From: an uncultured Myxococcota bacterium
Lineage (GTDB): Bacteria > Myxococcota_A > UBA796
Length of the DNA stretch: 64,000 nucleotides
Assembly (NCBI GenBank): GCA_965661985.1
Contig: CBFIFY010000013.1
Location: 998-64,997 of the forward strand
Direction: 5' to 3'
Shown here in pieces: positions 1 through 64,000 of this stretch. The notes under the pieces are model-generated. The model searched no databases and was not told the DNA's origin. It saw only the letters and a program-made list of their open reading frames with translations. The translations under genes and the position numbers were made by a program. The stretch's first letter is position 1; each line of letters begins with the position of its first letter.

Positions 1-29
1 GGCTCCTTAAGCCGCTCGGTCACGTCACC
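1..29 (-). tRNA. 5' part of a class II tRNA, probably tRNA-Ser (truncated by window edge)
   Basis: Reverse complement reads GGTGACG-TG-ACCGAGCGGCTTAAGGAGCC: acceptor strand, U8/G9 and a Ser-type D-arm (CCGAG.GG...AAGG). The anticodon lies outside the window. Confidence 0.7.
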
Positions 30-110
30 TGATGAGTAAAACTCAACCAGTATTTGTATAACCCAAATGGGGGGTGGGATGCAAATAGGAGAGTGGGATT
101 TTGATAGATT

Positions 111-2426
111 CTATTGAGTGGGACCACGGTAGAGCAATTTGACTTCGGAAATGTTCACAAAGTTGTAGGGGGCATCTCCACCACCGTTGCCAGCATAGGT
201 GCGATAATGGGAGAAGTGACTCATGTTCAGACCGTCAACGATTTCAAAGTGCAGAGTTTGGTCGGCAGTGGCATGAACGGTGGCGAAGGTACTATCGGCC
301 CACACATCCCATGAGCCCAACTGAGGCAAAACAAGTGGCTGCTCGTCCAGCAACGTGCCATCTTCGTCGTAGAATCGAACGAGTTTAACAGCGCAAGTGA
401 TGCCCGAGTCTAGACTGCCCGAGCCATTGCCGTAGACCACTTGCAGTAGGTGGGTACCCGTGTGTTGAACGGTGAAGGAGCCACGGATGGTGTGGTCACT
501 CAAGCCCCAGTTCTCGTAATGTGGTCGGCCATGGTTGGTGCTGTAGGCGCCACCTTCCACTTCCAATTCTGCAAGGAAGAGGCTTTGGATGCGATCGTAA
601 TTGGGCCCCCACCAGCAGACTGGATTGGCTGGGTGGGAGATGTTCGGAGAGCCCTCAAAGGTGGTGGTGACACTGTAACAGGTTGACTCAGTCGGGGTAT
701 CCGTGGGGACGTTGGTGCTGGGGTTGAAGGGGGCGCCGTCTTTATAGAATTGGAAACCGACATCTGCTTCCAAGGGCGTTGGGTCAAGGTACACGGTGCC
801 ATTGTCTATGTTCAAAGTCAATGTAGGAGTCTGGGGAGCAAAGACCTGTTGCCAGTCGCTTTCATCCAGCCAGTGAATCTCACCAGCATTCAACCGTGCG
901 GTCCCAATGCTGAACTGTTGACCGTGAATCTCCAATGTTGCACCTGTTTCAAACCACTGATTGGGCAAAATTGGGTTGGAGCCCCACTGTTGGGTAGTGG
1001 GGTCAAACGCCAGTCCAAATACCCCTTCAACGACAGCCCCGATAAAGCCTGCCACCGACCACAACTGACGCTCAGAGTTGATGACTGGACCAGAATACAC
1101 GCCGTCATCCACCCACGGTTCTCCACTTTGAAATTCCATGTTCTCCATATTGGACAGAGAAAGCGCCGCCCCTTCAATCAACACGTTGAGATGGGTGTCA
1201 AAGATTTGGCCTTGATTGCTTTGTCGAGCGGCCAACAGCGCGTAGGTCGTGACAAAGGGCCACTGTGCACGGTTGTGGTAAATGGGAGTGAATTGTTGCT
1301 GTGGGTGAATGACGGGAGCACCATGGGGTGTGTGGGGGTACTGGGTGAGCGCTTCAGGATGGGTGCCCAGTTCGAGGACTGCCAGACTTGTGGCCAACAA
1401 ATCTTGCTGATGTACGGCTTGGGGAAATAGGTCCGTAGCGATGAAACTTGAATACTGAGTGCCAGTCCAAAAGTGTGCATCGATTGCCGTCGCCAGTTCA
1501 TCGGATGACCAGTCCGAGCCGGTCAACTCTTCGAGCGCCCGCAACGTGTACAAGTGGTTGAGGTTGGTGGATAGAGATTTACTCATGGCGATGTGGGCAG
1601 GGGTGTCGATCATCCACTGTGGGTAAGTTTGCTCCCTCCAGTCTAGAAAACTGGTTTCTCCACGATAGAGACCGTCCAGTGGGTCCAATACATATTGTCG
1701 ATCCGTCAGCACCGTGTTTTGCAGCACTTCGATCAATTTTGTGCGCAATTCTTCTTTGCGCGTGACATCGGTGAGTTGTCGCCAAACACTCATTGCGCCC
1801 CGCGTCCAGACGACCCGATCGGAGGAGACCGGCCAACTTCCTGCTGTGCCGGTGTCTTGAACAATTTCTCGGAAACCACCGGCTTTGCGTTCAGCGGTTT
1901 TGAACCACAGTGAGTTCCAAGATCGTTCGGCGTCCAGATGTTTGAGTCCCAAATCGACTGCATAGCCAATGTCCCGAGTCCACACCCAGTTCCATTCTGC
2001 CCCCGTTTGGTAGCAGTCACATGCCACCGTTTCGGTGAACGCACCATCTGAAATTTCAGAAGTGCTGTTTTCCCTTGCCTCATGATTCGCGAGTGCAAAT
2101 AGGGCATCCGTCAGAGGATTACCAGAGCGCAGTTTGGGATCGTCTGGCTGTTCGGAGAGGGTTTTGACCACGGTGGGTACGCGTGTACTGCGTAGGGTAT
2201 AGGAGCGGAGTTCATTGTTGGTCGACCACTCGACACTGACGGTGTGATCGGAGAGAATAAACTCTTGATAACCAGCATCCTCAAGGGTTGTATCGGAATC
2301 TCCGGTGTCTGTGTTTTGGGCAGTATCTGTTTCTAAAGAGCCAGTGTCTACAGAGTCTGACGGTGCGATCTCGACTTTTCCACTGCATCCCAGTCCCAAC
2401 AGCCAAAGGGAAGATAGGGTTCTCAT
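111..2426 (-). CDS. Lipoprotein, six-hairpin (alpha/alpha)6 glycoside hydrolase (MGH1/amylo-alpha-1,6-glucosidase-like) with a C-terminal CBM-like beta-sandwich
   Basis: Lipobox LGLGC; D/T-rich linker; WVWTRD, WPVSSDRVVW, GETSFLDWREQTYP and YHNRAQWPF motifs; C-terminal YGNG...ITCAVK...GSWDVW resembling CBM6/35. Confidence 0.65.
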   Translation of the reverse strand: MRTLSSLWLLGLGCSGKVEIAPSDSVDTGSLETDTAQNTDTGDSDTTLEDAGYQEFILSDHTVSVEWSTNNELRSYTLRSTRVPTVVKTLSEQPDDPKLRSGNPLTDALFALANHEARENSTSEISDGAFTETVACDCYQTGAEWNWVWTRDIGYAVDLGLKHLDAERSWNSLWFKTAERKAGGFREIVQDTGTAGSWPVSSDRVVWTRGAMSVWRQLTDVTRKEELRTKLIEVLQNTVLTDRQYVLDPLDGLYRGETSFLDWREQTYPQWMIDTPAHIAMSKSLSTNLNHLYTLRALEELTGSDWSSDELATAIDAHFWTGTQYSSFIATDLFPQAVHQQDLLATSLAVLELGTHPEALTQYPHTPHGAPVIHPQQQFTPIYHNRAQWPFVTTYALLAARQSNQGQIFDTHLNVLIEGAALSLSNMENMEFQSGEPWVDDGVYSGPVINSERQLWSVAGFIGAVVEGVFGLAFDPTTQQWGSNPILPNQWFETGATLEIHGQQFSIGTARLNAGEIHWLDESDWQQVFAPQTPTLTLNIDNGTVYLDPTPLEADVGFQFYKDGAPFNPSTNVPTDTPTESTCYSVTTTFEGSPNISHPANPVCWWGPNYDRIQSLFLAELEVEGGAYSTNHGRPHYENWGLSDHTIRGSFTVQHTGTHLLQVVYGNGSGSLDSGITCAVKLVRFYDEDGTLLDEQPLVLPQLGSWDVWADSTFATVHATADQTLHFEIVDGLNMSHFSHYRTYAGNGGGDAPYNFVNISEVKLLYRGPTQ

Positions 2427-2504
2427 GCTTGCTCCTACAATTCTCTACGATACTAATTAACAATAGCACAACCGCTGTGAACAACTGGGTCTGGAAATAC
2501 CACA

Positions 2505-3542
2505 ATGAAATCGAAAAAATCTGTATTGTTGGTAGATGACAGCCCATTCTTTGCATCTCAAATGTCACGCAGTTTGCGTCAAGACCCATCTTTGTATGTA
2601 CAGACTGTCCACACACAGACCGAAGGCCTATCGGTGCTCAAGGAGTCTACATTTGATGTTGTGATCTGGGATATTGTCATGTTGAATCCAGATTCTCTGT
2701 CCATTGTAGAAACCTTAAAGAAGCAGGCTGGACTGTTCTTGTTGCGGGCAAGTGACGTCGAGGCACTTCGTTGGAGAGGGTGCAATCCAGAGGCAGGCAC
2801 TCAAACAACGGTGGTTCAAAAACCCAAAACCGTGGAAGACATGGTTCGCTTTGGCCAAGTGTATATTCATGGTCAGCATCCTTCAAACGGTACCAGTACA
2901 ACAGACTCTGTTGGTCCAAATGCGTACATAGAACAATTGGAAAAGCAATTGCCGTTGGTATCGCCCTGTGTCATCGGTGTCGTGGCTTCCACAGGTGGAC
3001 CGGCTGCTTTGGTTGAGATGCTTCAGGTATTGCCAGCGGAATATCCAATTCCAATCTTTGTGGTGCAGCACATGGCAGGTGGTTTCATGTCGACGTTCTG
3101 TGATTGGTTGAACAGTCGATTGTCTTTGCCCGTTCAGGTTGCGACCCATCGGCGTCTCATTCGAGCAGGGGTATGGTTGGCACCAGATGGCAGCCATTTG
3201 GAAGTCTTTCGCAATCGAATGTTCTTGGACTCTGAACTGTCGACGGTTCAATTTTCTAAGCCGTCGGGTGATGTATTGTTGCGCAGTTTAGGGCTGAACT
3301 TTGCTTCACGCTCATTGGGTATTGTAATGACGGGATTGGGTGAAGATGGTGCTCAAGGACTCGGTGAGATGGCGAGCCACGGCGGTCAAGCCTATACGCA
3401 AAGTCCCAATACTTGTGTGGTCCCCGGGATGGTAGAGGCAAGTCTATCCAACTGTGAGGTGCACGGTTCGATGTCTCCTGTGGAACTGGGACAGTTGCTT
3501 CAAGGCTTTGCACCAACCCGGTTCTCTTCAGATTCATTCTAA
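2505..3542 (+). CDS. cheB: Chemotaxis response regulator/methylesterase CheB
   Basis: N-terminal REC domain (LLVDDS, WD). Catalytic Ser/His/Asp motifs ASTGGP, VQHM and MTGLGEDGAQG. Confidence 0.92.
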   Translation: MKSKKSVLLVDDSPFFASQMSRSLRQDPSLYVQTVHTQTEGLSVLKESTFDVVIWDIVMLNPDSLSIVETLKKQAGLFLLRASDVEALRWRGCNPEAGTQTTVVQKPKTVEDMVRFGQVYIHGQHPSNGTSTTDSVGPNAYIEQLEKQLPLVSPCVIGVVASTGGPAALVEMLQVLPAEYPIPIFVVQHMAGGFMSTFCDWLNSRLSLPVQVATHRRLIRAGVWLAPDGSHLEVFRNRMFLDSELSTVQFSKPSGDVLLRSLGLNFASRSLGIVMTGLGEDGAQGLGEMASHGGQAYTQSPNTCVVPGMVEASLSNCEVHGSMSPVELGQLLQGFAPTRFSSDSF

Positions 3543-3545
3543 TCT

Positions 3546-4985
3546 TCAGATCGACAAATAGTGATTGATCAATGTGAGTGCGTCGGTGGCATTGCTGTGT
3601 ACGGATTCGACTTTTGAAGGAAATACGGAATCGAAGAAGGCTCCAAGAGGTGTGTGTAGGTGCTTCTTGGCGCTGTGTAAATGGCGTTGTTTGTTGGCAT
3701 TGCCAGATTTGTGTGCGTACTGTCCGAGTAGAAAATGGGCTGGCCAAAAGGCATCGTTGAGGGAGATGCACCGTTCAAAATGAGAGGATGCTTCTGCTTT
3801 GCGTTGACTTTTGTGGGCAATTACTCCACGAAAATAGGGGATGGTGGGTTCTGTTGAGTTGTGAATCATGGCTTTGTGAAAGCAAGCGTCCGCCGATGTG
3901 AAGTCGTGTTGGTGCATGAATAGGACACCCTGTGTACAGAGTATTTTGGCAAGGTCACCATTTCGACGACGATACAGGGTGGTGAGCAACTGTTGTGCTT
4001 GCCCTATGTTGCCGACATTGACGGCTTGTTGCACATCCGCCCACGTTGCTTCGTTGCCGTTTGCGTCATTGTCGCTTTCATTGTTTCTATTGTTTTCATT
4101 GTTGGAATGATGATTGCGGTTGCCAAGCTTGTCTCGAGACAGGATGGGTCGCATGGGGCGGTGTGGCTGTTTGCTTGGTCTGGAAAAGTAGCGAAATCCA
4201 GAGAGGGTGCGTCTTTCCAAGAATGTGCGATGGTTCTTTAGGGTGTCGTTCACACCCAGCCAAATTGTACCCTGTTCCGACAATGACTTTGCCATTTTCC
4301 GTGCGACGTCAGTCACTTGAATCTCGGGAAAATAGATGAACACATTTCGACAAACGATCAGGTCCCATGTGCGACTCAACGTTCCATGGCCCATCTTCGG
4401 GGGTGGTTGACTGATGAGGTTGTGGTACTGAAAGGAGATGGAAGTCTTAAATTTCTGTCGGACATCGTAGCCATCGTTGTTTTCAACGAGAAATTTTTGA
4501 ATGTGGCTCGGCGACATTTTTCGAAGCCTGTATTTGGGGTAGCCCATGCCCGCTTTTGCAAAGGACAAAGAGGGGTGGTGGATGTCGGTTCCCAGTATCT
4601 CAGCAGGGATGGACTGTTCATCCAGCAAAAAGGACAAAGAGTAAGCCTCCTCTCCGGAAGAACAAGCGGCGCACCACACTCGAATGGGTCGGTTGAGTTG
4701 ACCATGGAGTGCTTTGCAGTGTGAGACCAGTGTGTTGAGTTGGCGGTGTTGACGAAAAAAAGATGTTTCGTTGATGGTCAGAATGTCCACAACTTTCGAA
4801 AAGTGGGGGTGCGTTTCCCTCATAAAAGACAGTGTTCGAGCGAAGGCATCGACAGAAGTGTGTCCCAACTCTGTACTCAGTTTGCTGATTTTGGGGAGTA
4901 TCTCAGTGTGCAAACGAGCAGTTGGAATCTCATAGCCCAGTCTATCTTTTGCGAACTTGCAAATAGATTGTTCCAACAGCGTCAT
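3546..4985 (-). CDS. cheR: CheR methyltransferase with C-terminal TPR domain (FrzF/WspC-like architecture)
   Basis: TINETSFFR, WCAACSSGEEAYS, GTDI and DLIVCRNVFIYF motifs; N-rich linker then TPR helices; ATGA overlap with the cheA stop. Confidence 0.92.
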   Translation of the reverse strand: MTLLEQSICKFAKDRLGYEIPTARLHTEILPKISKLSTELGHTSVDAFARTLSFMRETHPHFSKVVDILTINETSFFRQHRQLNTLVSHCKALHGQLNRPIRVWCAACSSGEEAYSLSFLLDEQSIPAEILGTDIHHPSLSFAKAGMGYPKYRLRKMSPSHIQKFLVENNDGYDVRQKFKTSISFQYHNLISQPPPKMGHGTLSRTWDLIVCRNVFIYFPEIQVTDVARKMAKSLSEQGTIWLGVNDTLKNHRTFLERRTLSGFRYFSRPSKQPHRPMRPILSRDKLGNRNHHSNNENNRNNESDNDANGNEATWADVQQAVNVGNIGQAQQLLTTLYRRRNGDLAKILCTQGVLFMHQHDFTSADACFHKAMIHNSTEPTIPYFRGVIAHKSQRKAEASSHFERCISLNDAFWPAHFLLGQYAHKSGNANKQRHLHSAKKHLHTPLGAFFDSVFPSKVESVHSNATDALTLINHYLSI

Positions 4986-7948
4986 ACGCCTCTATCACTC
5001 AACAATCGATCAAAGGTGCGTTGCAACTCTTCTTCATTGTAAGCAGATTTGACGATGTAAGCATCGGCTCCAGCTTGGGCGGCTTGTTGTTTGGATTCCT
5101 TTGTGCGACGCGTCGACAGAACAACAATTGGCAAGTCTTGAGTTTTTCGATTGGAGCGCAACTTTCGAATCAGTTCAAAGCCGTTGAGAATTGGCATATC
5201 CAAGTCCGTCATCACCAAGTCGACGTCTCGATAGGTCAACTGATCCCAAGCATCTTGACCGTTGACAGCCTCAAACACTTGGTAGCCCATCCGGGACACT
5301 CTCGATACCAGCATTTCTCTGGTCAAGTCAGAATCTTCAGCAACCAAAATTCTGGTTACGTCGCTTTGGGTGTTTTTCTTTTGACCACTGGATGAAGCCC
5401 GTTTGCGATATTCGTTGGCCAAGTCAAGCAGGTACATCACATTCAAAAACTGAACGACCATTCCCCCTTCGATCATCGACGTTCCAGAAATGATTCTCAA
5501 ATCTCGGATGAAACTGGGCAGGTTGGACTGGACGAGTTGTCGAACACCCATGATGGAGTCCACTCGAACGCATACGCGGGTTGCCGCACTTTGCAATAAG
5601 ACGACGTCGTCCACTTGGTTTGAATTTTGGGCTTCGCCAAACTCCAATAAGTCTCCCAGTCCAACCAAGGGCAAAAGTTTGCCATCGTCCATTCGAGCCG
5701 CTTCGCCTTCGCCCACACTGATGACGTCTTGGCGTTCAATTTGGAGAACTTTTTCCACACTTTGGATGGGAAAGGCATAGTAGCCTTCGTGAATCCGAAC
5801 CAACAAAGCATAGGTCAACGCGACCGAAATGGGCAAGGTCAATATGAAGGATGTTCCAACACCCACAGTAGAGTCAACGACAATGTTTCCACCCAACTTT
5901 TCAACCGTGGATTTCACGACATCCAATCCTACGCCACGACCCGAGATGTGGCTGACGGTAACTTGTGTAGAGAAACCAGGTCGAAAGAGTTGTTGGATCA
6001 ATTGATGGTCGTTCAAATTGTGAATTTCTGTGTCGCTCATCAATTGCTTGCGCTTCAAGGTGTTTCGAATCATGTCAGGATTGATGCCCCGTCCATCATC
6101 CTGAATGGTGAGTTTGACGGTGTCTCCGAAACGTTCTGCCAGTAATTTTAAGGTGGCTCGTTCTGGCTTGCCTTGGGCAACACGGTCTTCTGGAGATTCG
6201 ATGCCGTGGTCAACTCCATTGCGAACCAAGTGCAACATTGGATCAAACAGGGATTCAATAACGGTTTTGTCAATGCTGACGTCTGTCCCTTCAAGAAGGA
6301 CCTGAATGCTTTTGCCTTGTTCTTTTGCCAAATCTCGAATCGAGCGTGGAAAACGATTGAACAATTCCCCAATCTTTTGCAGTCGAATTTCCCCAACGCG
6401 GTGTTGAAATTCTTCTAGGTTGACATTGCTGACCAAGACGCCTTCACGCAACTGATTGAGGTGTGTGGCAAATTCCTTTGCCAAGGCCTGCATTTTGATC
6501 CATTGTGCCAGCGTTCCAGAGGTTTTGCCGGTGCTGCTCTGCATTCTCTTTTGCTGAACGATCTCAGAATGTACAAGGTTGGTCCAGTCCTTGGTTAAGC
6601 GATCCAAGTCTTTGGACACTTTTTCAATTTGAGACTGGTGCAACTGCAACTCTCCACTGATGTGGGTGAGGGCTTCCACTTGTTCAATTTCAATTTGGAT
6701 GAAGGTGGGTTCAACTTTTCGGTCTTTCTTTTCGCCCTTTGAGCCTGAAGATTTTTTGCGCTTCTTTTTGCGCTTCTCTTTGAGAGGTTGTTTGTTGGCA
6801 GATTTTGTTGCTAATGTTTGTTCGTCCGTTTCTTTGGGGACAGGTTCAACCACAGTTTCTGCTTCGACATTTGATTTGGTCGGAGTAGATTCAGAGTCCA
6901 TAGGGGAAACAGGGGAATCTGTTGCCGTTTCAACTGAATCAGCGGGCTCATTGGGTTCTTTGGACTGTGGTTTCGTTGCAGGCTCTTTGTGAGGGCTTGC
7001 ATGTGTATTGTCGTCGACATTCTCATTTCCAGTATCGGAAGAGTCGCCTTCAATAACGCCCAACAATATCAAAACTGAATCTGGAACATCCAGTGTTTCT
7101 GGATCGGGTATGTTGGGTGGGTCGCTGATGTTGCCTTCAGCCCATTCACCCAAATTGTCTAGAAATCCTGAAACGGCATCGGCAGCATCAGGTACTTGAT
7201 CTGATAGCAATGCTGTTAAGAATTCCAGCCCATCTTGAAGTATAAACAGGGCTTCATCATCGACCATAAAGACTTGTTCAACAACCCAGGCCATCACAAA
7301 ATGTAAGGCTTCCGATAGGTCTTGACTGGGACCTTCTGCCAAATGTCCAATGAGGGCATGAAACAGGGGGTGGATGCTGTTCAACTCTTCCTCTGACAAG
7401 GGGGCGCTTTGTGCTTGCTGTAAAATTCCAACAATCCTTTTGGTGCACAATAAGGGGATAGCGTTTGGGTTCGATGTTGAATCTTTTGACTCAGAGACGG
7501 TATCAGAAGGCGTATCCGAGACATCTGGCTTTACGAGTTCGTCATCGAGCGTTGGGATGGCATCAGGATTCTTCAGCCACTCGTTGACCCGTTCAATATA
7601 CTGTCGCGCACTGGTCAAGTGACTGTCGTCAATATCGGACAGTCCATCGGTACACATCGCGCTGATGATGTCCAAACCAGCGTATACAAGGTTGTAAAAG
7701 GCATCGGATGCTTCGTATTCAGACTCATTGCGCCACAGCATTGCATCTTCGATAACGTGGACGACATCGCTCATCTCAATCAGGCTCATGATGCGAGACT
7801 CACCCTTTAAGGTGTGCAATTCCCTCATCAAGACGACAATATCTTCCTCGTCTTCCGTTCCCGATTCAATTTGCATGACAAAGTTTTCAACCGTTTGAAG
7901 CCGATTGAAGCAAATATCAGTGAATTTGGCCAGCATTTTCTCATTCAT
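4982..7948 (-). CDS. cheA: Hybrid CheA kinase (Hpt-linker-dimerisation-HATPase-CheW-REC)
   Basis: Hpt RELHTLKG; HLVRNGVDHG, DDGRG, GFST and GRGVGLDVV boxes; CheW domain; C-terminal REC (AEDS, TDLDMP). Confidence 0.95.
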   Translation of the reverse strand: MNEKMLAKFTDICFNRLQTVENFVMQIESGTEDEEDIVVLMRELHTLKGESRIMSLIEMSDVVHVIEDAMLWRNESEYEASDAFYNLVYAGLDIISAMCTDGLSDIDDSHLTSARQYIERVNEWLKNPDAIPTLDDELVKPDVSDTPSDTVSESKDSTSNPNAIPLLCTKRIVGILQQAQSAPLSEEELNSIHPLFHALIGHLAEGPSQDLSEALHFVMAWVVEQVFMVDDEALFILQDGLEFLTALLSDQVPDAADAVSGFLDNLGEWAEGNISDPPNIPDPETLDVPDSVLILLGVIEGDSSDTGNENVDDNTHASPHKEPATKPQSKEPNEPADSVETATDSPVSPMDSESTPTKSNVEAETVVEPVPKETDEQTLATKSANKQPLKEKRKKKRKKSSGSKGEKKDRKVEPTFIQIEIEQVEALTHISGELQLHQSQIEKVSKDLDRLTKDWTNLVHSEIVQQKRMQSSTGKTSGTLAQWIKMQALAKEFATHLNQLREGVLVSNVNLEEFQHRVGEIRLQKIGELFNRFPRSIRDLAKEQGKSIQVLLEGTDVSIDKTVIESLFDPMLHLVRNGVDHGIESPEDRVAQGKPERATLKLLAERFGDTVKLTIQDDGRGINPDMIRNTLKRKQLMSDTEIHNLNDHQLIQQLFRPGFSTQVTVSHISGRGVGLDVVKSTVEKLGGNIVVDSTVGVGTSFILTLPISVALTYALLVRIHEGYYAFPIQSVEKVLQIERQDVISVGEGEAARMDDGKLLPLVGLGDLLEFGEAQNSNQVDDVVLLQSAATRVCVRVDSIMGVRQLVQSNLPSFIRDLRIISGTSMIEGGMVVQFLNVMYLLDLANEYRKRASSSGQKKNTQSDVTRILVAEDSDLTREMLVSRVSRMGYQVFEAVNGQDAWDQLTYRDVDLVMTDLDMPILNGFELIRKLRSNRKTQDLPIVVLSTRRTKESKQQAAQAGADAYIVKSAYNEEELQRTFDRLLSDRGV

Positions 7949-8316
7949 GGACGAGTACCTGTTTGATGAAGCAGTAGGGTGGGGAGATCCAGCAACAAAA
8001 AGAGTTGGTTCTCAAGTTTGTACATTTCTGTGATCCCCAAATTTTCACTCCATGATGTTAAAAATGAGTGCAGAGGGAGTTTAGATGTACTATCGAGTCG
8101 AACAAATCGGACTTGTGTTCCAAGTGGTAAAATGCTCTCTCCATGGATGATGGAGAACTCATGTGGTTCAGGAATCTCCAAAGGATTGTGGTTGATGGTG
8201 GTTTCATCGCTCAATATTTTGTCGATCTGATTCGCTTTGAAGGCATAAAAGACTTCCAGTTCCTGAGACTGAAGTAAGCCATTGGGACGACAGGTCAGCG
8301 CTTGAAAATTAGACAC
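7945..8316 (-). CDS. Small hypothetical protein, probable degenerate CheW-like
   Basis: Overlaps both neighbours in the operon. YAFKANQIDKI and LFLLLDLPTLL resemble the N- and C-terminal strands of CheW. Confidence 0.5.
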   Translation of the reverse strand: MSNFQALTCRPNGLLQSQELEVFYAFKANQIDKILSDETTINHNPLEIPEPHEFSIIHGESILPLGTQVRFVRLDSTSKLPLHSFLTSWSENLGITEMYKLENQLFLLLDLPTLLLHQTGTRP

Positions 8317-8746
8317 GCGACCGCTCTAAAATGAGTGCAATGTCAAGAATCCCTGTCAATCCATGGTCTCCTTCGTATTCTCCAACGAGGAAATCTTGGA
8401 GACGTCCATTTTTGGTCAGTGTACTTTGTGTGATGTTCTCCATCGGAATGATCTCGACGCCCCCAGTCGTTTCAATGGGAATCCCAACGTCCATATCGCG
8501 AACTTTGACGATCAAGATTCGATTGTGTTTGGCGTCCAAGGTGTCTTGCTTGACCATCTTTAAAAATCTCGGCAAGTGCAAGATGGGAATGATGGACTGC
8601 CCATGGGGGATGATGCCCAAGATGTGGTGGGGAGTCAACGGCAACTCAACATAGTGTTGGGGATCCAAAATGGTTTCGACCGCACTGGGTTCGATTGCCA
8701 ACCAAGTGTCGACGAGTTGGAATGTGAAGCATTGTTGGACATTCAT
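8309..8746 (-). CDS. cheW: CheW coupling protein
   Basis: FTFQL..WLAI, LPLTPHHILGII..GQSIIPILHL and GILDIALIL pattern. ATG 8746 preferred over TTG 8779. Confidence 0.88.
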   Translation of the reverse strand: MNVQQCFTFQLVDTWLAIEPSAVETILDPQHYVELPLTPHHILGIIPHGQSIIPILHLPRFLKMVKQDTLDAKHNRILIVKVRDMDVGIPIETTGGVEIIPMENITQSTLTKNGRLQDFLVGEYEGDHGLTGILDIALILERSRV

Positions 8747-8762
8747 GTGTGTGGCTCTCTTT

Positions 8763-8830
8763 GGATTCAAGGGATTCAAGGGTTTCGAGAAGTCAAAGGT
8801 TCAAAGGTTTAGAGAATTCAAATTTTAAAG
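8763..8830. repeat. Degenerate 8-9 bp tandem repeat in the MCP-cheW spacer
   Basis: GGATTCAAG GGATTCAAG GGTTTCGAG AAGTCAAAG GTTCAAAG GTTTAGAG AATTCAAA TTTTAAAG. Confidence 0.6.
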
Positions 8831-10960
8831 TTGAAAACGTTCGACGGACTCTTGAAGTTGTGCGGAGAGTTTGAGCAGTGCATCCGATGTTTCCACTACA
8901 GAGTGAGCCGCGACAGCCGCTTCAGAGGCCACTTGCGCAATTTCATCCAAAGCGATGGACGCTTCTTGGGTGCCTTCCTGTTGTTGTTGTACAGCAAAGG
9001 TGATTTGGTGGGCCGATTTGGTGGTTTCTGTCGCCAGTTTGGTCGCCTCTTCTGTTGCGAGTACTGAAGCATTGGTGGATTTTGTGATGTCTCCCGTCAA
9101 GGCATCAATGTTCTTTGCACTGGTCATGACCTGCTCAGCCAGTTTTTGCATTTGCATCGCGACCAATGAAAAACCACGCCCTGCTTCACCGGCTTTGGTG
9201 CCTTCCAATGCGGCATTCAATGCAAGTAGGTCCGACTTGGCGGCAATGTCCTTGATCAAGGAGAGTATTTCGCCAATTCCGTCTACATGGTGACTGAGTT
9301 CGTCAATCCGAGTGGCAATTAAACTGGCATTCTTCTGGGTGATATCGGCATTGTCAAACACCAACTGACTGGCTTGAGCGACTTCTTTTGAAGAATCAAG
9401 CAACATGGACAGTAGGTTTTTGGTTTCTTCGGCGGCGGAAGCCTGTTCGGCAGTTCCGGTCTGTTGCTCTTGAGCGGTTGTCAGCAATGTACTGGCGGTA
9501 CTCGTGAGGTTCTCAGACAGCGATGTGGTGTTTTCAACCATTGTACGCAACATGTCCAGTAGGTCATTGAAAGCAGCTTGTAAGGTGCCCACTTCGTCAC
9601 TCGCAGGGTCTTCAAAATGAGGCTGATTCAGTGCGCCATTCGCCAAATTGTTTAGTCTGTCGGATATATCTGCGATTGGATTTGCCAATTTGCGAGACAT
9701 GAACAACGAGGTAAAGACGATGAACAAGATCGATAGCGTCACGGACCAAATGACGATCGATCGTATGATGTCAATCGAATCATAGGCCTCACGGGTGTCT
9801 ATTTTGGCAATCAGCAACAATTGCATACCACCCAAATCGAGACGCTTTCGATTCAATACGACTTCTTGACCACGGTAATCCATCAACTCTAGACTTTGCT
9901 GGTCGTCAAAGGCAGTGGTGAAACTTTGCTTCAACTCAGGGTTCGAGAACGCACCTGCTTCTGGGTTGTGAAAAGACGCAACAACAGAATGCGTGTCGGG
10001 CTTGAGTCGAGAGTTTGAGCGCATCAACCCATCTTGACCAATCAAGACAACTTCCTGTGTGGACTCTTCGCCGTCATCTGCCAAAATGTTTGTGATTCGT
10101 TCCAGAGGCATTTGAAAGCAGAGAACGCCGACCAACGTCTCGCCTTTGTAAATGGGTGACGCAATAAAGGAGGCGGGGTCTGAGTAGGACGGGGTGTAGG
10201 TAGCGAAATCAACCAAGGCGGATTCACCAGCGGGCAAAGACAACGCCATTTTGTAGGCCGTAGCAAAGTTGCTGTTGGCATAGTTCCCCGTTTTCAAAGA
10301 CGTTCCAAAGTCCAACTCCTTGTAGACTGAGTACACGATGTCCCCAGTCGTTGGGTGTACGATAAAGATGTCGTAATAGCCAAAACTGTCTTGATAGCGT
10401 TTTAAAATGGGGTGCACTTGTGCATGTTGCTTGCTGTATAAGGATGCATCCCCCGCTGTAATTAGATCGTCTTTGTTGCCGAGTTCATTGGGGTTGTTGG
10501 AGATGTAAAGGTACTGTTGAACGATGCTGTCTGGAGAAAGGCTCTCCACCAGTGTATCTACGTTGAGGGTGGTGTTGATGTTTGCTTCAGCGTACTTTGG
10601 GGCAAATTCTTTGGTGTAATAATCACGTACACTGAGTTTCATCTCCTGAAGTTTCTCAGAGGTGAGTCGATTCTCGGCACCCACTGTGTAGAAAGAATCC
10701 GACATGCTTTCAGCGGCGTCGATGACCATCTGGTTGTGGGCCAAATTTTCCACTTGGTGTTCAATGGTGTTGAAGTATTGGTACAAGTGGTTTTGTTTGG
10801 CCTGCGCGATGGTGTGCAGTCGACTTTGAACATGCTCTTGCAGGGACTGCTCAAGGGTTGTCGAGATGAATGCGCTGACAGCGAGGAGTGGGATGAGTCC
10901 AGTAAACAGAGTCAACAGCAAAATCTTGGTATTGAGCCCAATTGATTCGAGCTTTTTCAT
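8825..10960 (-). CDS. Methyl-accepting chemotaxis protein (TM-dCache-TM-HAMP-MA)
   Basis: Two TM helices; Cache-type sensor (FGYYDIF, DFATYTPSY.DPASFIASPI); HAMP (DEVGTL..AFN); hairpin tip LLALNAALEGTKAGEAGRGF. Confidence 0.93.
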   Translation of the reverse strand: MKKLESIGLNTKILLLTLFTGLIPLLAVSAFISTTLEQSLQEHVQSRLHTIAQAKQNHLYQYFNTIEHQVENLAHNQMVIDAAESMSDSFYTVGAENRLTSEKLQEMKLSVRDYYTKEFAPKYAEANINTTLNVDTLVESLSPDSIVQQYLYISNNPNELGNKDDLITAGDASLYSKQHAQVHPILKRYQDSFGYYDIFIVHPTTGDIVYSVYKELDFGTSLKTGNYANSNFATAYKMALSLPAGESALVDFATYTPSYSDPASFIASPIYKGETLVGVLCFQMPLERITNILADDGEESTQEVVLIGQDGLMRSNSRLKPDTHSVVASFHNPEAGAFSNPELKQSFTTAFDDQQSLELMDYRGQEVVLNRKRLDLGGMQLLLIAKIDTREAYDSIDIIRSIVIWSVTLSILFIVFTSLFMSRKLANPIADISDRLNNLANGALNQPHFEDPASDEVGTLQAAFNDLLDMLRTMVENTTSLSENLTSTASTLLTTAQEQQTGTAEQASAAEETKNLLSMLLDSSKEVAQASQLVFDNADITQKNASLIATRIDELSHHVDGIGEILSLIKDIAAKSDLLALNAALEGTKAGEAGRGFSLVAMQMQKLAEQVMTSAKNIDALTGDITKSTNASVLATEEATKLATETTKSAHQITFAVQQQQEGTQEASIALDEIAQVASEAAVAAHSVVETSDALLKLSAQLQESVERFQL

Positions 10961-11087
10961 GGCGATTCCTTTGTTTGGTCGGTGTCAATACACGGTCATT
11001 TGTCCAAGGTTTTCGGTATCTATAGGTAGTCTGTTTTGGGGATTCGTCAATCTGGGCAGTGTTGAATTATGCGTTGCATGAGGTTGA

Positions 11088-12635
11088 CTAAGGGGCACCA
11101 AAGGAAATGTGCTGTCGGGCTTCGATTGGTCCAACCAATGAGCGCGTCCCCTCCCATGGAATCTCAATTTGAATCCAGTCCACACTGTCGATGTCCCCAA
11201 GTCCTACGTGGACGGTGGCAGGCATGGAACCCGACATTCCAGGCGTCGAAGACAGATGGATGGTCCACAATTGCTGCCCTGCAAAAACTTTGACGATGCT
11301 GTTTTCTGGTCCAGAAACTTCAATCCAGTTGTTTGCCGTACAGCCATCGGACAGGTAGACATAGGCTTCACGAGCAGCATCACTGACGATGAGGTCAACC
11401 ACACCATCGTCGTTGATGTCGTGTGCCAACACGGCCCTTGATGCGCTCAGTTGTTCAAGTCCCAAATCTTCCCCAACATCTCGGTAACTGTGGTCGGGTT
11501 GTTGTTCAACCATCCAAATGGGGTATGGGCGTACTTGAGGACCATTTTGATCAACACGGGTAAAGCCACTGGTGGCGACCAAAATGTCGAAGAGTCCATC
11601 GTTGTTGTAATCTGTGATGTGCGCGCCCCAGAGCATTTGCTCATTGAACGCAATGGGTAAACTGTAAGCCTCGGTGTATTCAACGAACCCGGCATCGCCG
11701 CCTTTCAAGAGGTGTTGACCTGCTGTTGCCGTCGAGTATAGGTCAATGTGCTGGTCCATGTCCATATCCGCGGCAGACGTACCCATACAGGCTGTTTCGA
11801 TGCCTGCACCTTGCGCATCTCCATGGGTCAACGAGCCTTCTTCATTGATGAGGACATGGTTGGGTCCCCAGAGAAATCCAAAATCGTTGCAGACGTAGAG
11901 GTCGGGATCGCCGTCTCCCTCCCAATCCATGACCAGGCCATCAAAGGACGCGCCGAAATAGGATCGATCCAAGTATTCATAGGGTTCACTGTATCCATCT
12001 TCAAGTCGCTCAAATATTAGTCCCCAGCCTTCGTGGTAATCCAGACCACCTGAACCAATCAGTGCCCACAGGTCTTGGTCTCCGTCTCCGTCGATGTCAA
12101 TCATGCCAACGTCGCGCACACCTCTGGAAGGTTCAAATGCCAACAACACGTCTGTTTCTTCGTGGGGCGTAAGGACAGACCAAACAACTTCAAGGAATTC
12201 TCCGAGCAAGACCAGATCGTCTTCTCCGTCTTCGTTTAGGTCCAAAATGTACAGTCGAACCGTGACAGAAGACGCATCGACTTCAACGACATCACCACTG
12301 CTGTTGAAGGCTTTTGGATTGTCAGACCCCAATTGCCACAGCCACCATTCACCATCATATTCTTGCAGGGCGATGGCGCCTTCAATGTTGTAGAGGTTGT
12401 AATTGTCACCGGTGTACCCAAAGCGTTCACTGGCATCCGTGTATGTTGGTTCTGGAAGGGGATTTGTACAGGCATTGACCTCACCAAGAATCCATCCGTC
12501 GTCGCTTTCTGTCGGATGTTCTAGATTCGAATAGGGATCAATCGTCTCTTCATTGGTGTTGGTATCTGTATTGGACTTGGAACCGGCGCACCCCAATACG
12601 GTGTACAGTATCGAACTAAGGATGAAAGTAGACAT
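11088..12635 (-). CDS. FG-GAP/VCBS repeat lipoprotein, CRTAC1/ASPIC-UnbV-like
   Basis: Lipobox VLGC; repeated DxDxDGxxDL motifs; C-terminal VHVGLG...IEIPW (ASPIC/UnbV-like). Confidence 0.8.
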   Translation of the reverse strand: MSTFILSSILYTVLGCAGSKSNTDTNTNEETIDPYSNLEHPTESDDGWILGEVNACTNPLPEPTYTDASERFGYTGDNYNLYNIEGAIALQEYDGEWWLWQLGSDNPKAFNSSGDVVEVDASSVTVRLYILDLNEDGEDDLVLLGEFLEVVWSVLTPHEETDVLLAFEPSRGVRDVGMIDIDGDGDQDLWALIGSGGLDYHEGWGLIFERLEDGYSEPYEYLDRSYFGASFDGLVMDWEGDGDPDLYVCNDFGFLWGPNHVLINEEGSLTHGDAQGAGIETACMGTSAADMDMDQHIDLYSTATAGQHLLKGGDAGFVEYTEAYSLPIAFNEQMLWGAHITDYNNDGLFDILVATSGFTRVDQNGPQVRPYPIWMVEQQPDHSYRDVGEDLGLEQLSASRAVLAHDINDDGVVDLIVSDAAREAYVYLSDGCTANNWIEVSGPENSIVKVFAGQQLWTIHLSSTPGMSGSMPATVHVGLGDIDSVDWIQIEIPWEGTRSLVGPIEARQHISFGAP

Positions 12636-12731
12636 TGAGCGTTCCGAAAGTACAACCCAAGAAAGGGTGAGTGAAGTGTGCTATATATCTTGTATAGCCT
12701 TTTTTACTATCTTGCATACTGTTGGGAGCGT

Positions 12732-15017
12732 ATGATGAACAGATTCTTTTGGAGCGTTGGACTGTTGACCGCCTGTCAAGATCAGCCAAAAACGGGACAA
12801 ACAGCAGTAGAAGAAGCAACGGTCGCAGATACTGGGGCTGAAACGGTAGAAACCATATGGGATGCCGATGGGGACGGGTATTTGTCTGATGAAGATTGTG
12901 ATGATTCCGTTGCCAATATCAATCCGGGAGAGGCTGAGATTTGCGATGGAATTGACAACAACTGTGACGGTCAGATTGATGAGGGGGTCTTGAGACGCTT
13001 TCATTTAGACGGAGATGGGGATGGTTTTGGTCAAGCAGAAATCGCGACAGAAGCCTGTGAAGCACCAGATGGAATGGTGCAAAACGGAAGTGATTGCGAC
13101 GATGACGACGCTGAAATATTTCCGGGTTCCCTAGAGATTTGTGACGACATCGACAATGACTGTGACGGGGAAATCGACGATGGATTGGGTGCATGGTGGT
13201 ATTTGGATTCCGATGAGGATGGCTATGGCGATGTGGGGACTGCGCAGCAAACTTGTACCACTTTGGAAGGGTATGTAACGCTTGGTGGAGATTGCAACGA
13301 TCAGGACAATGCCATCTTTCCTGGAGCCTTAGAAGAGTGCGATGGGGTCGACAACAATTGCAATGGTGAACTGGATGAGACGGGTTCTTTGGTGTGGTAT
13401 TACGACGACGATGGGGATGGCTATGGCGATCTCAACATCACGACGTTGTCCTGCGTACAGCCTGTCGACTATGTAGACAATTCATTGGACTGTGATGATC
13501 TAGACCCAATGCAAAATCCAGACGCCCTTGAAGTCTGTGACTGGGAAGACAACAATTGCAATGGAATCTTGGATGACAACGCCGTTGATGGGACGATATG
13601 GTATGTCGATGCAGACAGTGATGGCTACGGTAGTGGGACTTCGACGACCACTTCTTGCACTCAACCCATCGGCTATGCAGCCAACACCAATGACTGTGAC
13701 GATTCTCGTTTTGAATCCAGTCCGTCCGCCTTAGAGTTTTGCAATGGAATCGACGATGATTGCGATGGTCAAATTGATGAGGAAGATGCCGTAGACTTTC
13801 AAGTCTTTTATACCGATGCGGACGGGGATGGGTATGGCGATCCATTCAGTCCTGTGCAGGGTTGTACACAACCCATCGGTGCTGTGAGCAATGCCCAAGA
13901 TTGCAATGACAACGATGCGTCGGTGTATCCTTACGCGACGGAAGTGTGCAATGGCGTTGATGACAACTGCAATCAAGCCATCGATGAAAACGCAGAAGAT
14001 CAAAACATCTATTTCTTGGATGCAGATTCGGATGGGGTGGGTGGAACGACGTTTCAACTCGCTTGTGAACAACCGGGCGGATACGTTTCTGGCACTGGAG
14101 ATTGTGATGACAGCAACGCTACGGTGAAGCCCAACATGACCGAAGTGTGCAACGGTGTTGACGACAATTGCAACGGCAGTGTGGATGAGAACATTCCGAC
14201 CAGCGCTTGGTATTTGGATGGCGACGGGGATGGCTTTGGCACCAGTGGTGTTGTTGCCTACAATTGTTTCCAACCTTCGGGGTATGTAGCAGATACGTCT
14301 GATTGTGATGATGGAGATGCAACCATCAATCCAGACGCGGTGGAACTGTGCAACGGCTTGGACGATGACTGCGACGGGGATGCCGATATCGGGCACTTGG
14401 GGTTGGACGAAATCTGCGTGGCTGAGTCCTGCCTAGAAATCTTAGAGAGTCACCCCAATGCGGTGGATGGAGAGTATACGATCTCTGGATTGGGACTCGC
14501 AGAGTGTGACATGGGCTCTTTTGGGGGTGGCTGGACACAAGTGTTCATGGACAATATGAACCCACCGGATTCTGGGTGGAGTCTACAAACCACAACCACA
14601 TGTGGGATTTGGGGACAAATTTTGGGAGGCTACGGTGTGATATCAGGCGGTTCGATCAACAACACAATCTCCACAAGGGGTGTTCCACATTCTGAGCTTT
14701 GGGTTGAATTTGATTACATTGCCTTGGATTCATGGGATTTTTCATCCACTGGAATGGGACCTGACTTTGGCTATGCCAACTTCAACAGCACATCGATTTT
14801 GCAAGTGGATTTCAACAACCACGTGTCCATTTATGGTCAAGTATGTGGTTGGTGGCGCCCCAATTATCCTGTTGGGTCCTATGATTCTCGCTTGTATGTC
14901 TCCAGCATTCAAAGTGGGTATCACCCCAATTTCACGTTGACAGTTGGGTCTACTCTCAATCAGGGGCCCTATGACGAATCCTTTGGCTTCGATGATGTAT
15001 ACGTGTGGGTGAGATGA
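12732..15017 (+). CDS. Lipoprotein with 8 MopE-related (putative metal-binding motif) repeats and a C-terminal fibrinogen-like domain
   Basis: Lipobox LLTAC; about 67-aa units of YxDxDGDGYG...C...DCDD....PxxxExCDGxDNNCDGxxDE; tail SCLEIL..HP...DGEYTI...CDM..FGGGWTQV. Confidence 0.8.
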   Translation: MMNRFFWSVGLLTACQDQPKTGQTAVEEATVADTGAETVETIWDADGDGYLSDEDCDDSVANINPGEAEICDGIDNNCDGQIDEGVLRRFHLDGDGDGFGQAEIATEACEAPDGMVQNGSDCDDDDAEIFPGSLEICDDIDNDCDGEIDDGLGAWWYLDSDEDGYGDVGTAQQTCTTLEGYVTLGGDCNDQDNAIFPGALEECDGVDNNCNGELDETGSLVWYYDDDGDGYGDLNITTLSCVQPVDYVDNSLDCDDLDPMQNPDALEVCDWEDNNCNGILDDNAVDGTIWYVDADSDGYGSGTSTTTSCTQPIGYAANTNDCDDSRFESSPSALEFCNGIDDDCDGQIDEEDAVDFQVFYTDADGDGYGDPFSPVQGCTQPIGAVSNAQDCNDNDASVYPYATEVCNGVDDNCNQAIDENAEDQNIYFLDADSDGVGGTTFQLACEQPGGYVSGTGDCDDSNATVKPNMTEVCNGVDDNCNGSVDENIPTSAWYLDGDGDGFGTSGVVAYNCFQPSGYVADTSDCDDGDATINPDAVELCNGLDDDCDGDADIGHLGLDEICVAESCLEILESHPNAVDGEYTISGLGLAECDMGSFGGGWTQVFMDNMNPPDSGWSLQTTTTCGIWGQILGGYGVISGGSINNTISTRGVPHSELWVEFDYIALDSWDFSSTGMGPDFGYANFNSTSILQVDFNNHVSIYGQVCGWWRPNYPVGSYDSRLYVSSIQSGYHPNFTLTVGSTLNQGPYDESFGFDDVYVWVR

Positions 15018-17257
15018 TGAAAGCATTGACTGTGTGGTCCACAATATTTCTGTCGATTGGTGCAACAGCTTGTCGAAACAAGATTGAAGTCGAAGAATCC
15101 ACCACCGACACTCAGGTGTTGGATCTGGATCAGGACGGATACGACAATACTGAAGATTGCGATGACTTTGATGCCAATGTCAATCCAGATTCGATTGAGT
15201 TTTGCGATGGAATCGACAACAATTGCGATGGTCAAGTGGATGAAGGTGTGAGTACACTGTATTACCGTGACTTTGATGGGGATGGATTCGGTGACGACGA
15301 CGAAACCATTCAAGCTTGCAATGCCCCGTCGGAGTACATCATCATTGGGAACGATTGCGATGACAGCAACGCGGACTCCTTTCCGGGTGCGCCAGAGAGG
15401 TGTGATGAGCAGGACAACGATTGTGACGGAGAAATAGACGAGGGCTTGTTGGACGGCTTGTATTTGGATGTCGATGGGGATGGCTATGGAGACCCCGCGG
15501 AACCCATCAATGACTGTGCCGATGACTTGACCCGTTTTGCCGACAATCCATTGGACTGTGACGATGGCAATCCAGCGGTACATTTTGATGCCATCGAAAT
15601 CTGTGACGAAATTGACAACGATTGTGATGGAGCGGTCGATGAACCAGGCTCTGGTGCGCAGATTTGGTATGCCGATGCCGATGGGGATGGCTATGGAGAC
15701 CCACTGGTGACCAGTTATGCCTGTGAATTGCCGATGGGTTTTATTGACAATGCCGATGACTGTGACGACAGCAACGACGCTCAGCATCCTTTTGCCGATG
15801 AATTGTGCAATTTAGAGGATGATGATTGTGATGGCTTCATTGATGAAGAGGCGATCGACCCCAATACTTTTTATTTGGATGCCGACTCGGATGGATTTGG
15901 AGACAGTGATTTTACCACCGTGTCTTGCACTCAACCCATTGGCTATGTGTTCAATGATTTGGACTGTAACGACGCCACTTCTGCGATTTCACCCAACGCA
16001 CCGGAGATATGCAACCAGACCGACAACAACTGCAATGGAGTCTTGGATGACAATGCCGTGGGTGCGGCAACCTATTACGCCGACGTAGATGGAGACGGGT
16101 ATGGAGACCCCACCAGTTTTGTTGAATCTTGTTCACCGGTGACTGGACATGTATTGAATGCATTGGATTGCAATGATCAAGACCCCAACCAAAATCCATT
16201 GAGCGTTGAAGTGTGCAATTCTCAAGACGACAACTGCAACGGCGATATCGATGAAACGGCCGTAGACGCTTTGGTTTGGTATGTTGATGCCGATGGGGAC
16301 GGTTTTGGTTCATTGAATACTTGGACCACCGCCTGCACAGAACCACCCGGGTATGTGGACAATGTACTGGACTGCAACGATGGCGACGCATTGCACAATC
16401 CAGACACGCCAGAGATTTGCAACGACATGGACGACAATTGCAACAACCAAATTGATGAAGGCGTGGCGCTGTCACAGTGGTACTTTGACGATGATGGGGA
16501 TGGCTTTGGAGATCCATGGGTCGTGGTGGAGTCTTGCTCTCAGCCCGCAGGAATGATCGCAGACAACCAAGACTGCAACGATGACGATCCCTCAACCCAC
16601 CCCAATGCCGATGAGTATTGTGGAGATGGCGTTGACAACAACTGCGATGGTGCGTTTGATGATGAAACGGCCATTGATGCGTACAGTGGCTATTTGGATT
16701 TGGATGGGGATGGCTACGGTGGAGGCGCTTGGGAGAGCAGTTGCGATGACATCTACTATGCGACCAGCGAAGATTGTGACGACTCAGATGCCAGCATTTC
16801 TCCTGACGCGACTGAGGTTTGTGATGGTCTAGACAACGATTGTGACGGCGACGCCGACTCTGCGAGCCTGTGTCCATGCAATTTTGAGACAAACAACGGT
16901 AGCAATTATCTATTTTGCAATTACAATCGAACGTGGTCGGTGGCCAAAGGAGAATGCGCGCAAGTCGGTTATCATTTGGTCACCATTGACGATTTGGCCG
17001 AAAATACTTGGGTGGATGGTCGTGTGGACTCCTATTCATCAGGGCGTTGGTGGATTGGCTACAACGATTTGACGGTGGAAGGGTATTGGGATTGGGATGG
17101 ACCCTATTCCTCCTTTACCTACTGGGCCAACAATGAACCCAATGATGCAAACAACAACGAAGATTGTGCTGTACTGAATCAGTTTGGTTCGGGGGGCGAG
17201 TGGAACGATGTGTTCTGCAACAACAGTCTCTATTTTGTGTGTGAGGCCAATCCATAG
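15014..17257 (+). CDS. Lipoprotein with 9 MopE-related repeats and a C-terminal C-type lectin domain
   Basis: Lipobox ATAC; ATGA overlap with the upstream gene; CTLD motifs YLFC, WSVAKGEC, HLVTI, WWIGYND, EPND...EDC, WNDVFC, FVCE. Confidence 0.85.
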   Translation: MMKALTVWSTIFLSIGATACRNKIEVEESTTDTQVLDLDQDGYDNTEDCDDFDANVNPDSIEFCDGIDNNCDGQVDEGVSTLYYRDFDGDGFGDDDETIQACNAPSEYIIIGNDCDDSNADSFPGAPERCDEQDNDCDGEIDEGLLDGLYLDVDGDGYGDPAEPINDCADDLTRFADNPLDCDDGNPAVHFDAIEICDEIDNDCDGAVDEPGSGAQIWYADADGDGYGDPLVTSYACELPMGFIDNADDCDDSNDAQHPFADELCNLEDDDCDGFIDEEAIDPNTFYLDADSDGFGDSDFTTVSCTQPIGYVFNDLDCNDATSAISPNAPEICNQTDNNCNGVLDDNAVGAATYYADVDGDGYGDPTSFVESCSPVTGHVLNALDCNDQDPNQNPLSVEVCNSQDDNCNGDIDETAVDALVWYVDADGDGFGSLNTWTTACTEPPGYVDNVLDCNDGDALHNPDTPEICNDMDDNCNNQIDEGVALSQWYFDDDGDGFGDPWVVVESCSQPAGMIADNQDCNDDDPSTHPNADEYCGDGVDNNCDGAFDDETAIDAYSGYLDLDGDGYGGGAWESSCDDIYYATSEDCDDSDASISPDATEVCDGLDNDCDGDADSASLCPCNFETNNGSNYLFCNYNRTWSVAKGECAQVGYHLVTIDDLAENTWVDGRVDSYSSGRWWIGYNDLTVEGYWDWDGPYSSFTYWANNEPNDANNNEDCAVLNQFGSGGEWNDVFCNNSLYFVCEANP

Positions 17258-17326
17258 TTTCTGTCTAGCCCATAGTTTCTATCTAGAAAGTACAATCCAT
17301 AGTTTTTCACAATTTTGGACATAGTC
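17249..17326. repeat. Tandem duplications of the stop-codon region of the lectin gene
   Basis: AATCCATAGTTTCTGTCTAG / CCCATAGTTTCTATCTAG / AATCCATAGTTT / ACATAGT. Confidence 0.65.
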
Positions 17327-17340
17327 CTGGTAGAGTCACT

Positions 17341-18273
17341 TTAGAGCCAGGGTGCCAAGTCTCTCATGGTATGTCTCCAAAGCCGTTGCTGTATGACTGT
17401 GTCATCGACAATGGGGTTGGGTGAGGGGTTCAACCACCCTTGATGAGGAGTGGATGCGTATGTCGGGTGTCCTTCATAAAAACTACTTTGACAGAGCATT
17501 GAGCCATTGTGTCTGCTGAGTGAGTCGGTAGACAGAAGTGCATAGAGCATGGGTTGGATGCCTTCGTAAAGACTGCATAGCCCGTTGTACCGAAGCCATG
17601 GATGCAGGAACTTTTTGATGGGGGTGGGAATCTTGGATCGTGAAATTGTGGTGTCCACCCATCCTGGATGTACCGCAACCGTCATCGTGTGTGGATGCCT
17701 TTGAGCATGGTGTCGGGTATACAGTGTCAAGGCAAGTTTGGATTGGGCATAGGCAGACCATCGATCGTAGGGGCGTGATGCAAAATGGATATCGTCAAAA
17801 TGAATGGCCGCCAGTCTTCCTTGTACTGCGTGGTGTGCACTTGAGGACACTTGAATCAATCGACCGGTTTTCGTGAGGTGTGGGCGCAATCTTTCGGAAA
17901 TCAACACCGCAGAAAGATAATTGACCACCCATTGAATTTCCCATTGTCCGTGGCAACGTTGAAGGGGCACAGGAATGACTGCGGCATTGTTGACAACACC
18001 ATCAAGCGGTTGGGTATTTGGTAGAGTGATATTGTCTAAGGTACTGATTAGATCATCAAGGTTGCTGAGATCAACAGCCATCCACAAAAACGAATCGAAT
18101 TTATTGAGTTCTACAGGAGCAGTGCGAGAGAGACCAATTACGGTGGCACCTCGTTTAAGCAGTTGTTGTGCGAGTTCGAATCCCAACCCTCGGCTCACAC
18201 CCGTGATGAGAAAGCGCTTGTCGTCAAGTGGGTAATTCAGCCACTCACTGGGACAGGTGAAACGGGGTGGCAT
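17341..18273 (-). CDS. SDR-family oxidoreductase (retinol dehydrogenase/WWOX-like)
   Basis: TGVSRGLG, NNAAV, VSSSAH, YAQSK and VHPGWVDT motifs. Confidence 0.88.
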   Translation of the reverse strand: MPPRFTCPSEWLNYPLDDKRFLITGVSRGLGFELAQQLLKRGATVIGLSRTAPVELNKFDSFLWMAVDLSNLDDLISTLDNITLPNTQPLDGVVNNAAVIPVPLQRCHGQWEIQWVVNYLSAVLISERLRPHLTKTGRLIQVSSSAHHAVQGRLAAIHFDDIHFASRPYDRWSAYAQSKLALTLYTRHHAQRHPHTMTVAVHPGWVDTTISRSKIPTPIKKFLHPWLRYNGLCSLYEGIQPMLYALLSTDSLSRHNGSMLCQSSFYEGHPTYASTPHQGWLNPSPNPIVDDTVIQQRLWRHTMRDLAPWL

Positions 18274-18276
18274 CGT

Positions 18277-18756
18277 TCAAGATGGTTGAATCCCGAGCAG
18301 ACCGCGAACGAGTTCTCCAAGCACCGTTGAAAACAATTGCTTAGCCTGACCAGCCGATACACCCAAGGCTTCAGAGATGGCTTCTTCATAGGGGGTCAAC
18401 AGCGTACTCATGTCGACATCCGGATGAACGCGGTGAAAGTCAACAGCAATGCTCAACAGATCTTGCAACGATTGTCTTTCTTGTTGAATGAACATCAACA
18501 ACGCCATTTGACCGTTGGGATTGCTTTCCAGAAACTTGTTGAAGTCAGCGATTTGCCGATTCTGCATCAAGGCAACCAATGCGGTAAACAATTCTGGTTT
18601 GCTTGGAAAATAATGGTACAACATTCCCGTTGTCATACCGGTGGCTTTTGCAATTTTGCGGACACTGACACCATGGTATCCACTGGTGGCGAAGAGCCCA
18701 AAAGCGGATTCCAAAATTTGAACGCGTCGTTTGTCGTGGTCAACTATCTTTGGCAT
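18277..18756 (-). CDS. TetR/AcrR family transcriptional regulator
   Basis: MPKIVDH..RR..ILESA..LF...GY...SVRKIA..TG.T.G.LYHYFPSK helix-turn-helix. Confidence 0.92.
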   Translation of the reverse strand: MPKIVDHDKRRVQILESAFGLFATSGYHGVSVRKIAKATGMTTGMLYHYFPSKPELFTALVALMQNRQIADFNKFLESNPNGQMALLMFIQQERQSLQDLLSIAVDFHRVHPDVDMSTLLTPYEEAISEALGVSAGQAKQLFSTVLGELVRGLLGIQPS

Positions 18757-18765
18757 AAACAGTTC

Positions 18766-19818
18766 TTAACACGATTGGGCACAGATGTGTGCATCCAAAG
18801 TTGGATTCATAATGGCAAACCACAACGGTGGAAAAAGGGCCAATACGATCATGGCAGGGTAGCCAGCTGGAAGTTGTGGAGCATCCTCGTAATGTTTGAG
18901 GATTTGATAGGGGCGTTTGGCATGGGCATGGTGATCTGAGTGTCGAGTCAGTTCAAAGAGCACCAGTCGACCAACAGAACGATTGCAGTTCCAAGAATGA
19001 TGTGGTTGAACTCTTTCGAAACGTCCACGTTTTGTTTCTGCACGTTCCAGTCCATAGTGCTCCAAATAGTTGATGGTTTCCAACAGAAGGATGCCAATTA
19101 GAGCCGATAGAACAAAAGAGAGTAGGGCGATTCCCCCAAAGATCACAGCGATGGACATCATGAGAAACGATTGAACTCCAACAAAGTGCCACATTTGATT
19201 GTTGAATGGCGACAAATCCTTCTTTGAAATGCGACGATTCTCAATCTCCCAGGCCGATTTCCAAGAACCAGGAATGGACTGGAGCCAAAATGCATATACC
19301 GTTTGATTCTTGCGGGAAGAAGCAGGATCATTTTTGGTGGCGACATGACGATGGTGACCAAAATTGTGTTCAATGATGAAGTGCATATACAAAGAAGACA
19401 GCAACAAGGTCTTCGCTGCAAGTTGTGGCAATCGCCCATTTCGATGTCCCAGTTCGTGTGCGACGTTGATCCCAAAAGTACCACAACAAATCCCCAGACT
19501 AAAAACCAGTCCAAGCCAGTGTGTATTGAGATCAGTCAGCGACATATCGGCAACGGTGACACAAAGCGTATAGAGCAATCCCCATTGCAAAGGCACCAAG
19601 AGATACAAGGGGATATCAAATTGCCACTGACGAGTGCGAGTTTGTTCGTGTTCTTTATCAAAATCAACAGACTGTTCTGGGAATATCTCATCGAGAATTG
19701 GCAACAAAATAAAAGCAATGAATGGGAGAGCCCAAGCAAATTCGTGCCATCCAGTCATCGCCCCAAATGCAACAGCAGGAAAGAGAAACGCAACAAAGTA
19801 GTGAATGAAAGATGCCAT
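18766..19818 (-). CDS. alkB: Alkane 1-monooxygenase (membrane non-heme di-iron)
   Basis: All four diagnostic motifs: HELGH, EHNFGHH, NYLEHYG, RHSDHHAH. Also APQLPAGYP. Start placed at ATG 19818. Confidence 0.92.
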   Translation of the reverse strand: MASFIHYFVAFLFPAVAFGAMTGWHEFAWALPFIAFILLPILDEIFPEQSVDFDKEHEQTRTRQWQFDIPLYLLVPLQWGLLYTLCVTVADMSLTDLNTHWLGLVFSLGICCGTFGINVAHELGHRNGRLPQLAAKTLLLSSLYMHFIIEHNFGHHRHVATKNDPASSRKNQTVYAFWLQSIPGSWKSAWEIENRRISKKDLSPFNNQMWHFVGVQSFLMMSIAVIFGGIALLSFVLSALIGILLLETINYLEHYGLERAETKRGRFERVQPHHSWNCNRSVGRLVLFELTRHSDHHAHAKRPYQILKHYEDAPQLPAGYPAMIVLALFPPLWFAIMNPTLDAHICAQSC

Positions 19819-19839
19819 GAAGACCCCATACAAGAAAAT

Positions 19840-19894
19840 ATTTGAATCAAATGTATATATAACAAATGTTATAGTATTTTTTTGACATTCGCAA
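19840..19894 (-). promoter_or_regulatory. Putative alkB promoter with palindromic operators
   Basis: Minus-strand TTGCGA-N17-TAACAT. Inverted repeats TATAACA-AA-TGTTATA (19858-19873, overlapping the -10) and ATTTGA-A-TCAAAT (19840-19852). Confidence 0.5.
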
Positions 19895-19987
19895 CACAAA
19901 ATTTCATTGTGTCGAATTTTTATGCCATCAGACGGTCGAACAATAAGGTTGCAGTCGAACATGTAAGTGGGACTTGTCCTAAAACAG

Positions 19988-20013
19988 AAAAGGCTTCCAC
20001 ATGGAAGCCTTTT
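19988..20013 (-). terminator. Rho-independent terminator after actF
   Basis: AAAAGGCTTCCA-CA-TGGAAGCCTTTT perfect inverted repeat with T/A tails. Confidence 0.8.
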
Positions 20014-20031
20014 GTTCTACACCGTATCAAC

Positions 20032-21411
20032 TCAGTGGTGTGCGTGTACGTGTACTTCACGAGGATCTGGTTGCATGTATGGATCGGCAACCACTGCACC
20101 AGGATACTTGCTGAGGTAATTTGTTACGACGAAGAGGAACAAGCCCAAGAATCCAAGTCCCATTCCCACTTCAATGAAGCCGAATGGCAAGCCAGTGATT
20201 GGAGAACCGTCTTCGTTGACCATCCAGTATGAGTGGATGCTTGGAACGTTGGTAATGTATCGCTCCAACCAAATACCAAATGCGGTCAAACATGCTGCAG
20301 CCAAGTATTTCTTTGGTTGTTTCTTCAAACCACGAGACAAGAAGATGACGAATGGTGCACCAAAGCAGAGAACCAATGTGACCAATGTCATGGTACCGAA
20401 TACTTCACCGTGTGTACGGTACAAGATAAATCCGATTTCTTCTGTCATGTTTCCATACCAGATTGGCAGGTACTGAGCGAAGGTTGTGTATCCCCAGAAC
20501 ATCGTGAATGCGAAGGTCAACTTACCCAAGTCGTGGTAGAAATTGCGTTCCATCAACTTCTCTGTACCCAATGTCTTTGAGGTTGAGATGGTGAAGATTG
20601 CTGTCCAAACCAATCCCGACCAAATCGCAGACATGAAGTACCAGGCAGGGTACATGTTGGCGAAGAAGTAGGGGGCCAATGACATAGATAAGTCCACTGC
20701 AACAACAGAGTAAATGACGGCATAGCCAATGGCGATCACCGGTGCGAGATTGATCATCTTTGTTTGGGCTTTCTCGATTTCAGCTTCATCGCCTTCCCAA
20801 GTGCCGATCAGTTTGTTCCAAGACTCTGGTGGGGTCAGTCCCATCTTTTCCATTGCGCCCTTGGCAACACCCAAGTCAGCACGACGGCCTATTTTACAGA
20901 AGTGCAACGACAAGAATGTCATCAGTCCCAAGCCAATGATTTGACGTGCCCAGAAAAATCCTGTGTCAAAGTAGGTCGCTTTGTGGTGTGCACCAGCGGC
21001 GGCCAATCCATCATGGCCTTGGTGGTGCCAAGGGAATACTTCAATTCCTCCAAGTGCGAGGAATACAAGCAACAACCCATAGGAGACCGGCAGAAATTGT
21101 GCCAATCCTTCAGCCACTCGCTTGAATCGACGTGTCCAACGGGCATACGTAGTGACACCAATCACGGTCATCAAGAAACCACCTTGGGCGGCACCATTGA
21201 AGTACATGAAGTTTTGAATGAAGGAGCCTTGAACACGGAGCGTGTTCTCGTGGGCACCAAAGTTTACATCGTGTCCAGGTGTGAACAATCCATAAGCTGT
21301 TGCAGCCGCACCAACTGCCATCAACCCAAAACAAATGTTTCTTAGATTGTTGTTGGGCTTTCGATCTGCAACCGATTGGTAAACCGGAGTATAATCAGGA
21401 GCATGACTCAT
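20032..21411 (-). CDS. actF: Alternative complex III subunit F
   Basis: Polytopic NrfD-paralog: DLSMSLAP.F, YHDLGKL.FAF..FWGY..FAQYLPIWYGN..EE; last gene of the operon. Confidence 0.88.
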   Translation of the reverse strand: MSHAPDYTPVYQSVADRKPNNNLRNICFGLMAVGAAATAYGLFTPGHDVNFGAHENTLRVQGSFIQNFMYFNGAAQGGFLMTVIGVTTYARWTRRFKRVAEGLAQFLPVSYGLLLVFLALGGIEVFPWHHQGHDGLAAAGAHHKATYFDTGFFWARQIIGLGLMTFLSLHFCKIGRRADLGVAKGAMEKMGLTPPESWNKLIGTWEGDEAEIEKAQTKMINLAPVIAIGYAVIYSVVAVDLSMSLAPYFFANMYPAWYFMSAIWSGLVWTAIFTISTSKTLGTEKLMERNFYHDLGKLTFAFTMFWGYTTFAQYLPIWYGNMTEEIGFILYRTHGEVFGTMTLVTLVLCFGAPFVIFLSRGLKKQPKKYLAAACLTAFGIWLERYITNVPSIHSYWMVNEDGSPITGLPFGFIEVGMGLGFLGLFLFVVTNYLSKYPGAVVADPYMQPDPREVHVHAHH

Positions 21412-21447
21412 AGTGAATCTCCAAAAGAACGATAAAAATAAAGTGAA

Positions 21448-22080
21448 TTAATCAGCGAAGTTTTTGCCAGGAAGATCTTTGATGTAGTGGATGGCTGCCC
21501 AAATTTCTTCATCCGACATTGCATGTCCGTATGCCGGCATTTTTCCACGACCATTTCTGATCAACAGGTACAGCTCGTTGTTCGTCTTCATTGCGCCTGC
21601 TCCGTAGGCTCCTATTTTGGATCCATCGAGCATGTGAATGTTGGGAATTCCTACAAAACGACCGGTTTGTTGCAATGGCCATGTATCTTCAGAAAGCGTC
21701 TTTCCAGTTCCTTTGATTCCATGGCATGTTTGACAATAGGTACGGAAGGCAACTTCACCAGTTTCCAATACGTATGCAGACTTCTCTTCCCCTTTGAATG
21801 GGTCTTCCAATTCTGCTCCTGGAGCGGCTTGCATGATGGTGATCACACCACCCGAAGACTTCCAGTCAGCTTCAACTTGTGCAGGGTCCATGTGTTCTAA
21901 ACCATTTGGACGATGTTTGCTGGTGACAACCTCTTCTTCGAGGTCTGCCATTGGGGCTTCGTAGCCACGGATAAACAAAGAGTCTACCATGTCAATGTCC
22001 CAAGGGAACGCGCCTGCCATGGTGGTCAGACCAAAGAATAAGGCTGTTGCGCCAAGTGTCTTTTTCATAGATTGTGTCAT
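21448..22080 (-). CDS. actE: Alternative complex III monoheme cytochrome c subunit E
   Basis: Single CQTCHG, distal Met in GKMPAYG, IWAAIHYI; position in the operon. Confidence 0.85.
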   Translation of the reverse strand: MTQSMKKTLGATALFFGLTTMAGAFPWDIDMVDSLFIRGYEAPMADLEEEVVTSKHRPNGLEHMDPAQVEADWKSSGGVITIMQAAPGAELEDPFKGEEKSAYVLETGEVAFRTYCQTCHGIKGTGKTLSEDTWPLQQTGRFVGIPNIHMLDGSKIGAYGAGAMKTNNELYLLIRNGRGKMPAYGHAMSDEEIWAAIHYIKDLPGKNFAD

Positions 22081-22095
22081 GTCTTTTCCTCCGCC

Positions 22096-22887
22096 TTACT
22101 TTACTGTACGATAGGATGGAGCGACAGCACCGCTCTTGTAGTTGTAATTGTTTTCTTGAAGTGTGTCGGCAACTGTGTATTGATGCAACATTTTGACACC
22201 CAAGAAGGAGGCGATCACAAAGATTGTTACTGCAAGTGTGAGTTTTGCCAGCAAGCTTGTGTCCGGTTCGTCGGGCTCGACCATTGACTCTGGTGAATTC
22301 TCATCAAACACGCGGTCTTGAACGGGTTCGCGCTCGATGGACCAACCGTTGACCACTTCCATTGCACCTTCATCGTTCATGATTTTTGATGCATCATCCG
22401 CACGGTTTCTGGGCAAATCGTTGATGACCAAACCGAACTTGTCATCTGAGAAGCGAGGGTCACAAACTTCTACTTGAAGCTTTCCAGCAGTGTGAAGACG
22501 AGTCAACAACACCATACCGAGCAATGTGAACAAACACCCCCACAACACTGTTGATTCAAACGCGATCACAATGAATGCTGGAATCGAAACCAATGGTTTT
22601 CCTGCAGGAATGATCATCGGCCAGTTCAAGTGGGTGATGGAAGCCAAAGAGAACCCCATTGTTCCACCGAAGATGGCACCAGTCATGGTGAACCAGCGAA
22701 TAGGACTGGGCTTTCCTCTATAAATGGCCTCTTCCAAATCGTGTCGAGGAAGAGGAGACATCACCATGTAGTCTTTGATGCCGTTCTTCTCCAACTTGTC
22801 AATGGCGTTGACCAATGAGTCTAAGTGTTCGAAAACACCTTTCACAGTACCGTTTTGGGCTGTGTTTTCGTAAAAGGGCGCGCTCAT
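22096..22887 (-). CDS. actD: Alternative complex III subunit D (DUF3341) with a C-terminal extension
   Basis: SPLP.H, GAIFGG, WP...GKP..S.PAFIVIAFE.TVL and DPRFSDDKFG motifs. Confidence 0.87.
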   Translation of the reverse strand: MSAPFYENTAQNGTVKGVFEHLDSLVNAIDKLEKNGIKDYMVMSPLPRHDLEEAIYRGKPSPIRWFTMTGAIFGGTMGFSLASITHLNWPMIIPAGKPLVSIPAFIVIAFESTVLWGCLFTLLGMVLLTRLHTAGKLQVEVCDPRFSDDKFGLVINDLPRNRADDASKIMNDEGAMEVVNGWSIEREPVQDRVFDENSPESMVEPDEPDTSLLAKLTLAVTIFVIASFLGVKMLHQYTVADTLQENNYNYKSGAVAPSYRTVK

Positions 22888-24278
22888 GCTGCCTCCTCGT
22901 CAGATTTCAATGGGGGACGTACCAATTCTTTGATTTCAGCGATGGCTACAGAAGGCATGACGCGGATGAACAGAAGGAACCATACGAAGAACCAACCGAA
23001 TGAACCTGCCATGATGCCCCACTCTACCCAGTTTGGATTGTACAAAGTCCAAGCCGCAGGGTCATACTGGTGAGCCAAGGCCGAAGCGATAATGTTGTAT
23101 CGCTCAAACCACATACCAATGTTGATGAAGATGGAGATGACGAACAAGATTGTGTAATTGCGTCGCCACGACTTCTTCCACCAAACCAAAGGTGCAATAC
23201 AGTTACAGAATACCATCATCATGAAAACCCAGTCGTACTCACCAAACAAGCGATACTCGAAGATTCCCCACTCATATGGATTGTCTGAATACCATGCGAT
23301 GTAGTGTTCTACACCGTAAGCGTAAGTCAAAATCCCACCGGTCAACAAGCACATCTTCGCCAATGACTCCAAGTGCCACACACCGATGTACACATCTTGT
23401 GCATGCTTGTCGTGCTCATGAGTAACGCGTTTTCCATCTGGACCGATGTCCCAACCGAACATGGCTGACAATGGAAGCATCAGGGTAATTACCATCGCAC
23501 AACCAGAGAAGATTGCACCAGCTACGAAGTATGGTGGGAAAAGAGTCGAGTGCCAACCCATTGTTTGAGCCATCGCAAAGTCCCAAGATACCACTGAGTG
23601 TACAGAAAGTACAAGGGGTGTTGCGAATGCAGCGAAGAAGCCGTATGCCGCCATGTAGTGACGCCACTGACGGTCCGTTCCACGCCATCCCACAGCCATA
23701 GCCTTGTAGATTTGGTGAACGGCACCACGAGTACGGTCACGAACAGAAGCGATGTCTGGAATCAAACCAATGTAGAAGAAGATGGTTGATACTGAGAAAT
23801 ATGTTGAAACAGCGAATACGTCCCACATCAAGGGTGACTTAAAGTTCTGCCACAACTGACGTTGGTTTGGATACGGGAACAACCAGTAAGCATTCCAAGC
23901 TCGACCAACGTGGATGGCAGGGAACAATGCTGCTGTCATAACCGCAAAGATGGTCATGGCCTCAGAAGCACGGTAAACACCGGTTCTCCATTTGGAACGG
24001 AATAGGAACAACACAGCGGAAATCAATGTCCCAGCGTGACCAATACCCACCCAAAATACGAAAGTGGTAATGTATACACCCCAAAATACAGGTGGTTGAT
24101 AACCTGCAGCACCAAGACCACGAGTCAGCTGGAAGTACCAGCAATATCCACCGTATGTCATGATGGCCACCGCTAAGCCCAACAGGGCAAAATAGCCGGC
24201 GGAGGATTTGAACATTGGGCGAAGAATGTCTTCGGTGACTTTTGAATAAGTCAGCTTTGCTTCATTCGGGTTTGCCAC
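22884..24278 (-). CDS. actC: Alternative complex III quinol-oxidising subunit C (NrfD/PsrC family)
   Basis: FVFWVGIGHAGTLISA, SPLMWDVFAVSTY, PLVLSVHSVVSWDFA and GMWFER motifs. Confidence 0.95.
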   Translation of the reverse strand: MANPNEAKLTYSKVTEDILRPMFKSSAGYFALLGLAVAIMTYGGYCWYFQLTRGLGAAGYQPPVFWGVYITTFVFWVGIGHAGTLISAVLFLFRSKWRTGVYRASEAMTIFAVMTAALFPAIHVGRAWNAYWLFPYPNQRQLWQNFKSPLMWDVFAVSTYFSVSTIFFYIGLIPDIASVRDRTRGAVHQIYKAMAVGWRGTDRQWRHYMAAYGFFAAFATPLVLSVHSVVSWDFAMAQTMGWHSTLFPPYFVAGAIFSGCAMVITLMLPLSAMFGWDIGPDGKRVTHEHDKHAQDVYIGVWHLESLAKMCLLTGGILTYAYGVEHYIAWYSDNPYEWGIFEYRLFGEYDWVFMMMVFCNCIAPLVWWKKSWRRNYTILFVISIFINIGMWFERYNIIASALAHQYDPAAWTLYNPNWVEWGIMAGSFGWFFVWFLLFIRVMPSVAIAEIKELVRPPLKSDEEAA

Positions 24279-24327
24279 GATAAACTCCTAGTTTTCCAAT
24301 AGAAGAAGTGAGATTCAGTAAAAGGGA

Positions 24328-27300
24328 TTAGTGAGAGTCGCCGTTGTGGGCGTCGTCATGTCCGTGTCCATCATCATGACCATGTCCGTCACCGTGTCCA
24401 GCATCATGTCCGCCATGATGAAGGAAGGTTTCGTCTGCATGAACAATGCGCGTCAAGTAGGCAACACCAGGTTTGGTATTGAGTTCATTCAACATCTTGA
24501 ATGCACGGCGATCTTCAAACTGCTTTGCAACAGTACTTTCTTGATCTTTCAAGTTTCCAAACGTGATCGCATCAGAAGGACAGGCTGAAGCGCAAGCCGT
24601 AATCTTGGAATAGTCACCAGTGGATGGCATTCCTTGTTTGAAGTCACGTTGGTCGCGCCACTCATCTTTGAATTCACGGATGCGTTGGATACAGAACGTA
24701 CATTTTTCCATGACACCCATTTCGCGAACCAAAACATTTGGGTTCAACATCAAGTTGAATGATTCTGGCCATCGGAAAGAGTGGAAGTTGAAACGACGAG
24801 CAGAGTATGGACAGTTGTTTGCACAATAACGAGTTCCCACACAACGGTTGTAGATCATCGCGTTCAATCCGTCCAAGTTGTGGTATGTCGCCAATACTGG
24901 ACAAACACCTTCACAAGGGGCATGAGAGCACTGTTGACACATTACAGGTTGGAAACGAACATCCGCTTTACCAGTTTCTTGTACATCGGTACCTTCCCAG
25001 TAACGAGACATGCGAATCCATCCCATGTTACGACCCAAGCGAACCTGTTCTGGGCCAACCACAGCGACATTGTTTTCAGCATAGCAAGCAGCAGCACACG
25101 CGTTGCAACCATTGCACTTGTTGAGATCAATGGCCATCGCAAAGCGATACGTCGGATGCTCTGGTTCAGGATACATGTCTGTCAGTTTGGCCATTCCAGA
25201 GTTGCCTTCTGGATCGAAACGGTTGGTGGTTTTGCGAGAACGCATCGCCATTGAAGTTTCTGGAAGGTGATGCTCAGGCACTGTAGAGCCAGCACCGGTT
25301 AATTTCCCATCTTTGAAGTCCACCATACTGGTTGTAAAGTTGACATAGCGGCCATTTGTGGTCAGTGTGTCACTTTTTACAAGGTCGTTCTGTGGTGAAG
25401 GTTCGTTTCGCTCATCGTTTGCAGCCACATTTGCTTTTGTTCCACTGAACGTCAAATTTCCAGCGCCGTCAAATCCATGATTGATGATGGAGATTGGATT
25501 TTCACCGATTTCAGCATATCGACCAGAAGATGCTTTACCACCACCAACAACCAAACCGATTGTATCTGGTCGGACGCCAGGAACACCGTACCAACCAACT
25601 TTGATATCTCCGTTTGCGGTTGTCAGTGTTACGCCTTTATTTTTCTTCAAGCCCAACTTTTCTGCTGTGGAAGGGTGAACCTCAATCCACGTTCCCCAAC
25701 TGAAGTTTGTGATTGGATCAGGGATCTCACGTGCCCATGGCTTGTTTGAGTGACGGCCCATACCAGTATAAGGGTGTGGGAAGAGTACAAGATCGTATTC
25801 ACCAGAACCTTCGAAAACGCCAGCCGCAATCTTTGGCAGTGCCGACAAGCCCCACGTTGGAGTGATGGTTGCAACATTTGCGTTGAAGACACCACTTTTC
25901 AATGTATCCATCCAAAACTGACGGAAGAGTTTGCTTCCACCGTTGCCTTTGTATTTTGGATAAACAGTGGCTTCCCACCATGACTTCAAGTAGTCAAAGA
26001 ATGTACCAGCGTCCAAACCAGGCGCGGGTGCTGCAGCAACAACGGGTTGTTCGATTGCTTCAGAATCATTGTCAGTATTTTCAGCCGTGACTTCATTTTC
26101 TGGAATTTCATCAACAGCTTCATCCGTAGCAGGAGGAACGACCACAGCAGCTTTGAGACCTTTGCTGGCTGCAACCGACAACAAGATGTCTTCAGCAGAC
26201 ATGATGACATTGCCATTTACAGGCTTCATTGCGGCTTGTGAAATGCTGTGAATTCCCAATGTGGCTTCTGAATCACCCCATTTTTCCAAACTGGTACCTA
26301 CAGGAAGGACGAGTGCACTGTCGACAATACCATCGTTCTTCTCATTTGAGAATACGATGAGATTTTTGACGCCAGCCAATGCTTGTTTCATTCCTGACTT
26401 TTCTGAGAATACGTATCCAAGGTCAACACCGTCAACGAACAACGTCCCACCTTTGGCGCCTTGGACTGCATTCAAGACGTCCTGTGAAGATGCTGAGAAT
26501 TCAAACTCAGTGTGTGGACCGTACACTACAGACTTTCCAACATTGCCTGCGACTTCATTGATCAACAATGTAGCGATGGCCAAGTTCAATCCATTAGAAC
26601 CACTGAGTGATTCCGTACCACCAGGAAGTGCAACCGAACCATGGCTGCTCAAAGATTCTACCAAACTGTCTACCAATTTCGTATTGGCTCCGGCATCTGC
26701 AATCAGTTTGTCAGCATTGATAGAGGCGAGAAGGCTTGCAGCGGCACCAGTGTATCCTTTTTTGTCAGCGAGTTTCTTTGCGACTGCAAATGCGACAAGT
26801 GATTCATTTCCTGCTTTTGTGCTGATGTGTATATCAGAGTTTGTATTGGTCAATCCCATACGAGAGCCAACGGAGAACATGTTCGAAACGAAATCCCCGT
26901 GGGTTGGATCTTTGGACTTTGACCAGCCTTGAGCCATTGAAACGCTTCCTTCTGAGTTGAGGAAGTCCATACCAAAGTTGACGATGGTGTGTGCATCTTC
27001 AAGCTTGAATGTTGGAACACCGTTGATTCCAAAGATTTGCTTGGATGCAATGCGCACAGCACTGTTGTCTAATTCATCCCAGTAAAGAACAGAACCATTG
27101 AGGGCTTCTACGACAAACTGCTTTACAACTGCGTTGCTTGCACCACTTCTAGGACGTCCGATCCAAGTCACTTTACCAGCGCTTGCTGATGCCACTGTTT
27201 TCAACGCATCTTCCCAAGATACAGATGCGCCACCTTTCATTGGACCTTGGATTCGATCCGGAGAATATGTTTCTTGGAGACCCGTTTGACCTCGGAAGCA

Positions 27301-27588
27301 AATGTTGCCGTTTGACAATGGGTGATTTGGATTTCCTTCAACATTGAGAACTCGTCCTTCACGATTTTTTGCCAAAATACCACAGCCCTCTGAGCATTGG
27401 TCACAAATGCTTGTGATGTAACTGGCGTTTCCTGGCTCGATCTCTTCTGGTTGAGCAACGTATGGATAAGCATGCTCGATGGGCACCATTGGATCCCAAG
27501 AAATTGGATCTGCACTACATGCGGCTGCTGTAGCAGTTGTACCCAAACCAATGGCTTTTAAGAACTCTCTTCGGTTAATTTTCATCAT
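24328..27588 (-). CDS. actB: Alternative complex III subunit B (Tat lipoprotein; molybdopterin-oxidoreductase-like domain fused to an Fe-S domain)
   Basis: Tat motif NRREFLK and lipobox AAAC. Fe-S motifs CNGCNACAAAC, CQQC..APCEGVCP, CVGTRYCANNCP, EKCTFC..TACASACP. His-rich tail. Confidence 0.93.
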   Translation of the reverse strand: MMKINRREFLKAIGLGTTATAAACSADPISWDPMVPIEHAYPYVAQPEEIEPGNASYITSICDQCSEGCGILAKNREGRVLNVEGNPNHPLSNGNICFRGQTGLQETYSPDRIQGPMKGGASVSWEDALKTVASASAGKVTWIGRPRSGASNAVVKQFVVEALNGSVLYWDELDNSAVRIASKQIFGINGVPTFKLEDAHTIVNFGMDFLNSEGSVSMAQGWSKSKDPTHGDFVSNMFSVGSRMGLTNTNSDIHISTKAGNESLVAFAVAKKLADKKGYTGAAASLLASINADKLIADAGANTKLVDSLVESLSSHGSVALPGGTESLSGSNGLNLAIATLLINEVAGNVGKSVVYGPHTEFEFSASSQDVLNAVQGAKGGTLFVDGVDLGYVFSEKSGMKQALAGVKNLIVFSNEKNDGIVDSALVLPVGTSLEKWGDSEATLGIHSISQAAMKPVNGNVIMSAEDILLSVAASKGLKAAVVVPPATDEAVDEIPENEVTAENTDNDSEAIEQPVVAAAPAPGLDAGTFFDYLKSWWEATVYPKYKGNGGSKLFRQFWMDTLKSGVFNANVATITPTWGLSALPKIAAGVFEGSGEYDLVLFPHPYTGMGRHSNKPWAREIPDPITNFSWGTWIEVHPSTAEKLGLKKNKGVTLTTANGDIKVGWYGVPGVRPDTIGLVVGGGKASSGRYAEIGENPISIINHGFDGAGNLTFSGTKANVAANDERNEPSPQNDLVKSDTLTTNGRYVNFTTSMVDFKDGKLTGAGSTVPEHHLPETSMAMRSRKTTNRFDPEGNSGMAKLTDMYPEPEHPTYRFAMAIDLNKCNGCNACAAACYAENNVAVVGPEQVRLGRNMGWIRMSRYWEGTDVQETGKADVRFQPVMCQQCSHAPCEGVCPVLATYHNLDGLNAMIYNRCVGTRYCANNCPYSARRFNFHSFRWPESFNLMLNPNVLVREMGVMEKCTFCIQRIREFKDEWRDQRDFKQGMPSTGDYSKITACASACPSDAITFGNLKDQESTVAKQFEDRRAFKMLNELNTKPGVAYLTRIVHADETFLHHGGHDAGHGDGHGHDDGHGHDDAHNGDSH

Positions 27589-27630
27589 GGTTGTCAACCT
27601 CTAGAATAAATACAAAATCAGATTGTTTGC

Positions 27631-27678
27631 GGTCGAAGTATTGGTGTCATTGTTTTCACGATCCAATACTTTGAAACC
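27631..27678. other. Intergenic hairpin between actA and actB
   Basis: TCGAAGTATTGG (27633-27644) pairs with CCAATACTTTGA (27663-27674). Confidence 0.5.
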
Positions 27679-27681
27679 AAA

Positions 27682-28542
27682 TTATTTGTGGCAAGTGTAG
27701 CAGTCTTTGATCTCTGCTCGACGCAACTCAGCCTCTTCGCAAGTCGTGGCGTCGCCGGCCAGCGCTTCTGCATCACAATGGTTTTCTTGCACAGAAGGAT
27801 GACTTTCGTGGCAGTTCAAACACCAACCCATCGTCAGTTCACTCACACGATAAGCTACAGTCATCGTATCCTGTACTTCCCCGTGACACTCTTGACATTC
27901 TAAGCCTGCTTTGACATGTCTTTTGTGTGTGAAGTGTACGAAGTCAGGAAGATCGTGCACTTTTTGCCAAGGTATTGGTTGCTGTTCAATCTTGCTTCCG
28001 TCACTGTCAACAGCAGCTTCAAGAATCTCGGCAGTCAAATCTTGCCCTTTCGCCTTACTGACCAACTCAGCAGCCTCGTCAGCTCCGTAGTTGTAGGAAA
28101 GCAACTTGTACAGTTCAGGACGGCCTGTTGGATCAACTTTTAATTGACCGTTGGGGCTCAATCCGTGACAGTTCATGCAGATTTGTGTTGAAGGGATACC
28201 GGCATGAATAGAGCGTTTTGCGTATGTATGGCAGTATTGACACTCGATTTGCAACTCACCAGCGTGCAACATGTGTGAATAAGCAATGGGTTGTTCCAAA
28301 ACTTCATTTGGATCTACAGCGCCATACGCTACATGTTCATTGGCGATGTCTCTATCTGGATCGCTGAATACAGGAACCGGTGGCGGAACCAAGTACTTTA
28401 ATCCACGAGGAAACGTGTCGTTGTTGTACTCATCTTGAGCAGTATCCCCATCGTCAGCGGATACAGGGTTGTTGAAAATGCCGTAAGCTGCGAGTGCAGC
28501 GATTGGTAATCCAAAGGCAATAAGCTTGTGTATGTTGCGCAT
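27682..28542 (-). CDS. actA: Alternative complex III pentaheme cytochrome c subunit A
   Basis: Five CxxCH motifs (CQYCH, CMNCH, CQECH, CLNCH, CYTCH); QPIAYSH..HAG; PIPW.KVHDLPDFVHFTH; MGWC. Confidence 0.92.
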   Translation of the reverse strand: MRNIHKLIAFGLPIAALAAYGIFNNPVSADDGDTAQDEYNNDTFPRGLKYLVPPPVPVFSDPDRDIANEHVAYGAVDPNEVLEQPIAYSHMLHAGELQIECQYCHTYAKRSIHAGIPSTQICMNCHGLSPNGQLKVDPTGRPELYKLLSYNYGADEAAELVSKAKGQDLTAEILEAAVDSDGSKIEQQPIPWQKVHDLPDFVHFTHKRHVKAGLECQECHGEVQDTMTVAYRVSELTMGWCLNCHESHPSVQENHCDAEALAGDATTCEEAELRRAEIKDCYTCHK

Positions 28543-28826
28543 GCGTCATCTCCAGAGAACTGAAAGAGTCGTCAATCAAATAAATTGGTGCATATTCATA
28601 ATGTATTTGCCAACTCAGTTCAACATATTGAGACAAATCAGAATGAATAAAGGCCATTTTACCAAGAAAGAACAGCTCTATTTTTATCACATCGTGATTG
28701 AGCAGATAGAAGTAGAAAGTGAAAAATCAATGAATAAAGTCTCGTTTCGTCCATAAGAAAGTTACCCTCCAACTACAATTTATATTTTTCACGTGGTGCA
28801 AACCACTTTGTTGATAGGGTACAATT

Positions 28827-29396
28827 ATGCACATCACCGGCGGTAAATTACGTAGAAGAACACTGCATATCACAGAACAAAAGGGGATTCGTCCCACCTC
28901 GGCAAAGGTGAGGGAAGCCATTTTCTCAATGATCGGTCAAGACTTGAATGGCGTGTCTATGCTCGACTCTTTTGGTGGTTCTGGGATTATGGGACTGGAA
29001 GCTTGGTCTAGAGGGGCGGAACCGGTACTCATCACAGAAAAGAATCGCCGAGCCGTCAACAACATTCGCAAATACATCTCCAGTTTCAATGCATCCATTG
29101 AGGTGAGACAAGTCGATGCCAGCAAGGGATTTTCAAAGGCATGGGACTTGGTGTTTTTAGATCCCCCATACCACATGGACGTACGACCATTTCTGCGTCA
29201 GGCATTCGAAACCACCAACTGGACAATCATTACAGAAACCGATTCGGGTAAGCCACTTGATCTGACGAATCTGCGAGTGGCAATGGACAAGCGTGGTTGG
29301 ACCCTCGCAAAACAAAAGCACTATGGTGCGTCATTGATTACGATTTTTCAGCGCTCAGCTTCATCATCGGACACGGGCGATTTCCCGAGTTCATAA
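28827..29396 (+). CDS. rsmD: 16S rRNA m2G966 methyltransferase
   Basis: ITGG..R, IRPT..KVREAIF, D.FGGSG..GLEA.SRGA and FLDPPY motifs. Confidence 0.88.
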   Translation: MHITGGKLRRRTLHITEQKGIRPTSAKVREAIFSMIGQDLNGVSMLDSFGGSGIMGLEAWSRGAEPVLITEKNRRAVNNIRKYISSFNASIEVRQVDASKGFSKAWDLVFLDPPYHMDVRPFLRQAFETTNWTIITETDSGKPLDLTNLRVAMDKRGWTLAKQKHYGASLITIFQRSASSSDTGDFPSS

Positions 29397-29808
29397 ACGC
29401 TGTAAAGTCTCGAATGATCTCTTGATGATCAAAGACCAGTGATGGCAATTCGCTCACTGGAAAAAAATGTGCAGAGATGGCATCATCGCCACCTTTCACA
29501 TTCATGGATTGAGCCCAAGCAACTGGTGCTGTGTATACGACGGATAGGTTGTGCTGTCGAGGGTCTCGCTTGGGGTTGGAATACACATAGAGGAGATGTT
29601 GCAAAGTGACGTGCAATCCAGTTTCCTCGAGTACTTCACGAATGGCAGCCGCTTCTACTTGTTCACCTTCGTCAACAAATCCTCCTGGCAAGGCCCATCC
29701 GTGAGGGGGATTGAGGCGCTCAATCAGTAGGACTTCTGTTTCATGACTGAACGGATTGTTTCGATGAACGATCACATCTGTCGTCGGCGTCGGATTTCTG
29801 TACTCCAT
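29338..29808 (-). CDS. NUDIX hydrolase (ADP-ribose pyrophosphatase-like)
   Basis: WALPGGFVDEGE.VE.AA.REV.EETGL Nudix box; YS.P.RDPR; LVFDH. Confidence 0.9.
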   Translation of the reverse strand: MEYRNPTPTTDVIVHRNNPFSHETEVLLIERLNPPHGWALPGGFVDEGEQVEAAAIREVLEETGLHVTLQHLLYVYSNPKRDPRQHNLSVVYTAPVAWAQSMNVKGGDDAISAHFFPVSELPSLVFDHQEIIRDFTAFMNSGNRPCPMMKLSAEKS

Positions 29809-29813
29809 TGGAA

Positions 29814-30272
29814 TTAGTGAATCAAGTTTGTACAATACGGAATGGTAAAATCACCTTCCATGACGTCATCACCAAAAGACAGTGCGAAGGTTCCACTTGC
29901 CCAATTCTCATCCACTTCCGTAACAGTGAGCGTTCCATCCGTTGACGTCACAACTTCAAAGGCATCCCCATTGATGTCGAGAAAGGATGAACGGATGGGT
30001 GCTTCTCCACCTGTAGAATATGTTCCCAGTACGACATCTGAATCATTGAAGTTGATCTGTAGGGCTTCCAAATCTCTTTGATAGGGGGCTTCACCATTGC
30101 GATAAATTTTATCCAACCAGTACATTTCTTTACAATCAATGTCAACAGAGAAGAAAGCGATGTATGGACCCCCAAAGTATGCGGTCACAGGTGTAAAGGA
30201 ATTTCCACCAACAGAGCCAGACAATTCCATGATTGTAGGATTGCAACCAAGCAACATAGCAAACAACAGCAT
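29814..30272 (-). CDS. Hypothetical lipoprotein
   Basis: GAGG SD; MLLFAMLLGC lipobox; beta-rich sequence; co-oriented with the NUDIX gene (5 bp gap). Confidence 0.7.
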   Translation of the reverse strand: MLLFAMLLGCNPTIMELSGSVGGNSFTPVTAYFGGPYIAFFSVDIDCKEMYWLDKIYRNGEAPYQRDLEALQINFNDSDVVLGTYSTGGEAPIRSSFLDINGDAFEVVTSTDGTLTVTEVDENWASGTFALSFGDDVMEGDFTIPYCTNLIH

Positions 30273-30360
30273 ATATACCTCATTGGGTTGAAGTGATCAG
30301 TTTATCACAGTGTGTACCCCTTCAATCTCAAAAAAGCAACCACTAACCAAAGAGGTTTCC

Positions 30361-31143
30361 ATGTCGGATTGTCTTCATTTTGAACAGTTGCCCCACTCAA
30401 GGGGACATCTTGAATTAGAGTTTGTGTCTTCACAGCACGCCATCTTATGGCTGGACAATCCAAGTGCCCGAAATGCCATGTCCATTGCAATGATGCATCA
30501 ATTTCCTGAAATGATTGAAATCCTTCAAGAACGTTCCCCGACTGTGTTGGTGATTCGTGGGCGCAATGGTCACTTTTGTGCGGGTGGAGACTTGGTGGAT
30601 GTCAAAGCGCATCTATTGGAAGATGGACTGGGTGCACAAATGTGTGAGTTTATGACTTACTGGACTTCAAAATTGCGATCACTTCCCATTTTTATTGTCA
30701 CTGTCTTAGAAAGGGCAGCGATTGGTGGTGGTGCCGAATTGTTGACAGTAGGAGATTGGGTGATCGCCTCAGAGAGTGGGAAAGTTGGTTTCGTTCAAAA
30801 TCGTCTGGGGGTCACCACTGGATGGGGTGGGGGGCAACGGCTCATCGATAGGGTTGGACGACAGCGTGCCATTCAGGTGTTGGCTCAGTCGCTTGTGTAC
30901 AATGCATCGGAGGCTTATCGATTGGGGGTGGTTGATGAACTCACAACCGATGTAGAGGCATCACTTTTAGAGACGGTAGAACGTCTTGTGAAACAACCCA
31001 AGCAAGCCTTTACAACTTTGATGACTTGGTTACATCGTAGTGATGAAAGAACGACAGAACAGACAGCATTTGCAGACACTTGGTCTAAGGCTGAGCATCG
31101 TTTTGCTCTCGGGCTTGTGGATGGGGTGTCCAAAGAAAAGTGA
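30361..31143 (+). CDS. Enoyl-CoA hydratase/isomerase family protein
   Basis: NP..RNA, HFCAGGDL, AIGGGAEL and LGVTTGWGGG motifs. Confidence 0.88.
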   Translation: MSDCLHFEQLPHSRGHLELEFVSSQHAILWLDNPSARNAMSIAMMHQFPEMIEILQERSPTVLVIRGRNGHFCAGGDLVDVKAHLLEDGLGAQMCEFMTYWTSKLRSLPIFIVTVLERAAIGGGAELLTVGDWVIASESGKVGFVQNRLGVTTGWGGGQRLIDRVGRQRAIQVLAQSLVYNASEAYRLGVVDELTTDVEASLLETVERLVKQPKQAFTTLMTWLHRSDERTTEQTAFADTWSKAEHRFALGLVDGVSKEK

Positions 31144-31669
31144 ACCATCTGTAAAACCTGTGTCTGAACATCCTCTGAAGAAGCAGGCGATCCCATTAGA
31201 CAATATCGAGGACCAACCTGGGGTCATTCAAGATGGCGTATATGTTGATTCAACAAAACAATTTTCGCTGTTGATTTCAGAAGATTGGCAACTTGAACAC
31301 GGCGCTTTCTTCGGGGAGCGCAGACTGAGGTTGACCCATAAACTCGAAGACTATGCTGTTGAAGTTTGGAGACTGAGTGGGAGATACACCCATCCTGCAG
31401 CCCGAGAAGATTGTTTGTGGGCCTTTGTTGATGAAGGGTTGTATTCGGAGTGGTCGCAGGGCGTGGTCAACGTTGCTACTTGCTATCCAGTGGATGCCAA
31501 CACGAATGTGATTTTCGTCTACATGTATCAAACCCCTGAATACACTTGGCAGCTTGAAGGGCATGTATCGATGGACGTATTGGTAGAAGGTGAGCGATTA
31601 ACCCGTGAAGTTATTCAGCAAATTGAATGGAGCGACGGCGAATCAGTCCAAAACACAGTATCCCAATGA
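31040..31669 (+). CDS. Hypothetical lipoprotein
   Basis: Lipobox-like WMGC after a hydrophobic stretch. Start uncertain because it overlaps the upstream gene. Confidence 0.6.
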   Translation: MMKERQNRQHLQTLGLRLSIVLLSGLWMGCPKKSEPSVKPVSEHPLKKQAIPLDNIEDQPGVIQDGVYVDSTKQFSLLISEDWQLEHGAFFGERRLRLTHKLEDYAVEVWRLSGRYTHPAAREDCLWAFVDEGLYSEWSQGVVNVATCYPVDANTNVIFVYMYQTPEYTWQLEGHVSMDVLVEGERLTREVIQQIEWSDGESVQNTVSQ

Positions 31670-33308
31670 CCAAAGCCCATCGTGGGGATACGGCGCCAGA
31701 TTGAGAAGAGCAGCCTCCGCCACACCCATCTGTAGCAGCGTCGCCACCACAGCCAGTACCAGTGTAAGGTACAACACCGACTTCAGCATATCCACCCAGA
31801 TCTGCACCATTTTGACCTGTGCCAGCAAATTCTAGATGAGACAAGCCAACGCCATTGATCGACGGCAATGCAAAAGCAAAGTCTCCAACCAGTGATTCAA
31901 TATCAATCAACCCTAGAATCGTATCAAACTGATCAATGAAACTGTCCTTTATCAATTCTTCGGAGTTGGGTAGAAATTCATTGTAGGGCAATGATGGATC
32001 CACACGCTCTCCGCTTAGGTCGATATCTACAGCCAAGTCTCCGGTTTGTGGATTGAACGGAATGTTGATGCCCACATCCGTCGTGATGCCCAGGGTTAAG
32101 ATTCGAGTTTGGCGTCCGTCCACTTCGGCGAAGAAGTCCAATCCCAATTCGTCCAGATCAATGGCCAAGTCAGCTGGCGTATCCATCGTTAGTTCAAGTG
32201 GGTTGACTGGTTGGGTCTGAATTATCAAGGGGGATGTTTCAGGGAACAATTCTACGAAGGCATCGCCAGTGATGAGGTTTAGGATGCTCGTATCGATTGG
32301 AAATGTGCTGGCGTCAATCGTTTGACACAACAATCCAGCTCTCCAAACACTGTATAGAGCTTGATTCACAAAGTCATCGTCTACGTTCAATAGGACATCA
32401 CCACTTACACCAGGTGGCATGTACCCAATGTTTCGAAGGGCTGTCGGGGTCGCAAGTGAACCATTGGGATCAAATGCAGCAACGCAATCCGCACCAGTTT
32501 CAGTTGTTGCCGAGCCATCTAATTGCACGCGTAACCCTTCTGGTTTGATGGCGATGTCTTCAGGGCTTAGTGAGACTTCCAATGTACTGCCCATAAGATC
32601 TACACTTTCTTGAATGCTGAGTTGTGCAAAAGAATCTTCAAGCGTCTCTTCGAGTGTTGGCACCAAATCCCCAACGACCTCTTCGATACTTGGTTCTACG
32701 ATCCCAATGATCAAATCAAACACAGATAAACCAAAAAAGTTCAATACATCTTCGAAAACCGCGAGGGCACAATTTTCAATGTTGATGTCTTCGCTGGCCA
32801 AGTCATAGTTGTAATTGAAGTTTTCAAAAGTAGCATTGAGGTCGTTGATGCCATCGCCATCCAAGTCGACAATGTCCAGTAAGACTTGTGAGGAAACATC
32901 GACTTGAAACGGATCGACATATCCTTGACAGTTGTATTCAATGCACAAAGACAGCATGTAATCGAGCAAGAATGGGTCAATTGCATCATTTAGATTGACG
33001 TCTAAGGAAACACTAAAGTCTAAAAATCCATCTTTGGGAACAATATTGGCATCCGCAACACTGACACCAATGTTGACGTTGGAGATGTCAAACCACACAT
33101 CGTTCAAACAAGTGTCACCACCACGTTCGATGTCTTGACTGATTGGATCCAAAGGGATTGCAAGTGGAATCAGAGACGGAATCACCTCGACAACCTGAGC
33201 AAAACCCTCAGGTGGGATATCGACCACAATGGCATTCTCTATCTTTGCATCGGGAGGGTTTGTGCCAGCGTTCGCAGTTAATCCCAACAGTGTCCATGCC
33301 AAAATCAT
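31611..33308 (-). CDS. Secreted LBP/BPI (TULIP)-like protein with a MYXO-CTERM-like sorting tail
   Basis: N-terminal AIVVDIPPEGFAQV and internal DVLLNVDDDFVNQALYSVWRAGLL resemble BPI/LBP signatures. Tail GCGGGCSS...WALVIGILCFGLIRRR. Confidence 0.6.
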   Translation of the reverse strand: MILAWTLLGLTANAGTNPPDAKIENAIVVDIPPEGFAQVVEVIPSLIPLAIPLDPISQDIERGGDTCLNDVWFDISNVNIGVSVADANIVPKDGFLDFSVSLDVNLNDAIDPFLLDYMLSLCIEYNCQGYVDPFQVDVSSQVLLDIVDLDGDGINDLNATFENFNYNYDLASEDINIENCALAVFEDVLNFFGLSVFDLIIGIVEPSIEEVVGDLVPTLEETLEDSFAQLSIQESVDLMGSTLEVSLSPEDIAIKPEGLRVQLDGSATTETGADCVAAFDPNGSLATPTALRNIGYMPPGVSGDVLLNVDDDFVNQALYSVWRAGLLCQTIDASTFPIDTSILNLITGDAFVELFPETSPLIIQTQPVNPLELTMDTPADLAIDLDELGLDFFAEVDGRQTRILTLGITTDVGINIPFNPQTGDLAVDIDLSGERVDPSLPYNEFLPNSEELIKDSFIDQFDTILGLIDIESLVGDFAFALPSINGVGLSHLEFAGTGQNGADLGGYAEVGVVPYTGTGCGGDAATDGCGGGCSSQSGAVSPRWALVIGILCFGLIRRRSIQFAE

Positions 33309-33335
33309 CGTAGACTCCAAAGCAATGTCATTTCT

Positions 33336-33374
33336 TCAACGTACTCAACCTTATTTAACCTTATTCAACATAGC
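33336..33374. repeat. Degenerate 10-bp tandem repeat upstream of the BPI-like gene
   Basis: TCAACGTAC TCAACCTTAT TTAACCTTAT TCAACATAGC. Confidence 0.5.
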
Positions 33375-33443
33375 ATGATCACAAGTACATCTTCAAATGA
33401 AGACTGTGAGAATGTAGACCCATCTCTTTATAATTGGCGCAAT

Positions 33444-33989
33444 TTACCTTAGCCAACGGTGTAAAGCCTGTGGGTTCGACAGCAAGGAATCGATGGCGAT
33501 AAAAGTTCCACCGATGCTGGTAATTGCTCGCGCATCTGTACGAACACCATCGCCAATGAGGTAGACCTGACTACCAACGACCCCAAACGCAGTCATTAAT
33601 TGCAAACAGCCATCGGGCAAAGGTTTGAGGGCGCCAATGGTGAGACCACACACAATGTGGTGAATTCCCATCTTTTCAAATGTGGAGTGCAAAGCGGATT
33701 GGGGCAGGTCAGAAAAAATTCCAATGCCACAACCCGACGTTCGAAGGATGCTCAAGAGTTCGCGAACTGAATTGCCAAAGATGTATTGAGAATTTGATAT
33801 GGCAGAGGAGTACTGGGGCATGCATTGACTGTGGACTCTCCGTCCACGCTGATGAGGACTTGCGCTACCAAATGCAAATTTACTGGGAATATCTTGACGA
33901 AAGTGCCACCACGTCTTTGGGCTAGACCAGTCTATCAGCGTGTGGTCAACATCCAAAAGAAACAGTTTTTTTTGGAAAAATGGGTTCAT
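33444..33989 (-). CDS. HAD-superfamily hydrolase
   Basis: Motif I DVDHTL, II FSD, III KPLPDG, IV IGDG.RTD. Confidence 0.75.
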   Translation of the reverse strand: MNPFFQKKLFLLDVDHTLIDWSSPKTWWHFRQDIPSKFAFGSASPHQRGRRVHSQCMPQYSSAISNSQYIFGNSVRELLSILRTSGCGIGIFSDLPQSALHSTFEKMGIHHIVCGLTIGALKPLPDGCLQLMTAFGVVGSQVYLIGDGVRTDARAITSIGGTFIAIDSLLSNPQALHRWLR

Positions 33990-34067
33990 TGTTTTGACAC
34001 ATATCTTAATTTAGAATAGATTACTAGCATCGTCGTAGACGGTAAACATTGTAGAAAGTATTTCCGT

Positions 34068-34140
34068 GGCCGGATAGCTCAGTTGGTAGAGCGGAGGATT
34101 GAAAATCCTTGTGTCGACAGTTCAAGTCTGTCTCTGGCCA
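34068..34140 (+). tRNA. tRNA-Phe(GAA), CCA not encoded
   Basis: GGCCGGA/TCTGGCC acceptor stem; D-arm GCTCAGTTGGTAGAGC; anticodon loop TTGAAAA; T-arm GACAG-TTCAAGT-CTGTC; 73 nt. Confidence 0.97.
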
Positions 34141-34146
34141 CCTTTC

Positions 34147-34342
34147 TTATTTTTTTTGGCTTATTTTTTTGGCTTATTTTGCCTATCTTTGCCTCGGATT
34201 TTTTGATTCGGATTTTTTGATTCGGATTTTTAGCTTTGACCGCATTTTTCGCCTTGATCGTATTTTTTTACAGGCGTATCGCGTAGGCTGTTAGATATGA
34301 TCCATAGTAAATATGGTAACTATGGTAACTATGGTAAACATG
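34147..34342. repeat. Patchwork of short tandem duplications downstream of tRNA-Phe
   Basis: TTATTTTTTT(T)GGC x2; TCGGATTTTTTGAT x2 plus a degenerate third copy; TTGAYCGYATTTTT x2; ATGGTAACT x2 plus ATGGTAAAC. Confidence 0.7.
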
Positions 34343-34690
34343 AATCGTCCAATATTGTCTATATGGAATCGAATTTGTCTGTTGGTACTGTTGTTGATGA
34401 ACAGTGCTTGCCAAAGTGACGAGTGCCTGTTGTTGTGTACTGAACTCAGTCAGCGACTCAATCAGTGTCAACGCGAATGGAATACCGACTGGCAGTATTT
34501 GGATGCTTCGTCTGCATTGGGCTTCGAGACAGTCTGTCAGGACACGTGGACTCAACGCACCGATGATCTTGAGTGGCGCCAAAGGGTGGAAGCCGAAGAA
34601 CAATGTGATGCGGTTCGAACCGAGATAAGTCTTGGTTCCGTAGAATGCGCAGATTTACAAATGTTGTATTTCTACGATCCACAGCACTAA
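34340..34690 (+). CDS. Small Cys-rich hypothetical lipoprotein
   Basis: Signal peptide with NSAC lipobox; six further Cys in about 90 aa. Confidence 0.65.
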   Translation: MNRPILSIWNRICLLVLLLMNSACQSDECLLLCTELSQRLNQCQREWNTDWQYLDASSALGFETVCQDTWTQRTDDLEWRQRVEAEEQCDAVRTEISLGSVECADLQMLYFYDPQH

Positions 34691-34717
34691 GACGTTAATC
34701 TTGGCGCAACCGTGTTT

Positions 34718-36754
<2,037 letters not shown>

Positions 36755-37041
36755 TTATATTAAAGAGAAGAACATGACAAACGGTCAAAAAATGGTCAAT
36801 GCAAGAAAAGGATTGACGTTTGAATATAGTATCCCATATGCATTTATAAGGATAGACACCAAACCAGAACAAAACTTTAATGGATCATCGTTGAGAATTA
36901 TTTTTTCAATTTTATCCGAAACGTCGCTTTCTACCTTTCTTATACATCCTTGAACAAACAGTAAATCACACCGATTTTGTTGACGGACTGCGTAAAAGAT
37001 AGCAATATTCACCGAAACCACATCAACCAGGAAATGAATCT

Positions 37042-39789
37042 ATGGGAAAATCACTCGTCATTGTAGAGTCACCAGCCAAAGCCAAAACAATCTCCAAAAT
37101 TTTGGGGAAGGACTATGTTGTCGAAGCCAGTATTGGTCACATTCGAGACTTGCCACGGTCGGCAAAAGAAATTCCGGCGAAAGTCAAAAAGGAGAAATGG
37201 AGTCGCTTGGGCATCAATATTGAATCAGATTTTGAGCCACTCTACGTTGTGTCTGATGCCAAGAAATCTCATGTGTCACACCTCAAAAAATTATTGAAGT
37301 CGGCAGATGAACTCTATCTGGCAACGGATGAAGACCGTGAAGGAGAAAGCATTGCGTGGCACTTGATGGAAGTACTCAAGCCAAAAGTACCTGTGAAGCG
37401 CTTGGTTTTTCATGAAATCACCCCCAAAGCCATCAATAGCGCACTTCAGAACGTTCGAGACATCAAGCAAGATTTGGTCCAAGCACAAGAAGTTCGTCGA
37501 GTGGTGGATCGCCTGTATGGGTATCAGGTCTCTCCATTGCTGTGGGACAAACTTAAAAATCGCAATCTGAGTGCTGGACGGGTTCAATCCGCAGCGTTGC
37601 GCTTAACGGTTGAGCGTGAACGAGAACGGTTGGCTTTTGTCTCTGCAGATTGGTGGTCTATCGAGGCGTATCTTCAAGCCAGTGGAAAGTCGTTTAAGTC
37701 TAGATTGTCAGAGTGGGATGGTCAATCCATCGCCAATGGTAGCGCTTTCAATGACAAGGGAGCATTGACTCGAAGCAGTTTGGTATTGACAGAGCAATTG
37801 GCGCAACAAATAAACGATACAATAAGGGGACAACAGGCATCTGTGGTCTCCAAAAAGACCCGTGGTTTTACAGAAAAGCCAAAAGCACCCTTTATCACAT
37901 CAACCCTTCAGCAAGAAGCAATTCGCAAGTTGCGGTGGACTGCCAAACGAACCATGCAAGTGGCACAACGACTGTATGAAAATGGGTGGATTACCTACAT
38001 GCGTACCGATTCAACAAGTTTGTCGACACAGGCCCTTGAAGCGGCACGGGGATTGATATCTTCTAATTATGGTTCACAGTACTTGCCTAGTAAACCAGTT
38101 TCCTATCGCAATTCCAAAGATGCTCAAGAAGCTCACGAGGCCATTCGACCGGCTGGGGAAACCTTTAAGTCATTGGCGATTGCGGAGAGCAAACTGACTC
38201 GGGATGAGTATCGTCTCTATGAATTGATCTGGAAGAGAACGGTCGCCTCTCAAATGTTGCCGGCAAAAGGTGAACGTTTAACAGCCAAGTTTGAGGTTGA
38301 CAAAGCTACGTTAACCGCGACTGGGAAAACCTATACGTTCCAAGGATTCCGATTGGCCTACGTGGAGGGTTCCGATGATGAACAGGCGGCACTTTCTGAG
38401 CGTGAAATTGTACTGCCAAATTTCGCTGAAGGCGATCAACTTCCTGTCTTGGACACAGAAGGAAAAGGGCACAGCACCAAACCCCCTGCGCGATTTACAG
38501 AAGCGTCGTTGGTTCAAGAACTCGAAAAGAAAGGCATCGGTCGACCGTCAACCTACGCCAGCATCATCGAAAACATCCTAAATAGAAAATATGTTTTTAA
38601 AAAAGGTTCGGCATTGACACCAAGTTTCCGTGGGATGATCGTGACCCGTGCATTGGAAAAGCATCTATCATCGCTGGTGGATTATGATTTCACCTCTCGA
38701 ATGGAATCCAGTTTGGATGACATCGCTTCTGGAAAGTTGGAGCGCTTGAAGTGCTTGAAAGATTTCTACTATGGTGATCGCGGCTTAGAGAATTTGATTG
38801 GTGGTGCAGAAAAGGCGTGGGGAGTTGAGAATGAAGGCTATCCAGTCATGATGGCCGAAGGAGAAGAACTTTTTGTCTCTTTCAATCGGTATGGTGAATA
38901 CATTTTGAAAGACGAGGAGCGCATTTATCTCAATGAAGACATTGCCCCAGATGAATTGAATGCGGTCAAAGTCGAAGAGTTGATCAGCAAACAAAACAGC
39001 AAACCAGACCCTGTCGAGTTGATGACTTGTCCAACAACCGACAAGCCGGTACTGCTGATATATGGTCGCTATGGTTGGTATCTTCAAGTCGGAAACGAAG
39101 AAAAGAAGCGAAACAACCGCAGTGTTGGGTTGTTGCCAGAGGATTCCAACCGTGATGTTGGTGCACCTCCATCTTTTGACGAGCTACAATTGCTTCGTTT
39201 GTTGGAAATGCCAAAAGAAATGGGCGAGGTTGAAGTCAAAGGACAGACCGAGAAGCTTCATTTGTACATTGGAAAGTATGGACCGTACTTAAAAGCCGGA
39301 AAAACAAGTGTCAGTTTGCGCGATGTTCCAGACTGGCAAAATACGCAAATTTACACAATGACAAATGAGGAAGGGTTGGAGATTTTCAACAACCCACCGA
39401 AAAAGAAGAGTGTTTTGCGAGAGTTGGGCAAAGATTCAGAAGGAAATGAGATTCTGATCAAGACAGGTTTCTTTGGACCGTACATTACAGACGGAACGAC
39501 CAATGCATCATTGGGACGGCGGATCCTCGAGGACATCACCCTTGATGATGCAATCAAGTTGATTGTGGAAAAGCGCAACAAGCCCAAAAAGCCCAAAAAA
39601 GGCAAGGGTGCCAAGGCTACGTCTACAAAGACAGCAAAGAAAAGCACTGCCAAAAAGTCCACAAAGAAGACGTCTGCAAAAAGTACAACGAAGGCAAAGA
39701 AAACTGAAGACAAAAAAACGGCTGAGAAAAAGCCTGCTGCCAAAGTTAGAAAAAAGCCAGCCAAGAAGGGTAGCAAGACCAAAAAATAA
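37042..39789 (+). CDS. topA: DNA topoisomerase I with Topo_C repeats and a Lys-rich tail
   Basis: LVIVESPAKAKTI, ATDEDREGE, SAGRVQS, ITYMRTDS, AHEAIRP, GIGRPSTY; GRYG/GKYGPY/GFFGPY repeats; K/A/T-rich C-terminus. Confidence 0.97.
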   Translation: MGKSLVIVESPAKAKTISKILGKDYVVEASIGHIRDLPRSAKEIPAKVKKEKWSRLGINIESDFEPLYVVSDAKKSHVSHLKKLLKSADELYLATDEDREGESIAWHLMEVLKPKVPVKRLVFHEITPKAINSALQNVRDIKQDLVQAQEVRRVVDRLYGYQVSPLLWDKLKNRNLSAGRVQSAALRLTVERERERLAFVSADWWSIEAYLQASGKSFKSRLSEWDGQSIANGSAFNDKGALTRSSLVLTEQLAQQINDTIRGQQASVVSKKTRGFTEKPKAPFITSTLQQEAIRKLRWTAKRTMQVAQRLYENGWITYMRTDSTSLSTQALEAARGLISSNYGSQYLPSKPVSYRNSKDAQEAHEAIRPAGETFKSLAIAESKLTRDEYRLYELIWKRTVASQMLPAKGERLTAKFEVDKATLTATGKTYTFQGFRLAYVEGSDDEQAALSEREIVLPNFAEGDQLPVLDTEGKGHSTKPPARFTEASLVQELEKKGIGRPSTYASIIENILNRKYVFKKGSALTPSFRGMIVTRALEKHLSSLVDYDFTSRMESSLDDIASGKLERLKCLKDFYYGDRGLENLIGGAEKAWGVENEGYPVMMAEGEELFVSFNRYGEYILKDEERIYLNEDIAPDELNAVKVEELISKQNSKPDPVELMTCPTTDKPVLLIYGRYGWYLQVGNEEKKRNNRSVGLLPEDSNRDVGAPPSFDELQLLRLLEMPKEMGEVEVKGQTEKLHLYIGKYGPYLKAGKTSVSLRDVPDWQNTQIYTMTNEEGLEIFNNPPKKKSVLRELGKDSEGNEILIKTGFFGPYITDGTTNASLGRRILEDITLDDAIKLIVEKRNKPKKPKKGKGAKATSTKTAKKSTAKKSTKKTSAKSTTKAKKTEDKKTAEKKPAAKVRKKPAKKGSKTKK

Positions 39790-39870
39790 CCTTTCTACAA
39801 ACGTGAACCCACTGTCCGGATAGGCAAAAAGAGTAGGGGAAGGGTTAGGAAGGGGTAGGAAGAGCAGAAC

Positions 39871-39905
39871 AAAGAGGGGGTGAAATGTCCCCTCTTTATT
39901 TTTTG
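39871..39905. terminator. Rho-independent (probably bidirectional) terminator after topA
   Basis: AAAGAGGGG...CCCCTCTTT followed by a T-run; preceded by degenerate AGGG(G/T)TAGGA 10-mers. Confidence 0.75.
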
Positions 39906-39907
39906 TT

Positions 39908-40126
39908 CTAAATGCATCCACCGCCAACAGACAGTCGAAATATAGAGACAACCAAGACAAAGATGCCCAGATTTTGTCCAGTGTTTTCTGATGAGAGGAT
40001 GCCAAATCCAATCGCTAGGATGGCGAATGGGATAACGAACCAATTGATCCATCCAAAAAAAGGGGTAAAAGCAACCATAGCTCCAATAAGAGCTAGAAAT
40101 CCTGCAATGATTGATAGTGTGTTCAT
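39908..40126 (-). CDS. Small membrane protein
   Basis: 72 aa, strongly hydrophobic; PFFGWINWFVIP and RL..GGG motifs. Confidence 0.7.
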   Translation of the reverse strand: MNTLSIIAGFLALIGAMVAFTPFFGWINWFVIPFAILAIGFGILSSENTGQNLGIFVLVVSIFRLSVGGGCI

Positions 40127-40243
40127 GTTCTGCCTCGATATTTCGATGTGATGTGTAGTTGAAAGACGCATTCAACCGTCGATGCTAAGACAAAATAACG
40201 CGAAGTTGTAAAAGAGATCATTTTTCGTTCGTGTAAAAACTAG

Positions 40244-40270
40244 AAAAGGTGGGATAGAGTCCCACCTTTC
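40244..40270 (-). terminator. Rho-independent terminator after metK
   Basis: AAAGGTGGGA-TAGAG-TCCCACCTTT. Confidence 0.75.
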
Positions 40271-40302
40271 ATGCGCTTATTTTCGTTTGATTGCTGGTAC
40301 AA

Positions 40303-41505
40303 TCAAGCCAAGAATGCTTTGATGGCTTCGACTTTGTCCGTACGCTCCCAAGTGAAATCTTCCAATTCGCGTCCAAAGTGTCCATAGGCAGCGGTCTGTC
40401 TGTAAATGGGGCGAGTCAGGTTCAATTGGCTTGTAAACACCCCAGGTCGAGCATCAAATACGGATTTGACGCACTCTGCAAGACGTTGGTCGCTGTGTAT
40501 CCCAGTGCCGTAGGTGTCCACCATTACCGATACAGGCTCTGCGACTCCGATGGCGTAGGCCAACTGAACCAAGCATTTCTTTGCCATTCCAGCGGCAACC
40601 AAGTTTTTGGCAATGTATCGACCCAAGTACGCAGCCGAGCGGTCCACTTTTGAAGGATCTTTACCCGAGAAAGCTCCTCCTCCGTGCGCTCCATGCCCAC
40701 CATAGGTGTCTACAATGATCTTTCGACCAGTGAGTCCAGCATCTCCAACAGGTCCACCGGTTTCAAATCGACCAGTCGGATTGATGTGAATCTCTGTTTT
40801 TTCATCCAACAGGTTTGCCGGCAGAACAGCGCGAATGACTTTCTCTTCAACTTCTGCTCGAATGGCGTCCATTTCCAATTTTTCACCGCCTGCATCTTCG
40901 CGAGATGAATTCAGTTTCGCGTGGTGTGCGGACAGTACGACAGCGTCGATGCGTGTGGGAACACCATCCACATACTGGATGGTAACCTGACTTTTTGCAT
41001 CTGGATAGGCCCAACTTAGCTCGCCACTTTTCCGAAGTTCTGCATACTTGGCCAACAATAGGTGAGAATAATGTAGAGACATTGGCATCAGCACATCTGT
41101 TTCATCGCACGCATAGCCAAACATCATTCCTTGATCCCCAGCACCTTGTGCAGCCAAATCTTCTGGATTTTTGTCCACACCACGATTGATGTCTGCAGAT
41201 TGTCCTTCCAATGCAACCATGATTCCACAGGTGTTTCCATCAAATCCTTTGTCAGAATGGTCATACCCAATATCTGTTAAGACAGATCGAACGATGTCTT
41301 GGTAGTTGATGTTGGTTGCCGCTGATGTAATTTCTCCAGCGAGAACAACCAGCCCCGTTTTTACCAAGGTTTCGCAAGCGACGCGGGCATTGGGGTCTTG
41401 AGCCAGATGGGCATCCAAAATGGCATCAGAAATTTGGTCGCAGACTTTGTCTGGATGACCTTCAGAGACAGATTCGGAGGTGAAGAAGTGATTTTGATTG
41501 GACAC
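40303..41505 (-). CDS. metK: S-adenosylmethionine synthetase
   Basis: [33 protein letters not shown] and [15 protein letters not shown] motifs. Confidence 0.98.
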
Positions 41506-41653
41506 GGCGTTGACTCCTTGTATGGTATTGACAACTGTCTACATAGTACAATGGGTTATCAGACCCAACTTTTTGAAAAAATAACTTGTTAATTTAGGCT
41601 TTTCTGATCAAATTGTCAAGCCAAACAACCGAGTTTGAACAGTGAGGATAAAA

Positions 41654-42061
41654 ATGGAACAAAACTTCAAAATTATTGAAGGGCAGGCAACAAGACACAT
41701 CAAGCTTCGTTGGGTTGGCGCTCCGTTCTTTGTATTGGGACTTGTTTGGCTGTTCATCGTGCTTCAAGCGGCGCTTCAAACAGGCAGTTGGTATCCAGTG
41801 ATGATTGCCTTTGCATCGACCATGATGGGGTTGACGTGTTTTGGATTGAATCACGATACCGCCATTCAACTGGCAATGGAAATTAGACGAGCTGACCCAG
41901 AGTATGTCTTCGAAAGCACATTGCAACGTGAGGTCAGCGAGGAAGTTGAGCGAGATCACGCACATGCGTTGTCACTTTCTGGACATCCAACACTGGGCAT
42001 GGTTCTTCCGGTGATTACGTTGTGTGTACACGCTCTGATGGTGTATCTGATTTGGTTTTAA
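41654..42061 (+). CDS. Hypothetical membrane protein
   Basis: Three hydrophobic segments; GAGG SD before ATG 41654. Confidence 0.65.
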   Translation: MEQNFKIIEGQATRHIKLRWVGAPFFVLGLVWLFIVLQAALQTGSWYPVMIAFASTMMGLTCFGLNHDTAIQLAMEIRRADPEYVFESTLQREVSEEVERDHAHALSLSGHPTLGMVLPVITLCVHALMVYLIWF

Positions 42062-42105
42062 AGAATCTTCACCAAGCGAGCGTCTGACGTGGAGGCGACA
42101 GCGAA

Positions 42106-43248
42106 ATGGAACGTTTGGCATTTCTTGGTGACAACAAACAAATCAATCTTTGGACGGACAGGCAAAGTCCATTGAAGCAGGTGACCTACCCACTCGCAGA
42201 AGGGGAGAACGTTCCCGCTTTGTGGCCAACATGGTCTCCAGATGGTCAGTGGCTGGCGTATTTTCAACCCCTTCAAGAACGCTGTCCGGCGCGTCTATGT
42301 GTTGCTCAGACTGACGGTATGGACATGATTGTGCTTGCAGAGTGGAGGGACCGACAGCCCATTTATATACATTGGAGCCCAACGGGGAAGCATCTGGCTG
42401 TTGTGGAGCAAAGTCAAGATGGGATTGAACTCGTTGTGTATCCACTTAACGGTTCGGCTTCGATTCCATTGGATGATGGTGCACCGATTTTCTTTCAATG
42501 GTTGGAAGACGGCACAGGAATTGTTGCTCATGTGGTTCACCCCATCCGACAAACGTCTCGAATTCAGTTTTACTCTCTCGAAGACAGCAATGTAGATTGG
42601 GTTATCACGGAAAATTCTGGTGGCTTTTGTACACCCTTGTTTCATGACGATAAGTTGTTGTATGCAGAGCAAATGAATGGAATGACCCATGTAAAGAAGA
42701 TGAATCTGGAAACAGAAGAGACCGAAGAGTTGGTTGCTCTCCAAGGAGTATTGTCTTTACAACCCAGACCCTTGCACGATCAAATTGCGATCGGGGTGAC
42801 GGGACCTCAATCCAATATACAAAAAGGTCTTCAGTTGTTGGACTTGAAAACGGGTTTGATGCAGACATTGACGGAAGATTCGGACGAGAGATTGTCTTGG
42901 CAATCGATGTTTTGGACAAATGATGGAACAAAATTGCTCATCTCGGCGGTCAACAATTCACAACGCTGGTTGGAGTGGCAACTGTGGACAGAACAACAGG
43001 GACACGAGATCATCAATCAGTTCATTCCAACCCGAGAGCAACTGTTCTACCTTCATTTCTTTGATCAGTTTTCTCTCAGCCATTCATTGTTGTCAAATGA
43101 CAATACGCACTTCTATTTCTCTGGATATGAGTCGCCAAATCAGCGTGGAAAATTTCCACCCCGTCCTTGGTTGTTTCGAGGCACGCTTGAAGCAGGGCGT
43201 GAGTTTGAGGCTTTAGAACACGGCCTGTTCCCAGCGGTAAAGCCCTAA
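42106..43248 (+). CDS. TolB/PD40-like beta-propeller protein (no signal peptide seen)
   Basis: WPTWSPDGQWLAY, WSPTGKHLA and FWTNDG repeats. Confidence 0.7.
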   Translation: MERLAFLGDNKQINLWTDRQSPLKQVTYPLAEGENVPALWPTWSPDGQWLAYFQPLQERCPARLCVAQTDGMDMIVLAEWRDRQPIYIHWSPTGKHLAVVEQSQDGIELVVYPLNGSASIPLDDGAPIFFQWLEDGTGIVAHVVHPIRQTSRIQFYSLEDSNVDWVITENSGGFCTPLFHDDKLLYAEQMNGMTHVKKMNLETEETEELVALQGVLSLQPRPLHDQIAIGVTGPQSNIQKGLQLLDLKTGLMQTLTEDSDERLSWQSMFWTNDGTKLLISAVNNSQRWLEWQLWTEQQGHEIINQFIPTREQLFYLHFFDQFSLSHSLLSNDNTHFYFSGYESPNQRGKFPPRPWLFRGTLEAGREFEALEHGLFPAVKP

Positions 43249-43265
43249 GCCAACGATAGACAACT

Positions 43266-44261
43266 TTACTGCAAAACTTTCCAAGAAGATGTCGGAAAAG
43301 TCTCTGATTTTTTTGGCTCTGTGGCTGCTACAACATAGAGTACACGTCGATTTTGGGCTTCATCGACGCCATCCGCGGTTGGAACGGCCAGCACACTTTC
43401 ACCAAAACCTTGATAATGAATGCTGCCTTGGAAGCCATTGGATTGAAACCATTTTGCAATTGAATGCGCCCGTCGTTGGCTGAGGGTTTTGTTGTGGGAG
43501 GCATCGCCAACAGTGTCTGTGTACCCAGCCACATAGAGGTTGACTACGGCAAACTGGCTGTATTTATTGACCACTTTTTGGATTTCATCTTGGACATCGG
43601 TCAGTTTATAGACTTCTGTTGATGGTATGATGGATTGGTTGGATGCAAAGATGACATCTTCATGTGGAATGTCATAACTCCATGGATACAGTTTCATGCT
43701 GGTGGTGAAACCATATACGTCTTTGCCTTCCACTTGAATGACGGCGATGTCGTCTGACAAAGCCTCCCAAGAAACCTCAGCGAAGCCCAAGTTGAAGGCA
43801 GGGTCGACTCGTTCAAAGCCTTCTCCGACGGGACTGCCATCGGAGTCCAACAAAGAGACGCTGTAACTTTCGGCAGGTCGATCCATTTTGACTTTGAGGG
43901 TGCCCGCATCAATATTGACGGACTCTGTAGGCAGAGTCAGTGTCAAAGCAGGGTGCATGGAGACGCCAAACTTTAACGGCATAGAACCACTGGACCCGTC
44001 ATCCATCTCAATGGAGAGTGTTCCTGTACAGGTGTGCTCTCCCACTTTCGTGTCAATGGGCAGTTTGATGTCTCCACGGTCTGCGCTGCGGTGGATGGAG
44101 AATGATTTTTCGGCACAGTTGACTTGGACATCCAGCATTGTCAACGGTTGACGCACTTTTAAGATGAGAGCGGGGTTTTGAGTTTGTACTTGCCCATGTC
44201 GAATTACTTCAATGTCCACGGCATTTTCTGCCGAGGCGAGTGCTGTTAGCAGCCAAATCAT
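43266..44261 (-). CDS. OmpA/MotB-family peptidoglycan-binding protein
   Basis: C-terminal GYTDTVG...N..LS.RRA...GFGE..LAV....EAQNRRV; short signal peptide MIWLLTALASA. Confidence 0.88.
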   Translation of the reverse strand: MIWLLTALASAENAVDIEVIRHGQVQTQNPALILKVRQPLTMLDVQVNCAEKSFSIHRSADRGDIKLPIDTKVGEHTCTGTLSIEMDDGSSGSMPLKFGVSMHPALTLTLPTESVNIDAGTLKVKMDRPAESYSVSLLDSDGSPVGEGFERVDPAFNLGFAEVSWEALSDDIAVIQVEGKDVYGFTTSMKLYPWSYDIPHEDVIFASNQSIIPSTEVYKLTDVQDEIQKVVNKYSQFAVVNLYVAGYTDTVGDASHNKTLSQRRAHSIAKWFQSNGFQGSIHYQGFGESVLAVPTADGVDEAQNRRVLYVVAATEPKKSETFPTSSWKVLQ

Positions 44262-44271
44262 AGGGTCTCCC

Positions 44272-44336
44272 AAGTTTAATTTAAGTATAATTTAAGTTTA
44301 ATCTAAGGCTAATCTAGGTCTAATGTTGTCCAATCT
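44272..44336. repeat. Degenerate 11-bp tandem repeat in a divergent promoter
   Basis: AAGTTTAATTT AAGTATAATTT AAGTTTAATCT AAGGCTAATCT AGGTCTAATGT TGTCCAATCT. Confidence 0.7.
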
Positions 44337-44418
44337 ATCGTGTTTGGGTTGGAAATGTTTTCTTCTGTGGTTATGAACTGTCATCCAATTTTTATTCCAA
44401 GGCAACTGGAGGCATATC

Positions 44419-45939
44419 ATGAATGAAATTTTAACACGTTTGGGTTTGAAAGAAATCAACGGTGGTGCATGGGCAGGTGGTGAGATTGACATCTCCAACG
44501 ATCAAGCCGAAACCGTCGAATCCATCAATCCATCCACTGGTAAGCTTCTCGCAAAAGTACAATTGGCTGGTACGGCAGAATACGAGCAAGTGGTCAACAA
44601 GGCACAAGATGTTTTTGAGCGTTGGAGAATGTTGCCTGCGCCAAAACGTGGTGAGATCGTTCGTCAAATGGGCGAGGCGTTGCGTGACCACAAGGATGAT
44701 TTGGGCGCACTGGTCAGTATGGAAGTGGGCAAAGTGCTCAGCGAAGGACTGGGCGAAGTCCAAGAAAGCATTGATATGGCCGATTTTTGTGTGGGCTTGT
44801 CTAGACAGTTGTACGGTTTGAGTATGCACTCTGAACGTCCGTTGCACAGAATGTACGAGCAGTGGCATCCACTGGGTCCCATCGGTGTAATCACAGCTTT
44901 TAACTTTCCAAACGCAGTGTGGGCATGGAATGCAATGGTGGCCTTGGTCTGTGGAGATACGGTCATTTGGAAACCATCTTTGAAAGCCTCTTTGACTGCG
45001 ATTGCCACACACAAGTTGATGAACGATGTGTTGGCCAAACATGGGTTTGAAGGCGCACTGGGATTGATTATTGGTTCAGACGCAGAAGTTGGTGAGACGA
45101 TGATCGCCGACAAACGACTGCCGTTGATCTCGGCGACAGGATCGACCCGCATGGGGAAACATGTCAATCAAGTAGTCGCTGCGCGTCTTGGTCGATGCCT
45201 CTTAGAGTTGGGCGGCAACAACGCCATCATCGTGGATGGAAATGCGGATTTGGACTTGGCGCTGCGTGGGGTTGCATTCGGAGCCGTGGGAACAGCAGGT
45301 CAGCGTTGTACTACAACTCGACGTCTGTTCTTGCACAAGTCGATTGCCGAAGAGTTTACCAGTCGTCTGGTTGCTGCTTATGAAAAGTTTCCAATCGGAG
45401 ATGCCTTGGACAGTGGTGTCTTGGTGGGACCGCTGATTGATCAGGGGGCTGTGGATCAGTTTTTGCACGCAGTAGAAACCGCACAGTCACAGGGTGGGAC
45501 GGTTCTTGTGGGTGGAGAAGCCTGCGAGGGAGACGGATTCTTTGTCAAACCAACCTTGATCAAGGCAGACTTGTCGATGCCGATCACCAAAGAAGAAACT
45601 TTCGCACCGATTTTGTACATCTTTGAGTACGATGACTTGAATGAAGCGATAGCGGCCAACAACGATGTTCCTCAAGGGTTGTCTTCGGCAATTTTCTCAG
45701 ACTCTTTTCGCAGCGTAGAACGGTTCTTGTCGCCAGCGGGGTCGGATTGTGGAATCGCCAATGTCAACATTGGTACTTCAGGTGCCGAGATTGGTGGGGC
45801 GTTTGGTGGAGAAAAAGAGACTGGCGGTGGACGTGAAGCTGGTTCAGACTCTTGGAAAGCGTACATGCGACGTCAAACTTGTACCTTGAATTGGTCTACG
45901 GATCTGCCCTTGGCACAAGGTGTGACTTTCGATATCTAA
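44419..45939 (+). CDS. Aldehyde dehydrogenase family 7 (piperideine-6-carboxylate/antiquitin-like)
   Basis: TAFNFP, LELGGNNA, AGQRCTT, ETFAP, SDCGIANVNIGTSGAEIGGAFGGEKETGGGRE, LPLAQG. Confidence 0.93.
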   Translation: MNEILTRLGLKEINGGAWAGGEIDISNDQAETVESINPSTGKLLAKVQLAGTAEYEQVVNKAQDVFERWRMLPAPKRGEIVRQMGEALRDHKDDLGALVSMEVGKVLSEGLGEVQESIDMADFCVGLSRQLYGLSMHSERPLHRMYEQWHPLGPIGVITAFNFPNAVWAWNAMVALVCGDTVIWKPSLKASLTAIATHKLMNDVLAKHGFEGALGLIIGSDAEVGETMIADKRLPLISATGSTRMGKHVNQVVAARLGRCLLELGGNNAIIVDGNADLDLALRGVAFGAVGTAGQRCTTTRRLFLHKSIAEEFTSRLVAAYEKFPIGDALDSGVLVGPLIDQGAVDQFLHAVETAQSQGGTVLVGGEACEGDGFFVKPTLIKADLSMPITKEETFAPILYIFEYDDLNEAIAANNDVPQGLSSAIFSDSFRSVERFLSPAGSDCGIANVNIGTSGAEIGGAFGGEKETGGGREAGSDSWKAYMRRQTCTLNWSTDLPLAQGVTFDI

Positions 45940-45976
45940 TGTGATTGCACAACGAATACGGTAAACACGGGCAACA

Positions 45977-46168
45977 ATGGCGAAAAAACGACGAAAAAGT
46001 TCAAAGAAAGCACCGAGAAACCACATTGTGGACTACTTTGTGACGATGTGTGTATTTTTCTTGATCGTTGTCGTAGCAGGCTTCTGGTATGTGGAAGATA
46101 TTCGTGTTGGGATGGCGGTTATCGCTGAAACCTTTATGAAATCATTCTTTCCAGACGCCTTGCCATAA
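45977..46168 (+). CDS. Small single-TM hypothetical protein
   Basis: Basic N-terminus followed by one TM helix; fills the gap between co-oriented genes. Confidence 0.5.
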   Translation: MAKKRRKSSKKAPRNHIVDYFVTMCVFFLIVVVAGFWYVEDIRVGMAVIAETFMKSFFPDALP

Positions 46169-46293
46169 GCGATGTTGGTAGAAATAGTTCTAGATCTCAA
46201 TGTGAAAAGGAAGACAAAAACGGTCTTTTTGCTTGCAGTTTGCGTGTTTTTTTAGTATTGTAACTGGGTAACCCTACAAACGACGGAGACGTT

Positions 46294-46929
46294 ATGAACA
46301 CAAAATTTTGGTCTTTGGCTGCAATCTTGGCAGTCGGTACAGCTTGTTTAGACGATGAAAAAACAGAAGAAGAGGAAGGCGAAGAAACTTCAGAGCCTAC
46401 TTCAGAGCCCTCAGCAGAAGAACCCGCTGGTGAGCCTTCAACAGAAGAGCCTGCCGCTGAACCTTCTTACGCATACATCACACAATCATTCTCAGGTTCT
46501 GCCACTGTAGCGCCTGGAACTTCTTACGAAGGTACAGAAACATTGTCTGTTGGCGTGAACGACACAGCTGGAACAGGAAACTTGTCTACTGAATTGATCT
46601 GGAGCGTTGTGGGTACACCTGCAGAAGATCCTGCAGATTGTGCAGACTGCGTATTCTCTTTCGATTTGAACTTGACATTTGATGCTGCAGCTTCAACTGA
46701 CCCAGACGGCAGTGGTGAAGACTTCGTATTCTCATACGCTTTTGGAACAAGTTCATACGGTGAGAACACATTGTTCTACGGAAATGAAGCATACGGTTGG
46801 TCACCATGGTTGGTAGACGGTGAGTCACAAGCAGACTTGGCTGGAACTGCACACGCTCAAGAAGTATCTTTCGATGGTACAAACTTCACTTACTCTGATG
46901 GTACTGTAGACTTCTACTACTACTACTAA
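46294..46929 (+). CDS. Acidic lipoprotein, probably highly expressed, ending in DFYYYY
   Basis: GGAG SD; lipobox GTAC; EP-rich repeats; biased codons (GCT/ACT/TCT/TAC/TTC); own terminator. Confidence 0.8.
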   Translation: MNTKFWSLAAILAVGTACLDDEKTEEEEGEETSEPTSEPSAEEPAGEPSTEEPAAEPSYAYITQSFSGSATVAPGTSYEGTETLSVGVNDTAGTGNLSTELIWSVVGTPAEDPADCADCVFSFDLNLTFDAAASTDPDGSGEDFVFSYAFGTSSYGENTLFYGNEAYGWSPWLVDGESQADLAGTAHAQEVSFDGTNFTYSDGTVDFYYYY

Positions 46930-46945
46930 TCGCTTTTGTGAATGC

Positions 46946-46985
46946 GAGGCCCCAGTTCTTCGGAGTTGGGGCTTTTTGCTTTTTT
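46946..46985 (+). terminator. Rho-independent terminator
   Basis: GAGGCCCCAGTTC-TTCG-GAGTTGGGGCTTT followed by a T-run. Confidence 0.85.
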
Positions 46986-47055
46986 CAATGGCCTTGTTGT
47001 ATTGATCTTTTTCTACAATTCCTTTTCATAATCGTTGTCCCATGAGGTGAAAGGC

Positions 47056-48006
47056 ATGTCTGTCCTTTGTATGTATTGGTTACTTTCTTGGATGGTGGGT
47101 GTTGGCTGGTCCAGACCTGTACAAAATCCAAAGTTGGCGATGGCAGAACGAATGACCCAACAAGGATTGTATCTCTATGCCCTCAAAAGTTTGGATGATA
47201 CCATTGCCAAAGGGCTTGGAGACGCCGATGTGTACGCCTACCGTGGCATGGTGTTGACGTTGCGTGGGCAATACCAATATGCGATTGCAGATTTTGAGGA
47301 GGGGCTGGGTGCTGTTCGAATGAACGGTCGAGATGGTGAAGCCTATGCCTATGCAAAGTCGGTGCGCGGAGACTGTGCGTTAGACTATTTTGAGAGCATT
47401 CGACACTTTGGCAATTTGCCTCGGGGTGCCAACATTCGACTTTTGTCTACTGAGGTTGACGTTCAGCGGTATTGTCAAGATTCAGTAGCGGCAATGGATG
47501 CCCAAAATTGGATGGCTTCGGAGTTCCCACACGCGGTCAAAACACATTTGGCGGCTGCCGACTTGGCCTTAGATAGGGGAGATGTAGACGAAGCGTGGCG
47601 AGCGATTTTCAATGCACAACTCCACTATCAGTATGTGGGTATACGGGATATTTTGGCGCGGATTGCACTAATTGAGGGCAATTACGACGAAGCTTTTCAA
47701 CAGATGCAGTACATCGGCGCACAACGCGTGTCCGATCGAAGTATGATCCTCAATGGGTTGTCGATGGTGCTGTCTGGCAACCATGTCTTTTGGATTCACA
47801 AGTTGGATCAGCCACGATGGCGAGCTACAGAAAATCCACACTTGATCTATTTGTTGATGTGGGCATTTCATTTAGATGGTGATCAGGACGCTTATCAAAA
47901 TGAAAAGGAATGGTTCACGTCGATTTGCGACACAGAGTGTCAGGCGACTGTTCAAAGAAATCTCGAGATGGAGATTCAAGGACAATTGCCGGTGACCTTG
48001 CCCTAA
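47056..48006 (+). CDS. Secreted TPR-like protein
   Basis: Hydrophobic N-terminus; YAYRG....G.Y..AI.DF and LA.IA..EG.YDEA TPR patterns. Confidence 0.65.
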   Translation: MSVLCMYWLLSWMVGVGWSRPVQNPKLAMAERMTQQGLYLYALKSLDDTIAKGLGDADVYAYRGMVLTLRGQYQYAIADFEEGLGAVRMNGRDGEAYAYAKSVRGDCALDYFESIRHFGNLPRGANIRLLSTEVDVQRYCQDSVAAMDAQNWMASEFPHAVKTHLAAADLALDRGDVDEAWRAIFNAQLHYQYVGIRDILARIALIEGNYDEAFQQMQYIGAQRVSDRSMILNGLSMVLSGNHVFWIHKLDQPRWRATENPHLIYLLMWAFHLDGDQDAYQNEKEWFTSICDTECQATVQRNLEMEIQGQLPVTLP

Positions 48007-48012
48007 CAAAGC

Positions 48013-50262
48013 TCAGTGTGGATTTGGCTGGGCTTTGTGTCCCCGTTCGATTTGTTGTTCTCTTGCTTGTTTTGCTTGCTCAAATAGCGATTTGGCTTCT
48101 GTTTCACGTCCTTGTTTGGCGGCAATATTGGCAGACAACAGCAGTACGAAAGGACCTTTTGGGGCGAGTGTCAACGCCGGTCCCAATGCTTTTTGAGCAT
48201 CGTCGTAGGCACCTTGATTGAACAAGTTCTGTGCACAGTTGAGATGTGCCCGAACCGACTTGGGTTGGGCTTCTCGAATTTGGCAGCGGTGTTTGGCGGC
48301 TTCGGTCCAGTCTTTTTGGGTTTCATAAATCTTGGCAAGTTTGGCGCGCAGTGTGGGATCTTCAAAATGCTTTAGTTCGGCTGTGTATTCTGAGACCATC
48401 GTAGTGACGTCTTTTTCGACCATCGCAATGTGTCCCAGAGAGCGGTGGACGTGTTCGCGTGGAATTTCATCGGCGAGTGATGCAGTAAGCAATTCCTTTC
48501 CCAATTTCCACTGTTTGTTTCGAACCAAGATTACACCGAGGATCGCTTGCAATTGTGGTGACGGCATTTCTTCAAGCCATGCTGAACCTTTGGCAATGGC
48601 TCCTTCGTGATCGCCACTGTCTGACATCATGCGGAGGATGTTGCTTTGGGCACTTTTGTCGCTCGGGACCCTTTCCAATACTCCACTCAAGATGGCAATG
48701 CCATCTTCAAAACGTCCAAGGTCTGCGAGTTGATTGGCGAGGTTGAGGGCGATCACCACCGACTCAGGGTTTAGGGACAAAGCCTCTTCAAAAGTCTTGA
48801 CCGCGTCCTCTTTGCGTCCCATGACCGCATAGGTTTGACCCAGCATCAACCGCGCTTCGCCCAGTTGGGGTTCTCGTTCCAATAGTTTTTCAAAACGATC
48901 CACGATGGATTCGGGAGAAGTTCCTGGAGCCAAGCGCCTAGATTTGACTATATCGGTCAATTCAGCAATGGTTGCCAATCGGTCTTTGGCATCGATGTCG
49001 TAGTCTGCGAGATTGGCAGAGGCGCCATTGTTGCCACCCATATAGCCCAAAGCCTCGAGTTGCTTCATGACGGATGCATCAGGCGCGTCCAACGTAAATT
49101 GAGGTGCATCGGCATAGAGTGTCCGAGTCTGTTCGTGCCAATATGCCCACTTGGATTGATCCACCGTCTCCCACAAGTTGTTGGTTTCGTTGGGGTCTGC
49201 ATTGAGATCATACAAGTGTGTCGTGGCAGTAGGCATCAGTTTGTGGTCACCATCACTCACCGCAATCTCCGGGTGGTACCCGAATCGTTGTTGAACGGTG
49301 TTGGATTCCATATATACTGGGGCTTTACTGGTCTTCTTTAAGGCATCAACGCCGTCGACACTTTCCATGGGGAGCAGATTGAGTAAACCCAGCACTGTGG
49401 ATGAGAGATCGACAACGGACGCGGGTGTGTCTATCGATTGAACTTCGGTGAGGGCAGGGTACGGTTGGATAATCCATGGAATGCGCATGGTTTCATCATA
49501 CAGAAACAGTCCATGGGAACTTTCGCCATGTTGTCCCTCAAAAGCCTCTCCATGATCGGCAATCAATACCCAGATTGTGTTGGGGGCATCGGCTGAAATC
49601 TGTTGATAAAGACGATCAATTTGGTCATCCATGTAGGCGATTTCGGCATCGTAGGTGTTTTCGATGGATTCGTATCCCTCATGAACAATGTGTGGATGGT
49701 GTGGATCATAGAGGTGTGCCCACATGAAGACTGGCTTGTTTGTGTCTCTATCGTTCTTCCACCAGCCGAGTAAATCATCAATGACTTCTTCGGCAACGCG
49801 TTCTTGAGCCCATCGACCTCCTTTTTGTTCATCGATGTCATCAAAGTAGACGTCAAATCCTTGGTCTAGGTTCCAGATTTTGGTGGTGACAAAGGCAGAA
49901 ACGGATGCCACAGTCTGAAAATTGTGGATTTTCAATCTTTCTGGCAACGTTTGAATGGCGTCGGGCAATATTGCATCGCCGTTGTTTCGGATGCCGTGGT
50001 GCGGAGGATAAAGCCCAGTCAGCATTGAGGCATGAGACGGGGTGGTCAATGGAATTGCAGAGTACGCATTCTCAAAGCGATAGCCTTGTTCTGCGATGGC
50101 ATCAATGCGATCACTTTTTGCGCCTTCATACCCATAGGTGCCCAATCGATCTTTTCGTGTGGTGTCCATGGAAATGAAAACAACGTTTGGGTAGGCTGGT
50201 TCTGTATTGGTTTCGACGTCCGACGATGGACTTGGAGCACAGGCAAGTAATGTGAGGAGCAT
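48013..50262 (-). CDS. Sulfatase-like (alkaline phosphatase superfamily) lipoprotein with C-terminal TPRs
   Basis: DTTRKD, LTTPSHASMLTG, HLYDPH, YDAEIAYMD, ADHGE, HG and LEALGY motifs; TPR C-terminal half. Confidence 0.88.
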   Translation of the reverse strand: MLLTLLACAPSPSSDVETNTEPAYPNVVFISMDTTRKDRLGTYGYEGAKSDRIDAIAEQGYRFENAYSAIPLTTPSHASMLTGLYPPHHGIRNNGDAILPDAIQTLPERLKIHNFQTVASVSAFVTTKIWNLDQGFDVYFDDIDEQKGGRWAQERVAEEVIDDLLGWWKNDRDTNKPVFMWAHLYDPHHPHIVHEGYESIENTYDAEIAYMDDQIDRLYQQISADAPNTIWVLIADHGEAFEGQHGESSHGLFLYDETMRIPWIIQPYPALTEVQSIDTPASVVDLSSTVLGLLNLLPMESVDGVDALKKTSKAPVYMESNTVQQRFGYHPEIAVSDGDHKLMPTATTHLYDLNADPNETNNLWETVDQSKWAYWHEQTRTLYADAPQFTLDAPDASVMKQLEALGYMGGNNGASANLADYDIDAKDRLATIAELTDIVKSRRLAPGTSPESIVDRFEKLLEREPQLGEARLMLGQTYAVMGRKEDAVKTFEEALSLNPESVVIALNLANQLADLGRFEDGIAILSGVLERVPSDKSAQSNILRMMSDSGDHEGAIAKGSAWLEEMPSPQLQAILGVILVRNKQWKLGKELLTASLADEIPREHVHRSLGHIAMVEKDVTTMVSEYTAELKHFEDPTLRAKLAKIYETQKDWTEAAKHRCQIREAQPKSVRAHLNCAQNLFNQGAYDDAQKALGPALTLAPKGPFVLLLSANIAAKQGRETEAKSLFEQAKQAREQQIERGHKAQPNPH

Positions 50263-50283
50263 GGGGTTCCAAGGGTTGATTTT

Positions 50284-53200
50284 TTATTGTAAAGAAGCCA
50301 AGAGTTCATCCAGTTGATCTTTGTACACAGGGTCTTGTACTTGTTGTAAAGAACGTTGTGCGAGGGTTTGGGCATCGGTAGATTTTCCTTCCTGTTGAAG
50401 TACATGGATTTTGGCAATCGCACTGGGAATTTGTACCTGTTCCTCATCGGGCCAGCGTTCTTGAATGGCGACCAAAGTTTGGTGGGCATTGTCGAACTGT
50501 TCAAGGGCTGTGTAGATTTGAGTGCGAAGTTCTTCAACACTCATGTCCCAACCTGGACCCAATTCGGAGGCAGTGTATCCATTGAGACTGTCCAAGGCTT
50601 CGGTCAGTTGTTCATTGGACAGTAGGGCTTTTGCCTTTTGGATGTGGGTCTGGGCATTGACCTCTTCATCGTCAGTCTGTTCGATCGAATCGAGTGCATC
50701 CACAGCGACGTCAAACTCTCCTATGGTCATGTGGACCTGTGCTTTGCCAAGGATTGCCCATTGCTTTTGTCTGGGTTCGATTCCAACAGTGGACGCTTCA
50801 TCGAACAGAGCCATCGCTTGTTCAAGGTTGTCGTCACCAAGCGCACTGTGGGCTTGACTCATCAGAGCTTCCCATTGCACGTCTGGATTGGAAGCCTGTG
50901 TTGCCCATGAATTTGCCAATTCGAGGCCTTCTGCGGAGGGGGAGGCTTGGTTGACTTCCATCAGCATCTGAATCTCAGAACCTGTGACAGCCTGTGTTGA
51001 TATACCAGACAGCACTGTCCGAGCGTCTTGCCATTGCTCTGTCATCATATAGGCGCGTGCCAGTCCAGAGCGAACCAACCTTGATTCTGTGTCTTGTTCG
51101 AGTAGGCTTTGATAGTGTGGAATGGATTGCGCTGGTTGCTCATTTTCCACCAGCATGTCGGCGAGTTCTAATGTCAGCGGTGCCGAAAATTCAGAGGGCA
51201 GTCCTGTAAGACCTTGCTCCATCGTTCGGATGGCATCGTCGAATTTTCCATCTATGCGCAATTGGGATGTTCGTTCCATCAAATATTGCACCAATACTGT
51301 TGGAGAAGCCTGGGCGAGGCTTTGCTGACGGGTTTGCCACGTATTGATTTCTTCGTCCGAGATAGAGGGGGTTTCCAAGTATAATTGAATGAGTTGCAAC
51401 TCAACGATTGGATCGATTTGAGAGAGCCCCAAGCCAACTTGACAAACGTCGCTTCGTTCCGCAGGACTGCTTAGACGCGCAAATCCCAATGCGGCTTCTG
51501 ACCGTAGTGCATCAGAGATGCGCTCGTTGTTGACAATGACTTGATATCGATCGGGAGCACGATCGTCTCCAGCCATTTCGAGGATCGTCGCACATTGCAA
51601 CTGGGCTTCAGGGGTCGACAAGTTGAGTTCGCATTCGCTGATGGCTTCATCTAGGCGATCCATTTGCGCCAGCGCCAGCGCGATCGAAGTGTGGGCTTCA
51701 GACCGTAGGGCTTCATCATCTACGCCAAATCGAAGAATGTTTTGCCACGCCAACAGTACATCCTCAATGGCATTTTGTTCTTGGGCAATCTGTGCCAACT
51801 CTTGCCAGATTTGAATCTGGATTTCCTCACTGGGTTGCGTTTGTAGAATCCGCTGATAGGCGTCTTTGGCTCGTTCCAACTCTCCAGCCAAGACAGAGGC
51901 TTGTGCTGACCCCATCAACCCTTGATATCGAATGATCCCATCGTTGGACTGCTGCAAGGATTCAAAAGCCAAACGGGCTCCTTCAATATCATTGGCTTGA
52001 AGTTTGCTGTAAGCCAATAGAACTTCAATGTGTTGAGACTCAACGGGGTCCAATCTTTCTCTGAGCAATCCTTCCCAAATTTCATTGGCTTCTTGGTGTT
52101 TTCCAAGATTGGACAGAGCCTCTGCCATACCACTTTGGGCTGCACGGCGGATGCCATCATCTTTATCAGAATCTTTTGCCTCAGAGTCTCCGGACTTTCG
52201 ACCTATGATAGAACTGTACAACTCTAGCGCTTCTTCGAACTCTCCCTGGTCAAGAATGCTTCTAGCTTCTCCCAGTTTTGCTTGAGCCAAAATTTCTGGT
52301 GGCAAATCCCCAACACTTTCAGCATCATTTTGGAGCAACAGTCGTGCAAGAGAGACCCGTGCTTCTTCCTGTGTTTCGGGTTCTACTTCGCTGATGTTCA
52401 GCACTTCTTTGTATTTGTCCGCTGCAGTGGAGATGTCGTCTTGTTCTTCAAGCAGCCTCCCTTGAATCAGTAAGGAGCGAGATCGCAGACGGCCGTCCGC
52501 TTTCGCACTTTCTGTGAGACCTTCCAGCAATGTCATAGCTTTTTCTATGTTTCCAATGCGTCTCCACAGGTCTGCCAATGCCAACGTGGCCGTTTGCGTG
52601 GTTTGGCTGTTTGGTTCTGCCTGCTGTTGCAATTGCTCATAGGCGGAGATTGCCTCATTTAGGTTGCCCAATCTGTCGTGTGCCCTTGCCTTTGACTCAA
52701 TGAGTCTTAGGGCCAATCCATCAGATATGGGAAGCTGTTCGGCCTGTTGCAATTCCGCCAGGGCTTTGTCAGACTGTCCATGTTGTAACCGTAAATCTGA
52801 CAAGGCCATATGCAAATCTGCCTGAACCTCTGGGAGTGCCTCCATGGAGGTATACAGCGATGCCAACTCTTCCTCTGCTTTGCATTGCACGATCTCACAA
52901 CTTTGTTCTGTATAAAAAATCAACTTGGCGCGTTGAAAGGTCGACAAACTTTGGTATGTCATCAGTGGCTTTAATCGCTCGAGGGCTTTGTCGGGTTGGG
53001 AGTGCGTCAAGAGAAACTGTGCAAAGCGCAGACCAACCTTGGTATTGAGTTCAGTGTTGAGATCAGCTGCCTTTAAGGCTTTGTTGAACAGCACTTCACT
53101 GCGCTGTACATCGCCATTTTGCTCTGCCAATATTGCCGACTCGATGTAGTATTGGACCTGTTCATCCAGTATTTGGCTTTGTTCAGCCAATTTTTCGTAT

Positions 53201-56200
53201 TGCTCAGAAGCCAAACCGGCATCTTGTTCCCTCATTTCTTGTGCTTGTGCTTCGAGAGACTCAAGATCTGCATTTTGTCCATCCAGAACCTGGGTCAGCA
53301 AGATAGAGCCCACACCCAAGGCAAAGAGAACCAAGGCGACTTGCAACTGTGGTGCTCCCCATGTGCCGTAGCGATCAACGGCGTCTTGCAAATCTACCAA
53401 CGCGCCTCGTTGCTCAAGATTTTGAAGTTGTTCGCTTGTTAGTCCTTGAGAGCCACGAAAGTCCGTATTGGTGACCGTTGCATTGTGAAACTTTGCGTTG
53501 TGTAAGTCACTTCGATGAAAGTTGGAGTCCCGTAAATCAGCACCTTCGAATGAGGCTGTGCGCAAAGACATTTCCACAAAAGTACACCCAACACAAACGG
53601 CTCCATCAAAGATGGCACTTTGGGCTTTTGAACCAGTACAGTCGACATTCTCCCATTTTGCTTGGCGAACATCAGCAAAACGCAAATCCGCATCGTACAA
53701 TCGTGAGAGGCGCATCTGCGTTTGTCTCAGTGATGCCTCGTACAGATTGATGCCTTGCAGATTGCTTTTGTTGAGAACGGCCTGATCCAACGTTGCGCCA
53801 TTCAAACTGGCATAATCGAGAAACGCCAACGTGAAATTACTGTTGATGAGGTTGGCCGCTTCGAGTTTGATGCCACTGAGTAAAGCCCTAGAAGCATTGC
53901 TGTCAATCCATCGAGCGGCGACATGATTGCCCCCACGCAAATCTTGTTGAAACAAGTCCATTGGTTCATTGAAAGAAGATGCCTCGGTTCGATGAATCCG
54001 ATGGCGTTCTTCTGCTTTCATGGCTAGACGTTCACGTCGACGATTGGCTTCTGTTTGCTGGCGCGCCTTTCGCTCTGCTTCATCGAGCAGCCTCGCCTCA
54101 CGTTGCTCTTCTTTGGCTCGAATCTCAGCCAATCTTTGTAGACGTGCCTGATGCTCTTGTTGGCGTTTTGCTTCAAGGGCACTCGCAGCTTGACGCTTTT
54201 GTTGCTCTCGTTCAAATGTCGCTTGGGCTTGTCTGGAGAGGTACAACTCTTCAAGGCGTTCTTTAAGTTCATCTAAATTACGCGCCAACGCGGGTGATTG
54301 AGTCGAGATTTTATCGGTAAATTGGTACCAACGCTGTTGAAGCGGACGTTGTATTTGTACGGAGAAGTCGTTTGGTTCGACGGAGATGTTTTCCTTCTCA
54401 TAGGCAACTTGTAATTCAAGCAAAGCGGCTTGAACTTCACGTTCTCTCTCCTGTAAACGTTCCAAACGCTGTTGCTTACGAGCAAAGAGTTCTCGTTGTT
54501 GGGCTTGCTCTTTAAGCAATGGATCATTGGCACGGCGCTCTTGTTCTGCGCGTACTTGTTCGAGAAAGGCTTCTTGTTTGCGTTGTCTTTCAAGGCTTTG
54601 AGATTGTTGGGTCTCAATGTCAGCCTCAATTTGCGCAGACAACTCTTGATACTCTTGACGACGAGCTTCCTCCAACAACTGATTTTTGAGACTGGAGAGT
54701 CGCTCTTTTTTACGTTCAATTTTGGCTTGTTGCTCTTTCTCAAGTGCTTCCAAACGACGCAGTTCCCGCTCTTGAGCCAACCGTTCTGCCTCTTTGGCTT
54801 TTTCTTCTTCGCGGGCTTTTCGCTTCGCCAACTTTTCCTGTCTTTTTTGCTCCTTGGCTTCTTCCGTTTGACGTTGCCTTTCCTTGCGTTCTTGAATTTT
54901 TTGTTCTTGCTCAAGTCGTTGCCGCTCTTCGGCTTCGGCTTGTTCGAGTCTCTTGCGGTCGCGTTCTTTTTGGGCTTTGGCAACTGCCTGGGCTTTGGCT
55001 TCTTCAGCTTGTTGACGAAGGGCTTCTCGATGCTCTTTCTTTCGCTGTTGAGCCTCTAATTGCTCTCGTTGTCTTGCTTCTTTTTGTCGTTGCCTTTCCT
55101 CTGCGAGTCGTTGTTGTTCAGCCTGTTCTTGTTCACGTCGTTCTTTGTCAGCCTCGGCTTCCAACAATGCTTCGATTGATTTGTTCAGCGCAAGTCTTTG
55201 TACTTGTTGGATTGCCTTGCCGGACCGTTCAAACTCAAAGGAGTCTACAAAGGTTTCTTCAGTTTCGGTGACGGTTGCTTTTTGCGTTTTCTCAAAATTT
55301 TGATAGCGCTTGTCAATAATGGCTTGGAGCTGTGCTTTGTGTGCTTGTTCAAGTTCAGCCGCTCGTTGTGCTTCAATGGCTGCTTTTTTAGCTTGTTCTT
55401 CTTCGCGCTCTTGTCTACGCTTGTCTAAGAGAGCCTGTTCTTCACGTTTTCTGTTCTCTTGTTTCTCTTGTTCGACTTGTTGCTGTGTCAGTTTGGCCTG
55501 TTCAAGACGTTTCTCTTTTTCAATTTGCTCTTGAAAGGAGACCAATGAGCGGGTGATCAATGTCGTTTGTAGGTCTTGCAACTCTTGTTTTGACAAAGAC
55601 TCGGTTGTGAGGGTGGTCGACAAAATATCTTTGATGGACTGTTCTTGAATGGCCCTCAAGTCTTGGAGGGTATTTGGAGATACCCGCAATGGTTCATCGT
55701 CATCTTGGAGATTTTGTTGGATGATCTCCATTTCTGCGTGCAATTGTTTAGAAATGGCGTGGATTGAGATTTCTGAAACTTGTTGTAACTTGGCGCTGCT
55801 AACAAGTTTGTCTTCTTGACCTTCAAAAGTTTCGTTTGTAGGTCCTTCCGCAATATCAGTTGAGATAGAAGGTTCGGTGGCAGAATCCAGTTCTGTTGGT
55901 TCTGTATCTTCTGTCCCTTCTATATCTTCAAGGACCGTATTTTCTTCAGCAGCTTGAACAGAAAACCAAGAATACACTCGGTTGAACAATGAACGATAGT
56001 CTTCAGAGTCGTCTATTTTGTCTTGGTCAGTCGCCTGTTCACTGTCTGGTAGTGTTTTATCCAATGTTGAAACAATGGGTGTTGTCGATTCTGTATCCAG
56101 TGATTGGAGCTCCAGCATCGTATTGTCGGATGTACTTTCTGAGAGAGACTGGATCTCTGTCTCAATCAACTTCCGTTCATACTCCAACTCAGCCCGCAAC

Positions 56201-57540
56201 ATGTTTTGTCTGTTCAGGGTATCAATCGTGTCTTGTTCAGCGTCCAGTGATGCTCGTCGTTCCAACAAGATTTGGTTGCTGCGTAGCAATGCCTCTTGTT
56301 GCAATTGTTCGAGCAATTGCGCTTCGGTTTGTTTCCAAGCTTGGAGTTTATCGAAGTACTCTTGTTGTGCATCCATTGCACGTTGTGCCAACTGTTGCGT
56401 TTCTTGGATTTGAGACTCAAGACGCTCTTGGATATCGGCATCCAACGGAGAGTCTTTGAGTTCATTGCGCAGCGCAGTTTCTGTTTCTAATGCCTGTTCT
56501 GTTTGCTGGTAGAGTTCTGTCGATTGACTGTTGAGTTCTTGCAAGTGCTCGGGCAGTCGATCTGCCGATTCAAGGTTTGTAAAGAACGCTTGGATGTCTT
56601 GTTGGAGCGTTTGGCGTTCCTTTTGTTGCGATTGAAGCAACTCTTGAATGCCTTGTTCCTGCTTTTTTCGTTCCAACAACCGTTCGCGTTCTGCTTTCTG
56701 CGCTTCCTTTTCTAGGCGGCGTTGTTCTTCGCGTCGCTTCCTTTCTTCAATGCCCTTTAAGCGTCGAGCTTCCTGCTCCTGTCTCCAAGCTTCTTCTTGT
56801 TTTTGCAATTCGGCTTGTTGGCGGGCCCGTTCTTCTTTCCACTCTTGAAATGTGCTGCGAACTTGTTCGGTGATCTTGGCTGTGTCAAGCCATGTACTTG
56901 GCGTGATCTTCTTTTTGAGAGTTTCAATTTTGGAACCGAGGTCTCTTCGAAAACCAATTCCCTTTTTTCTAAGTTTGTTGAGCGTGGGTGGCAGACCTTC
57001 GTACGCACCGCCAGCCAGCATTTTTTCTCGCATTTCGTCACTTAGCCCGATGGCATTTGTGATGCGGGCATTGTAACAAGAGACATCATCGAGGTTGCAA
57101 CCTGTGAAGTCAACATGTGCCAAGTCACAATTGTTGAAATTGACGTTCTTGAGTTGGGCGTTTCGAAAGGAAGAGTATCGAAGGTCTGAGCCACTCAGTG
57201 AACAGTCTGTCCAAACGGTGTCTGTAAATTGGACTTCATAAAAACTGCCATCTTCGAATGTTGCGTGTACAAAGTGATTGCCAGAAAGTGTACTTTGCTC
57301 CATTTCAATAAAGCGTCCAGTACATTGTTCAAATCGACAATGATGCCAGTTTGCTTGACGAACGATGGCAGCGTGAAACTCTGTTTCTTGAAAAGAGACG
57401 TGTTCAAAGTGGGTTTGATGAAGCTGACTTTGACTAAAGTCTCCCCGTTTGTACTCGACATTTGACCATTCCATACCGACCAAATTTTGGGCGCGATAGG
57501 ATGCATTTGCATGCGAGATGGGCTCGTTGGAGGAAGACAT
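50284..57540 (-). CDS. Giant (2418 aa) protein: pentapeptide repeats, coiled coil, pentapeptide repeats, TM, TPR solenoid
   Basis: Two 5-residue-periodic blocks (about aa 10-175 and 1195-1380); E/K/Q/R-rich helical region; one TM at about aa 1399-1418; about 1000 aa of TPR-like helices. Confidence 0.85.
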   Translation of the reverse strand: MSSSNEPISHANASYRAQNLVGMEWSNVEYKRGDFSQSQLHQTHFEHVSFQETEFHAAIVRQANWHHCRFEQCTGRFIEMEQSTLSGNHFVHATFEDGSFYEVQFTDTVWTDCSLSGSDLRYSSFRNAQLKNVNFNNCDLAHVDFTGCNLDDVSCYNARITNAIGLSDEMREKMLAGGAYEGLPPTLNKLRKKGIGFRRDLGSKIETLKKKITPSTWLDTAKITEQVRSTFQEWKEERARQQAELQKQEEAWRQEQEARRLKGIEERKRREEQRRLEKEAQKAERERLLERKKQEQGIQELLQSQQKERQTLQQDIQAFFTNLESADRLPEHLQELNSQSTELYQQTEQALETETALRNELKDSPLDADIQERLESQIQETQQLAQRAMDAQQEYFDKLQAWKQTEAQLLEQLQQEALLRSNQILLERRASLDAEQDTIDTLNRQNMLRAELEYERKLIETEIQSLSESTSDNTMLELQSLDTESTTPIVSTLDKTLPDSEQATDQDKIDDSEDYRSLFNRVYSWFSVQAAEENTVLEDIEGTEDTEPTELDSATEPSISTDIAEGPTNETFEGQEDKLVSSAKLQQVSEISIHAISKQLHAEMEIIQQNLQDDDEPLRVSPNTLQDLRAIQEQSIKDILSTTLTTESLSKQELQDLQTTLITRSLVSFQEQIEKEKRLEQAKLTQQQVEQEKQENRKREEQALLDKRRQEREEEQAKKAAIEAQRAAELEQAHKAQLQAIIDKRYQNFEKTQKATVTETEETFVDSFEFERSGKAIQQVQRLALNKSIEALLEAEADKERREQEQAEQQRLAEERQRQKEARQREQLEAQQRKKEHREALRQQAEEAKAQAVAKAQKERDRKRLEQAEAEERQRLEQEQKIQERKERQRQTEEAKEQKRQEKLAKRKAREEEKAKEAERLAQERELRRLEALEKEQQAKIERKKERLSSLKNQLLEEARRQEYQELSAQIEADIETQQSQSLERQRKQEAFLEQVRAEQERRANDPLLKEQAQQRELFARKQQRLERLQEREREVQAALLELQVAYEKENISVEPNDFSVQIQRPLQQRWYQFTDKISTQSPALARNLDELKERLEELYLSRQAQATFEREQQKRQAASALEAKRQQEHQARLQRLAEIRAKEEQREARLLDEAERKARQQTEANRRRERLAMKAEERHRIHRTEASSFNEPMDLFQQDLRGGNHVAARWIDSNASRALLSGIKLEAANLINSNFTLAFLDYASLNGATLDQAVLNKSNLQGINLYEASLRQTQMRLSRLYDADLRFADVRQAKWENVDCTGSKAQSAIFDGAVCVGCTFVEMSLRTASFEGADLRDSNFHRSDLHNAKFHNATVTNTDFRGSQGLTSEQLQNLEQRGALVDLQDAVDRYGTWGAPQLQVALVLFALGVGSILLTQVLDGQNADLESLEAQAQEMREQDAGLASEQYEKLAEQSQILDEQVQYYIESAILAEQNGDVQRSEVLFNKALKAADLNTELNTKVGLRFAQFLLTHSQPDKALERLKPLMTYQSLSTFQRAKLIFYTEQSCEIVQCKAEEELASLYTSMEALPEVQADLHMALSDLRLQHGQSDKALAELQQAEQLPISDGLALRLIESKARAHDRLGNLNEAISAYEQLQQQAEPNSQTTQTATLALADLWRRIGNIEKAMTLLEGLTESAKADGRLRSRSLLIQGRLLEEQDDISTAADKYKEVLNISEVEPETQEEARVSLARLLLQNDAESVGDLPPEILAQAKLGEARSILDQGEFEEALELYSSIIGRKSGDSEAKDSDKDDGIRRAAQSGMAEALSNLGKHQEANEIWEGLLRERLDPVESQHIEVLLAYSKLQANDIEGARLAFESLQQSNDGIIRYQGLMGSAQASVLAGELERAKDAYQRILQTQPSEEIQIQIWQELAQIAQEQNAIEDVLLAWQNILRFGVDDEALRSEAHTSIALALAQMDRLDEAISECELNLSTPEAQLQCATILEMAGDDRAPDRYQVIVNNERISDALRSEAALGFARLSSPAERSDVCQVGLGLSQIDPIVELQLIQLYLETPSISDEEINTWQTRQQSLAQASPTVLVQYLMERTSQLRIDGKFDDAIRTMEQGLTGLPSEFSAPLTLELADMLVENEQPAQSIPHYQSLLEQDTESRLVRSGLARAYMMTEQWQDARTVLSGISTQAVTGSEIQMLMEVNQASPSAEGLELANSWATQASNPDVQWEALMSQAHSALGDDNLEQAMALFDEASTVGIEPRQKQWAILGKAQVHMTIGEFDVAVDALDSIEQTDDEEVNAQTHIQKAKALLSNEQLTEALDSLNGYTASELGPGWDMSVEELRTQIYTALEQFDNAHQTLVAIQERWPDEEQVQIPSAIAKIHVLQQEGKSTDAQTLAQRSLQQVQDPVYKDQLDELLASLQ

Positions 57541-57738
57541 ATAGAACGGGTAACAGAGGCTATGGTTAAAGGTCGTCGGCTGTCACAAATTGTAACCCAC
57601 TTTCATCATTGTTTCACAGATAAAAGCGACCCAATGTCCCTAAGCGTTCCTCGGCATTTATATCTTTCTTGCATCATTCTCCGTTCCATGTTCTTTCTTT
57701 GTTTGATCGTCTTGAACGGAGTGATTTTTGCGATGGAC

Positions 57739-58320
57739 TTATGCAGGCTCGTTGGAGTGAAGGTACTGCATCAGTTTGCAGGCCACCAGTGCCGTTACGC
57801 GACAATCTTCCAGCGCTCTGTGTGCATTTTCGGGATATTCTAGATCCAAAAAGTTGCAAGCCTCTTCAAGTCTAACACTGCCTTTGCGTTTTCCGTTGGC
57901 GTTTAGTGGTGGCTTGCCTTGAGCCGTCATGACTTCTTTTGTCATTTTCATCAAGCACTCTCCCCAAGGTAGGTGAATGCCAATTTCTGACAATCTTCGA
58001 CTGTCGAATGGCTGATTGAAGGCCAATGCCAACAGACCATTTTCTTTTGGTAAACCATTCCACCAGTCGATAAATCTATTGCGAATGGTGTCGAGCGATG
58101 CGGCTTTCAACAGGTCCTCTTCTTTGATGTTGTTGATGCGTAAAGCCCTGTAGGCGTTGCCGTCGAGCGTATTTTGATGTCGAATCAAGGCGCCAAACTC
58201 ACTTCGCGTTCGTCCGTACTCATCAATGCACACCGCACCAATTTCTATCACTTCAGATTTTGGACCAAAGCCTGTTGTTTCAACGTCTACGATGACCAAA
58301 GGATGTGTAAAGTATTTCAT
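57739..58320 (-). CDS. DEDDh 3'-5' exonuclease (DnaQ-like, stand-alone)
   Basis: ExoI VDVETTG, ExoII FNQPFD, ExoIII HRALED. Confidence 0.88.
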   Translation of the reverse strand: MKYFTHPLVIVDVETTGFGPKSEVIEIGAVCIDEYGRTRSEFGALIRHQNTLDGNAYRALRINNIKEEDLLKAASLDTIRNRFIDWWNGLPKENGLLALAFNQPFDSRRLSEIGIHLPWGECLMKMTKEVMTAQGKPPLNANGKRKGSVRLEEACNFLDLEYPENAHRALEDCRVTALVACKLMQYLHSNEPA

Positions 58321-58419
58321 AATGCTGTTCTCCACTTTTATCTTAACCATTCAACCAATCTCTTGGATTAGTTCGGACAGTTATTGGTCAATTCTCTTGT
58401 GCAAAGATATGTGTTTGTC

Positions 58420-58815
58420 ATGAATGATTCCGAGACACAATCGATAGACTGGGAGTTGCATCGGTTGAAATATGTGTTTGCAATGTTTTTTGTGCAAAAG
58501 ATCATCTGGTCAGATGATGTTGCAGCACCCGAAGAGTTGGCCTTTGTTCGAGAGCACTTTCCTTCAGAACTGTTGGCGGTTTTGGGACTGACGGATCCGT
58601 CTGGTTTTCCGGCGTTGTTGGAGGTCGCTTTGGAAAAACTTCCTTCGTCACTGAGTGAAGATGAGAAACTTCAGGTAATTGGGTTGTGCTTTGGTGCGGC
58701 GGCGTCGACCGGAGCCGTGAATCCTGCTGAGATTGCCATCATGCAAGTTGCCGCTGAAAAACTGCATGTCTCCAATGAACTTTTGTTTGAATACATTCAA
58801 GAATTGCTGTATTGA
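58420..58815 (+). CDS. TerB-like helical protein
   Basis: Two half-repeats, SDD....EE and AAS.G.V.PAE...M...AEKL, resembling TerB ADG..E motifs. Confidence 0.55.
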   Translation: MNDSETQSIDWELHRLKYVFAMFFVQKIIWSDDVAAPEELAFVREHFPSELLAVLGLTDPSGFPALLEVALEKLPSSLSEDEKLQVIGLCFGAAASTGAVNPAEIAIMQVAAEKLHVSNELLFEYIQELLY

Positions 58816-59390
58816 GCCATCAGCCGTACTTTGAGTTTCTGTAATGCTCGACCACGGTGCGAGATTTCATTCTTTTCTGCCATCGAGAGGTCTGCCATTG
58901 AACGACCCGCGTGGTCTGTCGGATAGAAAAGAGGATCATAGCCAAAGCCTCCAGCGCCAGAAAGCTCGAGTCCGATGTGGCCTTCGCAGTTGCCTTCAAT
59001 ATATTCGGTGGTTTCTCCATCAAATATGGCAAGTACACATTGAAAGCGGGCGGTGCGTTCTGTTTTGGCTTTCATTTCACCAAGCAGTTTTTGATTGTTG
59101 GACTCTGCGGTGCCTTCTGGGCTGTATCGTTTTGAGAAAACCCCAGGACGTCCATCCAGCGCATCCACCACTAAGCCAGAGTCATCAGAGATGACCACGC
59201 CACCAGTGTAGGGATGGACAAACTGGGCTTTGGACGCTGCATTTTCATGAAAGGTATCATAAGGCTCTGGGGCTTCTGGAATTTCTGGAAAGTCCAACAA
59301 AGATTGAACTGTAAAAGGAGTGTCTGCAAAGAAGGCTTTGATTTCTGTGACTTTGTGGGCGTTGGCAGTGGCAAATACAAGGGTTGTCAT
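58797..59390 (-). CDS. rdgB: Non-canonical purine NTP pyrophosphatase (Ham1)
   Basis: ATANAHKVTE, ENA..KA, DDSGL.VDALDG.PGV.S.RY, GFGYDPLF and KNEISHRG motifs. Confidence 0.95.
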   Translation of the reverse strand: MTTLVFATANAHKVTEIKAFFADTPFTVQSLLDFPEIPEAPEPYDTFHENAASKAQFVHPYTGGVVISDDSGLVVDALDGRPGVFSKRYSPEGTAESNNQKLLGEMKAKTERTARFQCVLAIFDGETTEYIEGNCEGHIGLELSGAGGFGYDPLFYPTDHAGRSMADLSMAEKNEISHRGRALQKLKVRLMAQYSNS

Positions 59391-59409
59391 GAGGTATCCT
59401 GAGGGTGAC

Positions 59410-60867
59410 TTAACGGGTCAGTGTGAGTGTTTGGTTTACACTTGGTAATGGAGTTGAATAGAGCTCGTCCCACTTGAGCCAAGGTTCATTTGGAAAGCGG
59501 ATTTCCATGTCCTGTATCTCTTTGGCTCGACCAAAACCAACGTGCCAATGGGGCGAACGGTTGGCACCATAACTGGATTGTCCATGTATGAGACCTGTCC
59601 AAGTAACGCCACTGGCAGTGATTCGCACCATCGTCCCATTGGGACCTTCGATGTTTAACCAGTTGTTTCGGGTGCAACTGTCGGAAATCCAGAGTTCTGG
59701 AGGCTTTTCCACATCGGTGATCCAATAGTCCAAAACTCCATCGTCGTTCCAGTGTAAAGGGATGATACTGCGAAAAGATCCACTGAGGGTCAACCCCCAA
59801 TCCTCAGACTTTTCAATAAAGCCATCTGGACTTTGCATGAGTGCCGAAATTCCAAGGTCACCCCTGTATTCCGGTTCTACCAAGCCTTCATAGGTGTGAT
59901 CTCCCATCGCTGTAAAAATATCCACCGCGCCATCATTGTTCATATCCACCAATCGAACGCCCCAACTCATTTCCTTGGGCTCCATTTGAGCAACGCCCCA
60001 TGAATAAGACACATCAACAAAGGTGTTGGTGCTGTCGTTGATCAAAAGATGGTTTTGTGTCAGGTCCCCAGACAAAACATCCAGCCAACCGTCTCGATTG
60101 ACATCCGCAACATCGATTCCCATCGCGTCTTGAATGGGTAGGCAATGGCAACTGTGGTCTGGTCTGAAATTGGCATCTTCATTCCACCACAAAACGTTGC
60201 CACCAAACGCAGCCCCTCGGTCGTTGGCATCCATGATGTCGACCTGTCCATCCATGTCAAAGTCGGCCACAACGGCATCAAATGTTTTTCGAGAAGCGTG
60301 GTCTGATTGAAGACTTTTATCTATGGCGAAATTATTGTGTCCCCAAAGAATGACATTTTGATCGGATTGGGTTGCCAAGAAAGACAGAACGCCCACATAG
60401 ATGTCGTCTATGTTATCTCCATTTAGGTCGCCAACGCGCAATATGTGCGCTTGATCCCATCCAAAATTTGTACTGTGAGACTTGGATAAGGTTCCGTTGT
60501 CGTTTTCAAACCACCACAGTTCCGTTCCATTTCTCATTCCGTTGGGTTGGACCTCCATGACCAGATCGTCCCAACCATCCTGATTCCAATCTAAAATCGC
60601 CATTGCCCCACAGTGGTCGCTGATTTCTGTGTAATGAGCGCGTTCGTATTGAATCAAAGACTCAAATGGAAAGCACTGAAGTACATCGATGGTACCGTCC
60701 TTGTTGACGTCAAAAGCAACCACTTGTGGACCCTCATTGTGGTAGGGAGACTCACTTTGTCTGCCAATTGTGACGAAGTCGGATTTGGAAAACGAGAGGG
60801 TCGTATTTTCACAGGTTTGGGTGGGAGACGGTGTCTGACATCCCAAAATGGTCAGGAAAAAAATCAT
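59410..60867 (-). CDS. FG-GAP/VCBS repeat lipoprotein, CRTAC1-like (paralog of 11088-12635)
   Basis: Lipobox ILGC; DxNxDGxxD repeats; C-terminal SDSCTRNNWL.IEGP...HVGFG. Confidence 0.8.
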   Translation of the reverse strand: MIFFLTILGCQTPSPTQTCENTTLSFSKSDFVTIGRQSESPYHNEGPQVVAFDVNKDGTIDVLQCFPFESLIQYERAHYTEISDHCGAMAILDWNQDGWDDLVMEVQPNGMRNGTELWWFENDNGTLSKSHSTNFGWDQAHILRVGDLNGDNIDDIYVGVLSFLATQSDQNVILWGHNNFAIDKSLQSDHASRKTFDAVVADFDMDGQVDIMDANDRGAAFGGNVLWWNEDANFRPDHSCHCLPIQDAMGIDVADVNRDGWLDVLSGDLTQNHLLINDSTNTFVDVSYSWGVAQMEPKEMSWGVRLVDMNNDGAVDIFTAMGDHTYEGLVEPEYRGDLGISALMQSPDGFIEKSEDWGLTLSGSFRSIIPLHWNDDGVLDYWITDVEKPPELWISDSCTRNNWLNIEGPNGTMVRITASGVTWTGLIHGQSSYGANRSPHWHVGFGRAKEIQDMEIRFPNEPWLKWDELYSTPLPSVNQTLTLTR

Positions 60868-60976
60868 CAACAAATTGTCAGAAAAAGGGTTTCAGGTGTT
60901 GGTTGACGTGAGATAATTGGTGCGATCAATTATAAGATACTATACAATCTATTCATCTTATCGATTTGAGGTAATC

Positions 60977-62038
60977 ATGATGCACAAAATAATTCAATCT
61001 TCCTTGTTGGGAACAGCCGTTTTGGGTCTCGTTGCCTGTGGTGAACAAGAGAAAGCCAGTACAGAAACCGAAGCGGTACAGTGCGATTTGTCGTTGGATG
61101 AGTTGACCGATTCTGAATGGTTGTTTTTGAAAGAAATCAATGGACAGGATCCCGAGCCAGATCCAAAAAGTCGTTTGAAGTTCGTCAGTCAAGATGGCAA
61201 AATGGTCGCCAAATATACAGCGGGCTCCTTGTCTGATATGTATGATTACGAGTGTGGCTCAGAGTTGAAAGACGGTCAGTTGGTGTGTCGTACAAAACCC
61301 GACATTGTGCAGTGGTGCCAAACCTTGATGAGCAGCAACCGTAAGTGCAATTTGAAAACATTGCAATACATCGATGACACGTTGACAGACTCTGAAGAGG
61401 TCCAAAAAGGCATCGAAGAAGCAGCCAAACTGTTCCAAGAAGCCAAATCTGGAGACAGTTTCACCCGCTACAAGCGTCAGTTCAATACCTTGACCAACAA
61501 ACTTCAAGGCATCATCTACGTCAATGTAGACACCAACAATTGTCGATTGAACGTCATCGATCACTATGTGGCCTACGTGGAGAAGAAGCGCCAAGAGGAT
61601 TCGAATCCAAATGGAAACAACGGCTTTGTCAAAAACGAACTGGGAACATTGCAGTGGGAAGACTGTGAAACACCACAAATCTTCGACACGATCACCGCCA
61701 CTTTCCCTGAGAAACCGGAAGAAGTTCAGCCAATCGGACGTCATGCCGTTGGAACAGAAGTCCATTACTGGGTATTGCACGAGCCACTGCGCTATGCTGA
61801 AGAAGGGTGCACCTACACCTACGACGTATTCCACAATTACAAGCGTGTTGAGTCTGGTCTCACACCAGAAGTGGTGGATGTAAAAGGCAAGAAGGAAAAC
61901 CGTTACCACTATGCCAAGAAGTATGACACGGCCAGCAAGCGTGGAACGGCTGAAGTTGTGATGACAACACACAATATTCAGTGTAAAGATAAGCCAGTCA
62001 AGAAAATTACCACCTGCAACAAGGTTTTAATTCGCTGA
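60977..62038 (+). CDS. Hypothetical Cys-containing lipoprotein
   Basis: GAGG SD; lipobox LVAC; long ORF followed by a terminator. Confidence 0.75.
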   Translation: MMHKIIQSSLLGTAVLGLVACGEQEKASTETEAVQCDLSLDELTDSEWLFLKEINGQDPEPDPKSRLKFVSQDGKMVAKYTAGSLSDMYDYECGSELKDGQLVCRTKPDIVQWCQTLMSSNRKCNLKTLQYIDDTLTDSEEVQKGIEEAAKLFQEAKSGDSFTRYKRQFNTLTNKLQGIIYVNVDTNNCRLNVIDHYVAYVEKKRQEDSNPNGNNGFVKNELGTLQWEDCETPQIFDTITATFPEKPEEVQPIGRHAVGTEVHYWVLHEPLRYAEEGCTYTYDVFHNYKRVESGLTPEVVDVKGKKENRYHYAKKYDTASKRGTAEVVMTTHNIQCKDKPVKKITTCNKVLIR

Positions 62039-62107
62039 TTGGGGTCTTGATTTGTTGAATTGGTTGTGGCTATTTGGTTAGGATAGGCGCAATCAACAAC
62101 AGGTACG

Positions 62108-62143
62108 AACAAGGGGAGCATTGGCTCCCCTTTGTTGTTTTTT
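62108..62143. terminator. Rho-independent terminator between convergent genes
   Basis: AAGGGGAGC-ATTG-GCTCCCCTT followed by a T-rich tail. Confidence 0.8.
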
Positions 62144-62245
62144 GACGTTCTCTTGTTGAGTTATTCCATTGTCGTGTCGAATGAATTTTACTTTGTGATG
62201 GCTCATTCGACATCACTCATTGAGAACTGTGATTTTGTGAGCCTG

Positions 62246-63349
62246 TCAGTCCGTCGTGTCGGTCTTTTTTTCGATGGGTGTCCATAGCTCGACACTGGAT
62301 GGATAATTGTCGTTGTCAGCCATCAAGAGGGCAACACCAATATCGGTGAGGGCAATGTTTTGTTGAATGAGTTGACCGTCAATTCCACGTAGGAAAAATG
62401 AACAGAAATACTTTTGGTTGGGGTACCATTCAAAACGCTCTCCAAAGAAATGTTTGATGCGATATCTCCGTTTGTTTTCCACATTGTAAATGTTGATTTC
62501 AGGGGGGATGATTTCTTTGGGTACCCAATCTGGAAGGCTGTCTATCTTTTGCTGTCGGCGCTTCTCCTCGCGTTTTCGGACTTCTGGATTTTTGTATTTC
62601 CCATCGCCGAGATCGACCGGCGGAAGGGGGGCTCCATCGGTTTCCAATGCGACGTACTTGCCTTCAGGATGGGGGATGCCTCGCTTGGCGTCAGGGAAGT
62701 CGGCAATCTTTGTGCCATCGAGAGACACCAGATGATTTCCATTCTCATCGGTGTAGGACAGCAAGTTTGCTTTGGGGGCAACATCAATGTTGGTGACCTG
62801 ATCCAAAAAGTCAAAAGCCCGAGAGAAACCATCTGCTTCTGAGAAGAAATAGGGTCGTCGCTTTCCGGAATCGTCGATGAAAGTCAACAGCATCGTTTTG
62901 TTTTCGTAGACCTGTAAGTCAGCAGGTTTGGTTCCAGGAATCTCGTGGTTTTGAATCATCCCCGCAGTCAAATACACGCTGAGTTGAGGGGGGCCGTCGT
63001 CTGTTTCGATGGTCGGGACCACAATGGCCGCATCGTGCATCCACACCCCACGCGCGATGGGTTTGCCGATGGGCAACTGGTCGACCCCTTGATTTTCGGG
63101 GTTTAAAATGAAATTGTTGGTGAACAGTTGAAAGTAGAACAAGCGTCCATCGGGAGACCAATTGTAATGGTAGATGTTGTTTGACCCACAGTCGGTAAAC
63201 AAGGTTTGAATATTGGCTTTGCGCTTTAAAAAACCAATCTTGCCTTCTTCACAATCTTCATAGACTTCTCGAATGTTGTTGTACAATGACCGTTCGGCAT
63301 AAAAGTCTTCTCTTGAACATCCCAGCAGTGTGGCCAATAACCAAAGCAT
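62246..63349 (-). CDS. Hypothetical lipoprotein, propeller-like
   Basis: AAGGAG SD; MLWLLATLLGC; YNWSPDG and HPEGKYVAL PD40-like motifs. Confidence 0.7.
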   Translation of the reverse strand: MLWLLATLLGCSREDFYAERSLYNNIREVYEDCEEGKIGFLKRKANIQTLFTDCGSNNIYHYNWSPDGRLFYFQLFTNNFILNPENQGVDQLPIGKPIARGVWMHDAAIVVPTIETDDGPPQLSVYLTAGMIQNHEIPGTKPADLQVYENKTMLLTFIDDSGKRRPYFFSEADGFSRAFDFLDQVTNIDVAPKANLLSYTDENGNHLVSLDGTKIADFPDAKRGIPHPEGKYVALETDGAPLPPVDLGDGKYKNPEVRKREEKRRQQKIDSLPDWVPKEIIPPEINIYNVENKRRYRIKHFFGERFEWYPNQKYFCSFFLRGIDGQLIQQNIALTDIGVALLMADNDNYPSSVELWTPIEKKTDTTD

Positions 63350-63454
63350 AGGGCTCTCCTTTGTTTTCTATCGAACATCCTTTTGCTGTTTAGACAGCTC
63401 GATGGATTGAAAGTTTCCTTAACCGATTTGCTTTGGAAACGGGATTGAACAGAA

Positions 63455-64000
63455 TTAGTCTGTTGCTTTGTTGTTCTGAGACTTGTACTGTTCAAATTGC
63501 GTCCACACTTCATTCTTTTGTGCTTTGAATGCAGTGTACTCTTTCCCAGACAATTTCTTTCCTTTGGGGAACTTCACTTTCATGGCGTCCACAAAGCGTT
63601 TGTTTTTCCAAACCTGATAGTGAAGGTGTGGTCCCGTTGAGGCACCAGTTGAACCGACTTTTCCGATGATTTGTCCTTTTTTGATTCGCTGTCCCTTCTT
63701 GACAGAGATGGCAGAGAGGTGAGAGTAGGATGTCTCATAGGGACTCATGTGCTTGATTTTGACGAACTTACCATGACCGCCATTCCGTCCAGCGTAGGTA
63801 ACGACACCATCAGAGACCGATCGAACGGGGGTACCCGTTTTGGCTCCAAAGTCCGTTCCGTTGTGTGGGCGGGTTGTTTTGTGAATGGGGTGGAATCGTT
63901 TTGGATTGAAATTGGAGGTTACACGCGAGAAGGAGAGTGGCGAACGTAGAAAAGGACTTTCTCTTGAGACACCGTCCTTGTCGTAATAGGCTGTGATGTC
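63455..64000 (-). CDS. M23 family metallopeptidase (MepM-like), 5'-truncated by window edge
   Basis: Reading frame open from the edge: FLRSPL...RFHPI...HNGTDFG..TGTPV; YSHLS; VGSTGASTGPHLHY. Confidence 0.92.
   Translation of the reverse strand, partial: DITAYYDKDGVSRESPFLRSPLSFSRVTSNFNPKRFHPIHKTTRPHNGTDFGAKTGTPVRSVSDGVVTYAGRNGGHGKFVKIKHMSPYETSYSHLSAISVKKGQRIKKGQIIGKVGSTGASTGPHLHYQVWKNKRFVDAMKVKFPKGKKLSGKEYTAFKAQKNEVWTQFEQYKSQNNKATD

Follow-up and report, generated by a model that had tools for sequence, protein, structure and literature searches.

The periplasmic portion of PodJ, a polar scaffold of Caulobacter, contains TPR and peptidoglycan-binding parts. As described in PMC10127582, the N-terminal part of PodJ is cytoplasmic, rich in helix and in one stretch disordered, and is followed by one transmembrane (TM) helix and a periplasmic C-terminal domain; this bitopic layout is like that of the giant protein considered below. 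Long uninterrupted TPR-like superhelices serve as assembly platforms in 9hmf_K, the periplasmic scaffold chain of the Campylobacter jejuni flagellar motor, and in IFT-A (8fgw_D), Ski3 (4buj), Ctr9 and TTC7B. The pentapeptide repeat proteins MfpA, Qnr, AlbG-type, Np275/276 and HetL are soluble, of ~200 aa, and consist of a right-handed quadrilateral beta-helix with a C-terminal helix; Qnr and MfpA are recognised as DNA mimics by a strongly acidic, DNA-like surface. Pentapeptide repeats are also found inside an envelope-spanning assembly, in DotG/IcmE of the Legionella type IVB secretion system. Single alpha-helices (SAHs), long helices with an i/i+4 salt-bridge pattern that are monomeric in solution, are known as spacers in eukaryotic proteins (myosins, CAF-1 KER, drebrin). 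Two papers describe them as ER/K-rich and poor in hydrophobic residues (PMC5347031, PMC12203971).

As a case for comparison, we considered a stretch of 64,000 nucleotides from an uncultured Myxococcota bacterium (the window), in which modules of these kinds occur in a single giant gene with a close downstream neighbour:

50284..57540 (-): whole giant gene, 2418 aa plus stop
48013..50262 (-): downstream gene, 749 aa; its product combines an N-terminal lipobox with TPR repeats and a domain of sulfatase fold (alkaline-phosphatase superfamily)

The giant gene is one intact open reading frame (ORF) without internal stop, and the N-terminus of its product aligns with the starts of orthologs. It is a real gene and not a chance frame, because it stays open over 7.2 kb and has orthologs at 20-89% identity over the core. 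The order along the protein is a first pentapeptide beta-helix, a cap, a charged spacer, a second beta-helix, a homologous cap, the TM helix and TPR-like hairpins. Compared with PodJ, the giant protein adds two pentapeptide beta-helices and a probably periplasmic part of ~1000 aa, and its helices are of the ER/K type rather than mainly coiled-coil; none of the TPR platforms named above has pentapeptide domains, and the pentapeptide fold, elsewhere a small soluble protein, is present here as two modules inside a 2418-aa membrane protein. The architecture had been said to resemble no named protein, and our searches agree: Pfam and NCBIfam gave repeat-level matches only and no named family covering the giant protein, PDB sequence searches gave generic repeat-level matches only, and the pentapeptide-spacer-pentapeptide-TM-TPR arrangement was not found described in the literature searched. 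Members of the family carry only the database name 'pentapeptide repeat-containing protein', and a search of the ESM Atlas with aa 1186-2418 returned nothing but small clusters of cyanobacterial pentapeptide(+TPR) proteins, whose values of 0.86-0.87 are under the counting level.

Anatomy of the giant protein

The two pentapeptide blocks and their caps are placed as follows:

57046..57501 (-): pentapeptide beta-helix 1, aa 14-165 (Pfam matches, AF2 pLDDT 84-97)
57001..57048 (-): cap 1, GLSDEMREKMLAGGA, aa 165-179 (AF2 helix 168-176)
53446..53958 (-): pentapeptide beta-helix 2, aa 1195-1365, adjoining the membrane (AF2 pLDDT 84-98)
53365..53445 (-): cap 2, GLTSEQLQNLEQRGA, aa 1366-1380 (AF2 helix 1369-1377), and a second short helix to aa 1392

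By the Pfam criterion of tandem A(D/N)LXX repeats above the gathering cut-off, the giant protein is a pentapeptide repeat protein, with matches in both blocks to Pentapeptide (PF00805, 119.8 bits against a cut-off of 20.2) and Pentapeptide_4 (PF13599, 102.6 bits against 38). These matches and the AF2 beta-helices bear out the two blocks first noticed at about aa 10-175 and 1195-1380, and the homology proposed for their caps is also upheld, as both are at the proposed sites, both are predicted helices and the blocks with their caps align mutually (E 3e-10 to 4e-9). The cap 1 region is conserved in the alignment of relatives and is followed by a conserved AYEGLPP motif, and in cap 2 G-L and G-A are invariant in 23 orthologs. 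The best PDB sequence match of the pentapeptide part is the designed beta-solenoid 4yfo (E 5e-17) and the best natural one Np275-Np276 (2j8k, E 5e-12), while the NCBIfam pentapeptide equivalogs are all sub-threshold (HetL 92 against 260 bits, Qnr 56.1 against 240, MfpA 47.3 against 360). DotG/IcmE is a weak match (7muc_AG, E 5.9e-4; NCBIfam 18.8 against 750 bits), similar at the repeat level only, and no secretion-system context was found within the window. A folded-back arrangement was tested by predicting the complex of beta-helix 1 (aa 1-190) with beta-helix 2 (aa 1184-1394); the score of 0.10, against a mark of 0.32, counts neither way.

Between the beta-helices lies the spacer:

56872..57000 (-): basic linker, aa 181-223, predicted disordered, with a net charge of +5/+6 at aa 182-199
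56110..56883 (-): first helical part of the spacer (part A), aa 220-477 (AF2)
55801..56109 (-): acidic insert modelled at low confidence, aa 478-580
53977..55800 (-): second helical part of the spacer (part B), aa 581-1188 (AF2)

This region had been described as about 1000 aa of charged helix; it is indeed of that length, charged and mostly helical, but instead of one helix AF2 gives 12 segments (aa 220-326, 331-363, 368-477, 512-527, 581-612, 622-645, 651-749, 772-873, 899-1004, 1007-1049, 1066-1079 and 1083-1188), with pLDDT below 50 at aa 187-223, 471-590, 751-776 and 1052-1065. The mean pLDDT over the spacer model is only 63, so the helix breaks are soft evidence. The acidic low-complexity insert already seen in the preliminary description was recovered as an acidic, disordered stretch and is the least conserved region of the protein (26-31% identity to close relatives). 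Taken as an amphipathic helix, the basic linker is unremarkable, with a hydrophobic moment of 0.38, at about the 90th percentile of the giant protein.

Part A is ER/K-like at aa 251-300 and reaches pLDDT 82-87 at aa 330-410; part B is ER/K-like at aa 801-950 and 1101-1200 (52-60% charged, 6-14% hydrophobic) and carries a conserved WYQFTD module at aa 1071-1076. All three ER/K-like stretches have 52-60% E/K/R(+D), with dense opposite-charge pairs at i/i+3-4, and are modelled by AF2 as helices at pLDDT 55-70. They resemble the eukaryotic SAH spacers by composition only, and differ from them in being interleaved with disorder and with amphipathic helices, of which those at aa 300-500 and 1001-1100 have higher heptad scores. 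Neither the length nor the chemistry of the spacer is conserved, because among 39 relatives with at least two pentapeptide blocks it measures 53-1782 aa (median 520), four of these 39 have 4-6 beta-helices in place of the helix, and distant orthologs have P/E-rich or A/E/R-rich versions; in the 8 nearest relatives it is 996-1139 aa long.

The remainder of the protein comprises the TM helix and the solenoid:

53284..53352 (-): single TM helix, aa 1397-1419 (hydropathy, conserved in orthologs)
50287..53274 (-): TPR-like solenoid, aa 1423-2418, ~28 helical hairpins (Pfam, AF2, Foldseek)
51592..51633 (-): Cys1970 and Cys1983, a candidate disulfide that would bridge a single hairpin

On the Kyte-Doolittle scale, aa 1395-1421 is the one place in the giant protein where a 19-residue window exceeds 1.5, in agreement with the single TM first placed at 53285-53345, and the N-terminus is hydrophilic, with no hydrophobic segment by hydropathy, as expected from the earlier remark that there is no signal peptide. 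Within 20 aa of the TM, 23 orthologs together have 58 Lys and Arg residues on its N-terminal side against 25 on its C-terminal side. These topology signs, which come from hydropathy and indirect evidence, point to a bitopic N-in/C-out protein with no signal peptide, one TM and positive-inside flanks. Both beta-helices and the spacer are most likely cytoplasmic and the TPR solenoid most likely exported to the periplasm, as the preliminary description had proposed, because a signal peptide is absent, the K/R bias lies on the N-side, two Cys of the solenoid have been kept as a pair and the genes downstream encode lipoproteins.

The solenoid contains 34-residue helix-turn-helix repeats above the Pfam cut-offs (TPR_19 63.7 bits, cut-off 25; TPR_16 53.4, cut-off 32.7; TPR_2 43.3, cut-off 27) and is thus a TPR domain by that criterion. 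AF2 models it at a mean pLDDT of 88 as ~56 short helices of 12-18 aa (pLDDT 85-95) whose hairpins continue to the end of the protein, as had been claimed for its last ~1000 aa, and it is very acidic (net charge -93). Using Foldseek, we recovered long TPR scaffolds at E 3e-20 to 3e-10, including 9hmf_K (E 2.7e-11); this likeness is one of repeat class and not of family, because TM-scores are only 0.14-0.24 and identity 11-15%. In 47 aligned rows, Cys1970 and Cys1983 are both present in 31, both missing in 16 and never found singly, and the pair is kept in 31/31 rows of a deep clade, where the domain has a mean column identity of 27-39%. Presence of the pair corresponds to a single change on the tree, so the pattern is one of retention and not of repeated covariation.

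Conservation, distribution and gene neighbourhood

A full-length ortholog of 2417 aa with the same layout and 62% identity is found in a genome of the same genus (G003), and the full-length architecture recurs in eight proteins from metagenomes, 2404-3196 aa long; beyond the genus, core identity is 20-37%. The family profile has 1113 positions, and at least 900 of them are covered by 52 of the 157 proteins in our set, which was drawn from the giant protein, 11 proteins of a separate search and the best 150 profile matches. The family occurs in 24 of 301 sampled Myxococcota genomes, 22 of them in the order of the window's genome and 2 more in the same class. There is one match per genome in 23 of the 24 carriers, and the remaining one (G210) has two matches, on separate contigs, which cover different parts of the profile; the family is single-copy and vertically inherited. 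In a comparison with one close relative, identity is 71% in the TPR domain, 53-59% in the beta-helices and 31% in the acidic insert. The TPR-like solenoid is the most conserved region of the giant protein, and these comparisons suggest a conserved core of beta-helix 2, TM and acidic TPR solenoid.

The downstream sulfatase-fold/TPR gene is co-directional and starts 21 nt past the giant-gene stop, and its product and the relatives of that product have lipobox N-termini. It is found downstream of the giant gene in 4 genomes of the window's genus and in 4 of other genera (one weak), and is absent from this position in a further genus (g2) and in genome G005, so that the synteny suggested earlier holds for part of the family only. 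In 9/23 relatives' loci, the next gene after the giant one, with the same orientation, encodes a propeller-like protein with a lipobox; this gene was not found in the window's genome (93.8% complete), which gave only 28- and 22-bit partial matches. Divergent flanking genes in these 23 loci include murA (12) and dnaG (9), the latter lying two genes upstream in 9/23, with the Pfam family test in one of them (L018). A functional link to murA or dnaG was dropped, murA being on another contig in the window's genome. The neighbour linkage of the giant gene is patchy. A promoter and terminator scan gave no more sites than shuffled sequences, and the anti-phage defence models of PADLOC gave 0 families for the giant protein and for the downstream sulfatase-fold protein.

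A putative envelope scaffold and its alternatives

A function as envelope scaffold is predicted for the giant protein from its anatomy and conservation, and we give slightly better than even chances to the proposal that its product is a lineage-specific scaffold, bitopic in the inner membrane, whose topology, partner docking and tether, as we infer them, are the following. The N-terminal 1396 residues would stay cytoplasmic, one TM would cross the inner membrane and a strongly acidic TPR superhelix of ~1000 residues would stand in the periplasm, the working core being the membrane-proximal beta-helix, the TM and the solenoid. The solenoid would most likely dock exported partners, for which the downstream lipoproteins are the first candidates (sulfatase-fold/TPR here, beta-propeller-like in relatives), and the cytoplasmic beta-helices, two here and 2 to 6 in relatives, may be rigid protein-docking modules. 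They would be joined by a lineage-variable tether, which in the window's genus appears to have grown to ~1000 aa of segmented, partly ER/K-type helices with a disordered acidic insert, and which would supply reach and spacing and not a fixed length. The core probably matters more than the tether, because identity is so much higher in the TPR domain than in the insert and the spacer varies so widely in length. 'Scaffold' is close to a default reading, since TPR and pentapeptide repeats are promiscuous modules.

If this reading is true, the gene would encode an envelope organiser, conserved and present in single copy, that is specific to one Myxococcota order, for the most part uncultured, and is built of familiar repeat modules in an arrangement without description in the literature searched. 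With cytoplasmic tethers of ~50 to ~1800 residues attached to a common membrane core, the family would be a natural series useful for probing spacer length in bacterial scaffolds, and it would provide a candidate for long bacterial single alpha-helices of the ER/K type; its practical weight is modest, the organism being uncultured.

A more specific version, which we hold to be rather improbable, is a trans-envelope coupling device of one Myxococcota order, in which a disulfide-stapled, periplasm-spanning TPR superhelix would hold outer-envelope lipoproteins (the propeller-like one and a non-canonical sulfatase-fold enzyme) and link them mechanically, through the one TM, to cytoplasmic beta-helix docking sites, the distal site being pushed out in the window's genus on a long ER/K single-alpha-helix tether. 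Such a device would count among the rare instances of SAH spacers in bacteria, and would allow contact with deep cytoplasmic structures.

The comparison with PodJ made in the preliminary description holds for the overall layout (a helical and disordered cytoplasmic region, one TM, a periplasmic C-terminus); no sequence link was seen. In a polarity hub of that kind, the helical region would self-assemble at the pole and recruit clients, and the periplasmic TPR part would anchor it to the envelope; the disordered acidic insert and the amphipathic helices with higher heptad scores are consistent with this. We consider it unlikely, as Pfam, NCBIfam and PDB searches revealed no sequence relation to PodJ (no PodJ-named family is among the Pfam/NCBIfam matches), and much of the spacer is ER/K-like with 6-14% hydrophobic residues, which argues against coiled-coil self-assembly. 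Moreover, the spacer is nearly absent (53-140 aa) in many orthologs, so a spacer-borne function cannot be the conserved function of the family.

Quite unlikely is a different or inverse topology, in which the hydrophobic helix would not be a simple N-in/C-out anchor and the solenoid would be cytoplasmic. In the short forms of genus g2, beta-helix 1 is followed by one or two additional hydrophobic segments, and such a segment, if it spanned the membrane once, would reverse the orientation of all that comes behind it; in addition, several TM segments have an Arg near their C-terminal end, and AF2 confidence is low at the TM (38-52). By contrast, only one segment of the giant protein passes the hydropathy threshold, and the K/R flanks, the retained Cys pair and the lipoprotein nature of the operon partners all argue for the N-in/C-out arrangement.

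A ruler or tether of fixed length, in which a continuous helix of ~100-150 nm would set the distance of beta-helix 1 from the membrane, is very unlikely, even though ~1000 residues are predicted mostly helical, the ER/K-rich stretches resemble stable single alpha-helices by composition and the 8 nearest relatives have spacers of similar length. The earlier picture, in which the spacer extends ~100 nm and holds one beta-helix far inside the cytoplasm, is not supported: the 12 predicted helices are interrupted by the acidic insert of ~100 aa and by three more stretches below pLDDT 50, spacer length and chemistry vary across the family as described above, and short forms have a hydrophobic, probably membrane-associated segment directly after beta-helix 1.

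A membrane-anchored DNA mimic, whose beta-helices would act on topoisomerase like MfpA/Qnr or would tether the nucleoid to the membrane, is highly improbable. The fold is common to MfpA and Qnr (PDB 6zt4, E 3e-8; 2bm4, 7e-6; 3pss, 5e-4) and dnaG lies nearby in relatives, but the Qnr and MfpA scores are far under their cut-offs, the net charge of the beta-helices is only -9 and -2 (-13 to +1 across relatives) and conservation is highest in the TPR domain, across the membrane from the beta-helices, so that the DNA mimicry raised in the preliminary description is not supported.

An assembly chimera or non-gene, suggested at most by a frameshift that interrupts the ER/K region at about aa 850 in a same-genus relative at 88% identity, is refuted for practical purposes, as no long internal DNA repeats were found within the giant ORF and the ortholog of G003 and the eight metagenomic proteins carry the same full-length architecture in independent assemblies.

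Architecture and membrane topology of the giant protein

The giant gene of the window is a single open frame of 2418 codons. Its product, P0001, contains two separate pentapeptide blocks recognised by Pfam (Pentapeptide, 119.8 bits; Pentapeptide_4, 102.6 bits), and its last 1000 residues match several TPR families (TPR_19, 63.7 bits; TPR_16, 53.4 bits). The only segment above the hydropathy threshold is aa 1397-1419 (window 53284-53352), and the hydropathy profile has no hydrophobic stretch at the N-terminus. The two cap motifs are in place (aa 165-179 and aa 1366-1380), and the capped blocks align to each other (E 3e-10 to 4e-9). Taken together, these results show that the layout given in the preliminary description, with pentapeptide blocks, TPR repeats, one TM, caps and no signal peptide, is correct at its coordinates; the interpretation built on this observation was borne out only in part.

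Features of the giant gene and of P0001 (aa numbering of P0001)
50284-57540 (-), giant gene encoding P0001
aa 14-165, beta-helix 1 (prediction, pLDDT 84-97), followed by a cap helix at aa 168-176
aa 251-300, 801-950 and 1101-1200, ER/K-like spacer stretches (composition scan)
aa 300-500 and 1001-1100, more amphipathic spacer helices (composition scan)
about aa 478-650, acidic spacer insert (composition scan)
aa 1369-1377 and 1384-1392, two cap helices after beta-helix 2 (prediction; beta-helix 2 itself at pLDDT 84-98)

The structure of aa 1219-2418 was predicted from a 47-row alignment (mean pLDDT 88). A long membrane-crossing helix, predicted at low confidence, follows the cap helices, and the model then continues to the C-terminus as a TPR solenoid of about 56 helices of 12-18 residues, or about 28 hairpins (pLDDT 85-95), with a single disordered loop predicted at aa 1782-1793. 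Foldseek against the PDB matched the model to the long TPR scaffolds IFT-A (8fgw_D, E 3e-20), Ski3, Ctr9 and TTC7B; rank 25 is a chain (9hmf_K, E 2.7e-11) from the periplasmic scaffold of the flagellar motor in Campylobacter. The TM-scores of these TPR-scaffold matches are 0.14-0.24, and the likeness is therefore one of repeat class, not of family.

The best-supported reading, to which we give somewhat better than even chances, is that P0001 is a lineage-specific bitopic envelope scaffold, in which the conserved periplasmic TPR superhelix would dock exported partners, the cytoplasmic pentapeptide beta-helices would serve as docking modules and a variable tether would join these beta-helices. 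A PodJ-like polarity hub, as the preliminary comparison suggested, would resemble P0001 in layout only, and this alternative appears unlikely.

Since P0001 has no signal peptide and a single TM, we infer an N-in/C-out topology. Across 23 orthologs, the 20 residues ahead of the TM hold 58 K/R and the 20 behind it 25, and the net charge of the ectodomain is -93 in P0001 and from -31 to -127 in the family. C1970 and C1983, on adjacent helices of one hairpin, are both present in 31 of the 47 aligned rows and both missing from 16, with no row having just one. On the ectodomain FastTree this gain or loss is one change, so that the evidence is strict retention in 31/31 deep-clade members and not repeated covariation; the retained pair fits a disulfide, which would place it in an oxidising compartment. 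The short forms of genus g2 (L013, L014, L015, L025 and L026; open frames of 1591-1667 aa) complicate this picture: in them beta-helix 1 is followed at once by one or two additional segments of high hydropathy (KD up to 2.1), and then by about 120 aa, beta-helix 2, TM and TPR solenoid. The extra segment may be a hairpin, an amphipathic anchor or a true span, and the topology in this genus hinges on whether it crosses the membrane. For P0001 itself, we give an inverted topology only a small chance.

Spacer, family variation and authenticity

The model of aa 1-1200, from a 10-row alignment, has a mean pLDDT of 63 and a pTM of 0.30; outside beta-helix 1 and its cap it consists of 12 helices, six of them of about 100-110 residues (pLDDT 55-70), and pLDDT falls below 50 at aa 187-223, 471-590, 751-776 and 1052-1065. 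The composition scan recognised three sequence classes in the spacer; the ER/K-like stretches are 52-60% charged and 6-14% hydrophobic, with low heptad contrast and dense opposite-charge pairs at i/i+3-4. By composition these resemble single alpha-helices, which PMC5347031 describes as ER/K-rich.

A family profile, built from 23 orthologs, starts where beta-helix 2 ends and extends to the C-terminus; among 1.84 billion representatives it gave thousands of generic TPR matches (2864 at E<=1e-30). Of the 157 proteins collected (P0001 and P0003-P0158, including the best 150 profile matches), 52 span 900 or more of the 1113 profile positions. When 301 genomes were sampled from the phylum, matches at E<=1e-80 were obtained in 24 (22 in the window's order, 2 in the same class), and the family was not found in the other 277 of this sample. 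Carriers within the order are 9/10 in family f2, 6/6 in f6, 4/5 in f7, 1/3 in f3 and 0/18 in f4. Each of the 24 genomes has one match except G210, which has two partial matches on separate contigs.

At least two pentapeptide blocks occur in 39 of the 52 proteins, one in 11 and none in 2, some of these being gene-call fragments; in P0022, P0024, P0037 and P0045, 4-6 tandem beta-helices replace the helical spacer of the cytoplasmic region. The first and last blocks of relatives are 53-1782 aa apart (median 520), and the spacers of distant long forms are P/E-rich, A/E/R-rich or filled with beta-helix. Identity to one close relative is highest in the TPR domain (71%), with 53-59% in the beta-helices and 31% in the acidic insert. 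From these counts, lengths and identities, the invariant core of the family is beta-helix 2, cap, TM and TPR solenoid, and the spacer is, judged by sequence, evolutionarily plastic. Such plasticity argues against a ruler of fixed length, which we consider very unlikely, as the spacer is segmented in the model and variable in length and chemistry among relatives. A membrane-anchored DNA mimic is still less probable: the net charges of the beta-helices do not fit and the only NCBIfam matches are sub-threshold pentapeptide equivalogs (HetL 92 vs 260, Qnr 56 vs 240, MfpA 47 vs 360 bits).

The probability that the giant ORF is an artefact is negligible. The same-genus genome G003 encodes a 2417-aa ORF with 62% identity over residues 1-2418, the complete layout recurs in eight metagenomic proteins of 2404-3196 aa, and no long internal DNA repeats were found in the ORF; chimerism, raised as a concern in the preliminary description, is for practical purposes excluded by these comparisons. 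In one same-genus ortholog (L034:5959-13198, on the contig of L005), with 69% identity in its N-terminal half and 88% in its C-terminal half, a frameshift near aa 850, within the ER/K region, divides the gene; it may stem from faulty assembly or reflect a genuine disruption. The L034 locus contains 10 N.

The family is named in one database record as 'pentapeptide repeat-containing protein [Myxococcota bacterium]', and our full-text literature search found no paper on the pentapeptide-spacer-pentapeptide-TM-TPR architecture; PMC12475490, consulted for pentapeptide proteins of myxobacteria and cyanobacteria, deals with an unrelated protein of 30 kDa. The family is uncharacterised and order-restricted, and its architecture is unusual but modular.

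Gene neighbourhood

48013-50262 (-), gene of P0002 (749 aa), 21 nt downstream of the giant gene

P0002 has a lipobox-type N-terminus, with only 7 residues of signal peptide ahead of the lipobox Cys; it also carries TPR repeats and a domain of sulfatase fold, which scores 136 bits with Pfam Sulfatase. Canonical formylglycine sulfatases carry the motif S/C-x-P-x-R; alignment to solved sulfatases places T-T-P-S-H at this position, and P0002 is therefore probably not one of them. It may instead be a Thr-nucleophile phospho- or sulfo-esterase; its N-terminal metal-site region, DTTR, is conserved in relatives. Synteny of the giant gene with this sulfatase-TPR gene holds in four genomes of the window's genus (window included), in G006, G031 and G020 and, by a weak match at the locus edge, in G011; genus g2 and G005 lack a homolog at the downstream position.

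In 9/23 loci a conserved gene on the same strand follows the giant gene. Its product, about 330 aa long, matches no Pfam family, bears a lipobox and has W..VG..G repeats that suggest a beta-propeller.

Propeller-like lipoprotein genes downstream of the giant gene
L014:5497-6450
L015:256-1317
L016:2217-3242
L017:10801-11895
L018:1378-2556
L019:1460-2551
L025:6460-7503
L026:8991-9896
L029:1613-2692

Its profile gave only partial matches (28 and 22 bits), and no clear ortholog, in the window's genome (93.8% complete). Three loci have an additional same-strand gene just downstream of the giant gene, which precedes the propeller-like gene in L017 and there, in the one locus tested with Pfam, encodes an FHA-GGDEF protein. 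The recurrent exported lipoproteins are the only functional hint and would point to the periplasmic side.

Upstream, a divergent EPSP-synthase-family gene is present in 12/23 loci (of three tested with Pfam, two exceed the TIGR01072 cut-off, which confirms them as murA), with dnaG next beyond it in 9 (Pfam-tested in one). This flank spans several families of the order (for example L018:8119-11516, with murA in 11 other loci and dnaG in 8). In the window's genus this synteny is interrupted: the murA of the window's genome lies on another contig, C62, and the window genes upstream encode an RNase T-like exonuclease and a Ham1-family NTPase.

Other genes of the window
60917-62038 (+) and 62246-63349 (-), 373 and 367 aa, no Pfam or NCBIfam family, 74-97% conserved in same-genus relatives
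59410-60873 (-), FG-GAP/ASPIC repeat protein, envelope-related
63455-64000 (-), M23 peptidase, envelope-related, cut by the window end
43266-44273 (-), OmpA-domain protein, envelope-related
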